Shown one piece after another: positions 1 to 64,000 of a DNA stretch of 64,000 nucleotides. The DNA comes from an uncultured Actinomycetota bacterium. GTDB taxonomy: Bacteria > Actinomycetota > Acidimicrobiia > Spongiisociales > UBA4744. A model generated the notes under the pieces. The model saw nothing but the letters and a program-made list of their open reading frames with translations. It was not told where the DNA came from and searched no databases. The translations under genes were made by a program, and so were the position numbers. The DNA is taken from NCBI GenBank assembly GCA_963717135.1, contig CAVQVN010000009.1, positions 318,386-382,385 of the forward strand, given 5' to 3'. How positions within the stretch are numbered: the first letter of the stretch is position 1; each line of letters begins with the position of its first letter.

Positions 1-3000
1 CACCTGATCGATCCCGGCGCGCAGTTGTGGATCGGTTTCGTCGTCGTAGAAGGTGAGCGCGGCCAGCGTCCGTTCGAATGCTTCTGATCCACGACCCGTC
101 CGGAGTTCAATTGCGGCCCGGGTGGCATCCCACCAGGCTTTCCAGAAGTCTGACAATTGGTCTTCTTCGAACTCATCGAGGCGGGCGAGTGCCTCTTGGT
201 AACGGCCCTGGGTCATATAGCTGCTGGCGGTGTCGCCGGCGTTCCGCACCATCCAACTGAAGTCGCCGAGTCGACTGGCCAGTTCGTGGAGCCGCTCGCC
301 GAGCCGCATGGCCTCCTGCGGATCGTCCAGATATAGCGTGGCGGCCAGATTGTTGATTGCCCGCCCGGCCACCCGCAGCAGACCGTTTTCTTCCGCAACG
401 GCGGCCACGCCCCTGAACAGAACTCGCGACTCCACCGCTCTGCCCCTCCAGCCAAGAGCCGTGGCCTGGGTAACCAGGCTGTCCAGCGACACTTCGGTCA
501 GGCCCAGAGATGAGGCGGCCGGAAGCAGGCGCACCACCGCCTCGATGGCCGGGGCAGGATTATTGGTCAGGGCATAACTGCGGGCGGCCTCGGCGGCCAG
601 CCGGACGGTGACCGGATCGTCGATGGTCCGGACCTCCCGAAAAACGGGCTCGACCACCGTCAAGGCTTCGTCGGACCGGTAGTGGCTGTTGAGCAGGCTG
701 CTGTGGGCGGTCGCCGCCCGTCTCACCCCCTCGATGTCACCCGCCTGTTCGAAGTGCTTTCTGGCCGCGTTGATGTAGGCAATGCCCCGCTCGACTTCTG
801 CCTGAGCTTCGGCAAACCCGGCGGCCTGGAGCCGGAACCCGGCCTTCTGCTCTTCGTGCCTGGACAGATCTATTGCCTGATCGAGCAACCCCATCGCTTG
901 GGCGTGCGAGCCAAGTTCGGCCGCTCGGGCCGCGGCGTCCGCCAGACCGCGCAGAGCTTGAGCAGCCAGCTCATCACGCTCGGCGCCGTCCGGACTGGCG
1001 TCGAAGGCGCCCATGAAATGGCCGGCGATGACTCCGGCCAACTCCGGATCGCCGAACCCGTCAAAATAGCGGGCGGCCGCCAGGTGTAGGGACCGTCGGT
1101 CCGGCCGGTTCAGGCGTTGGTAGGCCACCTCCCGGATCAGCGACTGCACGAACCTGTATTGGCCGCGTTCCGGGGACCGTGGGTCGTCCTCCAGATCGAG
1201 GAGCTCGAGCTGGACCAATCTCCGCAGATCAGCGTCAAGATCTTCCGTCTTGCCCTCGCGCAACGCCACCAGGCCCTCGGGAGTGAACGTCTGACCAAGC
1301 ACAGCCCCGTCTTGCAATAGCGATCGTTCGCCCGGCTCCAGGCGATCGAGTCGCGCCGCGATCACGGCCTGCAAGGAATCGGGCAAGGCCATGGAGACCA
1401 GATCCCCCTCGTACCGGAAACCCTCGTCCGCCTGGACCAGCTGACCGCGGGAGGTGAGCATCCGCACCATCTCAACGGCGTAGAGCGGCATCCCGGCCGA
1501 GCGTTCGACCAGCTTGGCGATAACGTCACCATCGACCCCGGGCAGGTACTCGGTCAGCATCTCTTTCATGTCCGGGTTGGTGAGCGGTGCCAGCCTCACC
1601 GCCATCGAGCTGCGGTGTTGCGCTCCCCACGTCGGGTGCCGATCAAGCAGATCGGGTCGGGCCAGCGTGATCACCAGCATCGGCGATCGAGCCGACCGTT
1701 CAACCAGTTCGGCAATGAAGTCGACCAGGCCGGAGTCGGCCCAATGAAGGTCTTCGAACACCAGGACGGTGGTACCCCGGCCGGCGATGTGCTGAAAGAA
1801 GGACCGCAGTGCCGAAAAGAGTTCGGCCCGACTGCCGGCAGGCATCTCCCCCAATCCCAATAGGGCTTCCAACCGGGGTTCGATCCAGCGGCGGTCCTCC
1901 TCGCTGGGAATGAACTCGGCGGCACACGTACGTAGCCGGGTCCGGGCCCGGGCCGGGTCTTCGCTCTCTACGATGCCGGCCCGGCGGCGGATCATCTCAC
2001 CGAGCGCCCAGAACGTAACCCCGTCGCCGTAGGAAGGCGAGCGGCCCTGATGCCAGTAGACGTCGTCGCTGAACCCGTCGATGTGGTTCTTGAACTCTTC
2101 GGCGAGCCGCGTCTTGCCGATCCCACCTTCACCGACGATCGAAACCAGACGGGCTCGTTGCTCGGTTTCGACGGCCGCCAGCTGATCTTTCAGCAATCGC
2201 ATTTCACGATCGCGACCGACAAACGGCGGTTGACGCAGATCCCCATCGGTCCGGCCGCCCACCATGGCAGCCACCCGGATGGCCTTCCAAGCCAGAACGG
2301 TGTCCGACTTGCCTTTCACGCTCCGTTCCCCCATGGGTTCATAATCGATGGAGCGAGAGGTGACCGAATGAGTAGTGGCTCCCACGAACACGGTGCCGGG
2401 TTCGGCGATGGATTGCAGCCGGGAGGCGGTGTTGACGAGGTCGCCGACCACCAGACCTTTCTCGTTTCCCCCCGGTCCCACCGAGGTGGAACCCGAATTG
2501 ACCCCGGCTCGCAACCTCAGTTCGGGCTGATCCAGTTCCTCGCCGAGGGCGGCCACCATGTCGACCAGCTCCAGACCCGCCCGAACGGCGCGTTCGCCGT
2601 CGTCTTCCCGCGCCATGGTGGCTCCCCACACACCCATGACGGCGTCACCGATGAATTTGTCGACGGATCCCCCAAACCGTTCGATGATTTCTCGGGCCCG
2701 GTCGAAGTACACGGTGAGCATGTCACGCACCTCTTCGGAATCCCGTTTCTCCGAGTAGGTGGTGTAGCTGACGATGTCGGCAAACAAGACCGAGATGAAC
2801 CGCTTCTCGGTGATGGCCGGCACTTCGGAAACTTCGGAAGTCGCAGCCACCGGGGCAACGCTTCCCCCCAACTGTTGACCGCAGTTGCCACAGAACTTGT
2901 CGTCGGCGTCGTTCTCGGTGCCACAGTGCGCACAAACTAAACTCAGCGGGTTGCCGCACTCTTTGCAGAACTTCCGATCTGCACGGTTCTCGGTTCCACA

Positions 3001-3015
3001 CACACCGCAGGTCAA
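1..3015 (-). CDS. Class III adenylate/guanylate cyclase with N-terminal double zinc ribbon, AAA/STAND ATPase and TPR-like region; runs off the window edge
   Basis: Manual translation from TTG 3015 (RBS GGAGA): LTCGVCGTENRADRKFCKECG..CAHCG..FCGNCG, VLFADIVSYT, DKFIGDAVM, GDLVNTASRLQ, FVGRDRE, Walker A GEGGIGKTRL. Missing from the ORF track because its stop lies outside the window. Confidence 0.92.
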   Translation of the reverse strand, partial: MTCGVCGTENRADRKFCKECGNPLSLVCAHCGTENDADDKFCGNCGQQLGGSVAPVAATSEVSEVPAITEKRFISVLFADIVSYTTYSEKRDSEEVRDMLTVYFDRAREIIERFGGSVDKFIGDAVMGVWGATMAREDDGERAVRAGLELVDMVAALGEELDQPELRLRAGVNSGSTSVGPGGNEKGLVVGDLVNTASRLQSIAEPGTVFVGATTHSVTSRSIDYEPMGERSVKGKSDTVLAWKAIRVAAMVGGRTDGDLRQPPFVGRDREMRLLKDQLAAVETEQRARLVSIVGEGGIGKTRLAEEFKNHIDGFSDDVYWHQGRSPSYGDGVTFWALGEMIRRRAGIVESEDPARARTRLRTCAAEFIPSEEDRRWIEPRLEALLGLGEMPAGSRAELFSALRSFFQHIAGRGTTVLVFEDLHWADSGLVDFIAELVERSARSPMLVITLARPDLLDRHPTWGAQHRSSMAVRLAPLTNPDMKEMLTEYLPGVDGDVIAKLVERSAGMPLYAVEMVRMLTSRGQLVQADEGFRYEGDLVSMALPDSLQAVIAARLDRLEPGERSLLQDGAVLGQTFTPEGLVALREGKTEDLDADLRRLVQLELLDLEDDPRSPERGQYRFVQSLIREVAYQRLNRPDRRSLHLAAARYFDGFGDPELAGVIAGHFMGAFDASPDGAERDELAAQALRGLADAAARAAELGSHAQAMGLLDQAIDLSRHEEQKAGFRLQAAGFAEAQAEVERGIAYINAARKHFEQAGDIEGVRRAATAHSSLLNSHYRSDEALTVVEPVFREVRTIDDPVTVRLAAEAARSYALTNNPAPAIEAVVRLLPAASSLGLTEVSLDSLVTQATALGWRGRAVESRVLFRGVAAVAEENGLLRVAGRAINNLAATLYLDDPQEAMRLGERLHELASRLGDFSWMVRNAGDTASSYMTQGRYQEALARLDEFEEDQLSDFWKAWWDATRAAIELRTGRGSEAFERTLAALTFYDDETDPQLRAGIDQV

Positions 3016-3169
3016 GGGCGTTCTCCAAGCATGGCCGGCAGGTTACCGAATGGTCATTAGTTTGGCAGTCACGGATGTCTCGGTCGCTCAAATATATCGG
3101 TGACGGCCGGCCGACCGGGGTCGCGGTAGAGTTTCCTCGACCCAGCAAGCTAGATCACCCAATCTTGGG

Positions 3170-3691
3170 GTGACGAAACGGGATCGAACAAACGTGCCGA
3201 CGGAATTCCTCGCCTACATCGGGGCGGCCGCAATGGTGGTTCTGGCCTTCCTGGCCTACCGGTATTGGCGCTCCACCGCCGCTTACGCCCACCGGGTCCG
3301 GGAGTCCCATGCCCGACAGATCCGCGATTCGTACCGCGCTACCGCCGCTTCTGAAGAGGTCATACCGGATCCTGAGGCCGATCTGCCCGAGGCCCGGACC
3401 GACCAAGCGGTCCCCAGCCCGGCGTTCCGGCTGATCGAGGATCTGGAGCCCCGCCAAACAACGGCGAGGGCCTCCAGCCTCGGACCGGTAGCGGAACTCC
3501 TCAAGGAACTCGATGAAGAACTAGCCGCGCTCCCAAAAGGCATAGAACTGATGAACCTTCCGTTGCTCGAGCGGCGCCGGGTGGCCGACCGGCGCGAACA
3601 GCTGACGAAGGACCGATCCCGTCTCCTCGACCAACCCCAGAAGGGGAACCACCGCCGGAGTCGCCGCCGGAGTCCGGGGTCGGTGCAATAG
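3170..3691 (+). CDS. Hypothetical protein, N-terminal TM helix and C-terminal coiled coil
   Basis: 173-aa ORF filling the gap; hydrophobic FLAYIGAAAMVVLAFLAY and helical ELLKELDEELAAL. Confidence 0.65.
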   Translation: MTKRDRTNVPTEFLAYIGAAAMVVLAFLAYRYWRSTAAYAHRVRESHARQIRDSYRATAASEEVIPDPEADLPEARTDQAVPSPAFRLIEDLEPRQTTARASSLGPVAELLKELDEELAALPKGIELMNLPLLERRRVADRREQLTKDRSRLLDQPQKGNHRRSRRRSPGSVQ

Positions 3692-3711
3692 GCTCCCGCC
3701 AAGGAAGACCC

Positions 3712-4065
3712 TTACGGCCTCTCGTCCTCGTCGATATCGATGCTCTCCAGATAACACTGATCGCCACCGGTCAACTCGATCCGGACGCTCCCACATGCCG
3801 GACAAACCGGCTCCGTCGATGCCGGGTTCTGGCCGCCGCAATCCCAGCAGGTCACCGAGCCGTTCTCTCTCCGCACGATCACCTCGGCATGTTCGACCGC
3901 AGTTCCTTTGCTGAGAATCTCGAAGTGAAACCGCAGCGCCTCTTCGGTGACGTGGGTGAAATCGCCCAAGACCACCGAAACGCGGGCAACCCGCCCGGCC
4001 TCGTGCTGTTGGGCTGTTTCCAGCGCGGTCTGAACGATGCCGCTGATGATGGACACTTCATGCAT
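3712..4065 (-). CDS. hypA: Hydrogenase/urease maturation nickel metallochaperone HypA
   Basis: N-terminal MHE Ni motif, CWDC and CPAC Zn sites, C-terminal GDQCYLESIDI. Start reassigned to ATG 4065. Confidence 0.92.
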   Translation of the reverse strand: MHEVSIISGIVQTALETAQQHEAGRVARVSVVLGDFTHVTEEALRFHFEILSKGTAVEHAEVIVRRENGSVTCWDCGGQNPASTEPVCPACGSVRIELTGGDQCYLESIDIDEDERP

Positions 4066-4153
4066 CGCCCAATAGTGACAGGCCTTGGCGGATCTTGGCC
4101 AATCCTGGCGGTCCGTCCATCTCGCGACCCGGTGCTCTGCGCACTCCGATACC

Positions 4154-5578
4154 ATGCGGGAAATGAGTCAACCTCCGCCCAATCGGGGCATCTTCTGCAA
4201 CCGGACCCTCAACCTCCGCTCGATCAAAGCCATCGGGTACGACCTCGATTACACCTTGGTGCACTACAACACTCTGGAGTGGGAACGGCGCGCCTACCAC
4301 CACACCAAACTACGGCTGGCGGAGCGGGGCTGGCCGGTCGCCGATCTCATCTTCGATCCTGACGAGGTCATCCAGGGTCTGACGATCGACCTTGAGTTGG
4401 GAAACCTCCTCAAAGTGACCCGCTTCGGCTATGTGATCCGGGCAGCGCACGGCACCCGGCTGCTCGAATTTGATGAGGTGCGCCGCTCCTACACCGGCAC
4501 GGTCGTCGATCTGAACCAGGACCGCTGGGTGTTCATCAACACGTTGTTCTCGCTGTCGGAGGCGTCCCTTTTTGCTCAGCTGGTCGATTTGGCCGACGCC
4601 GGGGCGATTCCCGAGGTGATCGGCTACGAGAACCTGTACCGGACCGTCCGCGGTGCCCTCGATGCCGCCCACATGGAAGGCACTCTCAAGAGTGAGGTCC
4701 TGGCCAATCCCGATCGGTTCATCGAGCCGGATCCTGATGTTGTGCCGATGCTGATCGATCAACGGGAAGCGGGCAAACAGCTGATGCTGATCACCAACTC
4801 CGAGTGGGAGTACGCCGAGAGGATCCTCGCCCATGTCTTCGATCCCCAGTTGCCGGACGGACAGGCCTGGCAGGATCTTTTCGACACGGTCATCGTCTCG
4901 GCCAACAAGCCGGGCTTCTTCGAAGAACCTCATCGCCTCTACCGTGTGGTCGATGAGGATCGGGCGTTGCTAAGACCGCATCTGGGTCCGATGGAGCCGG
5001 GCGGCGTCTACTTCGGTGGGAGCGCCTATCAGGTGGAAGAGAGCCTCGGTCTGTCCGGTGAGGAGATTCTCTACGTGGGTGATCATCTCTTTGGAGACGT
5101 CCACGCCTCGAAATCTGCACTTCGCTGGCGAACTGCGTTGGTGCTCTACGAGCTCGAAGCGGAAGTGGATGCCCTCATCGATTTTGCGGATCAGGAAACC
5201 CGTCTGATCGAGTTGATGGATGAGAAAGGCCGCCTCGAGGCCGAACAGGCCGACCTGCGCCTCATTCGTCAACGCAACAAATACACCCCCATCGAGCCGC
5301 CCCGCAGCAACCGCAGCCTGGATCGGGCGCTCGACGACATCCGCGCCCTTCTGGCCGACCTCGACGAGAAGATCGCCCCATTGGCCATAGCCGCCGGGGC
5401 TCTCAGCAACGATCGATGGGGTTTGCTGATGAGATCCGGCGTCGACAAAAGCCTGTTCGCTCGCCAGGTCGAACGGTATGCCGACGTGTACACGTCTCGG
5501 GTCTCAAACCTCCTCTACGCCACTCCGCACGGGTTCCTGAGGGCGTTCCGCAGCCCTCTCCCCCACGACCGGATCTGA
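4154..5578 (+). CDS. HAD-IG family 5'-nucleotidase
   Basis: IFCNRTLNLRSIKAIGYDLDYTL (motif I), LITNS, KPGFF, YVGDHLFGDV, RYADVYTSRVSN. Start 4154 or 4163. Confidence 0.92.
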   Translation: MREMSQPPPNRGIFCNRTLNLRSIKAIGYDLDYTLVHYNTLEWERRAYHHTKLRLAERGWPVADLIFDPDEVIQGLTIDLELGNLLKVTRFGYVIRAAHGTRLLEFDEVRRSYTGTVVDLNQDRWVFINTLFSLSEASLFAQLVDLADAGAIPEVIGYENLYRTVRGALDAAHMEGTLKSEVLANPDRFIEPDPDVVPMLIDQREAGKQLMLITNSEWEYAERILAHVFDPQLPDGQAWQDLFDTVIVSANKPGFFEEPHRLYRVVDEDRALLRPHLGPMEPGGVYFGGSAYQVEESLGLSGEEILYVGDHLFGDVHASKSALRWRTALVLYELEAEVDALIDFADQETRLIELMDEKGRLEAEQADLRLIRQRNKYTPIEPPRSNRSLDRALDDIRALLADLDEKIAPLAIAAGALSNDRWGLLMRSGVDKSLFARQVERYADVYTSRVSNLLYATPHGFLRAFRSPLPHDRI

Positions 5579-5664
5579 ATCTCCGCCAACTCGCTTTGAT
5601 TATCGGTCGCTTCACTCCGGCCGTTGGCCGCTGGTTCCTCTAATCTCTCGCCACCAGAGGGAGT

Positions 5665-7365
5665 GTGGTGTCAGAGTCCAAGCCGTCGTTTCGTAGCGCG
5701 CTGCATCATCGTGATTACCGGTGGCTGGCGTCTGCCTTCGTTGTCTCCAACATCGGGAGTTGGGCCTACAACGTCGCCTTGATGGTCTGGGTGTTCGATG
5801 CGACGGGATCGGCGGCCTGGGCGGGGGCGGTGAGTCTGGCCCGGTTTGTGCCTGCCTTGCTGTTCAGCGCCTACGGGGGCGTGCTGGCCGAACGGTTCGA
5901 GCGCCGCAACCTCATCGTCACGCTCAATCTGACCTCGGCGGCGACCCACGTGCTGCTGGCCATGGTCGTGCTGGCCAACGGACCGATTGTCATTGCGTTG
6001 GTGCTCGCCGCCCTCGGCACGATGCAGGGAACTATCTACGAGCCGGGCGTCATCGCCCTCACCCCGGAGATCGTCGGTGAAACCGATCTGGCAGCTGCCA
6101 ATTCCCTCAATAGCTTGATCGACAACTCGGCGATCATCGCCGGGCCTGCTATCGGCGCACTGCTGCTGGTTTGGTTCGACCCATCGGTGACCCTCCTCAT
6201 CAATGCCGCCACCTTTGCTTACGCGGCCGGGGCCACCCGCATGGTCAAGACTCGCAGCCAACCGAGCGACGTCACCGAAGGCGGTCAAAAGGGCCCGCTG
6301 GCCCAGATGGCCGTCGGTTTGAAAGCCCTGGCGGGGTCGAGCACCGCCCGCCTGCTGGCCGGGTTCAGCGTTCTGGCCAGCTTCTACTACGGCACGGATA
6401 CGGTGCTGCTGGTCGTCTTGAGTGAGACCAACCTGGGTACGGGAGCCGAGGGTTTCGGCTATCTCCTCACGGCACTTGGAGTAGGCGGGATCATCGCCGC
6501 TCCCCTGGTGAACAAGCTGGGCAATTCGGCCCGCTTGGGAACAGTGATTGCAGTCGGGATGATCGTCTACACGCTCCCCACTGCCCTCATGGTGCTGGTG
6601 TCCGACCCGGCGGTGGCCTTCGCACTGCAAGTGGTACGCGGCGCCGGGACTCTGGTGGTCGACGTTCTGGCGCTGACCGCCATGCAACGCACCCTGCCGC
6701 CCAACCTGGTCGCCCGGGTGTACGGCGTGTTCATTGCCCTGGTTCTGGCCGCCATCTCGCTTGGAGCGGCCCTGACCCCGCTACTGCTGTCGCTCTTCGG
6801 GCTCACGGGAACATTGTTGATCTATGGAGTCGGAACCCCGCTGGCGGTGCTCCTCGGCTATCCGCGGCTGTTGCATGTCGATCGTCTCGCCAAGCAACGC
6901 CTCTTGGAATTGCAGCCGAAACTGCACGCCCTCGAAGCCAGTCCCTTGTTTGCCGCGCTGGGCAGGGCCAACCTGGAGCATCTGGCGGCCGCCGCCACCG
7001 AGATGAGCCTGCCGATAGGGACACTGATCATCCGCCAGGGCGACCCGGCGGATGCGATGTATCTCATCGAAGAAGGAGCGGTGGCCGTCACCGTCCAAGG
7101 TGCGGATGGGCTACACCATCCGGTGGCCGAGCTGAAGGCGGGCGACTACTTCGGCGAGGTCGCCCTGCTCGACAACGTACCGCGTACGGCCGACGTGCGG
7201 GTTGTCGAAGATTCCCGGCTCTTCAAGATCGACCGCGACACTTTCCTCTCGGCGGCCGGACACCACCCCGGCACCGGGTTCCTCGATCGGGCCCGCCACC
7301 GAACCGCCCAGACCATGCACATCGGCGCCGCGTTGCAGGACGGCGGCGAGACGGTTTTCCAGTAG
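5665..7365 (+). CDS. MFS transporter fused to C-terminal cyclic-nucleotide-binding domain
   Basis: About 12 TM segments with motif A-like GVLAERFERR; cNMP domain IIRQGDPADAMYLIEEG and GDYFGEVALLDNVPRTADV. Confidence 0.9.
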   Translation: MVSESKPSFRSALHHRDYRWLASAFVVSNIGSWAYNVALMVWVFDATGSAAWAGAVSLARFVPALLFSAYGGVLAERFERRNLIVTLNLTSAATHVLLAMVVLANGPIVIALVLAALGTMQGTIYEPGVIALTPEIVGETDLAAANSLNSLIDNSAIIAGPAIGALLLVWFDPSVTLLINAATFAYAAGATRMVKTRSQPSDVTEGGQKGPLAQMAVGLKALAGSSTARLLAGFSVLASFYYGTDTVLLVVLSETNLGTGAEGFGYLLTALGVGGIIAAPLVNKLGNSARLGTVIAVGMIVYTLPTALMVLVSDPAVAFALQVVRGAGTLVVDVLALTAMQRTLPPNLVARVYGVFIALVLAAISLGAALTPLLLSLFGLTGTLLIYGVGTPLAVLLGYPRLLHVDRLAKQRLLELQPKLHALEASPLFAALGRANLEHLAAAATEMSLPIGTLIIRQGDPADAMYLIEEGAVAVTVQGADGLHHPVAELKAGDYFGEVALLDNVPRTADVRVVEDSRLFKIDRDTFLSAAGHHPGTGFLDRARHRTAQTMHIGAALQDGGETVFQ

Positions 7366-7412
7366 CGCGCGTTCACGGGAATAGCCCCCCGGGTGGAATG
7401 GTTGCCACCCGC

Positions 7413-7793
7413 ATGGACGCAAACATCACCAAGGCCTTGGAAAAGGGCGGAGTAGTCGACATCACGACCACCGGGCGGGCGTCCGGTTTGCCTCGTCGCA
7501 TCGAGATCTTCTTTCACCAGTTCGATGGGGACTACTTCATCACCGGCCGACCCGGACGCAAGCGGGATTGGCTGGCCAATCTGATCGCCAACCCGGAGTT
7601 CACAGTGCACCTCAAACGAGGAGTCAAAGCAGATCTGCCGGCAACCGCCGAGCCGATCACCGACCCCGCCGAACGGGCCGGTATCCTGTTTCGCATCCTG
7701 ACGGAGAGCTGGAACAGCCCACCCGAGCAAGCAAGAATCGACCTGCCGACCTGGGTCGAAAAGGCCCCTCTGATCCGATTCTCCGTGGCCTGA
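7413..7793 (+). CDS. Deazaflavin (F420)-dependent nitroreductase family protein
   Basis: ITTTGRASGLPRRIEI and RDWLANLIANP split-barrel motifs. Confidence 0.85.
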   Translation: MDANITKALEKGGVVDITTTGRASGLPRRIEIFFHQFDGDYFITGRPGRKRDWLANLIANPEFTVHLKRGVKADLPATAEPITDPAERAGILFRILTESWNSPPEQARIDLPTWVEKAPLIRFSVA

Positions 7794-7937
7794 TCCACCG
7801 ACCAAACCGGCCGATGATCTACGGTCGCCCTCGTATGGGCAGCCAGCCACAGTCTTTGCCTCGCCCGCGGAGCACCTGCCAAGGGGCGAAGTGGAGGGGG
7901 TGATGGCGCATGGCTGACCGCGGACGGCTGTTGGCTC

Positions 7938-8390
7938 TCAGCCGACGGAATGTGCCTGTCGTGCAATCCGGATTACCGGCATCACCCGATCGGTCTTCTG
8001 CTCGTATTCGGCGAAGAAACCCATCGCGTCTTTCATCTTCCCGAACGCAACTGCTCGCTCCTGCCCCTCCAGAGTCGTGGCCCGGGCCTCGTAAAAATCG
8101 GCCTTGTTGCGCACCCACACGTTGGGATCAGCGACGATGTTGAGATACCAGGTGGGATGGTGATCGGCGCCACCTTTCGATGCCACGATGATCAGGTCTT
8201 CGCCATCTTCTACACAGACCAGCGGCACCCTGCGGATCTGCCCCGATTTGCGGCCCTTGAAATAGAGCAGGAAAACGCGATCGGCAACCGGATGCTCGAT
8301 GTCCGCACCGTTCGAAGCCACATACTGTCGGGCCTGACGGGAGACATATTCGCTGGGACTGTCGAGAGCTTCCTTTTCGATGGGGTTCAT
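7938..8390 (-). CDS. Deazaflavin (F420)-dependent nitroreductase, Ddn-like
   Basis: GRKSGQIRRVPL, IVASKGGADHHPTWYLNI, YEQKTDRVMPV. Confidence 0.9.
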   Translation of the reverse strand: MNPIEKEALDSPSEYVSRQARQYVASNGADIEHPVADRVFLLYFKGRKSGQIRRVPLVCVEDGEDLIIVASKGGADHHPTWYLNIVADPNVWVRNKADFYEARATTLEGQERAVAFGKMKDAMGFFAEYEQKTDRVMPVIRIARQAHSVG

Positions 8391-8462
8391 AAATGGATTT
8401 CCTTTTCAACGATCAGTGAAGTCAATCAACCGTTCGACGGAAACATTCCCAACCCCGCCCGC

Positions 8463-9227
8463 CTATTGCAGCAGTTGGCTTCGCAATGAACCGGCCAGGT
8501 GGTCGTCGATGCCCAAGAAATTCTCGAGATACCCGGCCACCGACCCGGCCATCTGCACCATCTCGTCGTGGGCGGCGCTGAGATAGGACGCATCGACCAG
8601 CAACATATCCTCGAGACGCCGGCGGGATTCGTTTTCGAGTTGCAGGCCGGCCTGCTCCATTTCCCGGGCGATGCGATCGACCATGGCCGCCTTTCCGGGA
8701 CCGAGCAAGTCGTTCGAGCGCAAGAAATCCTCCTCCACTTCGGTCCACGGCACACCCAGGACGGAGAGCAGCAGAGCTGCGCCGATCCCGGTACGGTCCT
8801 TTCCGGTCGCGCAATGGAATACCAGCGGGCGGGCTTGCGGGTCGGCCGCAGACCGGATCAAAGACGAGAAGACGTCGGAGTGATCACGGATTCCCGCCCG
8901 GTAGATCGTCTCCCACGACGGGAAGGACCGGAAATCCCCGGTTCGAAACATCTCCTCCATGGCGGCGTTGTCGACCGCCGGCAGCAGCCGCAGAGCAACA
9001 TAAGCAGCCGAAGGAGGTAGGCGATCGGGACGCGCCGCGGCCTCCGGCTCCGACCGCAGGTCAACGATCGTACGGATGCCCAACGTCCCGAGTCGATCCA
9101 GGTCGCGGTCGGTCAGGGAAGAAAAATCGCCGGATCGAAACAACTGCCCCCGGACCACAGAAGATCCATCGATAGTGCGATAGCCACCGAGATCCCTGAA
9201 GTTGGGCTGGCCTTCCAGCACGCGCAC
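8463..9227 (-). CDS. Tyrosine-protein phosphatase (PtpB/IphP-like)
   Basis: NFRDLGGY, LFRSG, P-loop FHCATGKDRTG. Confidence 0.92.
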   Translation of the reverse strand: MRVLEGQPNFRDLGGYRTIDGSSVVRGQLFRSGDFSSLTDRDLDRLGTLGIRTIVDLRSEPEAAARPDRLPPSAAYVALRLLPAVDNAAMEEMFRTGDFRSFPSWETIYRAGIRDHSDVFSSLIRSAADPQARPLVFHCATGKDRTGIGAALLLSVLGVPWTEVEEDFLRSNDLLGPGKAAMVDRIAREMEQAGLQLENESRRRLEDMLLVDASYLSAAHDEMVQMAGSVAGYLENFLGIDDHLAGSLRSQLLQ

Positions 9228-9313
9228 CGCCGCCTTAGTCGCCGGCGCCCAAGCCTACCGTTGGCCGGGTCGCCGAGGGCCGACCGCCGGCGGACGACTG
9301 TGCCTTGAGATCC

Positions 9314-9476
9314 GCCCCTCCCTGCCAGGGAGGGGCAGGCTCGACCGAAGGGAGAGCCAGGGGAGGGTCAGGCGCCAGCCGACGGCCTCGCGGCGGGGCG
9401 TGACCCCCGTCCCCCTCGCTTTGCTCGGGTACTTCCCCCTTGCAGGGGGAAGTGACGGCCATCCCCCTCGCTTTGC
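9314..9476. repeat. Extragenic palindromic (REP/MITE-like) mosaic element
   Basis: Hairpins GCCCCTCCCT-gcc-AGGGAGGGGC (9314-9336) and ACTTCCCCCT-tgc-AGGGGGAAGT (9431-9453); 15-bp direct repeat TCCCCCTCGCTTTGC at 9410 and 9462. Confidence 0.7.
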
Positions 9477-9477
9477 G

Positions 9478-10062
9478 TTATCGAGCGTTCTGTGCGCGGG
9501 GATACACCAATGTGACTGCGGCCACCGGAATGGCGGCGGGATCCTCGTCACACATCTTGGCGTACCGCTCCAGGAGCGCCTCCAACTCGGAGACCAGATC
9601 CTGTAATCGGGCCGGCGTCAATTCGAACACCATCCGTCCCAACGTCATTCGCTTGTGGTCTGAGTGTTCCTCGAGACCTTCGATTCCCTGCTCTTCGAGC
9701 GCCCTGGCGAAGTCGACCTGAGTGGCCCCGAAGACGGCACCCAGGATGGCATCGCGCTGCTGGGAGGGCCGGGCGTTGGCCAGGAACTTCTCCGAAGGTC
9801 GGTAGCTGGAGGCTGCCACCAGGTAGATCTTCTCGGTCAGAGCACCAGCTTTACGAGTGTCGACAACCTCGATGAGCCCTGCCTCTTCGAGGAGCTTGAC
9901 GTGATGGTAGAGACGGGTACGCGGCACCCCCATGGCCTCCGCCAGCGCCGTCACCGAGCGAGCCTCACCGAGCATCTCGATGATCGAGATCCGGGTTTGG
10001 TCGGCTAGCAGCTCGAAGGTTTCTTCATCGTCGATCCAGAAAACCTCTCTGGTGGGTTTCAA
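9478..10062 (-). CDS. ArsR-type winged helix-turn-helix transcriptional regulator
   Basis: LADQTRISII, SVTALAEAMGVPRTRLYHHVKLLEEAGLI, EKIY. Confidence 0.88.
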   Translation of the reverse strand: MKPTREVFWIDDEETFELLADQTRISIIEMLGEARSVTALAEAMGVPRTRLYHHVKLLEEAGLIEVVDTRKAGALTEKIYLVAASSYRPSEKFLANARPSQQRDAILGAVFGATQVDFARALEEQGIEGLEEHSDHKRMTLGRMVFELTPARLQDLVSELEALLERYAKMCDEDPAAIPVAAVTLVYPRAQNAR

Positions 10063-10166
10063 TGCGGCCGCCGGGTTTCCCGCAGACGCGGCCAGGGCCG
10101 CCTGATGTGCTGGAGACGCTCGGTGTAGGCCTTGTGGAACCGCTGTGATCCATCGAGCCCGATCAT
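10059..10166 (-). CDS. Small 35-aa basic protein coupled to the ArsR gene
   Basis: RBS AGAGGAG 7 nt before ATG; MIGLDGSQRFHKAYTERLQHIRRPWPRLRETRRPH; its TGA overlaps the regulator's TTG start (TTGA). Confidence 0.6.
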   Translation of the reverse strand: MIGLDGSQRFHKAYTERLQHIRRPWPRLRETRRPH

Positions 10167-10188
10167 CGATCCACTCCTCTTCTCGTCC

Positions 10189-10243
10189 ACATTCAAACTC
10201 ACTATATGTTCAAACTCATTGAATGTCAAGAAAAATTGAATGT
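10189..10243 (-). promoter_or_regulatory. Near-consensus sigma70 promoter with palindromic operator
   Basis: Minus strand TTGACA (10229-10224), 17-nt spacer, TATAGT (10206-10201). TTCAA-N5-TTGAA palindrome at 10209-10223; extra half-sites ACATTCAA (10189) and TTGAATGT (10219, 10236). Confidence 0.75.
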
Positions 10244-10345
10244 TATCCCCGAGCGGTCCCCCAATGTCGAACCGGGCAGGCACCGACTGCTAATTTCGGC
10301 TCGACCGAATCTGCAAGGTTCCACTCCAGCCCAGGAGGTATCCAG

Positions 10346-11326
10346 GTGACCATCCGTCCGACCGTCGTGTATCTGACCGAGGATGAGGTACGGCAGTCGA
10401 TAACGATGCCGGAGGCTATCGCCCTGGCCGAGCGGGGTATCGAGGCTGATGGGGCCGGTACCGTGAGCGGCGACAAGTTCTACATGCCGGTCGGCGATCA
10501 CGGCTTCATCAAACCCTTCTCCGGGTATCTGGCCGGCGAGGGCCTGGCCTACGTGAAAACCTTCAGCTTCTTCGAAGGCAACACCGACCGGGGTCTCCCG
10601 GTCACCGACTCGGTAGTGCTCCTCTTCGAGGAGGAAACCGGCTTGCCGGTGGCGGTCATGGAGGCGAACTGGATCACGGGTCTCAAGACGGGCGCTTCGA
10701 CCGCCGCCACCGCCCGCCGGCTGGCCCGACCCGACGCCCGGGTCGCCACGATCTTCGGAGCCGGCGGGTTGGGTCGCCACCATGCGGAAGCCCTCGATCA
10801 GATCTTTGCGCTCGAGGAGATCCGGGTCGTGGACAAGGTGCCCGAAACGGCTCGCCGTTTCGAGGTTGATATGACCCAGGTTCTGCAAGCACCGGTACGG
10901 GTGGTCGATGACGCCCGGACGGCCGTGCGGGGGGCCGACATTGTGGTGACGGTCACCACCGGAAGCGCCGTGAATGTCGAGCCGGATTGGGTGAAACCGG
11001 GGGCCTTCATTGCTCGCCTCGGTTCCTATCAGGAGGTCGCCCACGAACTGTTCGAGAAGGTCGACCGCCTCATCGTGGATCGATGGCAGTACGTGAGCGC
11101 CCGGATTCCGGAAATGATCCGCCTGATCGCCGACGGTCGACTGAACGAGTCCGACGTGGTCGAGTGGCCGGACATCGTGGCAGGGAGAACCCCCGGACGC
11201 CGGTCGGACGAGGAGGTCATCCTCTACGTGGCATTGGGAATCTGGGGCGAGTACGCGGCGATCCTACCGGCGGCCTACCGAAGGGCCCGGGCCCTTGGCC
11301 TGGGAACGGTGATTGCCGGTGGATAG
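10346..11326 (+). CDS. Ornithine cyclodeaminase / mu-crystallin family protein
   Basis: RBS GGAGG before GTG 10346; EETGLPVAVMEANWITGLKTGA, IFGAGGLG, ADIVVTVT. Confidence 0.88.
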   Translation: MTIRPTVVYLTEDEVRQSITMPEAIALAERGIEADGAGTVSGDKFYMPVGDHGFIKPFSGYLAGEGLAYVKTFSFFEGNTDRGLPVTDSVVLLFEEETGLPVAVMEANWITGLKTGASTAATARRLARPDARVATIFGAGGLGRHHAEALDQIFALEEIRVVDKVPETARRFEVDMTQVLQAPVRVVDDARTAVRGADIVVTVTTGSAVNVEPDWVKPGAFIARLGSYQEVAHELFEKVDRLIVDRWQYVSARIPEMIRLIADGRLNESDVVEWPDIVAGRTPGRRSDEEVILYVALGIWGEYAAILPAAYRRARALGLGTVIAGG

Positions 11327-11410
11327 CGCATTGATCGAAACGAGTTGATCGTCGTTTGAATCGGCGGGCCCGAGTTCTCCGATGGCCGGGGCGGCTGGGT
11401 CGAGTGACTG

Positions 11411-11581
11411 CTACGGCATCCGCCAGGCGTCGGGTCCGCCGGCCGCTACCCACGGCACGATCTTGACCAACAACCAGACGGTGGCCAGCCAAATGCTCGT
11501 TCCTCGGAAGGCTGATCTGGTTCCGTCCACTTCCGGCTCCTTCGATGTGGGGACCGCTACCCGGTCGAGGTGATGGCTCAT
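11411..11581 (-). CDS. Putative small 56-aa membrane protein
   Basis: GAAAGG just upstream of ATG; MSHHLDRVAVPTSKEPEVDGTRSAFRGTSIWLATVWLLVKIVPWVAAGGPDAWRMP; sits in an otherwise empty gap. Confidence 0.45.
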   Translation of the reverse strand: MSHHLDRVAVPTSKEPEVDGTRSAFRGTSIWLATVWLLVKIVPWVAAGGPDAWRMP

Positions 11582-11754
11582 GGCCTTTCAATGATGAATA
11601 TCGGTCATCTGAGGAGGCCGGCGCGGGAGGCTTTCGCATTCACCACGACGGACTAGTCAGCGGTGGGCGGTATCACCGAGCGACGACGACTCGGACACAG
11701 GATCCAAGAGAAACCAAATAGACAAGCGAGATATGGGCCGGGCCCATTGAAGGT

Positions 11755-13116
11755 TCAAGGTGATCGGGCCTGCTTCACATATCGATGCCCGAGCGGGCTG
11801 GTCCACTCGAGGTCACCGTCGCCATTCCGGCAGTAGGTCCATCCTGCTCGGTGACGGAGGACATGATCGTGCCGGCACCCGGGAGCGAGTTCGGCAACGG
11901 ACGTTCGGCCACTCTCTACCCACGGCGTGATGTGGTCCAGGTCGCACTGCGTGGCCGGAACCCGGCAACCCGGAAACACACAGGTTGGATACATCGTCTC
12001 GACCAGGCGTCGTTGCCCGGACGTGGGACGACGCCGCGTGAATCCGACGTGCAAGGGGCGGCCCTCGGAGTCGGTCAACACGAAGCGCCACTCGGCATGT
12101 TGAGACGTTTCCGCGACTTGGCGCGCGACGTCGGCAATGACCGGCCCATAGCCGCCGAGATCGCCGGAGGAGTCGGTCAGTCCGGCCAGGGTGGCGAGAT
12201 CGACGGTCATCACGAGCGCACCCCGACCCGACCCGAAACGCTGCCCTGATTCAGGATCGAGAAGGTCGAGGGCAACATCGGCTCTCAGCTGATCCATCGT
12301 CCGTGTCTCCTTCTTCGTTCTCAACCGGCGAGCGGCAGCATCGATTCGTTGGCGAATACGGGCGGCACGATCCGGTGGTAGATCCAACATGAGGAGATGG
12401 GCGGTACCGTCGATTCCGGACTCGAGTACGACCCGGCGTCCCTCCACCGCGGTCTCGTAACGATGTTTGGAATCCTCGGGATCAGCCTCGATGCCCAGTT
12501 TTCGCAGCAACGCCCTCAGCTGTCCGGTGGTGAGTTCGGGGGCTCTCTCCAACGCCCGGCAAGCCACTTCCCGTGCCTGGGCAGTCGGAAGATGATCGGT
12601 GCGATGAAGGATCAGGTTGGCTCGCCGCCTGTCGAGGCGGCCCGAGACGAACTCCTGCCAGACGGCCGGGAGACGAGTCTGGAAATTCCTGGCGAGGGAC
12701 AGTTCATTGTCGGCGGCCCGCCGGGTGAGCCGAAGAGCGGCCCGAATCTCGGCGGAGCAGGCATCTTCCACAAGCTCAAAGTCAGTCTCGCCGTGCTTGT
12801 GCAGTTCCTCGGCAACGGCGTCGGCAACCGACGCCATCGAGGCATACACCTGGGCCTGGTAGTGGGACGCCATACGCTGGTGGGCGGCCATGACGGTCAC
12901 CCGATCGTGACCACTGAGGGCGTCTATGTTGATCTTCGCAAGCACGGCGGCCAGTGCGATCCCCGGCTCCAGGGCGGCCAGATCGGGCGGTATCGACGCT
13001 TCCCGTGGAGCGGAGCGTTCTGTCTCCTCGATTGCCCGCACCAGTTCGGCATCGCCCCTATCGGCTTCGTCGAGCCACATCTGGATCAAAGCCTCTCTTG
13101 TCAGAGTATCGAACAT
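11755..13116 (-). CDS. DUF222 / HNH endonuclease (13E12-repeat-like family)
   Basis: RTMDQLRADV, GYGPV, C-terminal CVFPGCRVPATQCDLDHITPW..LAPGCRHDHVLRH, WTSPLGHRY. Start reassigned to ATG 13116. Confidence 0.9.
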   Translation of the reverse strand: MFDTLTREALIQMWLDEADRGDAELVRAIEETERSAPREASIPPDLAALEPGIALAAVLAKINIDALSGHDRVTVMAAHQRMASHYQAQVYASMASVADAVAEELHKHGETDFELVEDACSAEIRAALRLTRRAADNELSLARNFQTRLPAVWQEFVSGRLDRRRANLILHRTDHLPTAQAREVACRALERAPELTTGQLRALLRKLGIEADPEDSKHRYETAVEGRRVVLESGIDGTAHLLMLDLPPDRAARIRQRIDAAARRLRTKKETRTMDQLRADVALDLLDPESGQRFGSGRGALVMTVDLATLAGLTDSSGDLGGYGPVIADVARQVAETSQHAEWRFVLTDSEGRPLHVGFTRRRPTSGQRRLVETMYPTCVFPGCRVPATQCDLDHITPWVESGRTSVAELAPGCRHDHVLRHRAGWTYCRNGDGDLEWTSPLGHRYVKQARSP

Positions 13117-13124
13117 ATGTTCGA
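13109..13124. promoter_or_regulatory. LexA (SOS) box
   Basis: Perfect palindrome TCGAACATATGTTCGA matching actinobacterial TCGAAC-N4-GTTCGA; overlaps the ATG of the HNH gene. Confidence 0.88.
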
Positions 13125-13145
13125 CAATACCTTCCAGCCCTGACA
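13124..13145 (-). promoter_or_regulatory. PafBC-type (RecA-NDp) DNA-damage promoter
   Basis: Minus strand TGTCAG-N10-TATTGT fits TGTCRG-N10-TAnnnT; the -10 ends 7 nt before the ATG, implying a leaderless transcript. Confidence 0.72.
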
Positions 13146-13683
13146 GAAAACACCCCCTTGTGCTCCATCCGGCGAAAGAGATCCCCCTGCGGCACAGGCC
13201 ATCCCACCGACTCAGATAAGGGAGGAGAACAACCTCTATCCACACGCGGCGCCGGCAGATCATCAGCCGCATGCAAACCGCCGAGATCGAACATTGGAGC
13301 ACGCTATCCGGGCATCGGTTTCATGACCGCTCTGCGGTTCACGATTGGGCCAATGACCGAGTCGACTTGATCTAGGGCCGAACGGCTCTATTCCTTAGGG
13401 TCGTTCCGATCCGGAATGCGTCAATCGGTTCGAAGGATCGAGGAGGGCCGCTCCAGAAGCAGGCGCACGGAGAACCACCCGTCCCGCCCCGAGAAGCCCT
13501 TGCGGATTGGCTCTTCGGGAATCGATCATGATTCCGAGATTCATAAGTCACCGGGTCCCAGCCGGATCTCCCACCGAAAGGGCCCTCTTCGTCGCTGCCA
13601 CCAGCCCAGCCGGGCGCCGAGTTGTCGACTGGCTGTCGAAGCCTCGCCTACCCAGTATCCGGTTGCTCGAGAGGGAGGACCTT

Positions 13684-14241
13684 TTGAAACGACTGACTCT
13701 GATGATCTTGGTATTGGGACTCGTGGCTGCTGCTTGTGGCGGCACGGCCGGAGTCGAAGTGGCGGATTCCCCGGCGACTAGGGCTTCCTCGACGACCACC
13801 ACGACCGAGGCAGCCACTACTACGACTACTGAAGCGACCACTACCACGACCGAGGCGACGACTACTACCGCCGCCGCCGAAGAAGGCATCGTGGCGGGGC
13901 AAGATCCCGATGTCGACGCCATCGTTCTCGCCTACACCATCGCTCTTGACAGCGTCTCTCCATTCGAGGACAAGGCGCCGTATATCGATGACCCCACGGG
14001 GCTGGAAGAAACGGTCGCCAAATACTTGGAGACCGGCGAATCGATGGGCGGAATCGGCGTCTGGCCGACGGCCGTGACCATCGACGGGGACACGGCGGTG
14101 GTCACCTACGACCTGCTTTTCGGCGGCAATCCAACCTATCCGGATCTCACCGGTCCGGCGGTCAAGACGGCCGAAGGATGGAAGATCACCAGAGCGGGGT
14201 TCTGCTCGCTGATGGGCTCCGCCCGGGTCGGTTGCCCGTAG
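13684..14241 (+). CDS. Lipoprotein with Thr-rich linker and small C-terminal disulfide domain
   Basis: RBS GGGAGGA before TTG; lipobox VAAAC; TTTTTEA repeats; WKITRAGFCSL..VGCP. Confidence 0.8.
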   Translation: MKRLTLMILVLGLVAAACGGTAGVEVADSPATRASSTTTTTEAATTTTTEATTTTTEATTTTAAAEEGIVAGQDPDVDAIVLAYTIALDSVSPFEDKAPYIDDPTGLEETVAKYLETGESMGGIGVWPTAVTIDGDTAVVTYDLLFGGNPTYPDLTGPAVKTAEGWKITRAGFCSLMGSARVGCP

Positions 14242-14258
14242 CAAGGGAGGGGTCGGCA

Positions 14259-15257
14259 ATGCGCGTCAGACTGGGCATCGTGCTGGTTTCGGCCTTGTTG
14301 TGCGGCGCCTGCGCAGCTGAGACCGCCGCCACCACAACCGTTTCCAACACAGTCACCGAACCACCAACCACTACCTCGGATCCGGCGACTTCGACCACTC
14401 GACCAGAAGTGCCTCCCGGCGCCACATACACCGGGGCGGATGGAGTCGAATCCACGATTGCCGACACCAGTCGCATCGTGACCTTGAGCGGAGACCTAAC
14501 CGAAGCAGTATGGAAACTCGGTTTCGGCGACTTCGTAGTGGCCACCGATGTCACCACCGTCTACCCGCCGGAAGCGATCGGACTGCCCGTAGTGGGAGTC
14601 GGGCGATTCCTCTCTGCCGAAGGGGTCCTGGCCCGGGAACCCACGCTGGTCATCGGCGACACGCAGACCTCACCACCCGAAGCAATCGAGCAGATTCGCA
14701 GTGCCGGCGTTCCGGTTGTGATCTTCGACGTACCGACCACTTTCGAGGGGCTGTACGAGAAGTTGGACGGCTTGGCTGAAGCCCTCGGCGTACCCGAGCG
14801 AGGAGCAACTCTGGTGGAGGAAGTCCGGGCGGCGATCGGAGATGCATTGAGCAACGCCCCGGCCTTTGACCCTGAGCCCGGTATCGCCTTTGTCTACAGC
14901 CGCGGTCCGGATGTGATGCTGCTGTTTGGATCGGAGATGACTACCCAGCCCCTGATCGAAGCCGCCGGCGGGATCGATGTGGGAGCCGCCAGCGGGGTGA
15001 TCGGCACTGTTTCGGTGACTCCGGAAGCGCTGGTTGCCGCGGCGCCCGACGTCATCATCATTACCAGTGAGGGGTTGCAGGCACTCGGCGGGATCGAAGG
15101 GGTCCTGGATATCCCCGGATTCGCCGAGACTCCGGCAGGTCGGGATCGCCGGATCCTCGACTACCCGGAGGGAGACTTCCTGACGTTCGGGCCTCGCATC
15201 GCCGAATCCCTGGCCTTGCTCATCGCCGACCTCCAGTCCTTGCTCGGCGATTCGTGA
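14259..15257 (+). CDS. Heme/cobalamin-type ABC transporter substrate-binding lipoprotein (HmuT-like)
   Basis: Lipobox CGAC; SRIVTLSGDLTEAV, LSAEGVLA, TPEALVAAAPDVII, FGPR. Confidence 0.88.
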   Translation: MRVRLGIVLVSALLCGACAAETAATTTVSNTVTEPPTTTSDPATSTTRPEVPPGATYTGADGVESTIADTSRIVTLSGDLTEAVWKLGFGDFVVATDVTTVYPPEAIGLPVVGVGRFLSAEGVLAREPTLVIGDTQTSPPEAIEQIRSAGVPVVIFDVPTTFEGLYEKLDGLAEALGVPERGATLVEEVRAAIGDALSNAPAFDPEPGIAFVYSRGPDVMLLFGSEMTTQPLIEAAGGIDVGAASGVIGTVSVTPEALVAAAPDVIIITSEGLQALGGIEGVLDIPGFAETPAGRDRRILDYPEGDFLTFGPRIAESLALLIADLQSLLGDS

Positions 15258-16291
15258 CCCGGCCGGCCGCCGCCCCCGGCTTCCAATCGAGGCGCCTCCC
15301 GGCGGTGGCGGCTCTCGGAATCGGCCTGCTGGCGTTGGCGATTCTCGGGCTGTTGAGCGGAGCAGTGGCGGTGAGCCCGGCCGATCTGTTCCACATGCTG
15401 GGCCGGCGGCTCGGTCTAACCGAAGACCCACAGCGACTCACCGATTCTGTTCTATGGGCCATCAGGTTGCCCCGCGTTCTGGCCGGTGCCGTGGTGGGGG
15501 GTGGTCTAGGAGTGGCCGGAGCCGCTCTCCAGGGAACCTTCCGCAATCAGATGGCCGATCCCCACCTGGTGGGGATTTCCCCGGCCGCCGGACTCGGGGC
15601 GATCGCCGGGATCGCATTGACTCCCATCGGGGGGCCCCCCTTTCTCATGATGGCGGGGGCGGCAGTCGGTGGCGCCGCGGTCGCCTTGCTGATGCGCCGA
15701 ATCGCTCGACGGGTCATCGAATCGAACCAATTCATCCTGATCGGGCTGGCGCTCGGATTGGCGATGCTCGCCTGGTTGGGAGCCATTGTTCTGGCCTGGG
15801 ACAGCCCCCGCGTCCCGACCTTCACCTTCTGGGTCTTTGGAGGATTGGCCGGATCGACCTGGTCGACGTTGGGGGCCGGAACGCCCATCGTGCTTTTCGG
15901 GAGTGTGATCGTCGCTGCCTCGGCCCGTTCTCTGGATCTTCTTGCGCTGGGCGAAACCGAAGCCCGTCACCTCGGCGTCGACGTGGACCGGGTGATCGCC
16001 GTGATCCTGATCGGAGTCGGATTGGCCGTCGGAGGTGCCGTGGGACTCGGGGGAGCAATCGGTTTCGTCGGACTGATTGTCCCCCTCATCCTACGAAAAT
16101 GGATCGGTCCAACCCACCGCTGGTTGATCCCTTCCTCCGCCCTGGCCGGCGCCGCCATGGTGGTGGCAATCGACATCGTGGCCAGAACGGTTGCCGCCCC
16201 GGTAGAGATTCCGGTCGGGCTGTTGACCGCCATCCTGGGGGCACCGGTGTTTGTCTGGTTTCTGATGCGAGTCGGGCGGTCGGCCTCATGA
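15254..16291 (+). CDS. FecCD/HmuU-type ABC permease
   Basis: IRLPRVL, QGTFRNQMADPHLVGIS, LGETEARHLGVD, IGFVGLIVP, EIPVGLLTA. Confidence 0.92.
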   Translation: MTRPAAAPGFQSRRLPAVAALGIGLLALAILGLLSGAVAVSPADLFHMLGRRLGLTEDPQRLTDSVLWAIRLPRVLAGAVVGGGLGVAGAALQGTFRNQMADPHLVGISPAAGLGAIAGIALTPIGGPPFLMMAGAAVGGAAVALLMRRIARRVIESNQFILIGLALGLAMLAWLGAIVLAWDSPRVPTFTFWVFGGLAGSTWSTLGAGTPIVLFGSVIVAASARSLDLLALGETEARHLGVDVDRVIAVILIGVGLAVGGAVGLGGAIGFVGLIVPLILRKWIGPTHRWLIPSSALAGAAMVVAIDIVARTVAAPVEIPVGLLTAILGAPVFVWFLMRVGRSAS

Positions 16292-17079
16292 AACCGGCGG
16301 TGCGGGCAGAAGGAATCACCTATCGCCGGGGGGCAACAGCGCTCGTCGATCAGATCGAACTCACCACAGGCCCCGGTGAGATACTCGGCGTCGTCGGGCC
16401 CAACGGCGCCGGTAAGACCACCCTGCTCAGAATCCTGGCAGGTGACCTGGTTCCGACAGCCGGACATGCCTGGGTCAATGAGGTCGACCCTTCACGGACC
16501 CCCCTGCAGCGCCTCGCCCGATTGCGAGCGTACCTCGGCCCGGAAGGCGTCTCGCCGAACCCCTTCACCGTGAGAGACGTCGTCACCATGGGTCGGCATC
16601 CACATCGCCGGGCGACGATCGAACCGGCCGAGCACGAGGCGATCGTCGAGGCGGCGATGGAAAAGACCGACGTGATCCATCTCGCCGAGCGGGCCATGAA
16701 CAGCCTCTCAACCGGTGAACAACAGCGAGTTGGATTGGCGAGGATAGTCGCCCAGGAAACTCCCGTTCTGCTGCTGGACGAGCCGACCTCAGCGCTCGAC
16801 ATCGGCCACCAGGAGAAAGTGATGCAGATGCTTAGATCGCTCGCCGGAGAGGGAACGGCCGTAGTCGCAATCCTGCACGACCTCAACCTGGCGGCCGCCC
16901 ATACCGACCACATCATACTGCTCGACGCGGGTCGGACGGTCGCCCTGGGGAGCCCATCCGAGGTGCTGACCAATGCGAGCCTGTCCTCTGTCTACCGGCA
17001 ACCCATGCAGGTCGTCGCCCATCCACACCGAGACTGTCCGCTGGTGCTCACGATCGACCACGCCGCTGAGTCCCCCTGA
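16288..17079 (+). CDS. HmuV/FecE-type ABC ATP-binding protein
   Basis: ATGA overlap with the permease; GPNGAGKTT, LSTGEQQRV, LLLDEPTSALD, ILHDLNLAA. Confidence 0.92.
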   Translation: MKPAVRAEGITYRRGATALVDQIELTTGPGEILGVVGPNGAGKTTLLRILAGDLVPTAGHAWVNEVDPSRTPLQRLARLRAYLGPEGVSPNPFTVRDVVTMGRHPHRRATIEPAEHEAIVEAAMEKTDVIHLAERAMNSLSTGEQQRVGLARIVAQETPVLLLDEPTSALDIGHQEKVMQMLRSLAGEGTAVVAILHDLNLAAAHTDHIILLDAGRTVALGSPSEVLTNASLSSVYRQPMQVVAHPHRDCPLVLTIDHAAESP

Positions 17080-17192
17080 GCCGATTACCGCCCAGTCTGC
17101 CGGTTAGGGCCATCGAGGCCGTTATCAGCGACTTCCGGCCCCTGCGGGGTCCGTACTGGAGGAGTACTGTCGACAGGAGAAGGAGCTGTTTC

Positions 17193-17636
17193 ATGCTTGC
17201 CGATACACAGTCGCCCGCGACCAAATCGCCACCCACCGGTAAACGGTTCGGCTACGTCCTGGCTGCCCTGATCAACGTCGCCCTGGTGTACGTGGTTCAC
17301 AATCTGTTGGCCTGGGATGTGGCGCCCTTCCTGACCGCCGATTTCGATCGGGTGCTTCCGATTATCACCGTCTCGTTGATCGCCACCGCCGTTTTCAACT
17401 TGATCTACGTCTTCTACGACCCCCGCTGGTTCAGATCACTCAGCCAGATCGGCTTGCTGGGAATCAGCATCGCCGCCACCGCCAGGATGTATCAGGTCTT
17501 CCCCTTTGACTTCTCGGCCTACGATTTCGACTGGGCGACCCTAACCCGGGTGGTCATGATCATCGCCATCGTCGGAGCCGCCGTCGGAATCATCACCGAA
17601 TTCGTAAAGCTCGCCAAAGCGGTCGGCGGCGACTGA
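17193..17636 (+). CDS. Hypothetical 4-TM membrane protein
   Basis: RBS AAGGAG; four hydrophobic segments; VFPFDFS motif. Confidence 0.8.
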   Translation: MLADTQSPATKSPPTGKRFGYVLAALINVALVYVVHNLLAWDVAPFLTADFDRVLPIITVSLIATAVFNLIYVFYDPRWFRSLSQIGLLGISIAATARMYQVFPFDFSAYDFDWATLTRVVMIIAIVGAAVGIITEFVKLAKAVGGD

Positions 17637-17732
17637 GAAGCGAACCTCAATCCGCTGCCTCATCGGTCGAGTGAGGGTCCCGCCCCAGCGCAAGCCGGAA
17701 GGAGCCATTCCCTGGTGGGTAGCCTGGAACGA

Positions 17733-18596
17733 ATGACCCAACAGATCCGGGCCGCGGCCCCGACCATTTGTGTGGTGGGGAGCGTCAACCTCGATATCGT
17801 GGCGGCTTGCCCGCGACTGCCCACTCCCGGCGAAACCGTGACCGACGCCACTTTGAGCCGATACCCCGGTGGCAAGGGAGCCAATCAGGCCCTGGCCGCC
17901 CGCCGACAGGGAGCCGAAGTCACGTTGATCGCCGCCGTCGGAAACGACGCGCCGGCCGGCGAGGCGTTGTCAATGCTGAGGGAAGGCGGGGTCGACCTCT
18001 CCCGTCTGCTCACTATCGATAACCAGCCGACCGGAGTCGCGCTGATCGTTGTGGACCACCAGGGAGAGAACCAGATCGCAGTGGCTCCGGGCGCCAACCG
18101 TCATCTCCATTCCCGCCACGTCGATACGGAAGGGTTCGATGCCGTGCTCTGCCAGCTCGAGATCAGCGAAGATGCAATCATCGCCGCCGCCCGGGGAGCC
18201 ACCGGGCTGTTTTGTATCAACGCTGCTCCGGCCCGTCCGGTACCGGAGTCGATCCTCGACCGAGCCGATCTGATCATCGTCAATGAGGTAGAACACGAGG
18301 CGCTGAACGATCAGCTGACTCGCTTCGAGGGCCTGCTGGTGGTTACCCGAGGAGCCCGGGGCGCCGACGCCTTCCGACGCGGGAATCTGATTGCCACGGC
18401 CCAATCTCCTGCAATCGACGCCGTCGATACCGTCGGGGCGGGCGATGCCTTTTGCGGAAGCCTCGTGGTCGACCTGGCCCGGGGCATCGACATCGCTGTG
18501 GCTTTGCAGCAGGCTTGCCGGGCGGGAGCCGTCGCCGCCACCCGGGTGGGCGCTCAACCCTCGCTGCCGACCCACGAGGACCTCGAGTCCGGATAG
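17733..18596 (+). CDS. rbsK: Ribokinase (PfkB family)
   Basis: VVGSVNLD, PGGKGANQALAA, ENQIAVAPGAN, DTVGAGDAFCG. Confidence 0.88.
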   Translation: MTQQIRAAAPTICVVGSVNLDIVAACPRLPTPGETVTDATLSRYPGGKGANQALAARRQGAEVTLIAAVGNDAPAGEALSMLREGGVDLSRLLTIDNQPTGVALIVVDHQGENQIAVAPGANRHLHSRHVDTEGFDAVLCQLEISEDAIIAAARGATGLFCINAAPARPVPESILDRADLIIVNEVEHEALNDQLTRFEGLLVVTRGARGADAFRRGNLIATAQSPAIDAVDTVGAGDAFCGSLVVDLARGIDIAVALQQACRAGAVAATRVGAQPSLPTHEDLESG

Positions 18597-18605
18597 CCAA
18601 GACGT

Positions 18606-18640
18606 GCTCGCAGCTCGCAGCTAGCAGCTGGTAGCTCGTT
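18606..18640. repeat. Degenerate heptanucleotide tandem repeat (GCTCGCA)x5
   Basis: GCTCGCA GCTCGCA GCTAGCA GCTGGTA GCTCGTT in the intergenic gap. Confidence 0.6.
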
Positions 18641-18651
18641 ACTCTGGCCCC

Positions 18652-19182
18652 ATGATCGCCCCCAACCCTCCCCTGCAAGGCAGCGAACTCGACTCCCTAA
18701 CGGCCTTCCTCGATTACTACCGGGCGGTGGTCGTCGACAAGGCATCCGGTCTGGCCGGCACGGATCTCAACCGGCGGCTCGGACCGTCGACACTGACCCT
18801 GGGGGGTATCGTCCATCACCTGGCGCTGGTCGAGCACTGGTGGTTCCACGAGTGCTTCGCCGGTCATGAGGCCGACCACCCCTGGAAGGACGTGTCGTGG
18901 GACGATGACCCGGATTGGGACTTCAACATCGCCGTCGATCTCGACCCACAGGTCATCTTCGACCGGTACGAGCGGCAGTGTGCCCGCAGCCGGGAAGTGG
19001 TGGCCAGGGCGGATGGGCTGGACCAGTTGTCGGTCCGCGAGGGTCGGAACGACCAATCCTGGTCGCTGCGGTGGATCCTCATCCACATGATTGAAGAAAC
19101 CGCCCGCCACGCCGGTCATATGGATCTGATTCGCGAATCGATCGACGGCGCCACCGGCGACTTCCGCGCCGAGCCCCGCTAG
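18652..19182 (+). CDS. DinB/DUF664 family protein
   Basis: TLGGIVHHLALVEHWWF, SLRWILIHMIEETARHAGHMDLIRESIDG. Confidence 0.92.
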   Translation: MIAPNPPLQGSELDSLTAFLDYYRAVVVDKASGLAGTDLNRRLGPSTLTLGGIVHHLALVEHWWFHECFAGHEADHPWKDVSWDDDPDWDFNIAVDLDPQVIFDRYERQCARSREVVARADGLDQLSVREGRNDQSWSLRWILIHMIEETARHAGHMDLIRESIDGATGDFRAEPR

Positions 19183-20111
19183 GCGCTGGGGGCGAGGGAG
19201 GGTCGGACCACCACCCCCACTTGTTCGGGGTCGCGGGCGCCGAGCACGCTCATCCAGGTGATCGCTCCCGCCAGCAAGACCATCCCGGCCCACTGGGATA
19301 ACGTCAGGACGGCGTCGAAGGCCAGGTAGTTGACCAAAGCAGCCGAGACGGGGAAGGCCAGCTCGGCCAAAGTGGCGGCCGAGGCAGGAGTGCGGGACAA
19401 TCCCCGGTAGTAGATGAGCATCGCTGCCAGGCCGGGAACCAGCGCCAGCAACACGATCGCCAGGAAGTCCTGGCCGTCGGACAACCCGACCGGCCCACCG
19501 GATTGCAGCAACCAGATGAGTCCGGCTACCGGCAGCCCGATCGCGAACCGCCAGGCGGTCAATTCGCGAAACTCCAGTCGGGCCGACAGTCGCCGGCCCA
19601 GTACGGTCCCCATTCCCCACAGCGCCGCCGCTCCCACCGCCAGCAAGGCCGGAGCCAGCTGCGAGACCGACGCCTGAAGCGGGTCGGGGAAGGCGACCAG
19701 GTAGGCGCCTCCCAATCCGGCCACCAGAAAGATCCAATAACGAGACAGTAGAGCCTCGCCCAACAACAACCGGGCGCCCAGTACCGCCACCAGCGGTTGC
19801 AGTTTCTGCAGCAACAGAGGCGTGTTGGGATCACCATACGAGAAGGCCATGGTGAACAGGATGGTCGCGGTCGCCGAGGCGCCCGCTCCGATCATCACCA
19901 GAGCCACCCAGTCGCCCAACCCGAGTCGCGCCACTTTGCCCCGCGACCGGATCAGCCAGGGAAACGTCACCAGCACCAGCACAATGTGCTCGAAGAACAC
20001 CACCGTGGCGGCCGGAAGCTCGAGTGCCAGACCGCGGCGGAAAAGCGCATCGGTCCCCCATAACGCGGCCGCCAGCGCCACCAAAGCAATCCCCGTCCTA
20101 TGCTGTGTCAT
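19179..20111 (-). CDS. DMT/EamA family transporter
   Basis: AAALWGTD, LLQKLQP, YYRGLSRTPASAATLAELAFP; about 10 TM segments. Confidence 0.9.
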   Translation of the reverse strand: MTQHRTGIALVALAAALWGTDALFRRGLALELPAATVVFFEHIVLVLVTFPWLIRSRGKVARLGLGDWVALVMIGAGASATATILFTMAFSYGDPNTPLLLQKLQPLVAVLGARLLLGEALLSRYWIFLVAGLGGAYLVAFPDPLQASVSQLAPALLAVGAAALWGMGTVLGRRLSARLEFRELTAWRFAIGLPVAGLIWLLQSGGPVGLSDGQDFLAIVLLALVPGLAAMLIYYRGLSRTPASAATLAELAFPVSAALVNYLAFDAVLTLSQWAGMVLLAGAITWMSVLGARDPEQVGVVVRPSLAPSA

Positions 20112-20190
20112 CGGACCCCGCCTGTACCTGAGAGCGCAAAGATAGCCTTTCAACAAGGTTCCGTAACCCACCACCGGTTGTCATGGGCGA

Positions 20191-20631
20191 TCAGCCGACC
20201 TCTTCCGCAAATACGATGATCCAATCTCCGTCGATCTGGGCGAACGCCATCCGGATCCTTCGGGTCCCAAGGGGCTCTTTCAACTCGATGAACATCTCCG
20301 CGGTGCCGTCGCTCAGTACCACCGGCGGGCTCTCTTCCCGTATCCCGAGCCGGACTCCGAAAGCACTAATTGTGTCGATCTCGTCTCGAATCAGCTGGTC
20401 GCGGGCAGCCCGGTAGGCCTCCTCGAGATACGAAAGCACCAGGTCGGCGTCGTAGGCGTTGAAGGCCTCCCAGTACGAGAACGCCAGCTCCCGCAGTCGC
20501 TCGGTGGTCGGATCGACGGAAGACGTGGAGGTCATGGAAGTGCCCGGACCTGTGGTTGTCACCACCGCCGGTTCCCCACAAGCCGCCAGCAGGACCATCG
20601 ACAGGGCAATGAGGCTGACGACTTTCGGGAT
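20191..20631 (-). CDS. Lipoprotein with NTF2/SnoaL-like domain; start codon uncertain
   Basis: Signal-like IPKVVSLIALSMVLLAAC; YWEAFNAYDAD..GDWIIV. Strong RBS AGGAAGGAG precedes ATC 20631. Confidence 0.65.
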   Translation of the reverse strand: MPKVVSLIALSMVLLAACGEPAVVTTTGPGTSMTSTSSVDPTTERLRELAFSYWEAFNAYDADLVLSYLEEAYRAARDQLIRDEIDTISAFGVRLGIREESPPVVLSDGTAEMFIELKEPLGTRRIRMAFAQIDGDWIIVFAEEVG

Positions 20632-20748
20632 CCCGGCTCCTTCCTGTTGATGGGAGCCTAGGCGGCGCTCAGTCACCAGGACGGTCCCCAACCGGCGTTT
20701 AGCTCCGCCCCTCCGATACGCTGCGCCAACCGTCGAAACGGAATACAC

Positions 20749-21822
20749 GTGGAACTTGGAATCACCAGCTTTGCCGAGACGATTCCCGAACCCGGTGGGG
20801 CGCAGGTCGGACCCGGTACGCGCCTTCGCCAGGTTCTCGAGGAGATCGAGATGGCCGAGTCGGTCGGCCTCGACGTCTACGGTTTGGGTGAGCATCATCG
20901 CCCCGACTTCGCCTCCTCGTCTCCGGCCACGGTCCTGGCCGCGGCGGCCGGGCGAACCAAGAGAATCCGGCTTTTCCCGGCGGTTTCCATACTCAGCACC
21001 GATGACCCGGTGCGCGTGTTCCAGCAGTACGCCACTCTCGACCTGGTTTCATCGGGGCGGGCCGAGCTGCTGGTGGGGCGAGGCTCGTTCATTGAGTCGT
21101 TCCCCCTATTTGGATACACCCTCGAGGACTACGACGAGCTCTTCGCCGAGAAACTCGACCTGCTTCTCCAGATCCGAGACAACGAACGGGTGACCTGGTC
21201 GGGCCGATTCCGGTCGCCCCTCAATAACCAGGGTATCTACCCGAGACCCGAACGGCCGCTTCCCATCCGGGTGGGGGTAGGCGGAACTCCCCAATCGATC
21301 ATCCGGGCCGCCAAGCGCGGTCTTCCGGTGGCTCTGGCCATCATCGGGGGAAGCCCGGACCGCTTCAAAGTGCTGGCCGACTTGCATCGGCGCACGCTCA
21401 CCGAGTCGGGTTTCGACCCGACCGTCATACCGCTGTCTGTGCACGCCCACGGCTACATTGCGACCACCACCGATCAAGCCTCCGACGAGTTTTACGACTC
21501 GTATGCGGTGGCGATGAGCCGCATCGGCCGTGAACGAGGTTGGGGCCCCATGACCCGCGACCAGTACGACCTGATGCGATCCGCGGAGGGATCCCTGGTT
21601 CTGGGCGACCCCGAAACCGTGGCCAGCAAAATTCTCAGGTGGAGAGAAATCCTCGGCATCACCCGGTTCGAGCTTCACATCAGTGTCGGGACTATGCCCC
21701 ACTCTCAGGTGCTCCGCAGCATCGAGCTGCTGGGGACTCAGGTAGCGCCGCTGGTACGCGGCCGGCAGTCGTCACCGAGCGGACAGATTCCCGAGAATCC
21801 GTTAGGTTCGGCGGGTCCCTAG
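20749..21822 (+). CDS. LLM class flavin-dependent oxidoreductase
   Basis: GLGEHHRPDF, STDDPVRVFQQYATLD, GRGSFIESFPLFG. Confidence 0.93.
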   Translation: MELGITSFAETIPEPGGAQVGPGTRLRQVLEEIEMAESVGLDVYGLGEHHRPDFASSSPATVLAAAAGRTKRIRLFPAVSILSTDDPVRVFQQYATLDLVSSGRAELLVGRGSFIESFPLFGYTLEDYDELFAEKLDLLLQIRDNERVTWSGRFRSPLNNQGIYPRPERPLPIRVGVGGTPQSIIRAAKRGLPVALAIIGGSPDRFKVLADLHRRTLTESGFDPTVIPLSVHAHGYIATTTDQASDEFYDSYAVAMSRIGRERGWGPMTRDQYDLMRSAEGSLVLGDPETVASKILRWREILGITRFELHISVGTMPHSQVLRSIELLGTQVAPLVRGRQSSPSGQIPENPLGSAGP

Positions 21823-21833
21823 AGAAGGAAACT

Positions 21834-22121
21834 ATGACGGATTCTTGTACCCACCTGGTTGACCCGGAGCCCGTCCCTCCCATCGGCGCTGGGTGCCAAG
21901 AATGCCTGGAGATGGGCAGCACCTGGGTTCATCTGCGAGCCTGTGTCGAATGCGGCCAGGTGGGGTGTTGCGACCAATCGCCCAACCGGCATGCCACCGC
22001 ACATTTCCACGACACGAATCATCCCGTGATTCGGAGCTTCGAGCCGGGTGAGGCGTGGTGGTACTGCTATGTCGACGACGCCTTCGACGAACTGGAAGGT
22101 TTCGAGGCACTGCGTCCCTGA
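21834..22121 (+). CDS. UBP-type zinc finger protein
   Basis: RBS AAGGA; CTH..GCQECL..WVHLRACVECGQVGCCDQSPNRHATAH..WWYCYVD. Confidence 0.92.
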   Translation: MTDSCTHLVDPEPVPPIGAGCQECLEMGSTWVHLRACVECGQVGCCDQSPNRHATAHFHDTNHPVIRSFEPGEAWWYCYVDDAFDELEGFEALRP

Positions 22122-22144
22122 CCTCCCCAGGCGTCCGGGGCGAG

Positions 22145-23353
22145 TCACAGCTGCCTGCGTCGCGACGCACGATGCAGGGTTGAATCCAAAGGATGGGAGG
22201 CGCTTCTCCCACCGTCGGCGCTCAGCGGCTTCATGGCCGTTATCTCGATCACGTCGACCGCCCGATCGAAGTAGAGCGCCCCGGCCGCCGCCAGTTCGCT
22301 CTCCGCGGCGCGCCGGGTCGATTGCGGGCTGTCGCCGAACAGGTGGTACCGAACCGATTCCCGGGGCTGGTCCGACGGTTGCCAAACCCCGATGATGCGA
22401 CCACCCTGCACCAGCGTGGCCGTGGCGTTGCCGCCCCCGTCGTAAACGCAGTCGTGCAGAGCCGGCTCGAGGAATCGGACTCGATCCTTGTATCCCTGCA
22501 CGTATGGATCGAGCAGAGGGAGGGCGTGAACCTCCGACCCCGGCCGGTCGACCGTCTTCTCTCCGGCGACCCGGAACAGCGGTCCCGGCCAACCGTCCAC
22601 CGCTACCTCTTCGATGTCAAGAGCCTCCAGGGCTTCCCGGCACTGCTGTTTGGTGAAGCCGGTCCACCAGGACATGTCGTTGATGGTCACCGGACCGTAC
22701 GACCGGATATACCGGAGGATCAACTCGCGGATGGCCGGGTCTTCGTCCCAGCGGTGAAGATCGACGTCGGGTAGTACGTCTACCCAACGGTGGTATCGAC
22801 GGATGTTGGATCGCCAACTGCCGGGAGGACCGCCACCCACCAGGCGCCCCATATCGCGCATCCGGCCGACCACTCCCGGCAGATCGATCTCGGCCGGAAC
22901 CTCCAGCGTTTGGCGCAGTTCGCGTACGGTCATCGGTCTCTCCCCCAACGCAGCCTCCACCCGGGCAGTCAACTGCTGGAAGTCACCTGAGGAAAGATCC
23001 GAGTCGCGCCACCACCGCGCCGCCAGCTGCTCCCCGAGTGGCCGGGTGGCCGCCGCGACGATCCCCAGCAATTCGCGGGGGAACACGAACATGGTCAACC
23101 GCATGGCCCGCAGCCGAACCAACTGCCAGGAGCCCCACATCAGCTCGTCGAGATCGGTTCGCCGAAATCCAGGGAGCCGGGTCCGCAGCGAAAGATAGGG
23201 ACTGACCTGACTGGTGCTGTGCAGGCCGATCAACTGCGAGGCGATCTCCTCAATTGACGAGCCGGGTGCCGCCAGCGAATGGTGAGAAGTGGCCCCAAGT
23301 AAGGCTTGATCGGCAGTCAGGCTGACCGAGTCCGAACGGGTTAGGGAAGTCAC
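22145..23353 (-). CDS. AlkZ/HTH_42-family winged-helix DNA glycosylase
   Basis: GLHSTSQVSPYLSLRTR, RAMRLTMF, YIRSYGPVT..WWTG, LPLLDPYVQGY, GRIIGVW. Confidence 0.85.
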   Translation of the reverse strand: MTSLTRSDSVSLTADQALLGATSHHSLAAPGSSIEEIASQLIGLHSTSQVSPYLSLRTRLPGFRRTDLDELMWGSWQLVRLRAMRLTMFVFPRELLGIVAAATRPLGEQLAARWWRDSDLSSGDFQQLTARVEAALGERPMTVRELRQTLEVPAEIDLPGVVGRMRDMGRLVGGGPPGSWRSNIRRYHRWVDVLPDVDLHRWDEDPAIRELILRYIRSYGPVTINDMSWWTGFTKQQCREALEALDIEEVAVDGWPGPLFRVAGEKTVDRPGSEVHALPLLDPYVQGYKDRVRFLEPALHDCVYDGGGNATATLVQGGRIIGVWQPSDQPRESVRYHLFGDSPQSTRRAAESELAAAGALYFDRAVDVIEITAMKPLSADGGRSASHPLDSTLHRASRRRQL

Positions 23354-23494
23354 ATCCCGGCTCCGGTATCGGGGGGGTTTCAGGGTACCGGATGGTTCGA
23401 CCCGGTGACCAGCCCTGCGTCGGCAGACTGCCCGCCAACCACCGTCCCGACCGACGGTCGGATCGGCGTAGTCTCGGAAAAGCGAGGAGGAAAA

Positions 23495-24034
23495 ATGAGA
23501 CGCTTGGCGATGGTCGCAATCTGCGTGATCCCGTTGGCAGGTTGCTCGGTTGATGTTTCGGTGTCATTCGGAGGAGCGGACGCGGCCGCGGCCGCGGTTG
23601 ATCTCATTGAAGGGGACCTGGCCGATCAGGCGGGAATTGGACCGCTCGAAGCGCAGTGTGAGGAAATCGACGACCCGCAACCGGGCGACTCCTTCACCTG
23701 CACGGCTACCACCGAGAGCGGTGAGACCATCCGCTTTGATGCAATCATGGAAGAGGACGACATAGTCGACGTCGAGAGCGTCAACCTGGTCACCGTTGAT
23801 GGACTGGACACGATTGAGGCACTCGCCGTGCAGGTTCTCGAGGAGAACGTCGGGGCCACGTTGGGTCGCGAGAACTTCGATTGTGGCGATCGGGGTCTGG
23901 TGGTGGAGCCGGGCGGAACCATCATGTGCGTCCTTACCGACCCCGGCAGCGGGACCCTCTACGACGCCACCGTCACCGTGGAGGTTCTCGACCCGATCGA
24001 GATCTTCGTGGAAGTCGGAGACGCTCCCCGCTAG
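23495..24034 (+). CDS. DUF4333-like lipoprotein with two Cys-pair repeats
   Basis: RBS GAGGAGG; lipobox LAGC; C..PGDSFTCTAT and C..PGGTIMCVLT. Confidence 0.8.
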   Translation: MRRLAMVAICVIPLAGCSVDVSVSFGGADAAAAAVDLIEGDLADQAGIGPLEAQCEEIDDPQPGDSFTCTATTESGETIRFDAIMEEDDIVDVESVNLVTVDGLDTIEALAVQVLEENVGATLGRENFDCGDRGLVVEPGGTIMCVLTDPGSGTLYDATVTVEVLDPIEIFVEVGDAPR

Positions 24035-24068
24035 GCGTTCGGCTCCGTCTACGCCAACGAATTCCTTG

Positions 24069-24269
24069 CTAATACCGGCTCTTCAGCGTCCTTGGGTCGT
24101 CGACTATCACGGCGATGATCGGAGAGCCCGGATCGCCGATGTTGAGCGCCTCGGTCAGGTGAGCTTCAACCTCGGCCTTCGAGAGGACCGGTTGCGGAAG
24201 CAGGTCGTCCGTGAGTTTCACCAAGATACGGGCCCGGTATTCCTTGCTGGGCTTGCGTGCGTCTACCAA
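24069..24269 (-). CDS. Small hypothetical protein (66 aa)
   Basis: RBS GAAAGGAG 5 nt before TTG; protein-like composition. Confidence 0.6.
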   Translation of the reverse strand: MVDARKPSKEYRARILVKLTDDLLPQPVLSKAEVEAHLTEALNIGDPGSPIIAVIVDDPRTLKSRY

Positions 24270-24383
24270 GTCGGCTCCTTTCGTCCTAGGTTGTCGACGC
24301 TACCCGGATTCTGTTCCACCGTGCGTTGTGGTGCCCGCTGGGTCCAAAACAGTGCCCCGACCATCTTGTTACCTCGAAAATCG

Positions 24384-24410
24384 GGAACCTGTTTCCCTGC
24401 CCTTGCGTCA
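24384..24410 (+). promoter_or_regulatory. ECF sigma-type promoter
   Basis: GGAAC-N17-CGTCA, resembling actinobacterial SigM-like consensus, 50 nt upstream of a lipoprotein gene. Confidence 0.5.
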
Positions 24411-24459
24411 TACCAGCGATTGAAGAATCAAGAACTCCCCTCAATGGAAGGCCTCTGAT

Positions 24460-25008
24460 ATGAACCAAACACCGCTCCCGGTCCGGGCGGCTGCGTTGCT
24501 CACCGTTTTGATGCTGCTCCTGGCTGCTTGTGGAGGCGGGGCCACAACCGATGAGCCCGGGTCCCTCCCCCCCAACGACAACCCGGGAAACACACCGGCC
24601 GCCGGCGGAACTTGTTTGGAAGGCGAACCCGACTGCAACGACACCCCGGTCGGGGGCGGTGCATTACCCCTCCCCAACGAAGACGAACCATCGGATTCCG
24701 TGACCGGAGGAATGCCGGCCGACGGAGGACTGACCGTCTCCGACGCTCTAGCATCTGACGCCACGGGCGTCATCGCGGTGCGGGGTTTCCTGGTCGCCGA
24801 CCAAAGCGGCGCCCGGTTGTGTGAGGTTCTGGCCGAGTCGTACCCGCCGCAGTGCGGTGGAGCAAGCCTTCCGGTGTCCGGATATGAGGAGGTCCTCGAC
24901 GTTCCCACCAGTACCGCTCAGGGCGTGACGTGGACCGACCAACCGATCTCGCTGCTGGGGGAAATCATCAACGGAACATTCGTCGTCGATCCGACGGTGG
25001 CCGGCTAG
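24460..25008 (+). CDS. Hypothetical lipoprotein
   Basis: Lipobox LLAAC; CLEGEPDCND; LCEVLAESYPPQCGG. Confidence 0.82.
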   Translation: MNQTPLPVRAAALLTVLMLLLAACGGGATTDEPGSLPPNDNPGNTPAAGGTCLEGEPDCNDTPVGGGALPLPNEDEPSDSVTGGMPADGGLTVSDALASDATGVIAVRGFLVADQSGARLCEVLAESYPPQCGGASLPVSGYEEVLDVPTSTAQGVTWTDQPISLLGEIINGTFVVDPTVAG

Positions 25009-25096
25009 CCAAACGCTACCGCGCGTCCGCAGGGCCACTTGCCGATCATGGGTGCGTAGGCTCGGTATCCAGACGTTTGAAGGGATGGTTGAACTC

Positions 25097-25447
25097 ATGG
25101 CAGAAGAGATTGAAGTAGGGCCCGCAGCCGAGCTGACCCCGGGAACCGTCAAGGGCGCCGGCCGGTATGCGGTGGGCAACGCCGACGGCGACCTATTTGC
25201 GGTAACCAGGCACTGCCGGCACCTCTACGCCGACCTGGCCGACGGAAGCATCGACGAGGCCGGGTGCCTGGTATGCCCCTGGCACGGCTCGAAATACGAC
25301 GTGCATACCGGTCGGATGGTGCTCGGCCCTCAAGGCATCTTCGCCAAGATCCCGGGACTCGGCACTGCTTTCAAGGCCCTCACCCTGGTGCTCCCCCTCG
25401 GCCGAGGAAAGGTCGTCGACCGTGAGAGCACCGTGTTCGTTGAGTAG
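25097..25447 (+). CDS. Rieske (2Fe-2S) ferredoxin
   Basis: CRH and CPWHG ligand boxes. Start 25085 or 25097. Confidence 0.9.
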   Translation: MAEEIEVGPAAELTPGTVKGAGRYAVGNADGDLFAVTRHCRHLYADLADGSIDEAGCLVCPWHGSKYDVHTGRMVLGPQGIFAKIPGLGTAFKALTLVLPLGRGKVVDRESTVFVE

Positions 25448-25578
25448 GCCCTGAACCCGGCCACGCCGTTTGAGACCGTCGGCCGAGGATTCCAGTCTGG
25501 TTGGCGGAGACCGCGCGAACCATTCCGCCGCTGTGCGGACGGTTCGAATCTGCACAGGACTGCGACGCTCGTCGCAGC

Positions 25579-26061
25579 TCAGTGGTGTTGGAGCTCTCGG
25601 CTTTCCTTCTCCTCGACCACCCGGTCGACCATTGCTTCGTCGGCCCGGCGCCCTGCGAAGATGTACGTCAGGGTGTGGATGACGAGCCCCGCTCCCCACG
25701 GGATCGTCGCCCAGTAGGCGTATTCCAGCCCACCACCCTGGACGATGTCCTGGGTCCACAGGAAGGCGTTGACCACCACGAAGATGCCCATATGCCACAT
25801 CAGCCCTGCGAACTCAGACTTCGGCCGGTAGACCTTTGGGCGGCGCCGGTCTCGGACCGCCATCGCCAGGGTGATCAGTAGCAGCACCAGGCCGCCGGCC
25901 AGCAGGCCGTAACCCCATTCTGCGGCAATCTCCCCGACTTCCCAGGTGAGATCGCCCCCCAATCCCAGGGACTGACCCTCACCCCCGAACATAATGAATA
26001 GGCCCAGGAAGGTGGCGATGCCGCCGACGATCCCGAATACCCATTCGGTGACCCTCGTCAT
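25579..26061 (-). CDS. Membrane protein with C-terminal 2TM domain
   Basis: RBS AAGGAGG; WHMGIFVVVNAFLW..WATIPWGAGLVIH. Confidence 0.8.
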   Translation of the reverse strand: MTRVTEWVFGIVGGIATFLGLFIMFGGEGQSLGLGGDLTWEVGEIAAEWGYGLLAGGLVLLLITLAMAVRDRRRPKVYRPKSEFAGLMWHMGIFVVVNAFLWTQDIVQGGGLEYAYWATIPWGAGLVIHTLTYIFAGRRADEAMVDRVVEEKESRELQHH

Positions 26062-26223
26062 CCGGTACCTCCTTGTCCGGAGTCTCTCCATCAGTAGACG
26101 CCTTTCGACCGAAGAGGTATAGGGTCGAAAGTCACCACTGAAGCAAGGTGGACGGAAGATCAATCCGGACGCCATCCAACCTGGGACTGGGGGTGGTGAT
26201 CTTGCCCCGATCAAGAAAGCACG

Positions 26224-26248
26224 AACCCCCGGTGGTGAGCCGGGGGTT
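26224..26248 (-). terminator. Intrinsic terminator-like hairpin
   Basis: 9-bp stem AACCCCCGG/CCGGGGGTT with 7-nt loop, followed on the minus strand by CGTGCTTTCTT. Confidence 0.65.
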
Positions 26249-26289
26249 GCTCGGAGTTTGTCGGCAGTTTTGGGTCGTGCCGAGGACGG

Positions 26290-26343
26290 TCATCGGCAGC
26301 CGTCAGAGCAGTGGGCGACACGTGGAATCGTGAATCGCTTCAT
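26290..26343 (-). CDS. Putative 17-aa leader peptide MKRFTIPRVAHCSDGCR
   Basis: RBS GAAAGGAG upstream of ATG; followed by the terminator hairpin. Confidence 0.5.
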   Translation of the reverse strand: MKRFTIPRVAHCSDGCR

Positions 26344-26372
26344 TCTCACTCTCCTTTCCGATCAAGAACTGG

Positions 26373-26798
26373 TCAGGACGGCCGACCAGTGGAGTCGGAC
26401 TTGGGAATCTCGCCTATAACCCTTCTCGCCTTATCTTCGAGCCTTTGTCTGGCCCGACCGACATCGTCGAGGGCCTCTCGGAGTTCTTCCAACTCTCCCG
26501 ACCGCACTTTGATGCCTTCCCGGATGAACAAAGCGGCGGCCTCCGACCGACTCTTGACCGCGCCGGTTTCGACCCAGTCGTCTAGGGCCTTCTTGGTGTC
26601 CTCATCGATGCGGACCATGACGACCTGATCGCGGGGCATGCGTCCCATTTCGGCGACCGTGGTTTTCATGTCCCCGGCCAGGCACATCACCGTGCAGTCG
26701 GCGAGATCGCCCTCTCCTCCCATGCCGATACGGAAGTCGATCCCGTGTTCGCCCAGGACTTTGCCGACCTTGCTCCAAACCTCATTCATGTCACTCAT
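26373..26798 (-). CDS. Ribbon-helix-helix (CopG/Arc-like) protein with coiled-coil tail
   Basis: VVMVRIDEDTKKALDDWVETGAVKSRSEAAALFIREG. Confidence 0.78.
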   Translation of the reverse strand: MSDMNEVWSKVGKVLGEHGIDFRIGMGGEGDLADCTVMCLAGDMKTTVAEMGRMPRDQVVMVRIDEDTKKALDDWVETGAVKSRSEAAALFIREGIKVRSGELEELREALDDVGRARQRLEDKARRVIGEIPKSDSTGRPS

Positions 26799-26807
26799 AT
26801 CGGTAGT

Positions 26808-26850
26808 GTAATGCAATTACGACTTACAGAACAACCCGTAAGGTCGCAAT
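26808..26850. promoter_or_regulatory. Probable autoregulatory operator of the RHH gene
   Basis: GTAAT-gca-ATTAC palindrome (26808-26820) and imperfect inverted repeat ATTACGACTTAC/GTAAGGTCGCAAT. Confidence 0.5.
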
Positions 26851-26876
26851 ACCCGCGATTTCTCGTCAAAGGGGGG

Positions 26877-27566
26877 TCAGCAGACCCCGCCGTCGAGATC
26901 ACAGACCAGTCCGGGCGCCAGAGTGGGGTGCTGCTCGACAATCCATTCCCGGATCGCCGGGATGAGGGTTTCAGCGGAGACGTACCCGGGGCTGGCGGCG
27001 ACCATCCGGTCGCCCTCGTTGAGCAGCAGGCTCGGAAAACCGGTGACTCCCAGCCGGCGCGCCTCGGCGAAGTCCTGCCAGGTTTTCTCCTTCATCTCCG
27101 GCGAGATCAGCTGCTCCATGAACCGGTCACCATCGATCTCGAACCCGTCCAACAATCCGGAGTAAGCGCCGGGATCGGTGACGTCGACACCTTCGGCGTA
27201 GAAGGCACGTTGCAGCCTGGTGAAGAATGGCAACGTTTGGTCCGGATCGAGTTCACGCATCGTTACGACCGCAGTGTCGGGGAGTTCGGTGTCGTAGATC
27301 CAGCCATCGTTCCGCTGGAGGAAGGTGTAGTCGAAGGGCTGGCCGCTTCGTTCGGCGACCTGTTCCCAGTGATGAGCAAGTATCTCCCGCATCTGATCGT
27401 TGAGCGGTTCGGCCGACGGACCAGGCCGTAGACCGCCGGCCACGACCCGGATGGGGATCGTGAAGTTGGCCCGCAGTTCGTCGAGCACCGGCGCGAACCC
27501 CCAACACCACGAGCACATCGGGTCGCCCACGTAGATGAATTCGAGCGGTTGTTCGGTCGTATTCAT
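26877..27566 (-). CDS. DsbA family protein (DPMCSWCWG type)
   Basis: YVGDPMCSWCWGF, GVTGFPSL. Confidence 0.9.
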   Translation of the reverse strand: MNTTEQPLEFIYVGDPMCSWCWGFAPVLDELRANFTIPIRVVAGGLRPGPSAEPLNDQMREILAHHWEQVAERSGQPFDYTFLQRNDGWIYDTELPDTAVVTMRELDPDQTLPFFTRLQRAFYAEGVDVTDPGAYSGLLDGFEIDGDRFMEQLISPEMKEKTWQDFAEARRLGVTGFPSLLLNEGDRMVAASPGYVSAETLIPAIREWIVEQHPTLAPGLVCDLDGGVC

Positions 27567-27782
27567 TGACAGCCATCGTACGGACACCCGAACGTTGTGC
27601 GGCTTGAAGGTCGGAAAACCGACGGGTCAAGGTCCCGGAATACCCCGAACCCATCTACCGGTCTAGTGCCCCGCGAACGATGCCAACCCGGGGTACCGAC
27701 GCTTGGCAGTCTATGCCTCAGGGGGCCGGATGCCCCTACCAGCGCCTGGGAAGAATCGGTACCTTTTCCACAGGAGGTGAGG

Positions 27783-30182
27783 ATGGATCGACCGTCGGGG
27801 ACAGTCACGTTCCTGTTCACCGACATCGTGGGTTCAACGCGGGCGTGGGAGTCGCACCCGCAGGAGATGCGGGCGGTTCTGGCCGAGCACGAGCGCATCC
27901 TCCGGGTCGCTTTCGACCGCCACGGCGGGTACGTGTTCGCCACTGGTGGAGACTCCTTTTCCGTGGCGTTCATTGCTCCCGATCAGGCAGTACAAGCCGC
28001 ACTGGAAGGACAAGGGGCGCTCAACGAAGGGCCTTTCGAGGCGGTCGGCGGTTTGGCCGTGCGGATGGCCATCCACACCGGCCTCGCCGAGGAAAGGGAC
28101 GGCGATTACTTCGGTCCGCCGCTCAACCGGGTGGGTCGCATGTTGTCGGTCGCCCAGGGCGGACAAATCGTCGTATCCCAGACGGTGGCCGACATGGTCC
28201 GTTATGCGCTGCCAGGCGATGCGCAACTCCGTGATCTTGGGAAGGTTCAACTGAAAGACGTCTCGGTGTCTCAGCATCTGTGGGAGGTCACAACCACAGA
28301 CGTAGGAACCAAGCTCCCCAAGCGGACGGCGGTGACCGCGGTTATGGCCTTCGCGGTGATCGCAGCCGCCATCGCGGTATTCTTCCCGGCCGGAAACGAT
28401 CCCGAGACCACGCCGACTACCGACACGGCTCCGTCCACGAGTACGGCAAACGCCTCGATCCCCTCGTTATGGCATACCCAGATCGACGGCGAACCGCTCA
28501 ACATCTTCACCGTCGGTTCAGGTGTCTACGTGGCCTATCGGGCCGATGTGGCATATCGTCTCGCCGCATACGACGGCTACACCGGTACACCCAGATGGGA
28601 GCACGCCACCGCCGACGGCCCGGCTCGCTATATCTCCACCGACGCCGAGGGTCCATCCGCCGATCTGGCTACCAACCCGGACGGTAGCTATCTGTACGTT
28701 GTTTCGGGGGCCTGGCTCGAGGTTCTTCACCCCGATGGCGAGGTCATCCCGCGGTGCGCGACCAAACTCCCCCTCAGCCTGGCCGGCGTAGCGGTTGATG
28801 CTCGTGGGATTTACGTCCTCAGCGGCAGCACCCTTCATCTGGTCAAGAACAATCCAGGCGGATCGCTCTGTCTGGAGATCCGTGGGGAGAACACCACGGC
28901 CGGACGCGGGGCACTCCCAGTGTTCGGCCCATTCGTTGCCGGGAACCTGATTGTGACTGGAGACGGACTGGCTGTCTATGGGTGGGATGCCGACTCCCTA
29001 CGACCCAAGTGGCAGTTCCCGGCAATTGGCTCGCTTCCAGTAAAGGGACTGCAGGTGGAGTACCGCCAGGAGTTCTCGGTGCAAGGATCGAATGTCAACC
29101 AAACGGCCGTGTTGGTCCACACGACCGACCTAGCCGACCCCGAGGCACCTTGGAAGTTCATCCATCTCGACCCCGACCGGCCCCCAGCTGAGGGCGAACT
29201 CGGAAACCAGGAAGTTGACAGGCTCTCCCCAGCGGTCCTGTTCCACGATCTGATCGGTGTGGTGGAGCCGAGCGGTGACTTGGTTTTCTACGATCTCAAC
29301 CTCGAGGTGGAAGCCTCCCGTTTCCACGGGCCGATCAGGGCGGCCATCAGCACCAACTCGTTCGTGGTGATCGCGACAGAGACTTCTGAAGCCGACCTCG
29401 AAGGGGAATCGACCAATTCGCTTCGCTGGCTGCGACCTAGAGAAGGGACGGTGCGATACGAAGTTGTGCTACCGACCGGTCCGATTCGTGCCCTGTCGGG
29501 CAGTGAGGATCTCATCCATGTCCTCACCGAAGACGGACACATCTATTCGTTCCCAACCGTGCCGGGCACAACGCCTCAATCCGATCCGTATGTGAGGCCT
29601 CCGCTGCCCACCGCAAACACAGACCCGATCGCAGCCGTCGAGGCTCTCCACGATGCTCTCAACAGTGGCAGCGTGCAGCGCACCAAGCAACATCTCGCCG
29701 TCGGAGCACTGGCGAACTACGGAATTCCCGACGGCACCCTCTGGTCGGGCATCTACCGGCAGGAATACTGGGAGCCCCACGTCGAAGCCGACGGTTTGCT
29801 GGGTGCCCGATGGACGGTCACCGACTGCACTTCGGCGCCGCGAACCCGGGGCGGTCCCGGCGTTCTGGTCAAATGCCGGCTCACCTTCACCAACGACGTC
29901 CGTGACGCCGCCGGAGAACCCCCCGTCACCCAAGACCAGAGCTTCGCCGCGTACAACGGACTCATCTACGAATTCGGAGAACGGTCCTCCGCCGACAAGT
30001 CCCCGGCTCTCGACGCGCTGGATGAGTGGCTCCAAGAGAACTACCTGGAGAGTTGGGACGCCTTCTGCCGCGGCGAAGCAGGCGGAGGAACGTTCTACTA
30101 CGGGGGAGGCCTGCTCGACGTCGAGTGCGCCCGCTTCCGGGCCGAACACCTCGAAGAGTGGGCGGCAAGCCTCGGCGGCTAA
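27783..30182 (+). CDS. Receptor-like class III cyclase: N-terminal cyclase, TM helix, extracellular beta-propeller-like and C-terminal domains
   Basis: RBS AGGAGG; TFLFTDIVGST, GGDSF, RMAIHTG, DYFGPPLNRVGR; TM AVTAVMAFAVIAAAIAVFF; PQQ-like AYDGYTGTPRW and GWDADSLRPKWQF. Confidence 0.85.
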   Translation: MDRPSGTVTFLFTDIVGSTRAWESHPQEMRAVLAEHERILRVAFDRHGGYVFATGGDSFSVAFIAPDQAVQAALEGQGALNEGPFEAVGGLAVRMAIHTGLAEERDGDYFGPPLNRVGRMLSVAQGGQIVVSQTVADMVRYALPGDAQLRDLGKVQLKDVSVSQHLWEVTTTDVGTKLPKRTAVTAVMAFAVIAAAIAVFFPAGNDPETTPTTDTAPSTSTANASIPSLWHTQIDGEPLNIFTVGSGVYVAYRADVAYRLAAYDGYTGTPRWEHATADGPARYISTDAEGPSADLATNPDGSYLYVVSGAWLEVLHPDGEVIPRCATKLPLSLAGVAVDARGIYVLSGSTLHLVKNNPGGSLCLEIRGENTTAGRGALPVFGPFVAGNLIVTGDGLAVYGWDADSLRPKWQFPAIGSLPVKGLQVEYRQEFSVQGSNVNQTAVLVHTTDLADPEAPWKFIHLDPDRPPAEGELGNQEVDRLSPAVLFHDLIGVVEPSGDLVFYDLNLEVEASRFHGPIRAAISTNSFVVIATETSEADLEGESTNSLRWLRPREGTVRYEVVLPTGPIRALSGSEDLIHVLTEDGHIYSFPTVPGTTPQSDPYVRPPLPTANTDPIAAVEALHDALNSGSVQRTKQHLAVGALANYGIPDGTLWSGIYRQEYWEPHVEADGLLGARWTVTDCTSAPRTRGGPGVLVKCRLTFTNDVRDAAGEPPVTQDQSFAAYNGLIYEFGERSSADKSPALDALDEWLQENYLESWDAFCRGEAGGGTFYYGGGLLDVECARFRAEHLEEWAASLGG

Positions 30183-30391
30183 TCGCATCACTCGAGCGCC
30201 GCGCCGCTGCTCGCCCAACCCGAGAACGGGCAGGAGTGGGGGCGACTGACCCAGGCAATACCTCAGTCAAGAACCGCGTCGGCCACAAACGACTGTCCTG
30301 GCTAATCTGCGACGGCTGAGTTCGGGGCTTGTTTCCCGCTTCGAGGCATCGTCATCGATGCCGACCTCGTCCGAAGTGAAAGAGAGTCTCT

Positions 30392-30940
30392 ATGCCGTCG
30401 GCAAGCCCCGTTACCGTTGCGATATCCCGCAGATTGAAGCCAGGATCAGAAGCGGAGTTCGAACGGTGGGTGGACGGCATCATCTCCGAGGGGTCGGGGT
30501 TTCCCGGTTTCCTCGGGTCCGGCTATATCCGCCCGGCCGTCCCCGACGGGGAGCACACGGTCATCTACCGGTTCGATACCCCAGAACACTTCGAGGCGTG
30601 GCAGTCCTCTGAGGAACGCCTGCGATGGTCCGATCGTTCGAGTCGTTTCATCGTCGGCGAGCCGCATGTGGAGAAGGCAACCGGGCTCGAGTACTGGTTT
30701 CATGATCCCCACGATTCGTCCGACTCGTCGCCGCCGCGGTGGAAGCAGGCCCTCTTGACCTGGGTAGGCCTCTACCCCACTGTGCTTCTGGTGGCCTACA
30801 CCGTCGGCGCGGCCGTCTCCGGTTGGTCTATTCCACTCCGAAGTGCACTCACCACCGGCCTGGCCGTGCCCATCATGACCTGGGCCGTCATGCCGTTCGT
30901 CACCAAGTTGTTCCGTCGATGGCTGCGACCCACGACCTGA
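30392..30940 (+). CDS. Antibiotic biosynthesis monooxygenase (ABM) domain membrane protein
   Basis: FPGFLG, YRFDTPEHFEAWQSSEER, TGLEYWF, PPRWKQAL, MTWAVMP. Confidence 0.88.
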   Translation: MPSASPVTVAISRRLKPGSEAEFERWVDGIISEGSGFPGFLGSGYIRPAVPDGEHTVIYRFDTPEHFEAWQSSEERLRWSDRSSRFIVGEPHVEKATGLEYWFHDPHDSSDSSPPRWKQALLTWVGLYPTVLLVAYTVGAAVSGWSIPLRSALTTGLAVPIMTWAVMPFVTKLFRRWLRPTT

Positions 30941-31066
30941 TCTGTTAATGCCCGACCGTTCCCGGCGGTTGGAGCCACAAACACGGGTTCTTTCCCCTCC
31001 CACCTCAGTGGTGCGCTCTCACATGAGCCGTTTGTAAGCGATACGCTTGAGGACCTGGAGGTGAAC

Positions 31067-32044
31067 ATGGCAGGAATCTTGGGTTTCGGGGGTTATGTCC
31101 CCGAGCGGGTGATGACCAACGACGACTGGGCCGCCTTGGTGGACACCACCGACGAGTGGATCACCACTCGCACCGGAATCAAGCGCCGCCGGTTCGCAGC
31201 CGACGACGAAACCACCCTCGATCTGGCTGCCGCCGCCGCCGAGCGAGCCCTGGCCGATGCCGGTCTCGAACCAGAAGACATCGACGAAATCATCGTCGCC
31301 ACAGACACCCCCGAGGTATATACCCCGGACACGGCCTCCTTCTTGCAGCATCGATTGGGTTGCCGCAATGTGCCCAGCTACGACCTGGGCGGCAGCGGCT
31401 GCGCCGGCTTCGTACAGGCCATCGACGTCGCTCGGACCCGCATCCATTTCGCCTCGCGGCGGGTGCTGGTGGTCGGTGTCGAGCTGATCTCGCGCCTCAT
31501 GTCTTGGAAGGATCGGGCCACCTGTGTCTTGTTCGGCGACGGGGCCGGAGCGGTGGTGCTGGGGCCGGGCCCGGCCAAGGCGGAGGTTGTCGAGGTGGTG
31601 GCCGGAACCGACGGGAGCCGCTGGGACATCCTCACTTTGCGCACCGGCGGCACCCGTCACCCGTTTACCGCCGAGGCAGCCGCCAGCGGGGCTCACCGCA
31701 ACCTCGAAATGCAGGGCACCGAAGTTTTCCGCGAAGCAGTGCGGCACATGAGTGATGCGGTGATGGATCTGCTCCACCGCATCGACCGAACCGTCTCCGA
31801 CGTGGCTCTGGTCGTCCCTCATCAAGCCAACCGGCGGATCATCGACGCAGTCCGGCACCGGCTCGGTGTGGACGAGGAGCGGGTATACGTCAACGTCCAC
31901 GAGTACGGCAACACCGGGTCGGCTTCGGTGCCCCTGGCGCTGTGGATGGCACGGCAGGAGGGGGCCGTCAAGGAGGGTGATCTGGTAGCCCTCACTTCAT
32001 TTGGTGCCGGGTTTCATTGGGCGGCCGCGGCTCTCCAGTTCTAG
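31067..32044 (+). CDS. fabH: 3-oxoacyl-ACP synthase III
   Basis: DTTDEWITTRTGI, GCAGF, LFGDGAGA, VPHQAN, YGNTGSAS, FGAG. Confidence 0.92.
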   Translation: MAGILGFGGYVPERVMTNDDWAALVDTTDEWITTRTGIKRRRFAADDETTLDLAAAAAERALADAGLEPEDIDEIIVATDTPEVYTPDTASFLQHRLGCRNVPSYDLGGSGCAGFVQAIDVARTRIHFASRRVLVVGVELISRLMSWKDRATCVLFGDGAGAVVLGPGPAKAEVVEVVAGTDGSRWDILTLRTGGTRHPFTAEAAASGAHRNLEMQGTEVFREAVRHMSDAVMDLLHRIDRTVSDVALVVPHQANRRIIDAVRHRLGVDEERVYVNVHEYGNTGSASVPLALWMARQEGAVKEGDLVALTSFGAGFHWAAAALQF

Positions 32045-32085
32045 ACGCCGGTCGGAGTTCGCCGGTCCCTTCTTCGGGCGACGAT

Positions 32086-32853
32086 CTAGGCCAGGTCAAA
32101 ACCCTGTTGACGAAGAACCTGTCTCAGGCCGGTGCGCTGGGGCTGGGAAACCCGCCGCGCCGAGTGCTCCATCCACCCGTAATCTTCCGTCTCCCCCGCT
32201 CCGCCGGGCACCAGCACCCGGCGTCCCTGGTAGATGCCGGTCGCCGCCATGACCCGGTCGTATTCCCGCAATGCCTCTTCCTCACCGTGATCGTCATAGG
32301 TTTCCCAGTGCAGGATGGCCGAGGTAGCCAGGCGGGGCTTCTGCTCCGGCATGGCTTCCGGCCAGCCCAGGGTCATGCCGGCGATGGGAAAGGTCAGCCG
32401 GGGCAACTGCAGCAGTTCGATCACCTCGGCCGGATCGTTGCGGATCGCTCCGATGTAGCAGCCGCCCAGTCCCAGCGACTCGGCCGCCAGGGTGGCCGTC
32501 TGCATGAGGATGGCTACATCGACGGCGGCGACCAGAAAGGGCTCGACATGCTCGACAGACTGGGTGTAGCCACGGTTCCGGCAGACCCGGTCCAACCGGC
32601 TGCGATCGGCGCACCAGGCCAGAAAAACCGGCGCCTGGGCTATCTGAGCCTGTTGGCCGCACAGTTCTGCCAGGCGGGCTCGTCGGGCCGCATCGGTCAC
32701 GGCTACCACGCTGTACATCTGCAGATTGGACGATGTGGCGCTGCGCTGGGCCGCCGCCACGATCGTCTCCACGAGCTCGACCGAAACCGGCTCGGGACTG
32801 AACCGGCGGACCGAAACGTGCCGGTGAATCTGCTCAATCACTGGTGTGGTCAT
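32086..32853 (-). CDS. NADPH-dependent flavin oxidoreductase (NfsA/NfrA family)
   Basis: HVSVRRF, ATSSNLQMYSVV, AESLGLGGCYIGAIRN, KPRL. Confidence 0.92.
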   Translation of the reverse strand: MTTPVIEQIHRHVSVRRFSPEPVSVELVETIVAAAQRSATSSNLQMYSVVAVTDAARRARLAELCGQQAQIAQAPVFLAWCADRSRLDRVCRNRGYTQSVEHVEPFLVAAVDVAILMQTATLAAESLGLGGCYIGAIRNDPAEVIELLQLPRLTFPIAGMTLGWPEAMPEQKPRLATSAILHWETYDDHGEEEALREYDRVMAATGIYQGRRVLVPGGAGETEDYGWMEHSARRVSQPQRTGLRQVLRQQGFDLA

Positions 32854-33018
32854 GTTGCTCCTTTGGGTCGGAACGATCGATCGAGGATTTGGTGTGACGG
32901 GTGTCTGATTGCGGCAGGACGGATTCGAGAACGCCCCTATTCGGCTCGCCCCCGATCGAGCCAGACTATCAGCCACGCCACCAGCCTCTTGACGGCCGAT
33001 CCGGACAGTGATAGGTTC

Positions 33019-33035
33019 AGTTTGTGACACAAACT
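33019..33035. promoter_or_regulatory. Palindromic operator
   Basis: AGTTTGTG-A-CACAAACT, followed by a further AGTTTG half-site, just upstream of the membrane protein/regulator pair. Confidence 0.65.
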
Positions 33036-33058
33036 AGTTTGCAGATTTTCCGGGAGGC

Positions 33059-33682
33059 ATGATGTCAAACGATTTCAGCACGGAAAGAATCGAACAGCGG
33101 ACCCGGGCGGCGGTGTATCGGGATGGATTGCTCGAATTGTTTGCAGCGGCCGTCCTGCTGATCATCGCCGGGATGTGGTTCATCTCACCGGCGTTGATCG
33201 GAGTCGCCGCAGCCCTCATCGTGATCTTCGGTTGGAGGGTGCTCGAGCGGGTCAAGCTCCGGATCACCTATCCCCGGATCGGCTACTTCCAGGAACGTGC
33301 CGAGGACCCGGGGACTACGACGCGGGGAATGCTCGTCTTCATCGGCGGTGCAATCATCTTGATGGTCGGGGCGATTGCCCTGTCCGGCGGTCTCACCGAC
33401 GTGGCCGAATGGCGTCGAGCCGCACCGCTGCTATCGGGAATCAGCCTGACCGGGGGTTTCTGGTACCTGGCCGACCGATCCGGATTGATCCGACACCGGT
33501 TCGTGGCCGTGTACTCGGTAGTCACCGGCATCTTGTTGTGGGTATTCACCTCTGGAGATAACTACTTGCCGGTCGCCTGGCATCTGCTCGGTCTGGCCGC
33601 CCCGCTGGCCGCAATCGGGACCTGGGCTCTGGTCCGCTTTCTGCGCACCAACCCGACCCGCAACGGCGTTGTCGATGGCTGA
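33059..33682 (+). CDS. Hypothetical multi-pass membrane protein
   Basis: RBS GGGAGG; DGLLE, KLRITYPRIGY; about 6 TM segments. Confidence 0.82.
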   Translation: MMSNDFSTERIEQRTRAAVYRDGLLELFAAAVLLIIAGMWFISPALIGVAAALIVIFGWRVLERVKLRITYPRIGYFQERAEDPGTTTRGMLVFIGGAIILMVGAIALSGGLTDVAEWRRAAPLLSGISLTGGFWYLADRSGLIRHRFVAVYSVVTGILLWVFTSGDNYLPVAWHLLGLAAPLAAIGTWALVRFLRTNPTRNGVVDG

Positions 33683-33980
33683 GTTACCGCCTCCTATTGA
33701 ACCCGATCGGCTGGTCCACGAGCCGGGCCGGCTGGCGGTCCTGGCGGTCCTCAACGCGGTCGAGCAGGCCGACTTCCTGTTCCTCCTGGATCAGACGGGC
33801 CTCACCAAGGGGAATCTGTCTTCGCACACGGCCAAACTCGAGGCGGCCGGCTACGTCGATGTAGAGAAGGCCTTTGTCGGCAAGATCCCGCGCACCGTCT
33901 ACCGGCTCACGAAAGCGGGTCAACAGGCGCTGGCGGCTTACCGGGATCACATGGCCGGGGTCTTCGACGCCATCGGCTGA
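33675..33980 (+). CDS. Winged-helix transcriptional regulator (HTH_34, ArsR/MarR-like)
   Basis: DRLVHEPGRLAVL, LTKGNLSSHTAKLEAAGYV, PRTVYRLT. Confidence 0.9.
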   Translation: MAELPPPIEPDRLVHEPGRLAVLAVLNAVEQADFLFLLDQTGLTKGNLSSHTAKLEAAGYVDVEKAFVGKIPRTVYRLTKAGQQALAAYRDHMAGVFDAIG

Positions 33981-34023
33981 GCCAGGGGCGTCCCGCTCAT
34001 CCGTCCTCACGGCCGACGATACG

Positions 34024-35298
34024 ATGCCGATTGCAGACTGCCCGAATCAACGGCACTCACCGCTGGGAGAAGACTTGGCTTCCGCTCCAACCCGGGTTGC
34101 AGAGCAGCACCTCGCTGCCTTGTGTTCCGTACAACCCGACCGCAGACCGGGGGGTCACGGAAATCACCAGGCGACGGAGTACGTGGCCGGCGAGTTGGCG
34201 CGGGCGTCGTGGACGGTTCAGACGCAGGAGTTTGGCTGCCTCGATTGGGGATCCGACGGCGCTTCGATCACGGTCGGGGGCACGACGCTGGCGTTGACCC
34301 CGAGCCCGTATGGTCTGGGGGTCGCAGCTTTCGGTCCGCTTCGGATACTCCATTCTGTTGAGAGTCTCAGGAGGACGGATCTGGCCGGCTCGATCGTGGT
34401 GCTCACCGACGCACTTGCAGCAGAACCTCTCACCCCCCGAGCGTTTCCGTTCTACGGGTCGGAAGAACACACGGCAATTCTCGATTCGCTCGAGGAGTCC
34501 CGTCCGGCCGCCGTAATCGCCGTCACCGGCCGGTACCCGGAGTTGTGTGGAGCTCTCGACCCGTTCCCTCTCATCGAGGATGGCGATTTCACCATCCCGA
34601 CCGCGAACGTTCGTCCCGCCGATGCCGTACATCTGCTCAACGCCGAAGGATCAATGGCGTCGGTTGAGATTCGTTCGGAACGCCGGCCCTCGAAAGCCCG
34701 AAACATCATGGCGATTCGGGAACCTCGGAACCATCGAATCACGGTGGTGGCCCATATCGACACCAAGCCGGGTACGCCGGGAGCGGTCGACAATGCCGCC
34801 GGCGTCGTCGTGTTGCTTCTCCTCGCCGACCTGCTCTCACCGACCAGGCATACCCATCTGCCGATCGGAATTGAACTCTTGGTAGTCAACGGCGAGGACC
34901 ACTTCGCGGCACCCGGCGAGGTGGCCTGGCTCGAAGCGAATGACGGCCGGCTCGATGACGTGGCTCTGATGATCAACATCGATGGAGCCGGATACTGCGA
35001 GGGCGGCTCTGCCTTTTCCCTATACAACGTCGACGACGGCATAACGGCCCATGTCAAGCGGTCATTCGCCGGTTATGCCGACATCGCCGAAGGGCCGGGG
35101 TGGTACCAGAGCGATCATGCGATCTTTGCCATGCAGGGCAGAGCCGCCCTTGCCATCACCACCGAACGCGTCCAGGAGATGCTGGCCGTTCTGTTCCACT
35201 CACAGCACGACACACCCGACAAGGTCGACATCAATCGCATCATCAATATCGCCACGGCGTTGGAGTCGCTACTGGCCAATTGGCCCGGCCAAGATTGA
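34024..35298 (+). CDS. M28 family metallopeptidase
   Basis: VAHIDT, GAVDNAAG, NGED, INIDG, QSDH, HSQHD. Confidence 0.88.
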   Translation: MPIADCPNQRHSPLGEDLASAPTRVAEQHLAALCSVQPDRRPGGHGNHQATEYVAGELARASWTVQTQEFGCLDWGSDGASITVGGTTLALTPSPYGLGVAAFGPLRILHSVESLRRTDLAGSIVVLTDALAAEPLTPRAFPFYGSEEHTAILDSLEESRPAAVIAVTGRYPELCGALDPFPLIEDGDFTIPTANVRPADAVHLLNAEGSMASVEIRSERRPSKARNIMAIREPRNHRITVVAHIDTKPGTPGAVDNAAGVVVLLLLADLLSPTRHTHLPIGIELLVVNGEDHFAAPGEVAWLEANDGRLDDVALMINIDGAGYCEGGSAFSLYNVDDGITAHVKRSFAGYADIAEGPGWYQSDHAIFAMQGRAALAITTERVQEMLAVLFHSQHDTPDKVDINRIINIATALESLLANWPGQD

Positions 35299-35374
35299 TC
35301 GGTTTTGCCGGAAATGGCCGCCCGTCTCCCCGTAGGGTGTGCCGGTACTTCGCGAGCAGCGATAACGTTCTTAC

Positions 35375-35990
35375 ATGGATCGAACATCGTTTCAGGCGAT
35401 AGACCGACGGTTGACCCATTGGATGGCCCAGCACGGATTGACGCTCCTGCGGGTCAGTATCGGGCTCGTCTTCTTCTGGTTCGGAGTCCTCAAGTTCTGG
35501 CCGGGCTTGAGCCCCGCCGACCAACTGGCCACCGAGACGATCGACCGGTTGTCTTTTGGTCTGGTAAGTGGAGACATCGCTCGAATCCTGCTGGCACTCC
35601 TCGAAACGGCCATCGGGATCGGACTCATCTCAGGCCTTTTCATGCGCTTGACCCTGTTGCTGCTGGTGGGCCAGATGCTCGGCACGGTGACACCCCTGTT
35701 CTTGTTTCCCGAGGTGACCTGGTCGGACTTATTCGTGCCGACCCTGGAAGGTCAATACATCCTCAAGAACATGGTGCTGGTCTCGGCCGCCCTCACGATC
35801 GGGGCCACCGTCCGGGGCGGCGGCCTGATCGATGATCCGGACGTCCTCGACGAAGTGAAGGCCCGGCCGCCGCGCCCGGGAACCGCCGGTAGTAGCAGAA
35901 CACGGTGGCCGACGCATCGAACCTGGTACCGGCCCGGACACCGGGCTCGTGGCCAAGCCCAGCGGTCCGGGCATGGACGTCTGTCACTAG
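35375..35990 (+). CDS. DoxX family membrane protein; 3' end probably frameshifted
   Basis: LRVSIGLVFFWFGVLKF, TLEGQYILKNMVL. The ORF as written runs through the next gene to 36331; a +1 shift near 35865 would end it at TAG 35990. Confidence 0.75.
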
Positions 35991-36020
35991 CCTCGGATCG
36001 GCGTCAGAACGGGAGAGATA

Positions 36021-36411
36021 ATGGAACACAAACCGGCCGCAGACATCAGCTGGGTCCCGGCGGGCGACGAGCACTTCACCGGAACCGTCCTTTTCGGACC
36101 CTTGTCCTCGGGTCCGGATCGCAGTCTCAACGCTCTCGCCGTGCTGTTCGAGCCGGGGGCTCGCACCGATTGGCACACCCATCCCGACGGTCAGGTTCTC
36201 TACATAACCTCCGGGGCCGGCAAAGTGCAGACGAGCGACGGGGAGACCGTGCGAGGTGTCGCCGGGAGATGTTGTCTACACGCCGACCGGCGAGAAACAC
36301 TGGCACGGCGCCACCGAAACCAGCTATCTGATGCACCTATCGCTCACAACCGGCGGAACCACCGAATGGCTCTCGGAGAGAGTCAACGACGCGGACTACC
36401 AACGTGGGTGA
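36021..36411 (+). CDS. Cupin domain protein with +1 frameshift near 36252
   Basis: FEPGARTDWHTHPDGQVL continues in the +1 frame as EVSPGDVVYTPTGEKHWHGA..MHLS..EWL to TGA 36411. Confidence 0.85.
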
Positions 36412-36416
36412 CACGA

Positions 36417-37337
36417 CTAGCTGCTCTCGGTTCCCCTGACGAAGTCGGGGCGCTGGAAGGCGGGTTCCGGGTAGTCGTAGAAACCTTTACCTGACTTGAC
36501 ACCCAGCTCGCCCGCCTCCACCTTGGTTTTCAAGAACCGGCGCAGACGTCGAACCCGGGGAAGAAAGGCGACGAATCTTGTCTTCGCCGAGACCACTTCG
36601 TCGGCCAAGTCGATACCGACCAGATCCAGAATCCCGAAGGGACCAATGGGCATTTTGGTGACACCCATCCACGCCCGGTCCACATCTTCGATCGAGGCTA
36701 CCTCCTCGGCCCTCAATTGCATGGCCGCGCTGAGGACGGCATTGAGCATCGAGTTGAACACATAACCCGGGCTCTCCTTCCTGAGCACTATGGGAACCTG
36801 GTCGATACGGAGGGCGAGCCGGCGCAGCAGGGTAACCACGTCCGAACGGGTTCCGGGATGGGGCATGACGTCCACGACGTTGGAATCCCAGACCGGCTGG
36901 TGAAAGTGGAAGGCGCAGAATTGTCCGGACCGTCCGGTCGAACCGGCAATCTTGGATGGAAGCAAGAACGAGGTATTGGTAGTGAAGACCGCTTCGGGGG
37001 GACATAGCTCATGGAACTGAGCGAAGACCTGCCGTTTGACTTCGAGACTCTCAGAGACCGATTCGCTCACCAGACTGACGCCCTGCGCTGCCTTGGCAGC
37101 ATCGATTTCCAATCCGATTCGGGCGAGCGTCTGGCGGGCTTCTGCTGCGACGAGCAGACCTCTGTCTGTGAACTCCTGGGCGAACCGGTCCAGAGCGACC
37201 GCGGCGTCGCCCAATGCCCGGTCGCTGACGTCGTAAAGAACTACGTCGTAGCCATGGGTGGCAAATTGCCAGCCAATCTGTGTTCCCATTGTTCCTGAAC
37301 CAATCATCAGGATCCGGCGAACATCGTTGATTTGCAT
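36417..37337 (-). CDS. 3-hydroxyacyl-CoA dehydrogenase family protein
   Basis: IGSGTMG, ESVSESLEVK, TNTS, FHF, PIGPFGILDLVGID, GVKSGKGFY. Confidence 0.92.
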   Translation of the reverse strand: MQINDVRRILMIGSGTMGTQIGWQFATHGYDVVLYDVSDRALGDAAVALDRFAQEFTDRGLLVAAEARQTLARIGLEIDAAKAAQGVSLVSESVSESLEVKRQVFAQFHELCPPEAVFTTNTSFLLPSKIAGSTGRSGQFCAFHFHQPVWDSNVVDVMPHPGTRSDVVTLLRRLALRIDQVPIVLRKESPGYVFNSMLNAVLSAAMQLRAEEVASIEDVDRAWMGVTKMPIGPFGILDLVGIDLADEVVSAKTRFVAFLPRVRRLRRFLKTKVEAGELGVKSGKGFYDYPEPAFQRPDFVRGTESS

Positions 37338-37581
37338 GCGAGCCTCCCCAATTCGATGAAGAGCGCCGTGGGATGCGCGGGTCTCCCGCGGGAACCCCTT
37401 CTTGTGAGCATACGCCCGCCCCACACCGGCCAATACCCCTATTCCCAGGAGAAAACCGGCCGGCCGGCCGGGCCTGTTCGAGCAAGGCGCTCGATTGGTC
37501 TCTGGCGGACCTGCCGATCGGCCCTGGTCACGAACTTAGCCAAGCGCGACATTGAAACGGACCGGTGAGAGGAGGTCTCCG

Positions 37582-38479
37582 ATGTTGTACGCCCTGGACC
37601 GTTCCCTGCTGAAACGCCTGAGACGGAGCGATCTCGTGTTCGAATTCCGAGGCGCCGAGATGCTGTGGGCCCGGTTTCGCACCGACCTCGACATCGTGAA
37701 GGCCATCCTTCCGAAGCCACTTGCCCCGGCTGAAGAACCCCTCGCGTCTGCGTTCGTCGCTCGATATCCGAACACCAACTTTGGAGTCACGTACTCGGAA
37801 GGAGCGCTGTTCTTACGGGCAACGTACAAGGAGGAGCCGGGGTGGTATTGCCTGGCGATGCCGGTGGACAACGACATGGCCATGGTCGGAGGGCGGGAGC
37901 AATTCGGATACCCCAAGAAGATCGCCGAGGAGATCACCCTGACACGCATCGACAACCATGCGGTCGGCCGGGTCGTGCGACGAGGCGTCGAGGTGCTGCA
38001 CATCGAGGCTGAACTCATCGACCCTGTGGAAGATTCGGCCCTCGACGCGATCGGGCCGGTGGTGAAGCGATCTGGACGGCAAACCCTGTCGAAAAGTCGT
38101 CTCCTTCAATTTCAAGTTCTCCCGGAGCCCGGATGGGCGCGGCTTCGACTACATACCCAGACTGATGCGGGAGGTTGTGCTGTTCCGTCCACGCGACGAT
38201 CTCATCAGCGGCACCGGCAAACTGGTAGTGGCGTCCTCGCCGTACGACCCGCTCGGCGACATCCCCGTCCTCGATCTGATGAACGTCGTCTACGGCACGT
38301 GGGACAACGACATGCTTCCGGGTCGAGTCGTCGCCCGTGTTGGCAACCCGCTCAACTTCGCCCGACACGCCATGTTCAAGGAGGACTACGTCGGCTGGGC
38401 ACTCGACCAGGGCGAGCTACCACGGCCTCCCAGCCGCCGTGAGCGAGCGCAACGCTGGAAAGCTATGCAGGAGTATTAG
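37582..38479 (+). CDS. Acetoacetate decarboxylase family protein with +1 frameshift near 38065
   Basis: RBS AGGAGG; GGREQFGYPKK Schiff-base motif; +1 frame continues FNFKFSRSPDGRGFDYIPRL..SSPYDPLGDIPV to 38479. Confidence 0.82.
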
Positions 38480-38525
38480 AAAGCGGTCGGTTGGAAGGGC
38501 TCCCCAAGCGGACCTTCCACACCGT

Positions 38526-39138
38526 ATGCTCAAGAACATGTGGTTCTTTGAAGACGACCAAGTTCGTATCGGCCGGCTGGTGGTCGGTCCCCTCGACAAC
38601 AACGTCTTCGTCGTGGCCGATCCGCGCGGTGAGGCGGCGGTCATCGACGCCGCCGACGAGGCCGGGCGGATCCTCGACGCGGTCTCGGGCCTCACGGTGA
38701 CCGTCGTGCTCACGACCCACGGTCACGCCGACCACATCCAGGCCGCTGAACTCGTTTCCACTCGACTGGGTGCGCCTATCCGCATCCATGCCGACGATCA
38801 ACCTCTCGCCGGCATCGCCGGCGCGACTCCCATCAGAGACGGTCGAGACTATCGATATCGGTGATATCCAACTCGAAGCCATCCACACGCCCGGCCACAC
38901 CCCCGGGTCAATCTGCTTCAGACTGGGAACGCACCTCTTCAGCGGGGACACCCTCTTTCCCGGTGGTCCGGGCGCCACCCGGTTCCCCTATTCCAATTTC
39001 GACCAGATCATGGAGTCCCTGGAAACTCGCCTCTTCACCCTCCCCGATGCCACCAACGTTTACCCGGGCCACGGTGCCTTCACCACCATCGGCCAAGAGC
39101 GGGGCTCGATCCCCGACTGGAAAGCCCGCCGCTGGTGA
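38526..39138 (+). CDS. MBL-fold metallo-hydrolase (glyoxalase II-like) with +1 frameshift near 38843
   Basis: THGHADHI in one frame; HTPGHTPGS, FSGDTLF, YPGHG in the +1 frame. Confidence 0.88.
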
Positions 39139-39179
39139 CACCGAACGGAATCTTGGAGCCAGATACCCGAGGAGAAAGA

Positions 39180-39842
39180 ATGAGCAACGAAAACAGCTTC
39201 GTGGCGCCGGAGATCGACGACTACCTCGTTACGATTTCCCCGGCGGAGGACCCCTACCGGGAGGCGTTGCGTCTGGCGACCGCCGGGCTTCCGGGAGCGG
39301 CCATGCAGATCTCGCCCGGTCAGGGTCGGTTGATGACATTGCTGACCCGTCTGATGGGCGCTCGCCGGGCGATCGAAGTGGGTGTGTTCACCGGATACAG
39401 CGCTCTGTGCGTTGCCCAGGCCCTCCCCGACGATGGGCAGTTAGTGGCGTGCGAGATCAACGACGAGCACGTCGACCTGGCTCAACGGTTCTGGCAGGAA
39501 GCCGGAGTGGCCCACAAAATCGATCTTCGCCTGGCACCGGCCTTGCACACTCTGGACGACCTCCTAGATGCCGGCGAGAGCGGTCGGTTCGATCTCGGGT
39601 TCATCGACGCCGACAAAGAAAACTACGCCGGGTATTTCGAGCGGATGCTTCGTCTGCTGCGTCCGGGAGGTTTGATCCTGATCGACAACGTGCTGTGGGG
39701 TGGGCGGGTTATCGACCCGAGCTTCGAAGACCCCGACACGATTGCGATTCGTCAGCTCAATCAGGGGCTCCGTGACGATGCCCGGGTCGATGTCTACCTA
39801 TTGCCGGTCAGCGACGGTCTGATGCTGGCCTGCAAGCGCTGA
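39180..39842 (+). CDS. SAM-dependent O-methyltransferase (CCoAOMT-like)
   Basis: MQISPGQG, IEVGVFTGYSAL, FIDADK, DNVLWGG. Confidence 0.93.
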   Translation: MSNENSFVAPEIDDYLVTISPAEDPYREALRLATAGLPGAAMQISPGQGRLMTLLTRLMGARRAIEVGVFTGYSALCVAQALPDDGQLVACEINDEHVDLAQRFWQEAGVAHKIDLRLAPALHTLDDLLDAGESGRFDLGFIDADKENYAGYFERMLRLLRPGGLILIDNVLWGGRVIDPSFEDPDTIAIRQLNQGLRDDARVDVYLLPVSDGLMLACKR

Positions 39843-39981
39843 CCGTTGGCTCGATAGCATGTGCCTTTCAGCCGCCTCGACACAGCCGCACCGAGCGAGT
39901 GCTGCTGCCTGTGGTCGCTTTTTCCGCTGGACTGCCCTCTCGGTTAGGCGCGACGATGGGTGGACCGTTCCGGAGGAAATC

Positions 39982-41142
39982 ATGTACAAAGTCAAGGATA
40001 TTTCGCTCGGTGCTCGGGTTGACGATGCCGAGGAGTCCTGGTGGCGGATCCTCATGCCGGTGTCGACTCATCTGGGGGAACAACTCTCTGGAATCGACCT
40101 CAGCGGACTGACCGCGGCCTGCCGTCAGCATATCCGGATGAACACGGTTGCCACGGTCCTTCCGCTGGTGCGGGCCGGGGCCCGGGTGCGGATCGCTGCA
40201 GTCAATCCGGACAGTACCGATGATGTGGCGGCTGCTCTCCTGGCCGCCCGGGGGGTAGAAGTCTGGGCGTGGAGTCGGATGACGGACCGGGAGGTAAGGG
40301 AAGGTCTCGACTGGCTGCTATCGGAGCCTGCCGAGGCCGTCTCCGATATGGGCGGCGAACTGATTGCTGGATTCGCCGTTCGTGACGGTAGACCGGCGGG
40401 AGCACTGGAAGGGACCATGTCCGGGCTGCACCGTCTCGCCGACCTGGATATCCCGTTCCCGGTTTTCGACTGGAACAGTGTTCCGTTGAAGGACCGGCTT
40501 CACAACCGCCACCATGTCGGCCTCACCGCATGGCCGGCGTTCTCCGCCGTCACCGGACTGGCGCTCCACGGCCGGTCGGTGCTGGTCATCGGTTTCGGCC
40601 CGGTCGGTCGGGGCGTGGCCCTACACGCCCGCGCGCTGGGGGCGGTGGTGTCGGTCGCCGAAGTCGACCCGGTGCGAGCCCTCGAAGCGCAGCATCACGG
40701 TTGCCGGGACGTCGCCCTCGAGGAAGGTCTGGCGTCTTGTTCGATCGTCGTGACCGCCACCGGTCGAGAAGCAGTCCTCGGCCCCGAGCAGTTGAGCCGT
40801 CTCCGTCCCGGGGCGATCCTGGTCAATGTGGGTCACAGCAACCGGGAGATCGACGTGACCTGGCTCGACCGACAGTCACATCAGTCGGTGCGCCAATCGA
40901 TCGATCGATACACCATCGACGACCGGGACGTCTTCCTGATCAACCGCGGCAGCCTCGTCAACCTGGCCCCCAACACCGGAGTCGCCATCGACGAGTTCTT
41001 CGACCCCTTTGCCGCGATCATGCTGCAGGGGTTGGCCTGGATTCTCAGAGGAGGCGCACAACAGGCAGAACCCGGACTACAGCCCTACCCGGTCCGCCTG
41101 GCACAGGAGGTTGCCGAACTCGCCCGCCGCAGCCGCACCTGA
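39982..41142 (+). CDS. Divergent adenosylhomocysteinase (AhcY/SAHH) homologue
   Basis: MYKVKDISL, NPDSTDDVAAA, DMGGEL, IGFGPVGRGVA, EVDPVRALEA, NVGHSNREID, GSLVNL. Confidence 0.85.
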   Translation: MYKVKDISLGARVDDAEESWWRILMPVSTHLGEQLSGIDLSGLTAACRQHIRMNTVATVLPLVRAGARVRIAAVNPDSTDDVAAALLAARGVEVWAWSRMTDREVREGLDWLLSEPAEAVSDMGGELIAGFAVRDGRPAGALEGTMSGLHRLADLDIPFPVFDWNSVPLKDRLHNRHHVGLTAWPAFSAVTGLALHGRSVLVIGFGPVGRGVALHARALGAVVSVAEVDPVRALEAQHHGCRDVALEEGLASCSIVVTATGREAVLGPEQLSRLRPGAILVNVGHSNREIDVTWLDRQSHQSVRQSIDRYTIDDRDVFLINRGSLVNLAPNTGVAIDEFFDPFAAIMLQGLAWILRGGAQQAEPGLQPYPVRLAQEVAELARRSRT

Positions 41143-41354
41143 CCTCCCCTAGTCCGGTTACGTGATTCGCCTGACTCCCCGAAGCGCTCGTCCCGGCCAA
41201 GGGCGATCAGTTCGGTCGGGGAACAACGGTGCGATGGTGACAACGACATTTCGATTCAATCCTCCTCGTGGGTGTCTAACCAGGGCAGTGAGATAGGGTT
41301 GGCCCCAGTCGGCGCGCAAAGCGGGCGACACTACAACGAGGAGCGCGTCTCGAC

Positions 41355-42687
41355 GTGCAGCCGGAGACGAAGTACGCCCAGTCGACCAACGGCGCAATTG
41401 GATATCAGGTGTTCGGAGAGGGCACGGCTGACCTTGTGTTCGTAACCCAGTGGGGTACGAATATCGACAACTACTGGGACGAGCCTTCGGCCTCCAGATA
41501 CCTGGACCGTCTCGCCTCGTTCTCGCGGGTAATCCTCTTCGACAAACTCGGTACCGGTGTGTCAGACCCAATCCCGAGGGACAAGTTCCCTGGCGTTGAT
41601 CTGTGGATCGAGAACATCGTTACGGTGATGGACGCCGCCGGGTCGGAACAGGCAGTCATGGTTGGAGATACCGAGGGCGGGACCATGGCCATCCAGTTCG
41701 CAGCGACCTATCCCGAGAGGACCCGGTCGCTGGTATTGATCAATACAATCGCTCGCCTTCGACGCGGCCCCGACTATTCGATCGGCATGCCTCCCAATGT
41801 CGTGGAACGCAACTCGGAGCTGTTCCTGCAACAGCACGGCACCACCGGCGATGTGCTCATCTTGACCGCGCCGTCGGTTGCCGGCGATGCCCGTTTCCGA
41901 AGGTGGTATGTCAGGTTCCAGCGTTCGGCCATGCCACCGGAGATCCTCAGAACCGGATATCGATGGCTGACCGAGATCGATGTGACGGGAGTGCTCGCGT
42001 CGATCACCGTTCCGACCCTCGTCATCCACCGGAGAGACAACCTCTACCACCGCGTCGCCTTCGGGAAATACGTGGCGGACCGGATTCCCGGCGCAGAATG
42101 GGTGGAACTTCCGGGGGCGGACTCCAGCCCATTCCACGTTGGCAACTACCAGGAGATCCTCGACCACGTCGAGAGGTTCGTCACCGGCCAAATCTCGCAC
42201 ATGACCGAGGAACGGCGACTGGCGACCGTCCTGTTCACCGACATCGTCAGTTCAACCAAGCAGGCATCGAAGTTGGGGGATCAGCGATGGCTCGATCTCC
42301 TCGGAGATGCGAACCGGATCTGCTCAACCCAGGTCGAACGTTTCGGAGGCACCACCATCAAAACCACGGGTGACGGGTATCTGGCGATTTTTGACAGCCC
42401 CGCCGCCGCAGTCGCAACGGCGAGAGAGATCGTTGATCAGGTTGGAACCCGGGATCAATATGCGGGCCGGCCTCCACACCGGCGAGATCACCCTCAAGGG
42501 CACCGACATCGCCGGGATCGGTGTGCACATCGCCTCCCGGGTCATGGATCACGCACCGGACGGCGCCGTCGCTGTCTCCAGCACCGTGAAGGACCTGACG
42601 GTGGGATCGTCGATCTGCTACGAACCCATGGGATCATTCGTTCTCAAAGGTGTCCCCGACCAATGGAACCTCTACACGGTCAATTGA
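41355..42687 (+). CDS. Alpha/beta hydrolase - class III cyclase fusion (LipJ-like) with +1 frameshift near 42445
   Basis: FDKLGTGVSD, GDTEGG; RRLATVLFTDIVSST, KTTGDG; +1 frame RAGLHTGE..GIGVHIASRV..LKGVPDQW. Confidence 0.88.
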
Positions 42688-42877
42688 GCGCGGGCTTGCT
42701 AGTCAACGAATCGAACTGCTTCCGGTTCGTAGGCCGCCAAAGGACCCTGGCGCCCTTCACTTTTCCGCCTCCGTCTTTCGCCGACTGAGGAGAACCCGAG
42801 GTGGACCGCCCGAAGGAGCGGCCTGCTGATGGTGTTGCCGTTACGGCACAGCTTGCTCGCTACCTACACTCGTCTCC

Positions 42878-43402
42878 ATGAACGCAGTCCTGGGCGCACT
42901 CCTCATCTTTGTGATGCGGGTTACCGACGTTTCCATTGGTTCGATACGGATCGTGATGCTGGTCCGAGGCCGCAAGTGGATCGCCGGCCTCCTCGGTTTC
43001 TTTGAATCACTGGTCTGGGTCCTGGCCGCCGGGTTGGTACTCACCAACATGGACAGTCCCTTACGCGTAGTTGCGTTCGCAGCCGGTTTCGCCACCGGCA
43101 CCGTATTGGGCGGGACTGTCGAGAGTTGGATTGCCATGGGCCAAAGCGTGCTCCGCGTGATCACGCCCCTGGAGACGCCGGAGGTGGCACCGGCACTACG
43201 ACGAGCGGGGTTCGGCGTGACTGTGGTCAACGCCGAGGGCAAGAACGGGGAAGTTCGGCTGGCGTTCACCGTCGTGCCGCGCCGGCGCCACTCCGAAGTG
43301 CTCTCGATCGTCAACAACGTCAACCCCGAAGCTTTTGTGACTCTCGAGGACGTCTCGACACCGGAACTGAGGTTGATGAAGAGCTCCCGCGTTCGCAAGT
43401 AG
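42878..43402 (+). CDS. UPF0316 / DUF5698-DUF2179 membrane protein
   Basis: RVTDVSIGSIR, GFFESLVW, GFATG, LRRAGFGVT, PEAFVT. Confidence 0.88.
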   Translation: MNAVLGALLIFVMRVTDVSIGSIRIVMLVRGRKWIAGLLGFFESLVWVLAAGLVLTNMDSPLRVVAFAAGFATGTVLGGTVESWIAMGQSVLRVITPLETPEVAPALRRAGFGVTVVNAEGKNGEVRLAFTVVPRRRHSEVLSIVNNVNPEAFVTLEDVSTPELRLMKSSRVRK

Positions 43403-43510
43403 ACCTCCGGGCGCCGGCTGATCCTGGTTGGCGAGTCTCCGCCACTCCGATACGGATTGCGGACCTCAATTGACCGATGCGCCGGCCGGTGTTCCCCGCA
43501 GCCGGGAAGT

Positions 43511-45640
43511 TCACCCCAAGGTGCCGACGGTCAATGCGAGCGACCCGGCCAGGACCAACAAGGCGATCAGCAGCAACCACCAGGAATCGCGCATTCGGGG
43601 GAGACTCAGAGTTTCGCCCGGCTCGCCGGCCACCATGACCGACCCGGACCCCACTGTGAAGCCCAACCGGCGCATCACGATGTGCAAGACGAAAAGCACC
43701 ACCAGACCGGCGAGTGCCAGAACCGACATCATCGCCCCGAAGAAGGGACTGGAAGGGGACGGGAGCGTAGACAACCAGCGGTCGTTGAGGAAGAACGTGA
43801 GGGGGAAGAACACCGCGAAACCCAAACCCCAGGTGATCATTTCGGCCAGGAAGCCTAACCGAAGGCCGTTGGCATAGCTCCCGATGCCCGCCCGGCGCAG
43901 CACGGGCGCCCGGATCATGAACAATCCGACCAGCACCGGCAGCAGCACGGTCGAGCCGAGGATCAACGGCGGACTCGGCTCCCCGGCCACCGCCAGGAGA
44001 GCGATAACCGCTACCACCCAGGCGAGGGAATAACCCACAACGGAGAACACCGACGCCCGCATCGGTCTTCCCCCGACCATGTGCACGAGTGGGGCAATCG
44101 GGCCCAACAGTGCCGTGGCCGTCAGCCAGACCGCCCAGTCCCAGAGGGGCGCCGGGCGGGTCCGCGCCAGTCGCAGCACCATCCATATCAGCGAAAGAGC
44201 CGCCAGTGCCAGCCAGGCGATGACCCCCCGGCTCACAGTCGCGAAGGCCCGCGCACTGGCGATCGGCCGGATGATCGGCATCGCCCCCACCGTCGAGGTG
44301 AAGCTGGCATCCCGGGACAATTCGGAGCCGGGGAAAACGGAGTTGGCCACCCGGAGTAGTGTCTCAGCCTGGGCGACCTGCCCGGAGCTGGCATAAGCCT
44401 GCCGGAACGACCAAAGCTCCCGCTCGAGGAACCTCCGGGAATCGTCGTCCTCCACCGCCGCCAGGGCTTCCACCAGCTCCGACCTCCCGGCCGACCAGTC
44501 GATCGCCGGCACCTGATGGTCGCGCAGCGCCGGGAACAGAAAGTGGCGGTAGAAGGTGAGGAACAGGGTCGATCGGGCCAGGTCACCACTCCCGATATTG
44601 GGGAAAGGTACGGTGAGGTTGTCGGTATTGGCCAGCACGATGAAGGCCAGACCCTCGTCCGGTACCTTCAGGTAGAGCGCCGAGGTGGACGGCGGCCACC
44701 GTCCCGTGTGCCACACCAGGCGGGTTCCGGCGAAGTCCTGCACGTACCAGCCCAATCCGTAGTTGAGATCCTCCCGGCCGGCCACGGTAGGGAAAGCCGG
44801 TGACTGCATCTCAACCCGGGCGGCGGGGTTGAGCAGCTCCCCACGGTCGAGGGCGATGTCGAAGGTGGCGAGGTCGGAAACGCTCGACACCAGCCCGGCG
44901 GCCGGGTTGTGAAACAGGTGATACATACCCGGAATCGTTTGGTGGCCGTCGCCGAACTGGTAAGGCCGGGCCAACCGCCGGTAGACATCCGGGTAGTGGG
45001 CGAACGCCTCCCCGAGGCCCAGCGGCCGGGCGAAGTCCTCGAACCCGGATCGGGAGACCCCGCTCCAGAAGTTGAGCGGGTTGAGGGCAGTATCGGTGAG
45101 GTCAAGCGGCAGCAGGATGCGTTCGCTCAGCAGTTCGGCGAAGGTCCGCCCGGTGGCGCCCTCGATGACGCCCCCCAGCAGCCCGTACCGGTCGCCGTTG
45201 TAAGCGAAGGTGGTCCCGGGGGTTCCCTCGGAGGTGTGGGTGAGCAGGTGCCGCACCGTGATCCCGCTGTCCCCGATGATCCTCACCCCGTAGGCGGCCA
45301 CCGGCGTGTCGAGGTCGATAACCCCCTCTTCCACCAGCATCATGACCAGCGTGGCGGCGATCGGTTTGGTAACCGAGGCGAGACCGAAGGGTGTCGATGC
45401 GGTCGCCTCGATCTGGTTCTCGAGGTCGGCGAACCCGAATCCACTCGCCCACACCAGTTCCTGGTCCGAGACGACCGCGGCCGCCATTCCCGGGATCCTC
45501 AGCGTCTCGCGGACCTGTTCGAGCCGCGCCTCGAATCCCTGGAAACCGCCCGACGGCTCGTCCGCGGCCCCGACCCGACCGGCGAGGCATCCAGAGGCCG
45601 CCACCAGCATCACCATCGAGATCACCGCCGCTCGTCTCAC
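43511..45640 (-). CDS. Serine hydrolase (beta-lactamase/AmpC family) with C-terminal multi-TM domain
   Basis: Signal peptide; SxxK (ASVTK), LLTHTS, FAYN, YGLGW, WHTG; about 7 C-terminal TM segments. Start uncertain (45640 or 45736). Confidence 0.85.
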   Translation of the reverse strand: MRRAAVISMVMLVAASGCLAGRVGAADEPSGGFQGFEARLEQVRETLRIPGMAAAVVSDQELVWASGFGFADLENQIEATASTPFGLASVTKPIAATLVMMLVEEGVIDLDTPVAAYGVRIIGDSGITVRHLLTHTSEGTPGTTFAYNGDRYGLLGGVIEGATGRTFAELLSERILLPLDLTDTALNPLNFWSGVSRSGFEDFARPLGLGEAFAHYPDVYRRLARPYQFGDGHQTIPGMYHLFHNPAAGLVSSVSDLATFDIALDRGELLNPAARVEMQSPAFPTVAGREDLNYGLGWYVQDFAGTRLVWHTGRWPPSTSALYLKVPDEGLAFIVLANTDNLTVPFPNIGSGDLARSTLFLTFYRHFLFPALRDHQVPAIDWSAGRSELVEALAAVEDDDSRRFLERELWSFRQAYASSGQVAQAETLLRVANSVFPGSELSRDASFTSTVGAMPIIRPIASARAFATVSRGVIAWLALAALSLIWMVLRLARTRPAPLWDWAVWLTATALLGPIAPLVHMVGGRPMRASVFSVVGYSLAWVVAVIALLAVAGEPSPPLILGSTVLLPVLVGLFMIRAPVLRRAGIGSYANGLRLGFLAEMITWGLGFAVFFPLTFFLNDRWLSTLPSPSSPFFGAMMSVLALAGLVVLFVLHIVMRRLGFTVGSGSVMVAGEPGETLSLPRMRDSWWLLLIALLVLAGSLALTVGTLG

Positions 45641-45842
45641 CCATCCCGCCGACCCGAAGCAGTCGTCGCCGATCCGATGCTTACTGTTGGAAGGGAGCAG
45701 CCGTCTCGTTGCCTCGTGGTGCCCGGGAGCAGCCATGCAACCACCCTACCCGCGTGACGAGACCTGTTTTCGCCCGGGTCGTCATCCCTGCCGGTATCCG
45801 GTGAATCGTAGAGTTCAGGTGACTCGAGGTTCTCGAACTGCG

Positions 45843-46523
45843 CTATTCCTCGGCCGGGCCGCCCTCGGTGAAGACCGGCTCGGATGTCTGCTCGGTAGAT
45901 GGGGCGCGTGCTGCCCGCCAGAGGATGCCGGCCAGGCTTGCGGAGATGAGCGCGGTCGCCAACAGCGCCAGGATCTTCGACCACGCACCCTCCGGAAAGA
46001 CCCCGGTCAGGTATTGCAGTCCGGCCGTCGCCAGGAGAATCGCACCGATGGCAATCATCGTGGCGGCTCCCATGACCGACTGATCCGGCGGCCCGAAGGT
46101 CTGTTCGAGTTTGTGGGCGAGCGCCCCCATCCGCTGCTTGATGACCAGGTCGACGAGCGGAGCGAGCGCCTGGGGGATCTGCTCGATCTCGACCTCGGCG
46201 GCCAGGTCGAGACGGGTGCCTCCCTCGACCGTCGCCAGGGTGATTCGAGTTCGCTCGCTCACGCCGTTTTCGAAGCGGCTGGTGTAGGCGAGCGCCCTGG
46301 GCGGATTCAGTCTGGTGACCTCAGACCGGTGTTTGACCTTCTGGCCCAGGATCCTGGACTCTTCCAGGAACCGCGCCCCGGCCCCGTCCGGGGTATTGGG
46401 ATCTCTGACCGTTTTGCGGGTGCGACCCCATTTAGGGCTGTTTTCGAGATTACCCACAAAGGCGAACACATCCTCGATCGGACGCTCAACGACGGGCCCT
46501 TCCCACTGCACCGACGTTCTCAT
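45843..46523 (-). CDS. SRPBCC family protein with two C-terminal TM helices
   Basis: RPIEDVFAFVGNLENSPKW, GGTRL. Confidence 0.8.
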   Translation of the reverse strand: MRTSVQWEGPVVERPIEDVFAFVGNLENSPKWGRTRKTVRDPNTPDGAGARFLEESRILGQKVKHRSEVTRLNPPRALAYTSRFENGVSERTRITLATVEGGTRLDLAAEVEIEQIPQALAPLVDLVIKQRMGALAHKLEQTFGPPDQSVMGAATMIAIGAILLATAGLQYLTGVFPEGAWSKILALLATALISASLAGILWRAARAPSTEQTSEPVFTEGGPAEE

Positions 46524-46639
46524 CTCTTCACTCCCGGATCGATCTCCGCTGGGCTGGTCCCATGCACCATACGCTGCTGCGCCAGGGTCTGAAAATGAGT
46601 CACGGGTCGGGGTCTCAACCTGCTGTGGACGGTTTCAAA

Positions 46640-47299
46640 CTACAGCAGGGCCTGGTCCTCTCGGCGAAGCCGCTCGAAGCGGAAATCACACCGCTCGCCG
46701 CCGGTGGCCAGCAAGGTCGTTCGACGCCAGGAAAACTCGGGTGATAGGCCCTCGTAGAGGATGTCATCCACCCGGCAGTAGACCGGAGTCAGTTCTCCCG
46801 CTCCCAGCTGAGTGAGAGTCGCGAGGTAGTAACAACCGGTAATGTCGAACGCTATCCGGTGCCGTGACGTCTCCAGCCACTCGACCTCCCAGCCAGGAGA
46901 GGGATACACCAGGCGAGTGAGGAGGCGAATCATGATCGCAAAGACTGTGAAGAAACCCCGGCGACGCCCCCGACGTTCAAAGCGTCGCCGGCGTGGTTGG
47001 GTGTCGCCTTCCAGAAGCATGCCGACGACATCGGCGGCCTGTTTGGCCGGCCAACCTGCAGCTTGAAGCCCTCGGTATAGGGCGACCCCGGCCAGGAGGT
47101 ATCCGGCCAGATGCCAGCGCAGCACCGGGTTTCGTGGCCACGAAGCATCCCCCGCCAGAGTCTGGTAACGGGAGAGCGCATCGGTCCGGAGGTGGCCAGG
47201 AGAGTCCGGCATCTGGTGTAGCCACCGATCCAGTTTGCGAGCGCCAAGCCATGCCAACCAGCGGACCGTCATCGAAGGGCGCGGGTTCCTGGCCTCCAT
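46640..47299 (-). CDS. L-2-amino-thiazoline-4-carboxylic acid hydrolase-like protein
   Basis: FDITGCYY..ELTPVYCRVDD..RTTLLATGGERCDFRF. Confidence 0.82.
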   Translation of the reverse strand: MEARNPRPSMTVRWLAWLGARKLDRWLHQMPDSPGHLRTDALSRYQTLAGDASWPRNPVLRWHLAGYLLAGVALYRGLQAAGWPAKQAADVVGMLLEGDTQPRRRRFERRGRRRGFFTVFAIMIRLLTRLVYPSPGWEVEWLETSRHRIAFDITGCYYLATLTQLGAGELTPVYCRVDDILYEGLSPEFSWRRTTLLATGGERCDFRFERLRREDQALL

Positions 47300-47511
47300 G
47301 GCTAAATCGTGGAACCGAGGCAATCGCCGGACCAGAGGCCAAGGACCTTTTCAAACCCGAGGACCTCCAATCAACAGACAACTCACAATCCGGTTGACAA
47401 CCAGACGCCGCGAGCAACCGAACGCCTTCTGGCGCAGCGAACCGCCCGGCCCCGAGAGCGGAAAGTAAGGGCGCGGGCTGATCGCAGATCCGAGCGCCCC
47501 GTTCCACTACC

Positions 47512-48468
47512 TCAGCGGCGGAAGGACTCGACCGCGCCGGCGAGTCCGCCCTTGAGTTGGAGACTCTCGGCGACCTCGTTGAGCCGGACGATCTCATCCT
47601 CGACGAGAGTGAGATCGGCGGCCTCAACGTTCTGCGTGACTTGGGCGACGCTGCTGGCCCCGGGAATCGCCACCGTGTTCGGGTGCGACAGCACCCAGGC
47701 CAGAGCCACTTGCGCGGGGGTGGCACTGTGACTCGAACCGACCTCGCGCAGTGTCTCGATCAGCGGAGTCGCTCGAACCAGATTCACCGGAGAAGCCAGC
47801 GGATTGAGCGGATTCCTGCGACGGAACCCCTCAATCGGGTGGGCGGCGTCGTATTTGCCAGAGAGAAGCCCTTGCGCTAGAGGACTGTAGGCGATGACGA
47901 TCCGATCGTTGGCAGCGGCGAAGGGGATGAGATTCCGTTGCGGTCGCCGCCGAACGAGATTGAACAGCACCTGGTTAGAGAGAATTGGTGCCCCCAACAC
48001 CTCTTCGGCATGTCTCCACTGGCGCAGCGAGTAGTTGCTGACGCCGACGTGGCGGGCAAGACCGGCTTTCTGCACCCGTCGTATTCCTTCCATACCCAGG
48101 CGGGCGGGGAAGGCCGGGTTGGGCCAGTGCATCTGGTAGAGGTCTATCTGCTCCACTCCCAGACGGCGCCGGCTCTCCCCGGCACTTCGCTGGACCCGAC
48201 CGGGGAGCGGAACGAGCGGGAGGAACTTGGTGGCGATGAAAGCAGGGCGTCCATCGAGAGCCCGTCCCAGGATCTCCTCGGAGCGGCCCGAGGCATAGGC
48301 CTCGGCTGTGTCGAAGAAGTTGATTCCCAACTCGAGAGCCCGCTCGACGATGGCGTGAGCCTCCCGAGCCGCGTAATCCTCGCCGTAGCCCCACTCCCGG
48401 CTGCCGAATTGCCAGGTGCCCAATCCGATCTTCGAGATTGTCTCCCCTGCGGTTTCGAGGTATTGCAT
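47512..48468 (-). CDS. Aldo/keto reductase
   Basis: IGLGTWQFG, FDTAEAY, ATK, IDLYQMHWP, GVSNY, AYSPLAQGLL, IPG. Confidence 0.93.
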   Translation of the reverse strand: MQYLETAGETISKIGLGTWQFGSREWGYGEDYAAREAHAIVERALELGINFFDTAEAYASGRSEEILGRALDGRPAFIATKFLPLVPLPGRVQRSAGESRRRLGVEQIDLYQMHWPNPAFPARLGMEGIRRVQKAGLARHVGVSNYSLRQWRHAEEVLGAPILSNQVLFNLVRRRPQRNLIPFAAANDRIVIAYSPLAQGLLSGKYDAAHPIEGFRRRNPLNPLASPVNLVRATPLIETLREVGSSHSATPAQVALAWVLSHPNTVAIPGASSVAQVTQNVEAADLTLVEDEIVRLNEVAESLQLKGGLAGAVESFRR

Positions 48469-48570
48469 CCCACCATTGTTGTTCGATCGGGTACCTAAGT
48501 GACCGGGTTGCGTAGGTGGTCGCCGACGTTCCAGGCGAGAGGAAGTCCGTTGAGATGGCACAATGCCCCC

Positions 48571-48849
48571 GTGGCAGTGAGTCGTGCAGAGAGACGGAAA
48601 GACCGGACGCCTCGAGTAGTAGCGGTGTTCGGCGAGCAGCGGGCGCCGATTGCTCTCGATCTCCTGGAACTCACCGAGCTCGCCTGGCACGACTGCTATC
48701 GAGAGATCACCCCACCCGAGGACTTGATCGACGACATGCTTCTACTCAGTGAGGGAAGCATCGAGCGGCTCATCCATATGGCGCGCCTGGGCGTCGCAGA
48801 CTGGCGGGATCTGAAAGTTTCGGCGGAGGAGTTTCGCAACAGCACCTAA
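48571..48849 (+). CDS. Hypothetical protein
   Basis: LLELTELAWHDCYREITP..DWRDL; CACAAT -10-like box shortly before GTG suggests a leaderless start. Confidence 0.7.
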   Translation: MAVSRAERRKDRTPRVVAVFGEQRAPIALDLLELTELAWHDCYREITPPEDLIDDMLLLSEGSIERLIHMARLGVADWRDLKVSAEEFRNST

Positions 48850-48954
48850 CCGGCAGCGGGCCCGGGGCGTTGCCCTCGCCTGACTTTGGCCGGCGCCGGA
48901 ACCGCAAAGCGTCGGGCCCCCGGATGTCATCCCGGGGGCCCACTCGATCGTGGG

Positions 48955-51813
48955 TTAGCGCTCGCCTCGTCGAAGGCCAGTAGACCAACCCGAGATGCCC
49001 ACCGTTTCCTCTTCCCTCTTGCCCATGACCAGCAGCAACACCGACCCGAGGACCAGCAGCGCCACTCCGACCCCGCCGAGGTCTCCTTCGCCCAGGCCGG
49101 TGAATGGCAACGTCTCCGGTGGCGGGCTCGTGGTCGTGGTGATCACTTGGGGAAGCACCGCAGGCTTGGTCAATCCGGCGTCCCAGCTCAGATCATTCTG
49201 GCCGGCACTCAAGGTGATCACGCCGCTCCGTCCGGAGACCGGATCCGCATCGCTGTCCGCGGCATCGGGTCCGCCCGGGTGGCCCGACACGAATACGAAG
49301 CCACTCCCGGCCGGGATCACGAACTCAACCAGGTAGGACCCGGCCGGCAGACCTGCAAAGAGGTACTTCCCGTCACTCCCCGTGACCTGCGACGCCAGCT
49401 TCACGGTCCCGGATCCGTCATAGAGGTTCACCATGACTCCGCCAACCCCCACGTCGCCGATGTCCTGGAACCCATTCCCTTCGGTAATCACTCCGTCGTC
49501 CCAGACGAAGTCACCGATGGATCCAAGGGCCTGGACGGTGGTCGTGGTCGTCGTCGATAGCCGGTTGGTGAACGTGCAGGTCACGGTCTCCCCCGCCTGC
49601 AAACTGATCGCCGAAGGCGGCGACTGATCGTCACACACCGCCGACGTCAACGACCACCCGGCCGCCAGCTGCGCCGCCGACAAAGTCTCCGCCACGTCAT
49701 AAGTACCAGCCGCCAACTCCGAGAAAGTCCTCCCCACCACCGAGTTCTCAGCCACCGTCGCCAACTCGAACACCGACGGAGACAAAGACCCCGACGAGAA
49801 CCCAAACGTCCCAATCCCACCAACCGACACCTTCTCCACCACAATCGAAGAGGGCGGTGGCGGCAACGTATTGGTGAACGTGCAGGTCACGGTCTCCCCC
49901 GCCTGCAAACTGATCGCCGAAGGCGGCGACTGATCATCACACACCGCCGACGTCAACGACCACCCGGCCGCCAGCTGCGCCGCCGACAGAGTCTCCGCCA
50001 CGTCATAAGTACCAGCCGCCAACTCCGAGAAAGTCCTCCCCACCACCGAGTTCTCAGCCACCGTCGCCAACTCGAACACCGACGGAGACAAAGACCCCGA
50101 CGAGAACCCAAACGTCCCAATCCCACCAACCGACACCTTCTCCACCACAATCGAAGAGGGCGGTGGCGGCAACGTATTGGTGAACGTGCAGGTCACGGTC
50201 TCCCCCGCCTGCAAACTGATCGCCGAAGGCGGCGACTGATCATCACACACCGCCGACGTCAACGACCACCCGGCCGCCAGCTGCGCCGCCGACAAAGTCT
50301 CCGCCACGTCATAAGTACCAGCCGCCAACTCCGAGAAAGTCCTCCCCACCACCGAGTTCTCAGCCACCGTCGCCAACTCGAACACCGACGGAGACAAAGA
50401 CCCCGACGAGAACCCAAACGTCCCAATCCCACCAACCGACACCTTCTCCACCACAATCGAAGAGGGCGGTGGCGGCAACGTATTGGTGAACGTGCAGGTC
50501 ACGGTCTCCCCCGCCTGCAAACTGATCGCCGAAGGCGGCGACTGATCATCACACACCGCCGACGTCAACGACCACCCGGCCGCCAGCTGCGCCGCCGACA
50601 AAGTCTCCGCCACGTCATAAGTACCAGCCGCCAACTCCGAGAAAGTCCTCCCCACCACCGAGTTCTCAGCCACCGTCGCCAACTCGAACACCGACGGAGA
50701 CAAAGACCCCGACGAGAACCCAAACGTCCCAATCCCACCAACCGACACCTTCTCCACCACAATCGAAGAGGGCGGTGGCGGCAACGTATTGGTGAACGTG
50801 CAGGTCACGGTCTCCCCCGCCTGCAAACTGATCGCCGAAGGCGGCGACTGATCATCACACACCGCCGACGTCAACGACCACCCGGCCGCCAGCTGCGCCG
50901 CCGACAAAGTCTCCGCCACGTCATAAGTACCAGCCGCCAACTCCGAGAAAGTCCTCCCCACCACCGAGTTCTCAGCCACCGTCGCCAACTCGAACACCGA
51001 CGGAGACAAAGACCCCGACGAGAACCCAAACGTCCCAATCCCACCAACCGACACCTTCTCCACCACAATCGAAGAACTGGGTTCCGGACCAATGGCGCCG
51101 ACCTGGATGCTCCGGGTCTGGTCCGCTTGAGAACCGATGCCGATGCCGTCACGGTCGAACCGGTTTTCGAGGTTGCCACCGCTGAATGAAGAGGCACCAC
51201 CCGCCGGCCATTGGCTGTCCCTGGCCAGATGAGCGCCGTAGTAGAGATGGGCAGTCGTCTCGGTGAACGTGACCGTAAGGGTGTAGTACTTATCCTCTCT
51301 GTCTCCGTGGTCAAAGGTCTGGAGGATCACGCTGTTTACGGTGAAGCCCTTGAACAGGAACTGGCCCGACGGCTGTGCGCCTAGTTGGCTTACAACCTCC
51401 GGGTCGGCCGGGATGGCGATGCTCGAGAGACCTCCCACCAGGGTGGCGGTCTCCGTCTCGTTGACGTCATCGAGGTGATCGTGGCCGGTGTTGCTGGAGG
51501 CATCCTGCCATTCGTAACTGAACGAGAAGGTCGCCGAGCTACCGACCGTGGCGTTCGACCACTCGATCCAATGCGGGATCACATCGCCTTCCACGTATGT
51601 GGAGTTTTGAGCGTTGATCGCTCCCGTTGCCCAGTTGCCGTTGTCGTTCAACCAATGCCGGAAAGTCTCCTGCTGTGCCGCCGCCGACAGTGGTACCTGT
51701 GGCAGGAACGCAATCACGAGCGAAAACACAAAAACCAACGTTGAGAGCCCTCCGGCAAGTCGATAGAGCCTGCCGTAGTGCTTCTCTCGCCGATGCCTTC
51801 CGTGCCTAGCCAT
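48955..51813 (-). CDS. Sortase-anchored surface adhesin: signal peptide, unique N-terminal domain, five CnaB/prealbumin-like repeats, SdrD-B-like domain, LPFTG anchor
   Basis: RBS GGGAGG before ATG 51813; repeats IVVEKV..GTYDVAET..C..CTFTN; GSIGDFVWDD..DSD..WDAGL; LPFTG then TM helix and basic tail. Confidence 0.9.
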   Translation of the reverse strand: MARHGRHRREKHYGRLYRLAGGLSTLVFVFSLVIAFLPQVPLSAAAQQETFRHWLNDNGNWATGAINAQNSTYVEGDVIPHWIEWSNATVGSSATFSFSYEWQDASSNTGHDHLDDVNETETATLVGGLSSIAIPADPEVVSQLGAQPSGQFLFKGFTVNSVILQTFDHGDREDKYYTLTVTFTETTAHLYYGAHLARDSQWPAGGASSFSGGNLENRFDRDGIGIGSQADQTRSIQVGAIGPEPSSSIVVEKVSVGGIGTFGFSSGSLSPSVFELATVAENSVVGRTFSELAAGTYDVAETLSAAQLAAGWSLTSAVCDDQSPPSAISLQAGETVTCTFTNTLPPPPSSIVVEKVSVGGIGTFGFSSGSLSPSVFELATVAENSVVGRTFSELAAGTYDVAETLSAAQLAAGWSLTSAVCDDQSPPSAISLQAGETVTCTFTNTLPPPPSSIVVEKVSVGGIGTFGFSSGSLSPSVFELATVAENSVVGRTFSELAAGTYDVAETLSAAQLAAGWSLTSAVCDDQSPPSAISLQAGETVTCTFTNTLPPPPSSIVVEKVSVGGIGTFGFSSGSLSPSVFELATVAENSVVGRTFSELAAGTYDVAETLSAAQLAAGWSLTSAVCDDQSPPSAISLQAGETVTCTFTNTLPPPPSSIVVEKVSVGGIGTFGFSSGSLSPSVFELATVAENSVVGRTFSELAAGTYDVAETLSAAQLAAGWSLTSAVCDDQSPPSAISLQAGETVTCTFTNRLSTTTTTTVQALGSIGDFVWDDGVITEGNGFQDIGDVGVGGVMVNLYDGSGTVKLASQVTGSDGKYLFAGLPAGSYLVEFVIPAGSGFVFVSGHPGGPDAADSDADPVSGRSGVITLSAGQNDLSWDAGLTKPAVLPQVITTTTSPPPETLPFTGLGEGDLGGVGVALLVLGSVLLLVMGKREEETVGISGWSTGLRRGER
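49565..51075. repeat. Five tandem 306-bp near-identical intragenic repeats
   Basis: Units start at 49565, 49871, 50177, 50483 and 50789. I spotted only two isolated differences (GATCGTCAC vs GATCATCAC; GACAGAGTC vs GACAAAGTC). Confidence 0.97.
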
Positions 51814-51873
51814 TGTGTGCCTCCCGACCTCATCGCTTCGAACCCATTCAAAGGGCAACCCTCTTTCAAGGGT

Positions 51874-51946
51874 CAGGTCGGTCTCACCATTGGCTCGCTT
51901 CGATCCACGGTGACCGTGCTCGGATCGAAGGTCTGCACCTCCCAAT
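51874..51946 (-). ncRNA. c-di-GMP-II-like riboswitch (variant)
   Basis: Minus strand GGGAGGTGCAGAC-CTTCGATCC-gagcac-GGTCACC-gt-GGATCGAAG-C-GAGCCAAT-GGTGAGACC-GACC: 9-bp stem, kink-turn-like AGA/GAG, loop-to-3' pseudoknot and the family-typical 3' end. Confidence 0.78.
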
Positions 51947-52282
51947 GCCCGTCTCCGTGGTTGCGCCCCCAAGGCTTAGACAACCACTCTCAGTGTTTAG
52001 TTTGCCACGGATTGCACCAGAGAGTAAGGGGACCCACCGGGTCAATTCACAGTTGCAGACAAGAACTAGTCACCGACACCATCAAGAAGACTCGCGCAAG
52101 CCGTTGCACACCACCCTTTCCATCGCAGGCAATCTTGCGCGTCCCGGCCGGCCTGACCACTCCGACCAGGTTGTGGTGTCTTGTGGCGGCTCGTGCCGGG
52201 TTCCCTGGGACGCGGGTGAGCACAGCTTGGTTGGTAGTCGTGTGCGAGGCACAATGGTGGTTTCCGATGGGCGGAGGATGAG

Positions 52283-53872
52283 GTGCGAGCATCGGTGGTG
52301 GTCGCCGAGACGATCTCGGAGGCGGGGATCAAGGCGCTGGAGGAGTGTTGCGAGGTTGTCGTCGCGGTCGGTGTTCCCGTGGAAGCGCTGCATCGTCATC
52401 TTGTTCACGCTCAGGCGCTGATCGTCCGTTCGGCGACCTCGGTCGATCGGCGATTGATCGAGGCTGCCCCGGAGCTGAAAGTGATCGGTCGGGCCGGGAT
52501 CGGGGTCGACAACATCGACATCGAGGCGGCTACCGAGGCGGGGATTCTGGTCGTCAACGCACCGCAGGCCAATGTGATCTCGGCGGCCGAGCACACGATG
52601 GCCCTGTTGCTGGGCCAGGCCCGCAACCTTCCCGGGGCCGACGCGTCGTTGCGATCTGGTGTGTGGGATCGCAAGAGTTTCCAGGGCGTGGAACTGCACG
52701 GCAAGACACTGGGGTTGGTCGGGTTGGGGAGGGTCGGCTCGCTGGTCGCGCAGCGCGCCGTCTCCTTCGGGATGCGGCTGATTGCCCATGATCCGTATGT
52801 GGGTGTGGAGCGGGCTCGCCGGCTCCAGGTGGAGCTGGCCGAAGATCTGGATCGCCTTTACGCGGAGGCGGATTTCATCAGTTTTCATCTGCCGCTGACC
52901 CGGGAAACGGAGGGGATGGTCGATGCCGACAGCTTGGCCAGAATGCGGACGGGGGTGCGCATCGTCAACACCTCGCGGGGCGGGATCATCAACGAAGACG
53001 CCCTCGCTGAGGCGATCCGGGCGGGCCAAGTCGCAGGAGCCGCGCTCGACGTGTTCGCCCACGAGCCACTCCAGGAAAGCCCGCTGTTCAGTCTTCCCCA
53101 AGTTGTGCTTACGCCCCATCTGGGCGCTTCGACCAGGGAAGCGCAGGACAAGGCGGGAACCGACGTGGCGGCGGCGGTGGCGGCGGCGTTGCGGGGCGAG
53201 TTGGTGATGTCTGCGGTCAACGTCGATATCGGCACGGACGTTGCCGACGAGGTCCGTAGTTTCCTCCCGCTGGCCGAGCACCTCGGACATGTCTTTGTGA
53301 CGCTCGCCCGTGGCTTGCCCGACCATCTAACCATCCGGGTGGAGGGCCGACTGGCCGAGTACCCGGTTCGGCCCCTGCGGCTGGCGGCGTTGAAGGGTGC
53401 CCTCTCTGGGGTCAGCAGTCATCGGGTTTCCTATGTGAACGCAACCTCGATGGCCGAACGGCGCGGCATCCAGCTGACCGATGAAGCCTCTACGGAGGCG
53501 AGCGGATACGTGTCGCTGGTGCGATTGACCGGCGTGGTTGGCGGCCGAGAGATCTCGCTGGCCGGCACTATCGGTCGCAAAGCGCCGATGCTGGCAGAGG
53601 TGCTGGGGTTCGAGGTGGAACTACCACTCTCCCAGCACATGCTGATCGTCCGCAACGCCGATGAGCCCGGCATGATCGGCCGGGTCGCCACGTTCTTGGG
53701 AAACGAGAGAATCAATATCGCCAACATGGTGGTCGGCAGATCTCCGATCACCGGTGAGGCCCAGATGATGGGCCTCGACGTCGACCAGCCCCTCGACCCA
53801 CAAGTTGTGGAAGGGATCCGGAAACTCCCGGGCGTCGAAGACGCCCAGTTCGTTCAACTCCCCCTCATCTGA
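52283..53872 (+). CDS. serA: D-3-phosphoglycerate dehydrogenase
   Basis: IVRSAT, GRAGIGVDNID, GLGRVG, NTSRGG, TPHLGAST, C-terminal ACT domain DEPGMIG. Confidence 0.95.
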   Translation: MRASVVVAETISEAGIKALEECCEVVVAVGVPVEALHRHLVHAQALIVRSATSVDRRLIEAAPELKVIGRAGIGVDNIDIEAATEAGILVVNAPQANVISAAEHTMALLLGQARNLPGADASLRSGVWDRKSFQGVELHGKTLGLVGLGRVGSLVAQRAVSFGMRLIAHDPYVGVERARRLQVELAEDLDRLYAEADFISFHLPLTRETEGMVDADSLARMRTGVRIVNTSRGGIINEDALAEAIRAGQVAGAALDVFAHEPLQESPLFSLPQVVLTPHLGASTREAQDKAGTDVAAAVAAALRGELVMSAVNVDIGTDVADEVRSFLPLAEHLGHVFVTLARGLPDHLTIRVEGRLAEYPVRPLRLAALKGALSGVSSHRVSYVNATSMAERRGIQLTDEASTEASGYVSLVRLTGVVGGREISLAGTIGRKAPMLAEVLGFEVELPLSQHMLIVRNADEPGMIGRVATFLGNERINIANMVVGRSPITGEAQMMGLDVDQPLDPQVVEGIRKLPGVEDAQFVQLPLI

Positions 53873-54005
53873 CCGCCCCCAGCTCCGGCCTTGGCGGATC
53901 CCGGGTGAAGCTGGAAAAGGGTCCCCCCGAAATCGGCTCGGTCCTGGGTGTTGGGAAGCCGGCAGATTTCCGGCTGAAGATCGCGCAAAGCGATATCGTT
54001 CGATC

Positions 54006-54359
54006 ATGGACCTTGTCTATCCAGGATTCGGTGCCATCGTGGTGCACGGTGAACGGTTCGAGCACGACGTGGTGGTCGAGGCCGGTCGGGTACGGCCCCG
54101 CCAGAAGAGACCTTCCAAGGTTCATCGCCACCGGTACGGGCACACGCCGCTGTCGCTCGATGAGGACATCCCCTGGTCCAGCCCCCGGCTGGTGGTGGGA
54201 ACGGGCGCCAGTGGACAACTGCCGATCATGCCCGAGGTGTGGGAAGAGGCCCGGGCCCGGGGAATCGAGCTGATCGCCGCACCGACCGTCGAGGCCTGCC
54301 GGTTGCTGGGCCCGATCGACCGACAGGACGTCTACGCCATCCTGCACGTTACCTGCTGA
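54006..54359 (+). CDS. Mth938-like domain protein
   Basis: FGAIVVHGERFEHDVV, LVVGTGASG, PTVEAC, LHVTC. Confidence 0.85.
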   Translation: MDLVYPGFGAIVVHGERFEHDVVVEAGRVRPRQKRPSKVHRHRYGHTPLSLDEDIPWSSPRLVVGTGASGQLPIMPEVWEEARARGIELIAAPTVEACRLLGPIDRQDVYAILHVTC

Positions 54360-54444
54360 CGGCCCACTCACCGGGGCCGGGCCGAAACTGCCCGACATAC
54401 GCCGGTAAGCTCCACCCGACCAACCTACCACGAGAAATACCGTC

Positions 54445-56007
54445 ATGATCTTCAACAGTCCCCTACCGGACGTAGATCTCTCACCCGTCGCCGTCACCCC
54501 AGCCGTGTTCCGTCATGCCGCCGCCTTGGCCGACAAGACTGCCGTGATCGACGGACCCACCGGACGCTCCTACACCTACGCTCAGCTCCACGATCTGACC
54601 CGGCGGGTCGCCGGCGGGTTGGCGGCCCACGGGTTCGCCAAGGGCGACGTGCTGGCCATCATGGCCCCCAACCTCCCCGAATACGGCATCGCCTTCCACG
54701 CCGCCGCCCTGCTGGGCGGGATCTCGACGACCATCAACCCGACCTACACCGCCGAGGAGGTCGAGTACCAGCTCAACGACGCCGGCGCCACCCTGATGGT
54801 CACCATTTCGATGTTCTTGGACAACGCCCGGCAAGCGGCGGCTCGCAGCCCGATCGAGGAGATCTTCACCTTCGACCTTAACGACGACGCCACGCCGTTC
54901 TCGTCGCTGCTCGCCACCGACCCGGTCGACGGCCAAACCCCGGTCGACCCCCTGGAGGATGTCGTGACGCTGCCCTACTCGTCCGGTACCACCGGCCTCC
55001 CCAAAGGGGTGATGCTCACCCACCACAACCTGGCCGCCAACCTGGCTCAATCCGAACACGCCCTGGTGATGGAAGACGACGAGGTGGTCGTGGCGGTTCT
55101 CCCCTTCTTCCATATCTACGGAATGCAAGTGCTGATGAACGGGGTTCTCTACTACGGCGGCACCACCGTCACCCTCCCCCGCTTCGACCTCGAACAATTC
55201 CTGCGGGTCATCCAGGACCAGAAAGTGACCCAGGCATATGTGGTTCCCCCGATCGTGCTCGCCCTCGCCAAACATCCGCTCGTCGACGCCTTCGACCTGT
55301 CCTCGCTGCGCCGGGTGATCTCCGGTGCCGCCCCCCTGACGGCCGAACTGGCCGCCGAGGCGGCCGAACGGATCGGGTGCGAGGTGGCTCAGGGGTATGG
55401 GCTCACCGAGACGAGCCCGGTTACCCACGCCACACCACCCGGACGGCACAAGGCCGGCTCGATCGGTGTGGCGATCTCCAATACCGAGGTGCGGATCGTC
55501 GACCCGGCCACCGGGAAAGACCTCGGCCGCAACGAGGACGGCGAGCTATGGATCCGCGGCCCGCAGGTGATGAAGGGTTACCTCAACAAACCAGAAGCCA
55601 CCGCCGTCACCATCGATGAGGAGGGATGGCTGCACAGCGGCGACATCGGGCACGTCGACGACGACGACCACTCCTTCATCGTCGACCGGCTCAAGGAACT
55701 CATCAAGTACAAAGGGTTCCAGGTGGCACCCGCTGAGCTGGAAGGTCTGCTGCTCACGCATCCGGACGTGGCCGACGCAGCCGTGATACCAGTTCCCGAC
55801 CTCGAAGCCGGCGAGCTGCCGAAAGGTTTTGTCGTGCTCAAACCCGGCCACTCCGTTTCGCCGGAAGCGCTGATGGGGTACGTGGCCGGCCACGTCGCCC
55901 ACTACAAACAGATTCGCCTGCTCGAACTGGTCGACGAGATCCCCAAGTCGGCGTCGGGCAAGATCCTCCGCCGGGTGTTGCGGGACCGGGAGCGTAATCG
56001 GGGCTGA
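54445..56007 (+). CDS. 4-coumarate-CoA ligase-like AMP-binding enzyme
   Basis: YSSGTTGLPKGVMLTH, LPFFHIYG, QGYGLTE, GELWIRGPQVMKGY, DRLKELIKYKG, PKSASGKILRR. Confidence 0.93.
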   Translation: MIFNSPLPDVDLSPVAVTPAVFRHAAALADKTAVIDGPTGRSYTYAQLHDLTRRVAGGLAAHGFAKGDVLAIMAPNLPEYGIAFHAAALLGGISTTINPTYTAEEVEYQLNDAGATLMVTISMFLDNARQAAARSPIEEIFTFDLNDDATPFSSLLATDPVDGQTPVDPLEDVVTLPYSSGTTGLPKGVMLTHHNLAANLAQSEHALVMEDDEVVVAVLPFFHIYGMQVLMNGVLYYGGTTVTLPRFDLEQFLRVIQDQKVTQAYVVPPIVLALAKHPLVDAFDLSSLRRVISGAAPLTAELAAEAAERIGCEVAQGYGLTETSPVTHATPPGRHKAGSIGVAISNTEVRIVDPATGKDLGRNEDGELWIRGPQVMKGYLNKPEATAVTIDEEGWLHSGDIGHVDDDDHSFIVDRLKELIKYKGFQVAPAELEGLLLTHPDVADAAVIPVPDLEAGELPKGFVVLKPGHSVSPEALMGYVAGHVAHYKQIRLLELVDEIPKSASGKILRRVLRDRERNRG

Positions 56008-56157
56008 GCGCCTCCGGGTCTCCGCTCAGAGTATCGGGTCACCACATCCCGCGGGGTGACGGCTCCCGAGCGTGGAGCCGGCGGAGAACCGGTGATCTCC
56101 CACCCGGACCATGTGTTTCAGGAGGCCACGGTGGGTCGACGTGATCACCGGCTTCGG

Positions 56158-56445
56158 TCAGCCCAAGAAATACATGCCCACCAGGTCGGCGGGGAAATCC
56201 TCATCAATCCCCGGGGTCTCTGGGGCCGTGGCCGGGGTCTCTCCGATGGAGAAGAGCACGAGTTGGTCGGCCGTCTCGGGTTCGGGCCCGACACCGGACC
56301 GGTCCCCGAAGGCCAACTCCTCTGGAGGCTGTCTATCGACATAGGCGTGGAGCACGACCGTCTCTCGTACCGCGCGGAGCTGTCCGTATCGTCTCCTTTC
56401 ACCGTACGCCGCCCCACCGGGTAGACGCCGGGAATACGTCGCCAT
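56158..56445 (-). CDS. Possible hypothetical protein
   Basis: Fills a gap downstream of the channel gene; no recognisable motif; start uncertain. Confidence 0.35.
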   Translation of the reverse strand: MATYSRRLPGGAAYGERRRYGQLRAVRETVVLHAYVDRQPPEELAFGDRSGVGPEPETADQLVLFSIGETPATAPETPGIDEDFPADLVGMYFLG

Positions 56446-56590
56446 GGCGAGAATGTTTTCGCGATCCTCTACCCAGCGTGGCAATTCGACGGCAACGCCT
56501 TCTGAGAGTGGAATTACCCGGTCGGTCAGGGCATGTGTAGACCGCGTGGGCAGCCTTTCCGATGATGGCGCCGGAGGTCGAACGTGGCTC

Positions 56591-57967
56591 TCATGCTTGT
56601 GGATTCGATTCGGAACGGCGGCGGTCGGCAACCCTGCGGACCTCGGCGGCGAACTCAGGGAAGTCGGCGAGCACCTGGTCGAATTCATCGCGACCGAACG
56701 CGTATAGGTTGCAGTAGTCGAGGGCCCGGACCGTGTTCGAGCGGGGTTCGCTGCTCAGCAGCGCCATCTCACCGAAGAAGTCCCCGTCGCTCAGGGTGGC
56801 GACCACTGTGTTCTCATCCGTGGCCAGCACTTCGACCCGGCCCTTGTTGATGAAGTAGATCCGGTGGCCGATTTCACCGCGGCGCACGATGGTCTCGCCC
56901 GGTATGCACACCGTGGGCTCGAGGTGAAGCACCAGCTCGCGCAGAAACGTCTCGCTGGCTCGCTCAAAGAGCGGCACCTTACGGAGGATATTCCGGTTCA
57001 GGTGGAGGGCGATCTCGATGCGCAGTGAAGAGGGCAGGTCGTCCAGCATCTCGGTCTGCCGGCCCATCCGGCTCTCCCACAGGTAGTTGTAATAGTCACG
57101 GACGCGGCCCTGCAGTTCCCGGGGTACCCGCCGGTCCCGCATGAAGTGGTTGATGGTCTCCATCCGGCCCAGATGCCGGGCCCTCGTCACGTCGAGGTTG
57201 GCCAGCAAGCTGGCGACGTTGCCGATGATGTAGCCGTACATGGCAACGCCCAGCCCCATGACGACCATGGCGTAGCCGACCTGCAGTGCGCCGATTGGGG
57301 CGATGTCGCCGTATCCGACTGTGGTCAGGGTGGTGATCGACCAGTAGAGCGCCTGCTGGTAGGGGTGGAGTTCGGGATGTCCGGCTTGGGTACCGTCGAG
57401 GGCGATCCAACCGCAGGCGATCCAATGCGACACCATCACGGTCCAAAACGCAAAGAACGCCAGGCGCACGAGGGCGGGATTGAACGACGTCCGCACGCGC
57501 CACTCGCGCTGCACCACGAGAATCCGCGCCACTCGAAGCACTCGGAGCAGAAGAAGGAGCCTCACCGTCGGGGCCGCCGACGTCCCGGCGATGCCCGGTG
57601 CCGCGGCGATGACGTCGAAGGGGAGGGCGGCCAGCAGATCGACCACGAACCAGGTGCGCAGGTAGTGGCGGCGGATCACAAGGTGGTCGACCACCGGCCG
57701 ACCACCAATGACTATGGGTCGCGAAAACCGCATCAGGATGTCGGCGGCGAACACGAGCGAGATCACCGCTGAGATGACTAGCAGTGGTGCGGCCGGAGGA
57801 CCGAGTACTACCTCGGCCGGTATGACGAAGGCGACCCACATGGTCGCCAACAGCACGGCAACATCCCAGACTCCGACGCCGAACTCGTCACGGCGGGCCG
57901 TCCCAACCAGCGGCGGCGCAGGAGCCGCCCGGGTGCTTCCTTCGTCGGGATTCGTTTCTTGCTTCAT
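56591..57967 (-). CDS. Cyclic-nucleotide-gated potassium channel
   Basis: S4 RLLLLLRVLRVAR, pore TLTTVGYGD, C-linker, cNMP domain GDFFGEMALLSSEPRSNTV. Confidence 0.93.
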   Translation of the reverse strand: MKQETNPDEGSTRAAPAPPLVGTARRDEFGVGVWDVAVLLATMWVAFVIPAEVVLGPPAAPLLVISAVISLVFAADILMRFSRPIVIGGRPVVDHLVIRRHYLRTWFVVDLLAALPFDVIAAAPGIAGTSAAPTVRLLLLLRVLRVARILVVQREWRVRTSFNPALVRLAFFAFWTVMVSHWIACGWIALDGTQAGHPELHPYQQALYWSITTLTTVGYGDIAPIGALQVGYAMVVMGLGVAMYGYIIGNVASLLANLDVTRARHLGRMETINHFMRDRRVPRELQGRVRDYYNYLWESRMGRQTEMLDDLPSSLRIEIALHLNRNILRKVPLFERASETFLRELVLHLEPTVCIPGETIVRRGEIGHRIYFINKGRVEVLATDENTVVATLSDGDFFGEMALLSSEPRSNTVRALDYCNLYAFGRDEFDQVLADFPEFAAEVRRVADRRRSESNPQA

Positions 57968-58142
57968 CGTTCCCCTGCCGGATCTCGACGCATGCTATCG
58001 AGTGTTCCGCACCGGCCGTCGAGCGGTCCTGGCGCTCCGTGCGCAGCTCCAGATTGACCGGCTGGTCTGCCTCCACCGGGCAACGCAAACACGCCGGGCC
58101 CGGCCGAGGGGTAGCCTGCCGACCAGGCAACCAGGAGGACCG

Positions 58143-58388
58143 GTGACCACAGATCCAATTCGAGGAGTGCTCGACAACCGACCCGGATGGGACTTCTCCG
58201 ACCTGCCGGCCCTGTTGCTCGACTGCTCTCTCAGAAAGCCCCCCAAGCAGATAGACACCCCGGGTCGCGTGAACATCACGCTCTTGGGAATTGGGACCCG
58301 GCGGGTTGCCGTCGAGACAATTCGTGCCATCGAAGGCGAGGTAGCCACGAGTGGAGGGTCGGACCCGGCCCCCGACGCCACTCAGTAA
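58143..58388 (+). pseudogene. Degenerate N-terminal fragment of a flavodoxin-like/NAD(P)H-dependent FMN reductase
   Basis: RBS AGGAGGA; WDFSDLPALLLDCSLRKPP..VETIRAIEGEVAT resembles the start of actinobacterial flavodoxin-family proteins but stops after 81 aa. Confidence 0.5.
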
Positions 58389-58417
58389 ATTGGGAAAACC
58401 GACATGGAAACCACCTC

Positions 58418-58756
58418 ATGACGTCCGCCCCCGAGCCGGTCACCCGAAGGTGGTCGGTCTTGCTCGAGTGGATCCTCACTCTGTACGCCAGTGTGACGTT
58501 CCTGGTGCTCTGGGTCGGCTTTGCACTCGCCCTCATCGCCAATCAGGAGTGGCTTGATCGTCTGTGGCTCTGCCTCCAAGACCTGCCCCGGGTGCTGGAG
58601 ATCGTCGTCTGGGTGTTGTTCCTCCCCATTACCGTGACCCTGTGGATCTGGCAGTCCTCCTGGTCGACCCTTGGACGGGTGGTCGGCTTCACAGGGATGA
58701 TTGCCTGGACCCTGTTGGCTTTGTCGAGTCTGCGGCGACTCGCCAGGTCGAACTAA
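58418..58756 (+). CDS. Hypothetical Trp-rich 3-TM membrane protein
   Basis: LWVGFALAL..LDRLW..WVLFLP..LWIWQSSW. Confidence 0.75.
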   Translation: MTSAPEPVTRRWSVLLEWILTLYASVTFLVLWVGFALALIANQEWLDRLWLCLQDLPRVLEIVVWVLFLPITVTLWIWQSSWSTLGRVVGFTGMIAWTLLALSSLRRLARSN

Positions 58757-58802
58757 CCACAAGGCATCGGCGGTGGCCAGAACAACCTTCGCTCGCCGGT
58801 CG

Positions 58803-59096
58803 TTACCTCTTCGTCAGGACTCGCAGCAAGGCCCCCACGGCGAGATGGTCTTCGAGAGGATGTCGCAGGTTCAACTCAGCGTTTACCTCGTAGTGATTCC
58901 GCCGTCCGACCCTGTCGTGGGTGATATATCCGGCTTCCTCGAGCTCGGCAACGATGCGCTGCACCGCCCGCTCGGTGATACCAACCTGGTCGGCTGCCTC
59001 CCGTAACCGAATATCGGGATTCTCGGCTATGCACAACAACACATGGGTGTGGTTGGTGAGAAAGGTCCAGCCGGGAGTCTCTATTTGTCGCGCCAT
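58803..59096 (-). CDS. Winged-helix regulator (WTFLTNH type, MarR/AsnC-like)
   Basis: RBS GGAGG; WTFLTNHTHVL, GITERAVQRIVAEL, GRRNHY, RHPLE. Confidence 0.9.
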   Translation of the reverse strand: MARQIETPGWTFLTNHTHVLLCIAENPDIRLREAADQVGITERAVQRIVAELEEAGYITHDRVGRRNHYEVNAELNLRHPLEDHLAVGALLRVLTKR

Positions 59097-59133
59097 ACGT
59101 CCTCCAAAACAGGAAAAGATTTGCTGGTGAGGT

Positions 59134-60063
59134 TCACGGCAGCGACACCGGAGTCGCAAACCCGTCCGGTTTGACGGCCAGCACACTCGTGTCGAGCGAG
59201 CCGAGGACCTTCTCCGCGGTGTTGCCGATCAGCAGGCCGGCAATTCCCCCCCGGGCCAGTGTGCCCATGACCACCACTTCGGGATTCAGAGAGGTAGCAA
59301 TCTCGGTAATCACCGGAAACGGATCACCCTTGGAAAGGTGTATAGAGACGTCATCAGCGGGTACTCCGGTGTCGGCGATGAGTTTGTCGACGGCCGTGCG
59401 GGCGGTGACGAATGCCTCTTCCACCAGTCTGTCGACCTCGCCGACCGGCAAACTGACCCGTCCGTTCCGCAGCAGCGTCTCACCGCGGAGGCCCCAGGCG
59501 TGAACAAGATGAAACTTGCCCCCCTGTCGCGCGGCCAGCGACGAACCCAATTCAACGATCTTGCGGTCCATCTGGGAGGGTTCAGGCTCCTCGAACGGTC
59601 CGACTGCCGCCAGCACGTCTCCATTTCCGGTGACCCCCGACCGGTAGACCCAGACGGGGACCGGACACTTCCTCAGCAAGTGCATTGTGTTGGACGCCCG
59701 CCACAAGCCCGAGGCCCCCGGCGCCTGGTCCGGCGGCATCATCACCAGATCATGCTCGAAGGCTATCGTGCGCCGAACGACTTCGAGGAACAGAGTGCCG
59801 GTCGACACAGCAATCTCCGCCGCAACCGAACAACCGTCGGCGAGTTCCGCCAACTCGTTGCTTCGGGCTTGCTCAACCATCCGGCGCAGATCGTCGGTCG
59901 AGTAGTCGGCCGATCGACGTTTGGTGATACCGATCGGCGGAACCGCGTCGAAAACCGTTATCCGGGCGCCGTTCTGCTCGGCCAACCGTTCGGCCGCCTT
60001 CAGGGTTTCGGTGGTCTCGACCCCCGGTGGACTGACCACCAGGATGCTTTCGAACCGCTTCAT
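59134..60063 (-). CDS. Tandem-domain universal stress protein (UspE-like)
   Basis: HLLRKCPVPVW, HLVHAW, VVMGTLARGGIAGLLIGNTAEKVL, VLAVKP. Confidence 0.92.
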   Translation of the reverse strand: MKRFESILVVSPPGVETTETLKAAERLAEQNGARITVFDAVPPIGITKRRSADYSTDDLRRMVEQARSNELAELADGCSVAAEIAVSTGTLFLEVVRRTIAFEHDLVMMPPDQAPGASGLWRASNTMHLLRKCPVPVWVYRSGVTGNGDVLAAVGPFEEPEPSQMDRKIVELGSSLAARQGGKFHLVHAWGLRGETLLRNGRVSLPVGEVDRLVEEAFVTARTAVDKLIADTGVPADDVSIHLSKGDPFPVITEIATSLNPEVVVMGTLARGGIAGLLIGNTAEKVLGSLDTSVLAVKPDGFATPVSLP

Positions 60064-60083
60064 GGCTTCTCCTCTCGGTCCAG

Positions 60084-60152
60084 ATATACGAAATACGAAA
60101 CACGTTTTGAATTTCTTACGTTATGCTATCATACGTCTCCAATTTCGTATAT
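60084..60152. promoter_or_regulatory. AT-rich divergent promoter/operator region
   Basis: 11-bp inverted repeat ATATACGAAAT (60084) / ATTTCGTATAT (60142); ATACG-N10-CGTAT (60131-60150); extended -10 TGcTATCAT on the + strand. Confidence 0.65.
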
Positions 60153-60236
60153 TTCAAGTCAGGTTTTAAGAACCGTGTTTTCAGAAACAGGTAAACGGCG
60201 AGATCTCCCGCGATCTCTGAACCCGTGGGTAAACCG

Positions 60237-62528
60237 ATGACGCTGATCGGTCTCCTCGTCGCGCACGTCTTGGCAGCGTTCGCTCTGGCCCTCTTGTCGG
60301 GGCGAGGACGACGTGCCGGGGCGACGCTGGCCGGCGGGTTGATGGCCGCAACTCTGCTGTGGGGACTGATTCGGGCCGGTGCCGTGCTCGACGGGGAGAC
60401 CATCACCGAGACCTTGCGCTGGATCCCTTCCCTCGACGTCGGGCTGACGATGAGGATCGACCCGCTGGCGGTGATCTTCATCATCCTGATCGCCGGGATC
60501 GGCCTCGCCATCGTCGCCTTCGGAGCCTCCTACATGCGGGAGAAGTCCCATCCGAACAGGTTCCTGGCTCTGCTCGTTCTGTTCGCCGGATCGATGATCG
60601 GCCTGGCGGCCGCCGACAACATCTTCGGGCTTTTCGTGTTCTGGGAACTGACGACCATCACTTCTTACTTGCTCATCGGCTTCGACGATGAGAAAGCCGG
60701 CGCCCGCGCCGCCGCTTTTCAGGCGATCCTGACGACCGGTCTCGGGGGCCTCGTTCTGCTCGGTGGCCTCGTTCTGCTGACTCAGGCCGCCGGAACTGCC
60801 TCTTTGGCCGAGATCGTCAGTGCCCCCCCGACGGGAACCCTCTCGACCGTTGCCCTGGTACTGGTCCTGATCGGCGCCTTCACGAAATCGGCCCAGGTGC
60901 CCTTCCATTTCTGGCTGCCGGGGGCCATGGCCGCCCCCACTCCGGCCAGCGCCTACCTGCACTCGGCGACCATGGTCAAAGCCGGCATCCTGATATTGAT
61001 TCGACTGGCGCCCGGGTTCTCCGAGGTGGCGCTGTGGACCCCGGTGGTTGTGTCGGTGGGCCTCGCCACTATGGCCTTGGGAGCCTGGCGAGCCCTCCGC
61101 CAAACTGACCTCAAGCTGCTTCTCGCCTACGGAACGGTGAGCCAGCTCGGGTTCATGACCGCCCTCGCCGGATTCGGTACCCCCGGACTCCTCCATGCGG
61201 CCGTTGCCGTTCTGATCGGACATGCGCTGTTCAAATCTGCCCTCTTCCTGACCGTCGGAGCCGTCGAGGCGATCGGCGGCACACGTGATCTGCGTGAGCT
61301 GTCGGGGGTCGGACGTCACAATCCGCTCCTCGCCCTCGCCGGTGGCATGGCTGCGGCATCGATGGCCGGGGTAGCTCCCCTGCTCGGGTTCGTCACCAAG
61401 GAGGCGGCCTTTGCCGCCCTGATCGAGGAGCGGGCCTGGATACCACTGATGGTCATCGCGGTCGCCTCGGCGGCCACGGTCGCCTACTCGATCCGTTTCT
61501 GGCGCGGTGCCTTTGGCGGCCGGACCGACCCGGCGGTGGCCCGAGCTGAGTCCGGGCGGCGGCGTCCCGGCAGCGGTCTGTGGGCCGCCCCGCTGAGCCT
61601 GGCGGCTCTCGGGTTGGCGCTCGGACTGGCGCCCGGAACGGCCGACCAGTTTGTTTCTGCCGTTTCCGCAGGGGCCAAGCTGGTGTTGTGGCCCGGCTGG
61701 AAGCCCGCTTTGGGGGTCTCCGCCGTCGTCCTGGTGGTCGGCGCGGTCATGCACATCTTCCGTGAACCGATCGGCCGGCTTCAGAGCAACTTCGGTCGAG
61801 GACTCATCGCCCGGGCCTCCAGCGAGGCGGCCTACCGGGGTTCGGTTTCGTTTCTGAATCTCGCCGCCGACCGGACGACCGGCCTGATTCAGCACGGTTC
61901 GTTGCCGCTGTATCTGGCGGTGATCCTCCTCGCCACCGTCGGGGCACCGGCCGCAGCCTTTCTTTGGTCTGGTGGTGACTTAGCCGTCGGGGATACTCCA
62001 ACCTCGGTCGCCGAAATCGGGCTGGCGATCTTGACGGTCGCTCCGGCCTTGGTTCTTCTAGGCGTTCAGCAGCGAATGGCGGCGGTCCTGCTGCTCGGCG
62101 CAGTCGGCTACTCAATGGCGGGCCTGTTCGTCCTGTACGGGGCTCCCGACCTGGCGCTGACGCTTCTCCTGGTCGAGACGGTCGTCGTCGCCATATTTGC
62201 TTTCGTCCTCGCCCGGCTCCCCCGACGATTCGAGCAACGCGCCCGGCCGATTCGTCGAGTCGTGCGGGCGACGGTGGCGCTGGCCGTCGGAAGCTTCGTG
62301 ACCGTGGCCGCCCTGCTGGCCGGCGCAGCACGTCCCGAAGGCCCTGCTCCGTCCGATGTCTACGCGGAGCTGGCCCCGGCCGCCGGAGGAACCAACGTTG
62401 TCAACGTCATCCTCACCGACTTCCGGGCGCTCGACACACTCGGCGAGATCACCGTCATTGCCACCGCGGCCATCGGCGTCGCCGCCCTCGTTTCGGGTAT
62501 TCGCGCCCGTCCGCGGGAGAAGACATGA
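60237..62528 (+). CDS. mrpA: Mrp Na+/H+ antiporter subunit A
   Basis: FWELTTITSYLLIG, FTKSAQVPFHFWLPGAMAAPTPASAYLHSATMVKAG, NVVNVILTDFRALDTLGEI. Confidence 0.95.
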   Translation: MTLIGLLVAHVLAAFALALLSGRGRRAGATLAGGLMAATLLWGLIRAGAVLDGETITETLRWIPSLDVGLTMRIDPLAVIFIILIAGIGLAIVAFGASYMREKSHPNRFLALLVLFAGSMIGLAAADNIFGLFVFWELTTITSYLLIGFDDEKAGARAAAFQAILTTGLGGLVLLGGLVLLTQAAGTASLAEIVSAPPTGTLSTVALVLVLIGAFTKSAQVPFHFWLPGAMAAPTPASAYLHSATMVKAGILILIRLAPGFSEVALWTPVVVSVGLATMALGAWRALRQTDLKLLLAYGTVSQLGFMTALAGFGTPGLLHAAVAVLIGHALFKSALFLTVGAVEAIGGTRDLRELSGVGRHNPLLALAGGMAAASMAGVAPLLGFVTKEAAFAALIEERAWIPLMVIAVASAATVAYSIRFWRGAFGGRTDPAVARAESGRRRPGSGLWAAPLSLAALGLALGLAPGTADQFVSAVSAGAKLVLWPGWKPALGVSAVVLVVGAVMHIFREPIGRLQSNFGRGLIARASSEAAYRGSVSFLNLAADRTTGLIQHGSLPLYLAVILLATVGAPAAAFLWSGGDLAVGDTPTSVAEIGLAILTVAPALVLLGVQQRMAAVLLLGAVGYSMAGLFVLYGAPDLALTLLLVETVVVAIFAFVLARLPRRFEQRARPIRRVVRATVALAVGSFVTVAALLAGAARPEGPAPSDVYAELAPAAGGTNVVNVILTDFRALDTLGEITVIATAAIGVAALVSGIRARPREKT

Positions 62529-62962
62529 ACGTCCGCCCCTCACTTCTGGTCCAGACCGGTTCGCGTACCATCGTGCCGACCATCGTGGCCGTGTCGCTGT
62601 TTCTACTGGTGGTCGGTCACGACGCTCCGGGAGGGGGCTTCGTGGGTGGTCTCCTGGCCGGTGCCGCCCTCCTGGTGGTTTTCCTGGCGGGCGGCAGACG
62701 CGCCGTTGTCTCGCTACTCGGGGTACCCCCCCGCTCGATTCTCGGCCTCGGTATTGCCGTGTCGGTCGCCACTGCCGCATTGGGACTCGTCTTCGGTTCT
62801 GCTTTCTTCGACGCCGGCAAGCTCACGCTCGACCTCTGGTTGGTGGGGAAGATTTCGGTGAGCTCCACGTTGGTCTTCGACATCGGCGTCTACCTCGTCG
62901 TAGTCGGATTGATCCTCACCGTGCTCAACGAGCTTGGGGATCCGGAGAGGGAGGACGCATGA
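62525..62962 (+). CDS. mrpB: Mrp antiporter subunit B
   Basis: GHDAPGGGFVGGL, FDIGVYLVVVG; ATGA overlap with mrpA. Confidence 0.93.
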   Translation: MNVRPSLLVQTGSRTIVPTIVAVSLFLLVVGHDAPGGGFVGGLLAGAALLVVFLAGGRRAVVSLLGVPPRSILGLGIAVSVATAALGLVFGSAFFDAGKLTLDLWLVGKISVSSTLVFDIGVYLVVVGLILTVLNELGDPEREDA

Positions 62963-63321
62963 GTCCGGTCCTGGCCCTCACCGCCGGTGCCTTGTTCGCC
63001 GCCGGTACCTACCTGATCATGCAGCGAATCCTCACCCGCATAATCGTCGGGCTCGGGTTGATCAGCCACGGTGCCAACCTGCTTCTGCTCGGATCCGGGG
63101 GAGCGCCCGGAGCCGCTCCGATCCTGGACGGCAGCGATCAGGCGCTGGCCGACCCTCTGCCGCAGGCGTTGGTGTTGACCGCCCTGGTCATAACCTTCGG
63201 CGTCACGGCCTTCCTGTTGGCACTGGCCTACCGAAGCCAGGTGCTGACCCGTTCTGATGCGGTCGAAGACGATCTCGAGGATCGCCGCATCTCCGCGGCC
63301 CACCGGAAGGACGCGGCATGA
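62959..63321 (+). CDS. mrpC: Mrp antiporter subunit C
   Basis: ATG 62959; HGANLLL, DPLPQALVLTALVI. Confidence 0.93.
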   Translation: MSPVLALTAGALFAAGTYLIMQRILTRIIVGLGLISHGANLLLLGSGGAPGAAPILDGSDQALADPLPQALVLTALVITFGVTAFLLALAYRSQVLTRSDAVEDDLEDRRISAAHRKDAA

Positions 63322-64000
63322 GCGCCTTGATCGGACTTCTCCTGGTGATCCCGTTGGGGGCCATGGCGCTCACGCTGCTGGTACGGCATCTGGTAATTCA
63401 ACGCTTCGTTTCGCTGTCCGCCTCGGCAACCACGTTGGTCATCAGCCTGATCGTCCTGGTAAACGTCGATGCCAACGGAACCGCTCTGTTGAACGTTGGC
63501 GGTTGGGGACCGTCGATCGGGATCACGCTGGTCGCCGATCGTTTCGCGGCTCTCATGCTGAGTGTTTCGGCGGCTGCCTTGTTGGGGGTGCTGGCCTTCG
63601 CAGTGGGCCAGCGCGAAAACGATCAGGCCTTCCCGGCCTTTCACGCCGTCTATCAAACCCTGGCCGCCGGTGTGGTGCTCGCCTTTCTCACCGGGGACCT
63701 TTTCACCCTGTTCGTGGCATTCGAGGTAATGCTCACCGCCAGCTACGTGCTGATCACTCACCGCTCCGGCGCCCAGCAAGTGCGAGCGACGATCACCTAC
63801 GTCGTCGTCGGCCTGGTTGCCTCAGGGCTGTTTCTGGTCGCCATCAGTTTGCTGTATGCCGCCACCGGGACCGTCAACCTGGCCGGCCTGGCGGACCGGC
63901 TCGACACTATCGATCCGGCCTTACGCGCCGGTCTCGGGTGGCTCCTGTTCATGGTGTTCGGCATCAAAGCGGCCATCTTCCCGCTCTTCTTCTGGCTGCC
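63318..64000 (+). CDS. mrpD: Mrp antiporter subunit D, truncated by window end
   Basis: Manual translation from ATG 63318: VGGWGPSIGITLVADRF, FLTGDLFTLFVAFEVMLTASYVL, ATGTVNLA, FGIKAAIFPLFFWL. Confidence 0.92.
   Translation, partial: MSALIGLLLVIPLGAMALTLLVRHLVIQRFVSLSASATTLVISLIVLVNVDANGTALLNVGGWGPSIGITLVADRFAALMLSVSAAALLGVLAFAVGQRENDQAFPAFHAVYQTLAAGVVLAFLTGDLFTLFVAFEVMLTASYVLITHRSGAQQVRATITYVVVGLVASGLFLVAISLLYAATGTVNLAGLADRLDTIDPALRAGLGWLLFMVFGIKAAIFPLFFWL

Follow-up and report, generated by a model that had tools for sequence, protein, structure and literature searches.

A c-di-GMP-II-GAG riboswitch as a probable translational ON switch in the leader of an LPFTG surface protein gene from an uncultured Acidimicrobiia bacterium

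The 5' leader of a gene for a 952-aa LPFTG adhesin from an uncultured member of the Acidimicrobiia contains a copy of the Rfam family RF03169 (c-di-GMP-II-GAG), which very probably serves as a translational ON switch; its ligand is most likely a cyclic dinucleotide, with roughly even chances that this is c-di-GMP itself. A cmscan search of the 64-kb stretch analysed here (64,000 nucleotides, hereafter "the window") matched the element to RF03169 over model positions 1-86, i.e. the full length, with 67.8 bits (E = 2.2e-11; the curated gathering score is 40 bits), and the element at 51951-51867 on the minus strand is the sole RF03169 hit in the 3.49-Mb genome. At the same site the canonical c-di-GMP-II model RF01786 reaches 43.1 bits, below its cut-off of 53.5, while RF03170 (c-di-GMP-II-GCG) reaches 53.5 bits, which exceeds its cut-off of 47.9 and falls 14 bits short of the GAG model; the GCG signature is absent, as the sequence reads GAG. 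Judged by sequence, the leader is thus a genuine riboswitch of a catalogued family, a variant of c-di-GMP-II with a predicted ligand role. The first-pass annotation had described it as a c-di-GMP-II-like variant aptamer, in agreement with RF03169 being the best of the three clan models scored. It had also offered the locus as an undescribed system. This part has to be given up because the RNA is a full-length member of a curated family, the very GAG variant model that the annotation had named for a covariance-model check, and the family is common, with members in 65 of the 151 genomes that were sampled in this class.

At the ligand-contact bulge the window reads GGUGA-GA-CCG, compared with UGGCGAGACCG in the RF03169 consensus and gGUGCAACCG in that of RF01786. 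The two consensus lines suggest that the name "GAG" refers to the G-A bulge replacing the canonical A-A. The "GA" signature of the window is formed by G51883-A51882, where canonical relatives have AA. Aptamers were assigned to the GA or AA type by sequence only, because the score ranges of the two Rfam models overlap, and typing by score difference was rejected for the same reason. The 5' junction GGGAGG, which had been taken for a further departure from the canonical class, is not one, since gGAggC stands at the same place in the canonical Rfam consensus.

Table 1. Positions of the aptamer, its expression platform and the adjoining features within the window
Feature	Position	Strand	Basis or remark
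Leader or promoter stretch upstream of aptamer	51952..52073	-	conserved in relatives
Aptamer	51867..51951	-	full-length RF03169 match (clan CL00127)
P1 5' strand CGGGCAUUGGG	51941..51951	-	pairs with 51877-51867 in cmscan alignment
P2 5' strand GGU	51937..51939	-	pairs with GCC 51894-51892; cmscan alignment
Kink-turn-like junction	51936-51931	-	directly 3' of P2 5' strand
P3 hairpin	51898..51930	-	9-bp stem 51930-51922 with 51906-51898; loop holds CGGUCACC at 51916-51909
Pseudoknot 3' strand GGUGA-GA-CCG	51879..51888	-	complementarity read from sequence
P1 3' strand CCUGACCCUUG	51867..51877	-	common to aptamer and OFF-state structures
Anti-SD segment CCGACCU	51875..51881	-	exact complement of AGGUCGG 51830-51824
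GAAA-loop hairpin ACCCUU/GAGGGU	51858..51873	-	predicted to take up outer P1 3' strand in OFF fold
Small second hairpin GCCC...GGGU	51842..51856	-	within long-range anti-SD helix; predicted, MFE fold
AGGUCGG 51830-51824 overlapping Shine-Dalgarno (SD) GGGAGG 51825-51820	51820..51830	-	6 nt before ATG at 51813
Regulated gene, 952-aa surface protein	48955..51813	-	translation and Pfam

The sequence features listed in the first-pass annotation were all found on the minus strand where it had placed them, and their combination is far beyond chance, as indicated by the cmscan E-value and by the fold of the 161-nt leader (z = -4.27 against 200 shuffles). The P3 stem, CUUCGAUCC/GGAUCGAAG, is free of mismatches and closes the loop GGUCACC (51915-51909); compensatory changes occur in all eight of its modelled pairs, and 98.7% of cells are paired in 28 relatives (97.1% in 39 class-wide sequences). 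The tail GGUGAGACC at 51888-51880 takes part in the pseudoknot, in which GGUGA (51888-51884) pairs with UCACC of the loop (51913-51909) and CCG (51881-51879) with CGG (51916-51914). In an alignment built on a model that lacks the pseudoknot, these pairs are formed in 97.7% of cells in the 39 sequences, one of them being G-C in 24 and A-U in 15. The junction shows a kink-turn-like tandem GA/AG (GA 51933-51932 and GA 51896-51895), and P2 is paired in 98.8% of cells in the relatives and 97.3% in the wider set. In this copy P1 is interrupted at its centre by two mismatches, with GG/CC(U) on the inner side and GGG/CCC on the outer side. Its inner three pairs are invariant or alternate between G-C and G-U in the relatives. 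Covariation of the outer part is seen in the wider set, where all 11 P1 pairs show two-sided changes with 70% of cells paired. Taken together, P3 and outer P1 covary, inner P1 is conserved and P2 is 97-99% paired; over the whole structure 87.5% of cells are paired compared with 70.9% in shuffles, none of 500 shuffles reaching the observed value. Distant lineages share the same pocket nucleotides without exception, in contrast to the covarying helices.

The segment complementary to the SD region is composed of three nucleotides of the pseudoknot, one A and three nucleotides of P1, and the MFE fold of the leader (-69.1 kcal/mol) contains the CCGACCU/AGGUCGG helix with the flank of the SD paired. 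According to the model that we favor, in the ligand-free state CCGACCU would pair with AGGUCGG and bury the start of the SD GGGAGG, and the local GAAA hairpin would take up ACCCUU (51873-51868), dismantling the 3' strand of the aptamer. Ligand binding would let the pseudoknot and P1 hold those nucleotides, so that the SD is freed and the adhesin translated. Aptamer formation and SD sequestration are mutually exclusive, because both draw on the 3' strand of the aptamer, which supplies the SD-complementary segment. In 96 related leaders with the start codon 20-70 nt downstream, the aptamer tail binds its own SD region with a mean of -13.9 kcal/mol, as opposed to -11.9 kcal/mol for permuted partners, a difference attained in 0 of 500 permutations of sequences that are related and hence not independent. 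The pairing is maintained by covarying anti-SD/SD motifs (TGTCCC/GGGATAGG, CGTCCC/GGGATGGG, CGCCCC/GGAGGCGG, CTCCCC/GGGAGG and CGCTTCC/GGAAGGCG), and the window's own type recurs in three relatives (CCGACC/GGTCGG in L025, CCGGCC/GGTCGG in L029 and CCGGCC/GGCCGG in L014). At the level of sequence, the aptamer strand is thus complementary to the SD region, exclusive with the aptamer and covarying. The earlier proposal of an anti-SD aptamer strand in a translational ON design finds support in the MFE fold and the permutations. At least six leaders of other lineages carry a terminator instead, built from GAGACCGGCC and a T-run, with the pseudoknot strand as its 5' arm; this arrangement, too, is predicted to be an ON design.

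Constraint folding with nearest-neighbour energies places the OFF fold ahead of the pseudoknot-less aptamer by about 37 kcal/mol, a gap that serves as a caveat only, because such folding cannot include the energy of the pseudoknot or the ligand; with the OFF fold favored to this extent, the ON state would need co-transcriptional capture. The weak P1 with its two mismatches, the stable OFF fold and the lack of a detected promoter were counted against the ON-switch model. A search for a sigma-70-type promoter in 51700-52400 found none, and the one terminator-like site, at 52110-52093, is no more than chance would yield (0.6 expected). Contigs from RNA libraries of relatives can be aligned as far as 52073, beyond which they diverge. 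Some bridge the aptamer and the start codon (X16 record 7, 51801-52073, and X19 record 15, 51782-51955), which was counted in favor of the model. These are Logan contigs from relatives about 85-95% alike, assembled from libraries that can hold DNA, and they give neither ends, strand, transcription start nor expression level.

The regulated protein comprises an N-terminal membrane/signal segment (a signal peptide by visual judgement only), a series of five almost identical SpaA_4 (prealbumin-like) repeats and an SdrD_B domain (Pfam: SpaA_4, 2.1e-68 in 5 stretches; SdrD_B, 1e-30). The repeats correspond to an array at 49565-51075 of 306 nt x 4.9 copies with 99% matches. At the C-terminus, LPFTG is followed by the hydrophobic GLGEGDLGGVGVALLVLGSVLLLV and the basic tail MGKREEE..., and the genome contains three sortase-family matches; a predicted export signal, a C-terminal LPXTG with hydrophobic segment and basic tail, and a genomic sortase are therefore all present, which bears out the description of the product as a sortase-anchored adhesin. 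Among 137 distinct aptamers of the family 131 are followed by an ORF; 54 of the 83 complete downstream ORFs have LPxTG within the last 70 residues (LPFTG in 47), and SpaA, SdrD_B, DUF7507 or DUF11 domains were found in 34 of 125 scanned proteins. These counts are approximate because the ORF calls are heuristic (first SD-preceded start) and a few are wrong, e.g. L020 and L107. By its sequence, the 952-aa LPFTG protein appears to be a typical target of c-di-GMP-II-GAG aptamers.

Compared with the RF03169 family, the window copy shares the P1-P2-kink-P3 architecture, the loop-tail pseudoknot, the GA bulge and the site before a secreted LPxTG surface protein, and differs in nothing essential: it lies 62 nt from the start codon (the family median is 38) and has two extra hairpins in the long-range anti-SD helix as well as the two P1 mismatches. 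A parallel from another fold is offered by Bc2, which we take to be a class I (GEMM) riboswitch. Bc2 is a c-di-GMP riboswitch in the 5' UTR of the Bacillus thuringiensis gene for Cap, a collagen adhesion protein (PMC4933901); the window resembles it in having a cyclic-dinucleotide riboswitch (here predicted) in an adhesin 5' UTR, whereas the host of Bc2 is a Firmicute and its ligand has been tested. With canonical c-di-GMP-II (RF01786; crystal structure 3Q3Z, as cited in PMC13715770) the window element shares the overall fold, the pseudoknot and the predicted role of switching on a gene for a surface anchor, adhesin or pilin; tandem c-di-GMP-II riboswitches are described before surface-anchor proteins (PMC9481103). 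The element differs from the canonical class in the bulge (GA, not AA), in the neighbouring pseudoknot pair (A-U, not C-G) and in the first loop nucleotide (C, not U).

These differences bear on the ligand. In the canonical class II pocket, adenines read and intercalate the ligand (PMC13715770). On our mapping to the consensus, the residue reading one guanine of c-di-GMP would be the first A of the AA bulge; the window has G at this position, and C replaces U as the partner of the neighbouring G. Within the same bacterial class, GA-type and AA-type aptamers differ by these two coupled pocket changes: the loop begins with a nucleotide that pairs with the G adjoining the bulge, and this nucleotide is C in 18/18 GA-type and U in 21/21 AA/AC-type sequences (alignment pair 54-94 is C-G in 18 sequences and U-G in 18). 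GA-type and canonical-pocket (AA/AC) aptamers co-occur in four genomes; in five other GA-type genomes no canonical aptamer scored above the cut-off. A loose pattern search for aptamers was discarded, as it produced chance sites in 134 of the 151 genomes. A literature search outside supplementary files found no report of a tested ligand for the c-di-GMP-II-GAG variant; the "c-di-GMP-II variant" of a 2026 PNAS article is an engineered Bacillus halodurans aptamer and not a member of this family.

The distribution of cyclases cuts both ways. The window's genome has the GGDEF, EAL and HD-GYP genes for which a check had been suggested, in the form of GAF-GGDEF-EAL and REC-GGDEF-HD-GYP proteins with intact GGDEF/GGEEF motifs. 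At least one GGDEF-family match was found in all 34 aptamer-bearing genomes searched (21/21 relatives and 16/16 members of family f4, with G022, G024 and G030 counted in both sets), and 13 further genomes, all with AA- or AC-type aptamers (four also with GA-type), have 7-28 matches each. Of the 16 aptamer-bearing f4 genomes, which are GA-type, 11 are without a full-length GGDEF match and have only a divergent REC-GGDDF protein along with 3-8 HD-GYP-type domains each; c-di-GMP turnover is still possible in them, because both kinds of domains are present. The altered guanine-reading residue and these 11 genomes were counted against c-di-GMP as the ligand. The REC-GGDDF protein was also considered as a general source of a special ligand and rejected: of nine GA-type genomes outside the order, eight (G047, G130, G135, G144, G179-G181 and G183) gave no match to it and the ninth, G182, matched only in part (45% identity across residues 32-89 of the 185-aa query), and within the order it is near-universal with or without the riboswitch. 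PDB and Atlas look-ups with this protein gave no more than receiver domains, PleD and generic GGDEF clusters. In GGDEF-type cyclases, Asn and Asp residues specify guanine. These residues are retained in the two full-length GGDEF proteins as well as in REC-GGDDF (GHAAGD, GHAVGD and GFMRGD), and therefore none of the three resembles a cGAMP-making "Hypr" enzyme. The ligand would most likely be a cyclic dinucleotide from a GGDEF-type cyclase, among which c-di-GMP is the single most likely and most economical candidate, at about even odds.

The chief competing explanation retains the RNA, the platform and the ON logic and regards the GA type as a separate specificity class for a signalling molecule other than c-di-GMP, which might be 3',3'-cGAMP, a different dinucleotide, cyclic or linear, or some unknown derivative of a nucleotide; we regard this as possible, with a minor share of the probability. 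The coupled pocket changes argue for it, as does the contrast between the 11 f4 genomes and the 13/13 AA/AC-type genomes rich in GGDEF matches, and Weinberg et al., who defined the variant in PNAS in 2017, reportedly proposed a different signalling molecule. The sharing of genomes by the two types points the same way but weakly, because a single ligand is often sensed by several riboswitch classes within one genome. On the other hand, a search of the window's genome gave no SMODS/CD-NTase match as an alternative synthase, its GGDEF-type proteins keep the guanine-type residues, and the f4 genomes retain REC-GGDDF and HD-GYP-type domains. Moreover, the regulated adhesins, pilin-like and other secreted proteins are the usual c-di-GMP-II targets, and AA-type aptamers in the shared genomes likewise precede secreted proteins. 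There is a precedent in the c-AMP-GMP (3',3'-cGAMP) riboswitches, variants of c-di-GMP-I in which few pocket substitutions change the sensed dinucleotide and both types occur in one genome (PMC7266159); those have the GEMM-I fold, and the change of ligand is experimental there and only a possibility for the GA type.

It is improbable that the conserved RNA is no small-molecule switch at all, but a protein-binding leader, an RNA thermometer or a constitutive structure tuning translation. SD-sequestering hairpins alone could give thermometer action, the OFF fold is far more stable than the aptamer fold in nearest-neighbour terms, and the lack of a ligand report would fit; yet in its fold, with pseudoknot and bulged pocket purines, the RNA matches a validated ligand-binding class, its pocket is invariant across distant lineages amid covarying helices, and the use of one aptamer strand by two platforms (anti-SD and terminator) is a hallmark of riboswitches. 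Some c-di-GMP riboswitches are OFF switches. An OFF switch here, with adhesin expression lowered by ligand binding, is the least probable reading: nothing specific favors it, and it conflicts with the mutual exclusion of aptamer and SD sequestration as well as with the role of the pseudoknot strand as the terminator 5' arm in the terminator-type relatives.

The window locus adds little alone, being a further copy of a catalogued riboswitch family at the kind of site where the family is normally met. The c-di-GMP-II-GAG family itself is abundant and appears to control a set of sortase-anchored and other secreted proteins, and the two coupled pocket changes, the co-occurrence with canonical-pocket relatives and the presence in genomes without canonical GGDEF proteins provide an experimental handle on it. 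If the ligand is c-di-GMP, little-studied and mostly uncultured Actinomycetota would operate the classical switch from a motile or planktonic to an adhesive life, and back, through a remodelled pocket. Otherwise, an unrecognised second messenger would stand behind adhesin display, and a separate specificity class would mean that an unrecognised nucleotide signal is tied to surface-protein display in Acidimicrobiia and other Actinomycetota.

Searching the full window with the Rfam models gave a single over-threshold match, c-di-GMP-II-GAG (RF03169), located on the minus strand at 51951-51867 in the leader of the LPFTG adhesin gene. The match scores 67.8 bits (E = 2.2e-11; gathering score 40) and covers all 86 model positions, and a genome-wide model search found the aptamer to be single-copy in the 3.49-Mb genome (10 contigs). 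It is a new, full-length member of a known, catalogued family and not an unclassified RNA; the first-pass annotation, which had presented it as the best candidate for an undescribed system, is not supported on this point, while the search with the GAG variant covariance model that it had proposed yielded this very match. Its description of the RNA as a c-di-GMP-II-like variant is supported: the sister model RF03170 (GCG) also scores at the site (53.5), and the canonical RF01786 reaches 43.1 there, under its cut-off of 53.5. The 5' junction, supposed to differ from that of the canonical class, does not, since GAgGC appears in both Rfam consensus lines.

All structural features named earlier were recovered at the same positions of the minus-strand sequence (see the table). 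The fold of the 161-nt leader has z = -4.27 relative to 200 dinucleotide shuffles, none of which (0/200) was equally good. In 28 aptamers of relatives, P3 exhibits compensatory changes at 8 of 8 pairs, with 98.7% of cells paired. In 39 distinct class-wide sequences, collected with the Rfam models rather than with our own motif, pairing over all helices and the pseudoknot together amounts to 87.5% vs 70.9% in column shuffles; this fraction was reached by 0 of 500 shuffles, and slid partners attained at most 45%. The pseudoknot is 97.7% paired in these sequences though absent from the alignment model, with one base pair switching between G-C (24 sequences) and A-U (15). On the 5' side of the aptamer, 120 nt (51952-52073, minus strand) are about 90% conserved in RNA-library contigs of relatives, the similarity stopping abruptly at 52073 in two studies, and CCACGG (51960-55) pairs with CCGUGG inside P3 in the minimum-energy fold, a possible competing 5' helix.

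Features of the riboswitch leader, the adhesin gene and the REC-GGDDF proteins (bare coordinates are window positions; L numbers denote contig stretches of compared genomes)
Feature	Position	Strand	Description or basis
P1	51951-41 with 51877-67	minus	two mismatches in centre; cmscan alignment
P2	51939-37 with 51894-92	minus	cmscan alignment
Kink-turn-like junction	51933-32 and 51896-95	minus	tandem G-A; cmscan alignment
P3	51930-22 with 51906-898	minus	perfect 9-bp stem (51930-51922 with 51906-51898)
P3 loop	51916-09	minus	CGGUCACC; includes GGUCACC 51915-51909
Pseudoknot strand	51888-51880	minus	GGUGAGACC; sequence
Pseudoknot, first arm	51888-84	minus	GGUGA with UCACC; cmscan alignment coordinates
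Pseudoknot, second arm	51881-79	minus	CCG with CGG; cmscan alignment coordinates
Bulge separating pseudoknot arms	G51883, A51882	minus	cmscan alignment coordinates
Anti-SD segment	51881-51875	minus	CCGACCU, exact complement of AGGUCGG 51830-51824; sequence
GAAA-loop hairpin	51873-51858	minus	sequence
Shine-Dalgarno (SD)	51825-51820	minus	GGGAGG, overlapped by AGGUCGG; 6 nt ahead of ATG 51813; sequence
SpaA_4-encoding repeat array	49565-51075	minus	five 306-nt repeats, one domain each
REC-GGDDF response regulator, 309 aa	L153:753-1682	plus	genome G000, contig C2, outside the window
REC-GGDDF orthologues	L154:842-1771, L160:742-1671, L162:727-1656	minus	
REC-GGDDF orthologues	L161:798-1727, L163:765-1694, L164:793-1725, L165:729-1658	plus	

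Related aptamers came from 40 relatives and, through a motif scan, from species-representative genomes (at least 120 loci). Our own covariance model confirmed them with 144 matches (137 distinct) in 56/80, 31/40 and 28/28 loci. Other motif matches, in Streptomyces, Aeromonas and others, lacked covariance-model confirmation and were discarded as chance. The order-level neighbourhood has RF03169 in 21 of its 41 genomes (19 of 39 without the unpublished G023 and G034). Sampling 151 high-quality genomes across the class gave 65 carriers (over the cut-off in 58), and several copies often share one contig. Acidimicrobiia or Acidimicrobiales are named in 31 of 80 motif-scan titles, among the matches listed; the remaining listed titles comprise Coriobacteriia, Thermoleophilia, other Actinomycetota, Acidobacteriota and "Eubacteriales" MAGs.

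In the minimum-energy fold of the leader, CCGACCU (made up of three nucleotides of the pseudoknot, one A and three of P1) is paired with AGGUCGG around two small hairpins, the first of which takes up ACCCUU, the outer half of the P1 3' strand. Because the aptamer and the SD-sequestering fold both need CCGACCU and ACCCUU, they are mutually exclusive, which argues for a translational ON design: in the OFF fold AGGUCGG would hold the aptamer 3' strand and the SD would be sequestered, while an aptamer retaining both segments would abolish this fold and turn translation on. The anti-RBS platform and ON switch of the first-pass annotation appear well supported on comparative grounds, from tail/SD pairing and covariation across related leaders. 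For 96 terminator-free leaders whose start codon follows 20-70 nt downstream, the mean pairing energy between the aptamer tail and its own SD region is -13.9 kcal/mol, whereas permuted partners give -11.9 (0 of 500 permutations), a significance overstated by the relatedness of the sequences. The motif pairs covary plainly (TGTCCC/GGGATAGG, CGTCCC/GGGATGGG, CGCCCC/GGAGGCGG, as well as CTCCCC/GGGAGG and CGCTTCC/GGAAGGCG), and three relatives share the window-type arrangement, with a covarying pair (CCGACC/GGTCGG in L025, CCGGCC/GGTCGG in L029, CCGGCC/GGCCGG in L014). In at least six leaders of other lineages the GAGACCGGCC strand instead serves as the 5' arm of a hairpin with a T-run after it, a probable transcriptional ON design; by their record titles, these leaders include one Coriobacteriaceae and two Coriobacteriia MAGs. 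Anti-SD and terminator platforms built on one aptamer strand are the usual signature of a true riboswitch. When pseudoknot and ligand terms are left out, the OFF fold is favoured over the aptamer fold by about 37 kcal/mol, which would require co-transcriptional switching. A search of 51700-52400 for sigma-70-type promoters found none; the sole RNA evidence comes from RNA-library contigs of relatives, which span the aptamer and the start codon.

The regulated ORF (51813-48955, minus strand) encodes 952 residues with a membrane/signal segment at the N terminus, SpaA_4 domains in five near-identical repeats (unit length 306 nt, 4.9 copies, 99% matches), an SdrD_B domain and a C-terminus in which LPFTG is followed by a hydrophobic stretch and a basic tail. 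This architecture, together with three sortase matches in the genome, bears out the proposal of a sortase-anchored adhesin. The true repeat number may differ from five, such arrays being prone to copy-number change and assembly collapse. No sortase or pilus-assembly gene adjoins the adhesin; the divergent neighbour (52283-53872, plus strand) is a serA-type D-3-phosphoglycerate dehydrogenase (2-Hacid_dh, PGDH_inter, ACT), and the minus-strand genes 3' of the adhesin encode an aldo/keto reductase, an ATC_hydrolase-domain protein and a beta-lactamase-fold protein. As the putative riboswitch target the adhesin is likewise well supported on comparative grounds: a downstream ORF follows 131 of the 137 distinct aptamers at a median distance of 38 nt, and 54 of 83 complete downstream ORFs carry LPxTG near the C terminus (LPFTG in 47). 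SpaA/SdrD_B/DUF7507/DUF11 domains occur in 34 of 125 scanned downstream proteins and other families in 10 (multicopper oxidase, phosphatase/FG-GAP, subtilase, type IV pilin signal, GT2, LuxR, others), while the other 81, including many small LPFTG proteins, match no family at E <= 1e-5. At eleven loci (L039 in its second copy, L041, L059, L071, L082, L091, L096, L123, L130, L139 and L141) the aptamer-to-gene interval contains a recurrent insert of about 85 nt, placed after an SD-like GGGATAGG and ATG and before the second SD and real start of an "HHP" surface-protein gene. It holds two GC-rich hairpins (..ggctgg.gacgac...gtcgtctgggg.. and ..cgcgc...gcgcg..) and may represent either a second regulatory module or a short leader ORF.

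The Rfam consensus of canonical c-di-GMP-II reads ...UGGGCAC...gGUGC-AA-CCG, whereas that of the GAG variant reads ...CGGuCGCC...GGCGA-GA-CCG. Aptamers with the canonical AA bulge on the same scaffold (TGGTCGCT...GCGA-AA-CCGG) occur in the same bacterial class, and some exceed the canonical cut-off. Genomes G047, G130, G135 and G144 carry AA-type (L187, L190, L195, L199, L200) and GA-type copies (L184-L186, L188-L189, L191-L193, L196-L198); in G047, G130 and G144 the AA-type copies bear terminator-like platforms and precede a conserved secreted/lipoprotein-like gene (..VCESGVV.Q..). L217 (G165) and L219 (G174), with GUGAGCCCGG and CGGUCACU where others have GUGAGACCGG and CGGUCACC, represent a further pocket variant with C as the second bulge base. 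PMC13715770 describes a pseudoknot-strand adenine that reads the upper guanine, a second adenine that intercalates and a nearby G that reads the lower guanine; we infer that the first of these is the residue replaced by G in the window's aptamer.

We consider c-di-GMP the single most likely ligand, a judgement that is evenly poised. That the GA-type constitutes a separate specificity class, sensing a different nucleotide messenger, is a tentative alternative; Weinberg et al. in 2017 reportedly defined the family and raised the possibility of another signalling molecule as its ligand. In its favour, a second change is perfectly coupled to the bulge across the 39 distinct sequences: the first loop nucleotide, pairing with the G beside the bulge, is C in 18/18 GA-type and U in 21/21 AA/AC-type sequences, and the two types coexist in the four genomes listed. 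The GGDEF complement points the same way, with 7-28 matches (E <= 1e-20) in each of 13/13 genomes with AA/AC-type aptamers, while in family f4, where the riboswitch occurs in 16 of 18 sampled genomes, a divergent 309-aa REC-GGDDF protein is the sole GGDEF match in 11 of 16. Wherever typed, the aptamers of those genomes have the GAG bulge: of 16 regions, 13 contain GAGACC and 2 GAGCCC, with 1 unmatched by the pattern. Pfam GGDEF aligns to the REC-GGDDF protein at profile positions 5-88 of 161 only, and its domain has an insertion ahead of the last strand. This protein is, however, retained in those 11 genomes, along with 3-8 HD-GYP-type domains each; it is highly conserved and near-universal within the order, with DLDNFKAFNDHYGFMRGD and GGDDF invariant in 8/8 orthologues, but does not track the GA-type beyond it, since a search of 9 GA-type genomes there did not find it in 8 and gave only a partial match in G182.

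The window's own genome argues against a separate specificity class. The GGDEF/EAL genes that the first-pass annotation had suggested looking for are present as two full-length GGDEF proteins, GAF-GGDEF-EAL and REC-GGEEF-HD-GYP, next to one DAC domain, and a search for SMODS/CD-NTase found none. The guanine-specifying Asn/Asp pair is preserved in the GGDEF-type domains of all three proteins, REC-GGDDF included. Neither this genome nor five other GA-type genomes contain a canonical class II aptamer over the cut-off, and the GA-type is therefore the only c-di-GMP-II-like sensor in those lineages. Its targets also resemble those of c-di-GMP-II riboswitches, e.g. the surface-anchor proteins reported in PMC9481103. 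Excerpts of reviews of 2020, 2022 and 2025 name no ligand for the GAG variant, that of 2025 giving two types of c-di-GMP-binding riboswitch as validated, and a full-text literature search on the family name, whose reach ends short of supplementary files, surfaced only two methods papers. The ligand question is sharpened, though not settled, by the coupled pocket changes, by the sharing of genomes between GA- and AA-type aptamers and by GA-type genomes that lack a canonical GGDEF.
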